Below, in pieces: positions 1 through 21,005 of a stretch of 21,005 bases of DNA. The notes under the pieces are model-generated. The model saw only the letters and a program-made list of their open reading frames with translations. It was not told the DNA's origin and made no database searches. Within the stretch, counting starts at the first letter, position 1; each line of letters starts with the position of its first letter. This DNA comes from Chlorokybus atmophyticus (taxonomy: Eukaryota; Plantae; Mesostigma and Chlorokybus algae). A program made the translations under genes and the position numbers. Where the stretch lies: contig RHPI01002738.1 of the NCBI GenBank assembly GCA_009103225.1, positions 19,416-40,420 on the forward strand, read 5' to 3'.

Positions 1-1
1 T

Positions 2-160
2 GCGTGGCAAACAGCGCTGGGAGTGCCATGGATGACCTCGGCCGTTTCCATAGCGAATGCAGTTCCTCCCGCAATGGCGGAGTGCATAGGGCGTCTCATG
101 CTTGAAACAATGGATATGCGCTGTGACTACCCTCCTGTGTCATGGAACTATGAGGCTTGA
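2..160 (+). CDS. 3' end (partial, 52 aa) of a probable C5-cytosine DNA methyltransferase; gene starts upstream of the window
   Basis: Frame +2 reads AWQTALGVPWMTSAVSIANAVPPAMAECIGRLMLETMDMRCDYPPVSWNYEA*, with TGA at 158-160. ANAVPP..A..IG..L matches C5-MTase motif X (GNAVPP..A..IG..L). The preceding W..ALGVPWMT resembles the W..AMGIDWMT segment of phage/bacterial-type C5 MTases. The catalytic PC motif is outside the window. Not listed in the ORF track. Confidence 0.62.
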   Translation, partial: AWQTALGVPWMTSAVSIANAVPPAMAECIGRLMLETMDMRCDYPPVSWNYEA

Positions 161-363
161 GTGTGGTGCACTGTATTGATGCTTAATGCCACACGGCGGA
201 CTGATTGTTGAATGTTGCATGGATCATTCGATTGTGGTGACAGTTGTGCAGTGACAGCTGCCCGGTATTGTACACGTCCACATGCAAAAGTCTTAGCATA
301 CGATTAGCAATGCCTAACTGACTGATATGCTCCAAACTGAGAGTAGTGAGACAAGTACATGTG

Positions 364-3300
364 TCACGTGGAAGTGCAGTGAACGTTCACCCAATACTTG
401 CCCTCTTGTACACGGGCGCTGTCCTTGTCAAACATGGGGAGCAGCTGGACAATGCCTTTTACTTGCTCCAGAGTCACGACATCGAAATGTGGACCGCCTC
501 GACGCTTTTCCCATTCCAGAGCGATGCACTTTGTGTCGCTCGTCACATCCAGCTTCGTGTACCAGCGAACAAACACGACGTCCTTCCACACGCGCTCGCC
601 GCTACCACCCCACACCACCACGCGCAGAAAAAGGAGTGCCTGAGCCCACCACGTCACGTTCACACCGTCCTCATCACCTTCCAACTCAAGTGTAGAGAAC
701 CAAGGCCGCCCATGGAACATCCCAGTTGCGCGCGCCATGCTGACTCCTGATGTCATGTACACCGCTGCGCCTCCGTTCACCACGCGAACAGCACGCCACC
801 CGTCGGCCAGCTCCAGTTGTTCCCTCCTCAACCAGCTGTCCAGGGTGGCAGGCAGCTTGTCGGCAAATGGAGTCTTCAAGGCGACTTGGCGGCTACGCGC
901 AGATCCGCTCCAGTACGGGCTGGACTCCCTCCTTGTCAGCACATCCATCCGTAGCAACTTGTCCGTCTTCTCCATGACATTACAGCACTGCTGCCGCGCC
1001 TGCGCCATGACCGAGCGCATCTCGGGATCCACGACCATGCCATCCTCTCTCACATATTCCGCACAGCTCCATGCCTTCAGGATACGTGCCTGGTAGTCCC
1101 GGTTGTTGCCACCACGCGCCCACCGTTTGATATTTTGGGCGTGCGTCTGCTCCATGCGGTTGGCGCTGAACCAATTTGGGTGTCCACTGCTGACAATTGC
1201 CGGCCCAAAATGAGTGAGCTGATGCATCTTCTCGATCTTCCAACCTGACTTCTGTGCAGAATATGACGACAGTAGCGGATGCAACACTGCAGCTTTGAAG
1301 GCAGCCAGCTCGTTGTCGGCTGTGGTCAGGGTCTCTCTTGTGTGTTCATGCGCCTTCAGCAACATCTGGTTCCACTGGGCAAGCGATGCGGCAGCAATGG
1401 TGAAGAAATCGTTGCCCTCACTGTCGAGCAGCAAACCGTCTGCGAGGACCGGCAGCAGCTGCAGCACCGCCACTTTCTCCACCACCTGAAAGGAGTGGTC
1501 GGACAGGAAGAAATCTACTGTGCTTGTGGGTGCCTTGAAGTGCGAAACCCGCAGAGTCGCCTTGCATGCATTCAGCCTGTGCACATCTGCTCGTGAGCAC
1601 GTGTTGTTGGCTTTTGTGTTCAACACAAAAGCAACACCAAAGACGTGCCTGGCCTGCAGAATCTGTCTCGTGGAAGGACGCATTCGTTCCTTCGCGGCGT
1701 CGTACACAGCAGCAAGCAGGTGGTCAATGATGCCTCCCAGCACATGCATTGCGTCAGGGGCAAGACGAGAGTAGCAGTCAGCTCCCGGCACCCGCGACTG
1801 TTGCCAACCCCACAGTGCATTCTGTTGCCAAACCACATTGCCTGGTTTCACGGAAAGCCATTCATCCTCACAAATGCCGGTAATTTGACCATTACCTCCT
1901 CGACATGCATGGAGTGCTGCTCTTTGAAAGCCTTGGCTGTCTGGCGTGCATTCCTAACACCGCTATGCAGGTCCGCCCGCAGCTGACGTATTGCTGGTGT
2001 GTAGAAGGCCTCGGTTCTCAATTCCCGGTCCTCATCCATCTCCAACCGATCTGATTAGGTGACGAGACAAACATCGCAAGGATGTCGTGTTTGGTTGCCC
2101 GACACAGTGCGTGCGATTGTGGCAGTCTCCTACAACACGACAAACTCAGATGTTCTACTGACAACATCCTCCATGCACTGTTTGCTGGCGGGCTGCATCC
2201 GGTTACAACCATTCATGCCCACTACCTGCAAATCGCTGATGTAGTTGGCAAGCGCGGGAAACACACGACGCTCGATGCCATTCGGGTCGATGAGCTGCAG
2301 ACCTTCCCAACTCGCCCGCTTCACATCCCCTAACACTACATTCAAAGCGTCATGAAAAATCTCACGTTTCCGAATGGAGAACGATTCCTTGCCCTGCGCC
2401 CAGGTGGGATGCCCGGCCACTGCGTGAACCACCGGCAGAAGCGCTATCATAACAACCCCCATGTTGCTAGCATACATGTCCCAACTGTAGTTGGCAAGCG
2501 ATGCCATCGAAGGGTAGCCAGAGCGCTTGCCCGCGCTGTCCAGCGTGGTCTTGTCACTGTACAGAATGGCAGGCGCCAAGTAGGACGCATCCCCCACCTC
2601 TCTCCTCAAATCCACCTCCACATCCTTCCACCAATCGCCCGTGGAAGGATGGCCAAAGCTGTGCTCGTCACCAGTGTACTGGAGATTGAAGCCATTGGCG
2701 GCATGTGGATTGCCATACAACCGCGCGAGCCATACCTGCTCCGACCAAGAGCATTACTTACTATGCTGGCCTCAGAATAGATACTGCATCGATACTGCAT
2801 TAGGTACTGCATTTCACAGACCTTGGCCGGCATATATGTGACGCAGATGTCCCGATCCTCAGGGTCTCCAGGCTTGCGCAAGTCAGCCGTCACGTAGTTC
2901 TGATACGGCAGCACACTCGCATGTGCATATGTGACATGGCTCTGATAGTTGAAGCACATGCACCGCACACCGTGAACACACCTCAGACTGAGAGAAAGCA
3001 ATCGTGGTCCGGAGGTAGCTGGCCGCATGCACACCGGTCTCCCACTGGAGCTCTTCCGTCAGGAAGTGTGCATTTTGGATGCACTTGATGATCCGCCCCA
3101 TGTCGGAGGCCGACAGGCCTTGGCCGTTGTTGCACTGCACGAATGCCACTGCAAGAGCATGCTCCGAGCCATACCACCTGAATTCCGACGCGTGCGAAGG
3201 GACGCCTGCACTTCCATGTTGGCGTGCCACTGGTTTCTTAGGCACACGCACACATCGAAAGCCCTCGTTCACTTCCTCCTCCTCCTGTTGCTGCTGTGCG

Positions 3301-3506
3301 TGTGTCTCCTGGAGGAATCCTTCAGCATCAAGCATGTGAGCATCCTGGATCGAACTCCCCGGTTCAACATGATCCGCATCGTACTGTAATGGACGCTGGC
3401 CGACATACAGCTTGATCTGCTTGCGAACCCTGCTGCTAATAATGTGCATGTAGACCGAGCTGCGTGTGGCAAAGCGCATGTGGCAATACGGACAAAGGAC
3501 TCCCAT
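364..3506 (-). pseudogene. Plavaka-family DNA transposase (spliced, about 948 codons) with N-terminal zinc finger and one in-frame TAA
   Basis: Reconstructed exons 3506-2982, 2941-2822, 2735-2226, 2129-1896 and 1821-364 are joined by phase-0 GT-AG introns of 40, 86, 96 and 74 nt (the 40-nt intron is the least certain). The product has CPYC..F.....VYMH at the N-terminus and Plavaka motifs GHPSTGDWW, PAILYSDKT, REIFHDAL, YISDLQE...CDVC, PDAMH...HL, KMHQLTHF..I...G....S....E..H...IK and ARAT..FHGRPWFS...VFVRWY. A single TAA lies at 2057-2055. Confidence 0.85.
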
Positions 3507-3573
3507 ATCTCACTACTAATGTCGACACAGGTGTCGCCAATGTAACCTGCATCATATCCAGCAACACGCACAC

Positions 3574-3616
3574 CCGCCGCCGCCGCCGCCGCCGCCACCG
3601 CCACCGCTACCGCTAC
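3574..3616 (+). repeat. (CCG)n microsatellite grading into CCACCG/CTACCG hexamers, upstream of the transposase start codon
   Basis: Read directly: ccgccgccgccgccgccgccaccgccaccgctaccgctacc. Confidence 0.85.
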
Positions 3617-3663
3617 CCTTGCATGCCAGAGGCGGGAAACTTGGCCGCCAGTCACTGGCTCCG

Positions 3664-3857
3664 TCGTACCATTATAATGGTACGAACGAGCCATTGCACG
3701 TCCAGGGTGAGTCTCTGGATATTTTTATATACATATATATTCTGATTGAACCGTTTCAATGGTACGAAGATGCCTTTGCCAAAAGGTATAGGCATTGTAC
3801 AAAGGTACCATTGAAATGGTACCTTTGTACAATGGCAATGGCAGTTCGTACCATTGA
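3664..3857. repeat. Palindrome/hairpin array built from an AATGGTAC(G/C) core
   Basis: A perfect 22-bp palindrome TCGTACCATTATAATGGTACGA at 3664-3685. A 20-bp-stem hairpin CATTGTACAAAGGTACCATT-GA-AATGGTACCTTTGTACAATG at 3793-3834. Outer inverted arms TCAATGGTACGAA (3756-3768) and TTCGTACCATTGA (3845-3857). Confidence 0.9.
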
Positions 3858-4015
3858 CAACTCTGGCAATGTCAGTCCCCCTGCGCATGAAAACACCATT
3901 GATAGCTCCGCCAAGCTATGCCCTTACAGGGGCGTGATGCCGAGGGTATGTGGCGTTTGGAAGATCGTTGGCGGCGCTGCCAGGGGCGTAGTGGGCATTG
4001 TGGTCGAGGTCCGGG

Positions 4016-4871
4016 ATGAATTCCATGTTCGCACAGGGCGGGCAGGGTGCCGGAGGGGTGTCCTCGGTGTCAAACCCCACCAAGACTACCAAGGGCACAT
4101 CCAATGACAACAGTGACTCGGGCGATATCTTACAGGGCTCCCCCTCCGAGTGGGCAAAGGCACACCACAATACTGCCTCTAAGAAAATCCGACCCACCAG
4201 CAGCTGCGACCACGGCGACATGATTGAAGGGACCAAACAAGACTGGCATAACCAAGGTGGGTTACGATGCACTGTCAATGCCACATGCTAGGGTTCTTTT
4301 ATCTTGCACATGCACAGCCTCAAGTATCTTGCACTTGACATACATTGTCAATACGACATGCACACCCTCATGCACAACCTCCAGTGTCATGCACATGAAC
4401 AGCATGACCAATCTCGCAAATGCACAGCCTATTTCTACTTGCGGGAGCTCACAAGTCGCAAAAGAGAAGCTGCGGAGTCAAACGAACGGGTAATCTATGA
4501 CCTAGTTTAATGTTTCCAGCGGTAATTAAGCAGTATGCTTGCAGATTGCCATGTTGGTCAGAGTGAACCAAGAGCAGCGCGGCAGGCTGACTGTCTGCCT
4601 GGCGGAGTGCAACAAAGCGGAAGACGAGGTAAGCGTGTGTATGCTGATGGGCTAGTCCTCTGGCAGCACGCCACTCTTACAGCATTACCAAATGCAGGTG
4701 GTCACTCTCAAAGCGACCATCAAGCGCATGCGCGTGCACGGCGAGGCGCTGACATTCAAGCTGAAAGACGAAGTAGCCGCTGTACTGTCAGCGAGCGAGG
4801 CAGCGGATGAAGATGACTCCGGCGTTGAAGCAGAAGACTCGTCGGAGGAGGAACAGGAGGAGGGGGTTTGA
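4016..4871 (+). CDS. Hypothetical four-exon protein (186 aa): low-complexity N-terminus, predicted coiled coil, acidic C-terminal tail
   Basis: Exons 4016-4256, 4428-4489, 4545-4628 and 4698-4871, with GT-AG introns of 171, 55 and 69 nt (phases 1, 0, 0), give one open frame: ...TKQDWHNQ|AYFYLRELTSRKREAAESNER|IAMLVRVNQEQRGRLTVCLAECNKAEDE|VVTLKATIKRMRVHGEALTFKLKDEVAAVLSASEAADEDDSGVEAEDSSEEEQEEGV*. The third donor is a canonical AG|GTAAG. The start codon is uncertain. Confidence 0.6.
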
Positions 4872-6022
4872 GGAGGAGTTCTGAGGCAGGCACCACGGGT
4901 TGACAAGCTGCGCATGAGTCCGACAGCTAGACTCAATGTTATAGGATAGTTTCATGCGCAAGTTGGCTGCTCAGTTGTAAGTGGACATACTCTCACCACT
5001 GCCCGTACATTGTATATATTGTAGGCTTTTAGGTGCAAGACCAAACAATCAGTCCAAGGTTTGTACAAGCTGCATGGCATGTCAGTGTTGGCTTACGGCA
5101 AGAATTGCCAACTTTTGTCAAATGGCAAGGGCACATATTAACAGCAGTGTAACGGCAAAGAAACTGCCGGCTATTGCTGTCAGCTGTCCGTAACTACCGG
5201 TCAACGGCCGTCTGTGCACATCGACCAAAGGGTAACTGGTTGACAACTCTCGGCCGGTTAGTGCCACTGACAACCACTTTCGGCCCGCGGCCGTCTGCGT
5301 CAGTCCACTTAAGCCAACGGCAAACCCAACAGTCCAAAAGTAATATTTCAGGCAGGCTCAGGCAGGCTCAGGCACCAGTCAGTCCCTCAGTTCTTAGTCA
5401 GTCACCGTGTAAAATTTGACTAGTAGTCGGCATACCGTGCAATACCACAGTGACAACCTAAGTGACAACATATGAAGCGGCGACGACGAAGTCACACTTA
5501 TTGATGTATTCTACCTGCAACATAAAGACAAAATACAAGCACATGCCCCCCCAAAAAAGGTAGCTCTTGGGATGGGGTAGCGCGCGTAATATTGTGATAA
5601 TAGCACTTGAGGTTGTGACGGGAGTTATGCCCACCAACGGTGACGCACTATGTATATATTGCGTCATCGTTGCAACGAGCATATATATATGCATCGTCAC
5701 GCACATCCTCTATAGACAGTTTCATGTTGATGATCAATGTCAGCATACCAATCACTGAAGGGGTTCACAAGTTGCAAAGCACGCTCAAGCATCTTGTTGC
5801 TATAACTTGTGAGCCATCGCGTGGATTCGCGTGCGGATTGTTTCAAAGCAAGTGTCTGGTGAAAAGGTGTGTGGAGAGCTCTTGTTTAAGCTGAATACTT
5901 TACTTTAAGCACTTGAAACTTGACGAGGCAAAATCAGTAAATTTGAACACTTCTGAAGTGCACAACTTGTGTGTTTGCGCACTTGCGCACTTCCATTATT
6001 GACAGCTTGTGTCGTTGGGCAG

Positions 6023-7466
6023 ATGTCTGATTAAGGAGAAGAAGGTGTGGGGTATCCTTCCATGGCTGATAAGTCAACATCATACTGGCCATTTAGTGAT
6101 GAGGAAGTGAAGGACTCGGACACGAGTGAAAGCTATAAGCTTACCGGCGGTGATAAGGAAGGAAAAGGCACGCAGAAGAGCGATGCTTTTCGCAACCAAT
6201 CTTCTCAAGGTGAACCAATCGACACTCAGAGTGTCATTGGCAGGGCCATTAAGAGATATGCCTCAGAGTGTAAGGCTCTACTACTTGCTGCCCACTCTCA
6301 CCTTCGTCAGGAAACATGGGATGCATGGGCGTAAAAGGTTTGTAATGGATGAGACAGACTTTGCCACACTCCCTCGCGCAAGCAAGGAGATGGTGATCCG
6401 CATCCTTTAGCACGAGTTGATGAACCACATCCCGCCACTCGTGAGAGGTGATCCGAAAGTGGCTGGTCTCATGACCATATATTATAAGCCACTTCCATAC
6501 GAAGGGAAGTGCATGGCATTTGAGGCCTTGGCCAACTTAGTGGTGGAAACCTCACAGCGTTGTAAGGACGTGTTCTGATACTTGAGACCTGACTTGGAAC
6601 ACAAGTTGACAGGCCGAGTAAAGTTGGCGGCACGCCTCCATGATATGCGGTCTGAGTTGGTGGCACTACGCCAACAGGTGGTGCATTAGCAGGGCTGCCG
6701 ATGAAGCGCTGAACAAGCTTGAGAAGTTGAAGCCCAACAACAGTGTCAGCATCCATGACTGGGTGGTCATTGTTGAGCACTATTTGACAGCATTAAAGCG
6801 CCCAATTGGTGAGCATATTGATGTTGCCGAGTTGCTCATGCCACAACGCTCTAGCTAAGTGGGCAAGGCAGAAAGAGAATGGTGCGGCCAAGACAATGGA
6901 AGCGCTATTAAAGGAAGCGCTATTGAAGTTCCTGTGGAGCGCTATGGTGGCATGGACCCGCCTACTCAGGCTCGCAACAAGCTCAACAAGTTGAGACAAA
7001 ATGGCCGGGCGGCTTCAACCTACCTGCAAGAGTTTCAAGCATTGGTGGGTTGCATGAACAGTGGCCTTATGCCCATGAACAAGGCTGAACAGTTTGAGTT
7101 ATACAAGCGCGACTTGGATGCGTGTGTGCGCCATCAGCTGCAATACAACACGGCAACGGGACTTCCTTGGGTTTTTAAAAGACTTGGCCAACCTGCAGAA
7201 GTTGAGCGTGTATATGTATAGTGATAACACAGCGGTACAGAGAAGGCACATGTGGCAGCGACCAAGCCACAGGGGGTGGGAGGAAAGCGCCACTCTCAGC
7301 GAAGTGCGCACACGGCAAAGAAGGCGAAGACATGTCTCATGCTGGTGGCACATCTGCTAGTGGTGCTACACCTGCTGCGGCTCCCACTTGTTATGTCTGT
7401 CATCAGCTGGGCCGCGTTGCGAAAAGTTGCCCCGCCAAGAAGGGCAAGGCCAAGAAGGTTGAATAG
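6023..7466 (+). pseudogene. gag: gag of element A (retrotransposon gag domain plus CCHC-type zinc knuckle), broken
   Basis: Fragments EKLKPNNSVSIHDWVVIVEHYL, ERYGGMDPPTQARNKLNKLRQNG and CYVCHQLGRVAKSC...KAKKVE* align to the gag of B. The ATG at 6023 corresponds to the ATG at 20292 in B. Confidence 0.85.
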
Positions 7467-7758
7467 GAATACGCCGTGACTGATGTAGATGCGGTTGATA
7501 GCTAGTTGCTTGAGATGCAAGCAGCAAGCTGGATTTATGATCTGTCCCAAGTGCATGTAATGACACATGCATGGCAAGCACATAACAAATTGCCACTCGC
7601 TGATGTTGAAAAAGTAGAAGAGAATGCTTGTGTGCTGGTACATATGGAGTTAACATGCTGACCGATGTGTTGCATTAACTGAGTTGTAAAATAAGTACGG
7701 GACCTTGAGTATGGTGGTGATGGTGCCCGAGTATCATGGCCCATGGTTAAAGCATACT

Positions 7759-7823
7759 GGGGGGGGGGGGGGGGGGGGGGNNNNNNNNNNNNNNNNNNNN
7801 NNNNNGGGGGGGGGGGGGGGGGG
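7759..7823 (+). other. Poly-G tract containing a 25-N assembly gap
   Basis: G at 7759-7780, N at 7781-7805, G at 7806-7823. The homologous site in B has only 5 G (C run at 18521-18525). Confidence 0.9.
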
Positions 7824-8602
7824 CTGTATTTGAGCAATTCAGCAAGCGTGAAACAGGGACAGTGCGGTTGTCAGCATATTAATCAACCTGCGCATTTGCC
7901 ACAGGATCTTGGCTACATTTCAGGGACGGGTGGTACCTTTGTTGTAGACGATGGTGGCACAATGCAGGGTGTAAACAGTTTGTTCTTGATTGACACTGGT
8001 GCAACACACAACTTCGTTGAGGAACAATGGGTTGTGCGCGACAAGACACCGTGCAAACCCTCAGCATTTTCAGCTGCCGATGCCGGGGTGCGTTGGCAGT
8101 GAAAGGGGAGATAAAAATGAAGGTTGAGATTGGTAATTATCATGCCACTCTTACTTTCATAGTAGTATCCATCGACATATCAGGTGTTGGTGTGGTTTTA
8201 GGAGAAGAATGGCAGGAGAATGTTAAAATGACATTGTACGCTGGCGCACGCTTGTGCACAGTAAAGCAAAGTCGTAAGCGTGTAACTTAACTTGTTGAAC
8301 ATTGTCTGTGAGAGGGTCGCATAGCTTGGAGCACAAGCAGCTTGACCCTGCGCAACTCGTTGCACTGCAAGTGAAACGTGCGTTGCGCAAAAACACACTG
8401 GCTTTTCCGGTACACTTCATGTCGTCGGATGACTTTGTGCCGGGCAATATAGAAGGTGGTGCGGACATCACTGACAAGTACCAAGATGTGTTTTACGATG
8501 ACTTGCCAGGCTTACCTGATCGAGGTGTCGAACACACAATACCACTCATTCCTAATATCGAGCCTCCGTTTCAGCCTATATATAGGCTGAGCCCTAGAAG
8601 GC

Positions 8603-8643
8603 GGGGGGGGGGGGGGGGGGANGGGGGGGGGGGGGGGGGGGGG
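8603..8643 (+). other. Second poly-G tract with an ambiguous base
   Basis: G at 8603-8620, A-N at 8621-8622, G at 8623-8643. The homologous site in B has 6 G (C run at 17742-17747). Confidence 0.9.
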
Positions 8644-9960
8644 CATAAAAACTCAAATCAAGAAGTTCAGCAGGCAGCAATCATCATCAATTACGGGATG
8701 TAGACACGTGTGACAAATGCCAGCGTAACAAGCCGTTACGTTGCAGAAATTCGCTGGTTTGCTGCAACCATTGCATGTTCCTGATGGCAAATGGGAAAGT
8801 GTGAGTATGGGCTTTATTACTGAGCTCCTAGAGATAGCAAAAGGTCACACTGTGGTTGCAGTTTTTGTGGACCGTTCAACAAAAATGGTTCACATTGTCC
8901 CTTGTCGCACGAAGATAGGCTCCCGTGAGATGGAGATGGATTTTGTCGTGTCTGTGTTAAATATGCATGGCTTGCCTCGCAACTTTGTGTTCGATCGCGA
9001 TCCACAATCCAAAGGTCGTCATGCAGCTTCTTACATTTTCAACAAAATGTGAGCTTACCATCTGCAGACGGATGGTCAGACAAAACGCTTTCATCAAGTT
9101 ATTGAGGAAACCATTCAGCACTATGTGAGTGCGAATTGAAGTGATGGGGATATTTATCTCCCGATGGCTAAGTTCGCAATCAATAATGTATGACATGAGA
9201 GTGTGCAGGAAACTCCGTTTTTGTTGAATTACGGAGTGCATCCGTTGAGTCCTGCAAACAAGTTGCCCGCTACCGACATACATAACTTGCGTACCTGCTG
9301 CATGCGAGATGGCTTCGGCCACGCAGGACATGTTAGCATTGGCAAAGGACTGTCTGCGCGCAGCGTTGGATAGTAAAAAGCCCAAGCTGATGCGCATCGT
9401 AGAGAGGCCAGCTACGATGTGGGCTGTTTGGTGCTTCTCAGTATCAAAAAAATATCCATTGGAGGAGTGGGTACTCGCAAGTTTTTCCTCGCTGAATAGG
9501 CCCTTTCAAGTGATTGATTGGGTCGGCACTTACGCGTATCGGTTAGACTTGCCAAATCGATACGCATTAATAATGTGTTTTATGTGAGTGTATTGAAACC
9601 GTATCGTTCTGACGGTCGGGTTCAACCTCCTCCACCCCTCGTTGCAGTGGATGGCGACGAAACTTTCACATATGAGGTGGAAGCAATCTTGAATCACCGT
9701 AAGCCTCGATGCGGAGGCGCGCCGTCTTACTGGGTGAAATGGAAAGGGTATGGTGTCGAGCACAACACGTGGGAGCCCGAAAGGAATTTTACCAACAGCT
9801 AAGAGATTTTTTGGGGGTACTGAAGTGCTGTGTCCACACGCGGACGGTAAAAGGGTGCTGGCAGACATCTTTACCGCTTCGGCCCTAGTTCACTTACTAC
9901 TTTGGTTCTCATTGCTCATGGTGGGGCTTTGCTAACCCTTCGATGAAGACACTGAAACCT

Positions 9961-9973
9961 AAGTGGGGGGGAA
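9961..9973 (+). promoter_or_regulatory. Polypurine tract of element A
   Basis: AAGTGGGGGGGAA immediately before TGTAACGG; the same arrangement occurs in B. Confidence 0.85.
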
Positions 9974-10294
9974 TGTAACGGAGTGCTACCTCTATAGAGG
10001 TTCCCGGCCCTTACTTAGATCAAATAAGGGTCCCAACTGGTATATACAGCCAATCAAGCCGGATTAGGGCCGTTGAGAACTTAGTGTTAAGGCCCTAATG
10101 TAATGTAACTTATCTGTAACACTGATATCGACATGAGACATGAGTCTCATGTGGATATCAGCTGTATGACGGCACTGCTAACGCAGCCGCCGCCATAGCC
10201 AGGGAATCTTTAGCTGCGGCAGTTGCCCCTGACGGCGGTGAGGACGGCGCAGCTGGGGGTGGTGTTGGGGCAGGTAGCACCCCCTTCCCTTACA
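9974..10294 (+). repeat. 3' LTR of element A (321 bp, TG...CA)
   Basis: Begins TGTAACGG after the PPT and ends CTTACA. It aligns end to end with 14939-14603 (-), and homology stops exactly at the CA in both copies. Confidence 0.85.
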
Positions 10295-11804
10295 TGTTCG
10301 CACAAAAATGGAGCCGGACATTATGACTGCTGCAAGTGAATTTGCATATTCGCTTGTACTTGTGCATCAGATGGATTAAACAGCAGCTAGATCTTTAAAG
10401 TGGCCGACGATAACTTGAATACTTAAAGATTAAATTCGATAATTAGTCATCGAATTCAAAGTTGATCTTCGAGGGCTTGGCCTGTAGAGGGCCTCACCAT
10501 GCGGCCCTGATGGTTTTAAAACAAAAGGGATTGTACATCAACCGCATCTCTAAATCTGACATGTGATGGTCAGCTAAAGGGGACCCACGTCAAACACGTA
10601 AACATCACACACGACAAAGTTAATACAACGTCAGAGTATAAATTATTAATTATGTTAGATATCTCGGCACATTGGTCATGCAGGGTGTAGAGGAGCTGTC
10701 TTCCTCTACCACGTATGCCATAAGCAGACAATACCCAACCCTTGTCATTGAAATGATCAGTATCAAAACTTGCACGCAGCCCCATAGTCGGCGTCGTGGA
10801 AGATGTGCCGTTAACGTTTTTCGAGCATAAGCTGACAGTGATAAGTGCGTTGAGCCAGGCCAGCTTAAGCCGAATGTTGCACTATTCGATTATTACCAGC
10901 GATGATAAATGCGTTTAACATCAGGATGGGAGCTAAATGTACTTAAGAAGTACATTCAACCCCTATTTTAGGCGCGTTATTGCGGGCGATTGAAACCGAA
11001 ATGAATTACGCCGCTTTTGGGTAGATGTGGTTAAATAACAGGGAAAACAAAGGATGCGGTTAAATAGTCAGTGATTAAACTATATTAATCATTGCTTGCG
11101 CCACGCTGCGGTAGGAAACGTGCGCCAGTCGGCCTCCAAAACTTGTGAGTTCCGCCAATTTCGCGGGCAAACCGCGCGTGAGACTCACAACTTTTAGGGC
11201 TAGAATCTACCGGCGAAATGCACACACAAAACTAGCTACATGCAAAATTCATATATTTAAGCACAAGTAACCAAACTTCACGAAAGTTATTTACCGGCGT
11301 GCTTTCCAAATTGGCTACAGCATAACATAAAGAATGCCCCGTAGTGCGACTTGGTTATGAAGATATTTCACGGCCCCAAAAAGTCGATTTTCGGCATTAG
11401 AATAAGTACAAGTACTTTTTTAGTACAGTTACCATCCTACCTTTAAGAGGGGACCTTATTAAGGTTTAAGACTTTCACATACAAATCAGAGCATAAATGT
11501 ACATCAAATTGAACTTATTGAAAGTCGGTTAACGGCATAAATGTTAGCGTAAAATGGTCAGTAACGGCCAAATTTATGCATTACTCACGGATATGCGCTT
11601 CAAGCTAAGTTATAAAATATGATACATATAAGATGTAACAAATAAAAGTCATGGAATATCAACTGTTCAAGCTTATCTCGTAAAATGGCAATGGCAATGG
11701 CAATTGGCAAATACTTCACGGTGAGTTGCTTGCATTGGCGTTTACAATTGGGTGTGGCTGCACTACTTGCTTTATCAATTTGCTGTTGCAAGACGCTGGC
11801 ATGA

Positions 11805-12192
11805 TGTTGAGATGAGTCGAATCTTTCTATGGATGAGACTCGCAGTCTTAAGAAGTTTGCCTCTATTATCCATGCACCGTTTAACGATAATCATTGTAAA
11901 ATATTGAAAGAGTGTGCATGCATGTAGTTACATGCGTGTGCAGCTCCAAGTGCAAAATTGTCGGGTCGAGGAGAGTCGAGGGCCACGCTGTCTTGGACAG
12001 CTGTAGGGAAAGACATGATTGTTAGCCATACTACTGCAACATGCTGTAACGTGTAGCAAGAGCAAAAGATAACCCCGCTCTTATGGCGACAAGTGCTTGG
12101 TGGAACTGCTCCGCTGGTGCTCAATAACACGGACATGTGGAGTCGGTGTCCTCCATAGTGTACATGCTGTGCTGTATGACACACAGTCAACA
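11805..12192 (-). repeat. Putative 3' LTR of element C (388 bp, TGTTGA...TCAACA)
   Basis: Starts TG directly after the purine tract AGGGGGGGTGGCT and has 6-bp terminal inverted repeats TGTTGA/TCAACA. No second copy is present in the window to confirm the left boundary. Confidence 0.5.
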
Positions 12193-12235
12193 AGCCACCC
12201 CCCCTAAGCTTCTGAGGAGGTTCTAGCTCCAGGGC

Positions 12236-14602
12236 TCAGCTGCTATCGCAAGTGGGGGGGGGGCCGTTGGCGCGGCAATCGTCGCACCAATACTCCTCCA
12301 TGGGTATTGCGTCCAATGGGGGCTCCAGACAATAGCAATGCAGGCCCTTGTTACAGCCATCGCAGAGCATCATGAGTGCGTCGTCGTTGGCGCTGCCGCA
12401 GCGTTCACAGCGTGTGCTGCGGGCGGGGCGAGGGTGCTGGATGCGCGCAAAGCCATCTACGTAAGGGAGGTGACATGGCGCGCAGTTCACCATGTTGTCT
12501 TTCAACCTCTCTCCATTTTCACCGAGGAGGTCCAGCACCCCTGTGGGGTACACCTTGAATACCTTGTAGACGGTGCGGCCCACGGAGGTATCGAGCGTGT
12601 CCTTGATGGCTGCCATGCGGTAGGCAAAGTCCCCTGCTTGAAATCGCCATTGGCGCTCCTTGTAGAAGCCGCTGCGCACGCGCTCGTAGCACAGAGTGTC
12701 GCGGTGCTGCGCGACGCGCAGGTTGTTGAAGGCCATAGGGACGGTGCGCTTGAACAGCGCGGCGCGTGTGGTAGTGTCGTGGTGCATCCAGTCGGGATCG
12801 TCGAGGTTGATCACCACACGATCTACTTCCTGCTGTGCACGAAAGGGAAGCAATGGCGGACAACCGAACAGCATGTAGTATGGGTTGTACTTGCGCAGAG
12901 CCGCCTGCTTTGCCAATCGGTATCCATGGGCCACCCACAGAAGGTGGTCGTTCCAGGTGTTCTTCTCATACTCCAGCACGTACTTGCGGAGGGCCTTCCT
13001 AATAGTCTGCACTGTACGCTTGGCGAGACAATTGGCTTGGGGATGGTCACACGAAGTACGGCGATGATTGATGTAGCATCGGTCCAGAAGGGTGCCGAAC
13101 TCCCCTCCGAACTCAATCCCTTGGTCGGTGATAACCTTAGCGCAGCTGCCGAACCTGCTGAGGGCATGGGAAAGGAAGGCTTGAGACACCCCCCTGCTGC
13201 TCTTGTCGGGTAATGGCACCAGCTCCACCCATTTGGAGAAGTGCTCGATTATGACCAGGATGTAACGGTTGCCACGTGCCGAGGGTGCCAAGTCTCCCAA
13301 GATGTCGAGTCCTCAACGATAGAATAGACCGGAGATGGGGAGTGGGTGCGAGGTGGCGCTGCGTGTGTTGAGGCTGGCGCCCATGTCACACTGTTGGCAG
13401 TGACTGACGAACCCCTGCACCTGCTTGGACAACCCAAACCACCAATATTGCACCCTTGTCAGCCTGACGGTATGTTTGACACCGAAGTGTCCAAGCTCAG
13501 TGTGGAGGATAGTGATGATGCCCTCACATGTGGCTGGTGTCGGCACTTTTTTATTTTCATCATGGAAACGGCGATACAGCTTGTCGTCTGCCCACCGATA
13601 GTGGTGGGCGCGTTGATTGACACAATCTCTCTCTCGTGCACTCATGCCGGAGGGAAGCTGGCCACTTTAAACGAAGGAAAGTGATGGCTTGTTCAGCCAT
13701 ATATCCTGCCTGGTGTCGGTGGGTGCCATCTCGGTGTCATTGTCTTCAATGTCAACCGCGTGGGCATCCCTAAGGGTGTGGTCACTGTGGGGCCGGTAAA
13801 CTCAAGGGCAGGAATCTTCTCCGCCGTTGATGTGGCAGTGGTGTTGGTCTTGCGCCCTGAGCGTAATGCGGCAGCAGCAAACATGGCTGCCACGGTAAGA
13901 GCCGCCGCTGCAGGGTTGAGCTCATGCCGAGCTCCGGTTGCATCGTTGGTGCTGACGTGAGGGTTACGACTGAGGCCATCGACGTCTTGGTTGGTAAGGC
14001 CGGCGCGGTGGTCGATCTCAAAGTCATACTCCTGCAACAGCAGGGCCCAGCGAGCAAGTTTTCCTGTCAGATGTTGGTTGATCATCAACCACTTGAGTGG
14101 TTGATAATCGGTGATTAGCTAAAATTGTCGACCAAAGGGGAAAGGTCGGAAGAAGGAGATAGCCCACACTGCAGCGAGGCACTCCCTCTCGTAGCTGCTG
14201 TAGTTGGCCTCGGCGCTGTTGTTGCTTCGGCTGGCGTATGACACCATTTGCTCCTTCTTATTCTCATCGTATTGCACCAGCACAGCCCCCATCCCGAGCT
14301 TGCTCCAGTTGGTGTGGAGGATGAAGAGCTTGGTGTAGTCAGGGCGTTGAAGGATGGGAGCTGTGGTAAGCCTGCTCTTTAGCTCCTAAAAAGCCTGCTG
14401 CTGTGGCTCATTCCACGCAAACTCCACTTCCTTCACCTAGGAGCTCGTTGAGGGGCCGCGCGATCTTTGCAAAATCCTTCACGATCCGGCAATAGTAGTT
14501 GGCAAGGCCCCGGAAGGCGCGCAGGCGCGTAAGGTCCGTTGGAGCAGGGATAGCTGCCAGGGCCTCCACCTTTGCCTGCTGTATGTACACACCAAGGGGC
14601 AC
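12236..14602 (-). pseudogene. pol: pol (partial) of element C: RT C-terminus, RNase H, integrase, PHD finger
   Basis: Motifs LRAFRGLANYY, FILHTNWS..GMGAVL, ITDYQPLKWL...KLARWALLLQEYDFEI.HRAG, LHTELGHFG...CQQC, FYR*GLDILG and TDQGIEF. A C4HC3 PHD (CERC...CDGC...HCYC...WCDDC) lies at 12409-12276. There are several in-frame stops and at least two frameshifts. Confidence 0.88.
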
Positions 14603-14939
14603 TGTAAGAGAGGGGTGCCTCCCTCCTCCCTTTCATCCCCTACCCCAACACCACTACCAGCCGCCACGCCCACGCCGCCGCCGCCAGGGGGGACTGCCGA
14701 AGCAGAAGATCCCCTAGCTATGGCGGTCGTTGCGTTAGCAGCGCCGCCATGCGGCTGTTATCGACATGAGACTCATGTCTCATGTCGATATCAGTGTTAC
14801 AGACAAGTAACACTACATTAGGGCCTTAGCATAAGTTAACGGCCCTAATATGGCTTAATAGGCTGTATAATCCCGTTGGGACCCTTATTTAATCCTAAAT
14901 AAGGGTGGGGAACCTCTATGGAGGTAGCACACCGTTACA
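14603..14939 (-). repeat. 3' LTR of element B (337 bp, TG...CA)
   Basis: On the minus strand it begins TGTAACGG at 14939 and ends CTTACA at 14603; homologous to 9974-10294. Confidence 0.87.
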
Positions 14940-14953
14940 TCCCCCCCCACTTT
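14940..14953 (-). promoter_or_regulatory. Polypurine tract of element B
   Basis: AAAGTGGGGGGGGA on the minus strand, directly before the LTR TG. Confidence 0.85.
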
Positions 14954-15088
14954 GGTTTCAATGTCCTCTTTGAAGGGTTAGCAAAGCCCCACCACGAGTA
15001 AAGAAACGAAAGTAGTAAGAGAATCAGGGCCGAAGCGGTAACAATGTCTGCCAGCACCTTTTTACCGTCTGCGTGTGGACACATTACT

Positions 15089-18000
15089 CTAGTACCCCCG
15101 AAGAATTTCCTGGCAGTTGGTAAGATTCCTTTCGGGCTCCCATATTTTGTGCTCAACACCATACCCTTTCCATTTTACCGAGTAAGACGGCGCGCGTCCG
15201 CGTCGAGGCTTACGATGACTCAGGATTGCTTCCACCTCATAGGTATCGTCGCCATCCACTGCAACGGGGGTGGAGGAGGTTGAACCCGACCGTCACAACG
15301 GTACGGTTTCAGTACACTCACATGAAACACATTGTGAATACGTATCGACTTTGGCAAGTCCAAACGATACGCGTGAGTGCCGACCCGATCAATCACTTTA
15401 AACGGGCCTATCCAGCGAGGGAAAAATTTGCGGGTACCCACTCCCTTGATGGATATGTTTTTTGTGCTAAGAAGCACCGAACAGCCCACATCGTAGTTGG
15501 CCTCTCTACGATGCGCATCAGCATGGGCTTTTTGTCTGTCTTGCGCTGCGCGCAAACAGTCCTTTGCCAACGCTAACCTATCCTGCATGGCCGAAGCCAT
15601 CTCGCGCGCTGCAGGTACGCGAATTATATCGGTAGCGGGCAATTTAATGTTTGCAGGACTCAGTGGATGCACTCCATAAATCAAGAAAAACGGAGTTTCC
15701 TGCACACTCTCTTGCCATGCATTGTTAATCGCGAACTCAGCCATTGGGAGATAAACATCCCACTCAGATTGGTTCGGACTCACATAATGCCGGATGATTT
15801 CCTCAATCACTTGATTGGCGCGCTCTGTCTGACCATCCGTTTTTGGATGGTAAGCTGTGCTCATGTTCTGCTCAATATGTAAGAAGCTGCATAGCGACTT
15901 CCAGAATTGAGCTACAAATCGCGCATCGCGATCAGACACGAAGTTACGAGGCAAGCCATGTAACTTAAACACAGAGGCGACAAAAAACATCGCTAATTCA
16001 CGGGAGCCTATTTCCGTGCGGCAAGGGACAATGTGAACCATTTTTGTTAAACGATCCACAAAAACTGCAACCGCAGTGTGCCCTAATGCTGTCTCCGGGA
16101 GCTCAGTAATTAGGTCCATACTCACACTTTCCCACTTGCCATCAAGAACAGGCAAAGGTCGCAGCAACCCAGCGGGTTTCTGACGTAACGGCTTGTCACG
16201 CTGACATTTGTCACACGTGTCAACATAATGCTTCACGTTAACAGGCAACGATGACCACCAGTACAACTGTTGCGCTGCCTTAGTAGTCTTGCGACCGCCA
16301 AAGTGCCCAGCATACGGTGGATCGTGTACTTCAGCTATGCATTTTATGCGCAACCCAGCATGGTCAGGTATCACCAAGTTGGCGCCCACATATTACAAGT
16401 TGTCTCTTTTGTCAAGCTGTTGTACATTCTGTTGTACAGAGAACCATGGGTCTAATGCATACCCCTGTAAAACAGCTTGCACAAACTCATCATCAGGAGG
16501 CAATGAACCCTGCGTTGCAAGCAACTGCGCACGCATCACTGCCAACAATGACGGACAGTGACTCAGAGGATTTGCCACGTTGGTCCTGCCCGGCCGGTAT
16601 ACCCATTCAAAGGTAAATCGCGACAAGAACTCATTCCAGCGACCCTGCCTACGCGACAAGTTTAGCTGTGTTGAGAAGTATACCAACGGGTTGTGATCAG
16701 TCACCACTGTGAACTGAACTCCCTCCAAGTAACATCGCCCTGTTTCAAGAGCATGCACTATACCAAGCAATTCCTGCTCAGTGGTAGTGTAGTTCACCTC
16801 TGCTGAAATAAATTTCCTATTCTCATAAGCACATGGTCGGCCGTCCTGTAGCAATACTGCACCACACCCAAAGGTGGAGGCATCGCTAATCACAGTGAAG
16901 TGTTTATCCCAATTTGGCAATGCCAATACTGGTGCTGAAGTCAAAGCCAGCTTCACTTGTTGCATAGCAGCTTCTTGTGCTGCAATCCAAGAGAATGGGG
17001 CATCCTTTCGCAATAGTTTTGTAAAAGGCACCACAACTGTAGAGTACCCCATTATAAACTTGTGAAAGTAGTTTGCCAACCCCAAGAATGATCGCAATTG
17101 ATGGATATTCTTAGGTTGAGGCCAATCTGTTACCACTTGCACTTTGCGAGGGTCAGGTTTGACACCCGCACCACTCACAATATGCCCTAAGAATGGCAAC
17201 TCTGTCTTGCAAAAGTTACACTTTGACAAGTTGGCAAACAAGCGATGTGTACGCAGCAAGGCGAACACCGCTTCCAAGTGCTGCTTATGCTCTTCCTTGG
17301 TTTTACTAAAGACAATGATGTTATCCAAGTAAATCATAACATACTTGCCAAGTATGCCACCAAAAATCTTATTCATTTCCTTCTGAAACACTGCGGGCGC
17401 ATTAGTCAATCCGAAAGGTAACACTTTGTATTGATAATGGCCCGAAGGTGTTCTGAATGCTGTCTTGTAAACATCAGAAGGATGAATCCGGATTTGATGA
17501 TACCCACTTGTCAAGTCCAACATACTAAAGTACGCATTTCCCGACAGTTTATCAAACACATTATCAATCCGGGGCAACGGGTATCGATTCTGTACCGTGA
17601 TCTTGTTCAAAGCACGGTAATCCACACACATGCGCAGCTTTCCATTCTTTTTCATCACAAACAAGATGGACGCGCCAAAGGGTGAAGAACTCGGTTCAAT
17701 CAATCCCTTTTCCAATAACTCTTTGATTTAAGTTTCCATTTCCCCCCTCTCTCGGGGGCTCAGCCTCTATATAGGCCGAAACGGAGGCTCACTATCAGGA
17801 ATAAGTGGTATTGTGTGTCCGACACCTCGATCAGGAGGTAAGCCTGGCAACTCATCTGAGAACACATTTTGATATTTCTCAATGATGTCTGCAACACCTT
17901 CTGTATTTCCCGGCACAAAGTCTTCCGACGACGTCAAGTGTACCAGAAAAGCCGGTGTGTTTTTGCGCAACGCACGTTTCACTTGCAGTGCAGTGAGTAG

Positions 18001-18822
18001 CGCTGGGTCGGGCTGTTTGCGGTCCAAGCTATGTGACCCTTTCACAGACAATGTTACACGCTTACGACCTTTCTTTACTGTGCACAAGCGTGCCCCAGTA
18101 TCCAATGTCATTTTGTTGTTCTCCTGCCATTCCTGTCCTAATACCATATCAACACCTGATATGTCGATGGGTACCACTATGAAAGTAAGAGTGGCATAAT
18201 AATTACCAATCTTTATTTTCATTTTTATGTTCCCTTTCATTGGCAACGCACCCCCCGCACCGGCAGCTGAAAATGCAGAGGGTTTACACGCTATCTTGTT
18301 GCGCACAACCCATTGTTCCTCAACGAAATTGTGTGTTGCACCAGTGTCAATCCAGAACGAACTATTTACCCCTTGCATTGTGCCACTGAATGTCCACAAC
18401 AGAGGTACTACCCGTCCTTGAAATGTAGCCAAGAGTCCGTGACTAATGCGAGGGTTGAGTAAGTTTGCTGACAATCGCACTGTCCCTGTTTCACGCTTGC
18501 TAAATTGCTTAAACACAGTTCCCCCTCGAGTGTGTTTTAACCATGGGCCATGATATTTAGGCACCATCACTACCACACTTAAGGTTCTGTGCTTACTTTG
18601 CAACTTGGTCAAAGTGTGCAACACATCGGTAAGCATGTTAAACTCCACATGTACCAACACACAAGCATTCTCTTCCACCTTTTCAACATCAAAAAGTGGC
18701 AATTTGTTATGTGCTTGCCATGCATGCGTCATTACATGCACTTGGGACATCTCATCAAACCAGTTTGCCACTAGTACAAGCAACTGGTTATCAACCACTC
18801 CTACATCAGTCACGGCGTACTC
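15089..18822 (-). pseudogene. pol: pol of element B: MTase-like domain, aspartic protease, RT, RNase H, integrase (HHCC, DDE, GPF), chromodomain
   Basis: Motifs WIDTGATHNF, LRMCVDYRALN, LDLTSGYHQ, PFGLTNAP, YLDN (YLDD mutated), SDAS..GCGAVL, TDHNPL, H..GH..CDKC, SMDLIT, SDRD, ERAN, RWIGPFKV and YEVEAIL...KWKGY...WEPERN. The ORF-track pieces form one frame broken by TAG 17769-67, TAA 17730-28 and TAA 16395-93, plus a 1-bp deletion near 15257 (relative to A). Confidence 0.93.
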
Positions 18823-20292
18823 CTATTCAACCTTCTTGGCCTTGCCCTTCCCCTTGGTTGGGCAGTTCTTTGCGATGTGGCCAGGCTGATGATAGATGTA
18901 ACAGGTGCGAGCGGCAGCAGGCATGCTACCACCAGCAGGTACGCCACTGGTAGAAGCACCAAATGTCTTCGCCTTCTTTGCCAGATGTGCACTCGGATGA
19001 GAGAAACGCTCTCCTCCCACCCCCAGCGGCTTGGCCGAAATTGCCACATGTGACTTGTCTTGCACCGTCGTGTCATCATTGTACAGGTACACGCTTAGCT
19101 TCTGCAGCTTGGCCAAGTCCTCTGGAACCCAAGGAAGTCCCGTTGCCGTGTTGTACTGCAGCTGATCACGCACACGCGCATCCAAGCCGCGCTTGTACAA
19201 CTCAAACTGCTCGGCCTTGTCCATGGGCATGAGGCCGCTGTTCGCACGACCCACCAATGCCTGAAACTCCTGCAGATAGGTTGAGGCCGCCCGACCATTC
19301 TGGCGCAACTTGCTGAGCTTGTTGCGAGCCTGAGTAGCCGGGTCCATGCCACCATAGCGTTCCATCAGGAACTGAAAAAGTGCCTCCACTGTCTTGGCAG
19401 CACCACCTTCTGTCTGCCTCGCCCATTTGGCGAGAGCATCGGATGGCATGAGCAACTCAGCAACAGCAATGTGCTCAATAACCGGGCGCTTGAGTGCCGT
19501 CAAGTAGTGCTCGACAATGACCACCCAGTCATGAATGCTGACGCTGCCGTTAGGCTTGAACTTCTCAGGCTTGTTCAGAGCTGTCACCGGCAGACCTGCT
19601 GATGCCCCAGCTGCCGAAGTAGCACCTGCCACCTGTTGGCGCAGCGCCACCAACTCAGCCCGCATGGCATCGAGGGGTGCCGTCAACTGTACTCGGCCAG
19701 TCAACTTGTCTTTCAAGTTAGGTCCCAAGTACAAGAACACATCCTTGCAACGCTGCGAGGTTTCCACTCCCAAGTTGGCCAAAGCCTCGAACGCCATTCA
19801 CTTTCCTTGGTAAGGGAGCGGCTTATCATATACGGCCATGATAGCTGCCACCTTTGGATCACCTCGCACGAGTGGCGCGATGTTGTTCGTCAGCTCATGT
19901 TCGAGCATGCGGATCACCATCTCCTTGCTTGCACGAGGGAGTGTGGCAAAGTCTGTCTCATAGCCATCACGAACCGTCTACGCCCATGCTTCCCACGTTT
20001 CCTAACAAAGCCGAGGGTGGGCAGCAAGCAGAGCTTTACGCTCTTCTGCATACTTCTCAATGGCCCCGCCAATGACACTGCGAGTGTCCACTGCAGCTGG
20101 TGCACTATGATTGTCCACTGGTGCACTCTTAGAAGACTGGTTGGGAGAAGCTTCGCTGTCTTGCTTAGCTCCTTCGTTCTCACTGTCAGTAAGCTTATAG
20201 CTTTCACTCGTATCAAAGTAGTTCACTTCCTCTTCACTCAATGACTCATATGATGTGGACTTCTCCACATCATCCCCTCCTTGGTCAGACAT
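18823..20292 (-). pseudogene. gag: gag of element B (489 codons from ATG 20292; three in-frame stops)
   Basis: One continuous frame from MSDQGG to KAKKVE*, with stops at 20004-02, 19980-78 and 19800-798. It contains the gag domain (KPEKF...W...E.YL...A..W...F..RYGG...A..KL..LRQ) and zinc knuckle CYIYHQPGHIAKNC (second Cys mutated). Confidence 0.88.
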
Positions 20293-20988
20293 CTGCCCAA
20301 GAATACAAGCCGTCAATAATAGAAGTGTGCAAGTGCACAAAACACCCAAGTTGTGCACTACAAAAGTGTCAAAATCTATAGATTTTGTCTTGTCAAATTT
20401 CAAGTGCTTAACGTGGAGTATTCAGCTCAAACAAGAGCTCTCCACACACCTTTCAACTAGACACTCAAGTTGAAACAAACCGCACGCGAATCCACGCGGC
20501 GGTTCACAAGTTACAACTTGTCAAACTTTGCACTTTGTACAACTCAGCTCAACCCACAATTGTAATTGACACACTGTGTGCCAAAATCTCGTTGAATCAA
20601 CCCTACGGGCTGATATCAACGAATTGTGAGTTGTGAGTTTGATATCGGCCGCACAGAGTGACTCTGGCGGCCTCACTGACTGGCGGTAACGGCAGCCGAT
20701 GTTGCCACCGGACAGCCTCACAAGGGTTGGTTTTGTGAAAACTATATCACACCCTTTACACCACCACGGATCCACGTGGTGGCAAGTCACAACACAAGCA
20801 CAAGCACAGTATGTTATCATAATAATGTGATTACAAGTGATGTGCTGGGCATGCAATGCTTGGGAGGGGCTGCCTAAGTGGCCGCCTCCCCTTCACGCAA
20901 GCTAACAAGCCTGCCTAGGCAGGGCAGGGCAAGGCAAGCAAAACTAGGCTAAGCTAGGCTAAGCACCAGCAGCAATTATAACTACTAT

Positions 20989-21005
20989 AACAACAACAAC
21001 AACAA
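20989..21005 (+). repeat. (AAC)n microsatellite running off the window end
   Basis: Read directly: aacaacaacaacaacaa. Confidence 0.8.

Follow-up and report, generated by a model that had tools for sequence, protein, structure and literature searches.

The window analyzed here, a 21,005-nucleotide stretch of Chlorokybus atmophyticus DNA, holds at its left edge the end of a methyltransferase-like gene, followed by a convergent Plavaka transposase gene, a palindrome array, and a small predicted gene that reads away from the array. Together they fall within 1..5418 (no strand assigned), 5.4 kb that form the right-hand part of a Plavaka (CMCT) DNA transposon present in many copies, which was recognized by its repeat depth and by loose contig ends.

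The Plavaka transposase

The transposase gene occupies 364..3506 on the minus strand, and a predicted splice model with four GT-AG introns (exons 3506-2982, 2941-2822, 2735-2226, 2129-1896, and 1821-364) yields a protein of 948 aa. The earlier note had assigned this protein to the Plavaka transposases (PF18759), and the profile match agrees (E 4.6e-22, 79.1 bits, cut-off 26.3). The predicted protein has a C2H2-like finger at its N-terminus and carries the Plavaka/CMCT motifs as D276, D383, C403-x2-C406, H663-x3-H667, and E687; the catalytic D and E are those we take to be correct from the family motifs, picked by eye and not from an alignment. The C(2)C, H(3-4)H motif rule for this transposase group is given in the accessible text of PMC12730594.

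The clusters closest to the last exon were red-algal, fungal, and Plavaka/DUF6830 ones, with scores of 0.92-0.97 but recognition below the threshold of the tool. No close relative of the Plavaka fragment was found in viral contigs, and a word-index protein search with the last long transposase ORF, which is weak evidence, returned nothing. Folding of exon 5 as a single sequence gave a pLDDT of 34.

An in-frame stop interrupts the gene at codon 410 (2055..2057, minus strand). It is private to the window copy, as judged from contigs of the public runs X1 and X2, where all of the depth at position 2057 carries another letter, giving lysine. Because of this stop, the window copy is unable to move by itself.

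The palindrome array and the divergent small gene

Between the starts of two divergent genes is an array of palindromes of the form GTACCATT-nn-AATGGTAC (3653..3855, no strand assigned), a candidate protein-binding or promoter element. The array had been noticed before, and its clustering held up under comparison: 6/6 of the GTACCATT/AATGGTAC half-sites in the 21-kb window fall at 3666-3855, a density beyond that of 200 dinucleotide shuffles of 1-5418, in which no 8-mer exceeded 3 copies per 250 bp. Hairpins are predicted at 3650-3700 (-14.7 kcal/mol) and 3785-3842 (-22.3 kcal/mol), the second of which is partly missing in one minority form. GTAC was considered as an enzyme target and rejected; only the array is enriched for it (8 of 22 sites), and the remainder shows nothing.

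A spliced gene beyond the array, ending at 4871, had also been proposed, and a GT-AG splice model for it is open (3937..4871, plus strand; predicted exons 3937-3945, 4037-4256, 4428-4489, 4545-4628, and 4698-4871), predicting a putative protein of 182 aa from the ATG at 3937 or 186 aa from an alternative ATG at 4016. The predicted protein has an acidic C-terminus, its exon pieces had no convincing Pfam or PHROG match, and the gene lies within the repeat depth of the element.

Extent and copy number of the element

Depth over 1-5382, taken in 26 bins, ranged from 81 to 415 in X1 and from 27 to 216 in X2, and it was down to 4 (X1) and 0 (X2) in the bin at 5590-5796. Contigs leave the window sequence right after 5418, behind which loose ends were present in 5 (X1) and 4 (X2) contigs with a mutual agreement of 0.59 and 0.61; the copies are dispersed and have differing flanks. 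The earlier note had delimited the unit as 2..4871. An element is indeed present, but its sharp right end is at 5418 rather than 4871, and its left side continues past the window edge, with public contigs extending 196 and 1198 nt leftward of base 1.

The right terminus (5349..5418, plus strand) contains a short tandem repeat, CAGGCAGGCT, at 5349 and 5359 and ends with ..CCGTGTAAAATTTG at 5418, the end as a whole reading ..AAAATTTG. A second copy of this end, direct or inverted, was not found within the 21-kb window. The last bases, ..TTTG, may be set beside the CMCT rule of 5'-CA..TG-3' in the accessible text of PMC12730594, one end being in the window. The termini given in the accessible parts of the sources (PMC12730594; Kojima 2025) are TGT..ACA for PlavakaA and CATCA..TGATG for PlavakaB; the right end ..GTGTAAAATTTG fits neither, and the element is filed under neither subgroup. 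Plavaka/CMCT transposons also bear terminal inverted repeats and target-site duplications of 2-5 bp. The left terminal repeat would be expected to begin 5'-CAAATTTT.., beyond the start of the methyltransferase gene.

Judged from depth ratios, which are only a rough guide, the family numbers some 30-45 copies. Divergence between copies is about 0.8%. The window differed from eight high-depth X2 contigs at 29 of 3420 nt (0.85%), and from five X1 contigs at 12 of 1522 nt. The element is a young, many-copy family of the cut-and-paste kind. Genome-index DNA searches gave simple-repeat or short chance matches only, Rfam had no match over 1-6000, and run X6 gave no matching contig. Runs X4 and X5 contained short pieces, mostly at depth 2-9, which we did not take as evidence of range.

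The methyltransferase tail

The gene at the left edge is represented by its last 52 codons and stop (2..160, plus strand). The frame is open over 2-157 and closes with TGA at 158-160; among the six frames over 1-160, one on the minus strand is open as well, and only the 2-160 plus frame matched the family. The earlier note had read a C5-methyltransferase-like C-terminus ending at 160, in agreement with a family profile that scored the tail at 29.3 bits (E 1.4e-8 in a search of the 519 ORFs of the window), compared to a best score of 3.9 bits in 1000 shuffles. Judged by its sequence, the tail is the C-terminus of a C5-methyltransferase family, of the compact phage type, with a segment that we take to be motif IX-X followed by a Y-P-P tail. 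The window tail is the majority form among public contigs.

In a tblastn search limited to E<=10, the tail matched 141 phage records (best 4e-5), and 8 of the best 20 of these 141 were annotated as DNA methyltransferase. The HMMER check suggested earlier identified the transposase with PF18759 and gave no Pfam match for the tail alone; PHROG and NCBIfam likewise had no match to the tail alone. A weak alignment (2.5 bits) placed the last segment of the profile on residues 340-370 of the solved C5 methyltransferase 3g7u. Among 19 plant and protist genomes the tail had no match (0/19), its exact 21-nt pattern was present in 0 stretches of viral contigs and 0 of prokaryote contigs, and a word-index protein search with the tail, again weak evidence, found nothing. 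Two of the five phmmer matches of the tail, P0003 and P0006 (isoforms P0008 and P0009), were set aside as chance matches to repeat-rich proteins with no methyltransferase motifs.

Relatives with an inserted methyl-CpG-binding domain

In a tree of 122 sequences, which leaves out P0011, P0129 (two domains), and P0007 (near-duplicate), the tail fell in a clade of 6 sequences, together with a green-algal gene model and unannotated metagenomic methyltransferases. FastTree support for this clade was 0.978 on 217 columns and 0.834 on the 40 columns covered by the tail, and the Y-P-P extension was present in 6 of the 125 proteins examined, the window tail included. Three clade relatives have a methyl-CpG-binding domain (MBD) inside the enzyme, inserted before motif IX, and by both the tree and its Y-P/D-P motif the window tail groups with this MBD-inserted subclade (P0004, P0005/P0007, P0010). 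In the present gene the corresponding insertion site would fall just beyond the left edge of the window. Membership in the clade does not guarantee an MBD, because one member, P0013, carries a basic insert without an MBD match. Relatives from a metagenome scan, among the matches listed, were short forms without the insert, and P0004, P0005, and P0013 had no close relative in viral contigs.

The motifs FCGxGG, SPPC, and ENV are kept in the full-length relatives, with motifs I, IV, and VI all in P0005, P0010, and P0013; the shorter P0004 has IV and VI. A C5-methyltransferase fold is predicted for the family from a model of the relative P0010 (pLDDT 81.8), not of the window copy. All listed PDB matches of this model were C5 methyltransferases (best E 2.8e-8), DNMT1, DNMT3, M.HaeIII, and M.HhaI among the folds matched, and the best viral fold match was a Pithovirus C5 methylase (E 1.8e-19).

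We did not find an MBD-inserted C5 methyltransferase in the openly accessible literature. At about 320-340 aa, the MBD-inserted relatives would be very small reader-writer enzymes, useful for epigenome engineering. It is conceivable, although we hold it to be somewhat short of probable, that a small virus-type C5 methyltransferase clade has repeatedly gained eukaryotic chromatin readers, as an MBD inside the enzyme, and rides active green-algal cut-and-paste transposons; if true, a one-protein read-write loop could seed and spread 5mC independently of the host DNMT1/CMT/DRM.

Linkage of the tail and the transposase

As the earlier note had described, the two genes converge, with 203 bp between the methyltransferase stop at 158-160 and the transposase stop at 364-366 on the minus strand. 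An element boundary at 160-364 was sought. Contigs from three public runs span 1-480 unbroken with a lowest depth of 79 (X2) and 134 (X1), the gap between the genes is crossed by X1 contigs 48-259 (depth 139) and 230-351 (depth 130), and a single X3 contig covers the whole of 1-480 plus 1198 nt upstream. Coverage of 1-480 at full repeat depth and without a break means that the element does not end within the 160-364 interval. Each of the five listed loose ends was of a single contig, and four of them looked, by eye, like diverged copies of the same sequence. The tail and the transposase are continuously linked in the common form. No second organism with both genes adjoining was found; of 254 fetched loci, none contained a transposase match (0/254).

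The methyltransferase might still belong to another unit that was co-amplified, such as an endogenous virus or another element entered by Plavaka. The viral and bacterial distribution of the family would suit this, as would a left end of the element that is beyond the window. We nonetheless regard a separate unit as very improbable: the two stops are separated by so short a gap, neither a terminus-like break nor an inverted right-end copy occurs anywhere in 1-5418, and the flanks differ at 5418 as for independent insertions, so that the left end required by the transposase must be sought beyond the tail of the methyltransferase. The reading we prefer is that the gene is probably part of the Plavaka element.

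Base composition and selection

The observed/expected ratio of CpG was 0.78 in the element compared to 0.71-0.78 in neighbouring Gypsy elements. Of the C-to-T changes, 6 of 16 were at CG and 6 of 16 at CC, and no 4-mer was depleted in the element beyond z -1.9. The base composition of the element contains no self-methylation footprint, and no sign of the mutagenising role raised in the earlier note was found in it. In old low-depth copies, 9 of 11 listed tail changes were non-synonymous with no sign of selection, as expected of dead copies, and this lends no support.

The lack of a methylation footprint would fit a gene that is inside the element but inert, hitch-hiking on a recent burst of copies either as a viral fragment that was captured or as a reader without catalytic activity. 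The catalytic motifs are beyond the visible 52 residues, and an open frame needs no selection because the copies are less than 1% apart. The tail nevertheless keeps the W, G, W, PP, E, G, and R positions of the family despite being 42-49% identical to its nearest relatives, which indicates that it was long under selection before the burst, and we consider inert cargo unlikely.

Somewhat less likely again is an enzyme active in trans, in which a reader domain would guide 5mC to host chromatin and rival repeats or would steer insertion to methylated regions. The MBD of the closest full-length relatives would bind any methylated CpG, there is no element-specific CpG loss, and arthropod Copia MBDs have been proposed, in the accessible text of PMC6673714, to steer insertion. 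However, the retention of a costly gene by one family is more simply seen as a benefit to that family, as for the TET cargo in the accessible text of PMC12730594, and the element's own palindrome array could anchor an element-encoded protein.

A cytosine methyltransferase as probable transposon cargo

On balance, we think it probable that the Plavaka transposon whose right part is 1-5418 carries a phage- or giant-virus-type C5 methyltransferase, which would methylate the element's own DNA. The earlier suggestion of a DNA transposon with a 5mC writer as cargo is supported by the identity of the tail and by its linkage, with the enzyme known from its last 52 residues. The 5' part of the gene, beyond the window, would retain motifs I, IV, and VI in intact form and would itself lie within the element, on the inner side of its left terminal repeat. 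The wide occurrence of the family in phages and the pithovirus enzyme as best viral fold match suggest an origin from a virus or bacterium, and, if a viral or phage origin holds, the element would represent a route for phage or giant-virus methyltransferases into eukaryotic chromatin. By analogy with the closest full-length relatives, which have an MBD, the enzyme may also possess a chromatin reader domain.

The enzyme would act in cis, placing 5mC on new or freshly inserted copies of the element. Copies so marked would resemble methylated host DNA, and the marking would hold transposase expression at a low level that both host and element can survive. Hosts normally use 5mC as a weapon against transposons. 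Published Plavaka cargo erases 5mC (TET) or writes adenine or histone marks, and an element with its own 5mC writer would reverse that logic. Because the family has tens of near-identical copies and its transposase, in the common form, is open at codon 410, the purpose of transposon DNA methylation becomes testable in one alga.

Comparison with known systems

The published systems are described here as in the accessible portions of the cited sources. Plavaka had been placed with KDZ in the earlier note, but it belongs instead with EnSpm/CACTA (CMCT) (PMC12730594), and it is known from algae (PMC13519894). No nuclear cut-and-paste element, Plavaka or other, that carries a C5 methyltransferase was found in the accessible literature; one could be recorded in subscription papers, in Repbase, or in bioRxiv supplements (Bostrychia Table 6).

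An adenine methylase is already on record as cargo of red-algal Plavaka elements (10.1101/2025.02.11.637652). The giant Plavaka of Bostrychia with PAG1-3, described in the same source, resembles the present element in combining a transposase with accessory genes, one of them a DNA methylase, and in its internal inverted-repeat arrays, and self-modification has been proposed for it. Its PAG2 combines SET and an N6-adenine methylase (PF01555) in one fusion, whereas the enzyme here is a phage-type C5 cytosine methyltransferase, and the visible part of the present element has no ParB or 2OG gene. Fungal TET+ PlavakaB and other TET+ DNA transposons (PMC12730594) share the transposase group, the C(2)C, H(3-4)H motifs, and a cargo directed at a cytosine mark, but TET is an eraser that oxidises 5mC, whereas the cargo here would write it.

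SymbioLINE-Dnmt, SymbioDIRS-Dnmt3, and the Klebsormidium element (PMC5890265) are likewise mobile elements with their own C5 methyltransferase for which self-methylation was proposed, and de novo CG activity of the DIRS enzymes was shown in yeast. These are retrotransposons with a cDNA stage, and the enzymes of the DIRS and charophyte elements are of the Dnmt3 type and derive from the host, whereas the present element is cut-and-paste with a separate prokaryote/virus-type gene; having no cDNA stage, it is not covered by the retrotransposon-type explanation of methyltransferase cargo. Mariner-1_OLpv of Organic Lake phycodnavirus (PMC3627910) is also a cut-and-paste transposon encoding a C5 DNA methylase, but it resides in a virus genome, has a Mariner transposase, and is paired with a restriction-type nuclease, and is not nuclear, spliced, or multi-copy. 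Actinophages and soil bacteria have compact C5 methyltransferases (~210-240 aa; for example, Gordonia phage Kamaru gp76) that share the C-terminal W..AMG..W....IPP.Y...IG segment with the window tail, which differs from them in its Y-P-P extension and in its grouping with MBD-bearing forms.

A multi-copy unit with a defined right end

Contigs from two public sequencing runs (X1 and X2) were aligned over positions 1–6200, and contig depth was summed per bin. Summed depth was 81–415 (X1) and 27–216 (X2) across every bin up to 5382, with a minimum near the GCC run and hairpins, and fell to 4 (X1) and 0 (X2) in bin 5590–5796. Behind 5418, five X1 and four X2 contigs depart from the window sequence and are mutually discordant, as would be the case for flanks from different insertion sites. 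The unit is repeated, and on its right side it ends abruptly at 5418. The earlier note had placed the element at 2–4871; a multi-copy unit holding its genes was indeed found, and the contig departures move its right end to 5418. This end, ..CCGTGTAAAATTTG, is compatible with the general 5'-CA..TG-3' rule for CMCT elements, the grouping that includes Plavaka, and matches neither fungal Plavaka subgroup, the rule and the subgroup ends being those in the accessible part of PMC12730594. A subterminal 10-nt repeat at 5348 varies in number from copy to copy.

Five long high-depth X1 contigs listed had depths of 130–167, compared to 3.8 on the contig at the window copy's own flank. The copy number estimated from this ratio is about 30–45, a rough value since depth is not a copy number. 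The window copy is ~0.8% different from the high-depth contigs, and at its stop codon all aligned X1 and X2 depth reads lysine; therefore, the family is young and the window copy a damaged member.

The remainder of the window holds two inverted copies of one Ty3/Gypsy family, with matched blocks 80–92% alike. The left copy (5803–10267, plus strand) is broken, while the right copy (14649–20513, minus strand) still has long ORFs for gag, protease, RT, RNase H, and integrase. A near-perfect 40-nt palindrome lies near the inner ends of both (10122–10161 and 14755–14794). A different Gypsy-type pol occupies 12236–14800 on the minus strand, with a PHD finger at its integrase end (E 7.6e-9). Such PHD-bearing Gypsy elements, together with short introns and a GC content of 50%, suggest a green alga as host, and a genome index places the window's genome in the phylum to which most of the 'plant'-group genomes it returned belong.

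Gene content of the unit

On the profile search suggested in the earlier note, the minus-strand ORF at 2130–2750 matched Pfam Plavaka (79.1 bits, E 4.6e-22). The predicted splice model of the transposase runs on the minus strand from 3506 to 364 in five exons, with 948 codons, one internal stop (codon 410), and four predicted GT-AG introns of 40, 86, 96, and 74 nt. Residues of the predicted product fitting the CMCT layout, as described in part of PMC12730594, are D276, D383, C403-x2-C406, H663-x3-H667, and E687. The palindrome array (3653–3855) and a divergent, open spliced frame of 182 or 186 aa in the predicted model were both found in the unit, much as first read from the sequence. In minority copies the second hairpin is partly missing, at 3790–3804.

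A plus-strand reading frame already open at the window start stops at 160, and the transposase stop at 364 is convergent with it, leaving the 203 bp between the two stops that the earlier note had described. Over 1–480, depth was at least 134 (X1) and 79 (X2) in 30 of 30 bins, and no joint or high-depth loose end between the two genes was found among the X1 and X2 contigs. An element boundary between 160 and 364, a case raised beforehand, was not seen, depth being continuous. A single contig of a third run, X3, spans all of 1–480 and 1198 nt further left, and an X2 contig of depth 113 reaches 196 nt left of the window. The X2 and X3 runs come from a single sample, and the window may itself derive from X1, so that the linkage has been seen independently at most twice. 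It is well supported that the methyltransferase tail lies inside the repeat, whose left end is beyond the window. A less likely rival explanation is that the methyltransferase was co-amplified with another unit.

Identity of the tail: C-terminus of a C5 methyltransferase

The tail alone (2–160, the last 52 codons and stop) had no Pfam, PHROG, or NCBIfam match. A tblastn search with an E limit of 10 returned 141 phage records, the best at 4e-5; among the 20 listed, 8 were annotated as DNA methyltransferase and 12 as hypothetical. Exhaustive phmmer gave five matches, three of them real; the other two, repeat-rich proteins, were rejected as chance. The profile built from 121 relatives gave the tail 29.3 bits, compared to 1.4 for the next of 519 window ORFs and 3.9 for the best of 1000 shuffles. 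An ESM Atlas search led to DNA_methylase clusters (24% of the second match's members). The motifs FCGxGG, SPPC, and ENV are present in full-length relatives, and the predicted model of one, P0010 (pLDDT 81.8), matches DNMT1, MET1, DNMT3, M.HaeIII, and M.HhaI, its best viral match being a Pithovirus C5 methylase (33% identity, E 1.8e-19). From the profile, tblastn, ESM Atlas, model, and motifs, the tail is the C-terminal end of a C5 methyltransferase, as the earlier note had proposed, and of a compact one. The observation is real and the family well supported; the catalytic part of the window's own gene we infer to be intact, putatively, the rival being that the methyltransferase is inert cargo.

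The nearest relatives of the tail are P0002 and the unannotated metagenomic or assembly proteins P0004, P0005/P0007, and P0010. In all of them, as in the tail, the last helix is followed by a Y-P/D-P extension, a feature of 6 of 125 proteins and, among fetched loci with the motif, of 1 of 175. In a midpoint-rooted tree of 122 sequences, built from columns without this extension, the tail, P0002, P0004, P0005, P0010, and a further relative, P0013, formed one clade (support 0.978, and 0.834 on the tail's 40 columns). P0002 is a 109-aa gene model from jgi/Chrzof1, which we take to be the green alga Chromochloris, and possibly flags a related chlorophyte element. On its 10-kb contig, it resembles the last part of a gene from the tail's subclade.

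P0004, P0005/P0007, and P0010 have a methyl-CpG-binding domain (MBD) between catalytic core and tail. The domain scores 34.9 bits with PF01429 in P0010 (cut-off 21), and structural matches to MBD2 reach E 2.6e-7. The insert of P0013 is basic and gave no MBD match. No match to an MBD profile turned up among 36,365 ORFs of the 254 loci retrieved from viruses, metagenomes, and prokaryotes. The four MBD-bearing proteins are unannotated C5 methyltransferases of 280–337 aa with the MBD inserted before the C-terminal motifs, and no published enzyme of this design was found in the literature searched, judged by title or abstract start.

A possible role, and comparison with known systems

Most likely, the transposase would cut and paste the unit via terminal repeats, and the cargo methyltransferase, expressed from the left end of the element, would write 5mC on element DNA, aided by a putative reader domain and perhaps with the palindrome array as anchor. 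New copies might thus be mistaken for methylated host DNA, with their own expression damped. This putative function would follow, by analogy, proposals in the available parts of PMC5890265 (retrotransposon DNMTs) and 10.1101/2025.02.11.637652 (red-algal Plavaka cargo). A rival to such self-methylation is that the methyltransferase acts in trans. Base composition held no methylation footprint, the CpG o/e of the element (0.78) being similar to that of the neighboring Gypsy elements, and 6 of the 16 C-to-T changes fell at CG; however, a divergence below 1% would leave the family little time to acquire a footprint.

No published report of a Plavaka element with a C5 methyltransferase was found in the literature searched, nor a mention in the accessible portions of PMC12344493, PMC11982613, and 10.1101/2021.11.30.470311. 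The known systems, likewise as described in parts of their sources, share pieces of this arrangement. Plavaka elements occur across Archaeplastida (PMC13519894; PMC12633428), and in Amoebidium they lie at the flanks of giant repeats (PMC11244446); those of fungi carry TET genes (PMC12730594), and those of red algae an adenine methylase-SET gene and a ParB-2OG gene (10.1101/2025.02.11.637652). A Chlamydomonas cut-and-paste element carries TET (10.64898/2026.10.09.758095), and an arthropod Copia element an MBD (PMC6673714). C5 methyltransferases are already known from retrotransposons (PMC5890265) and from a viral Mariner (PMC3627910).
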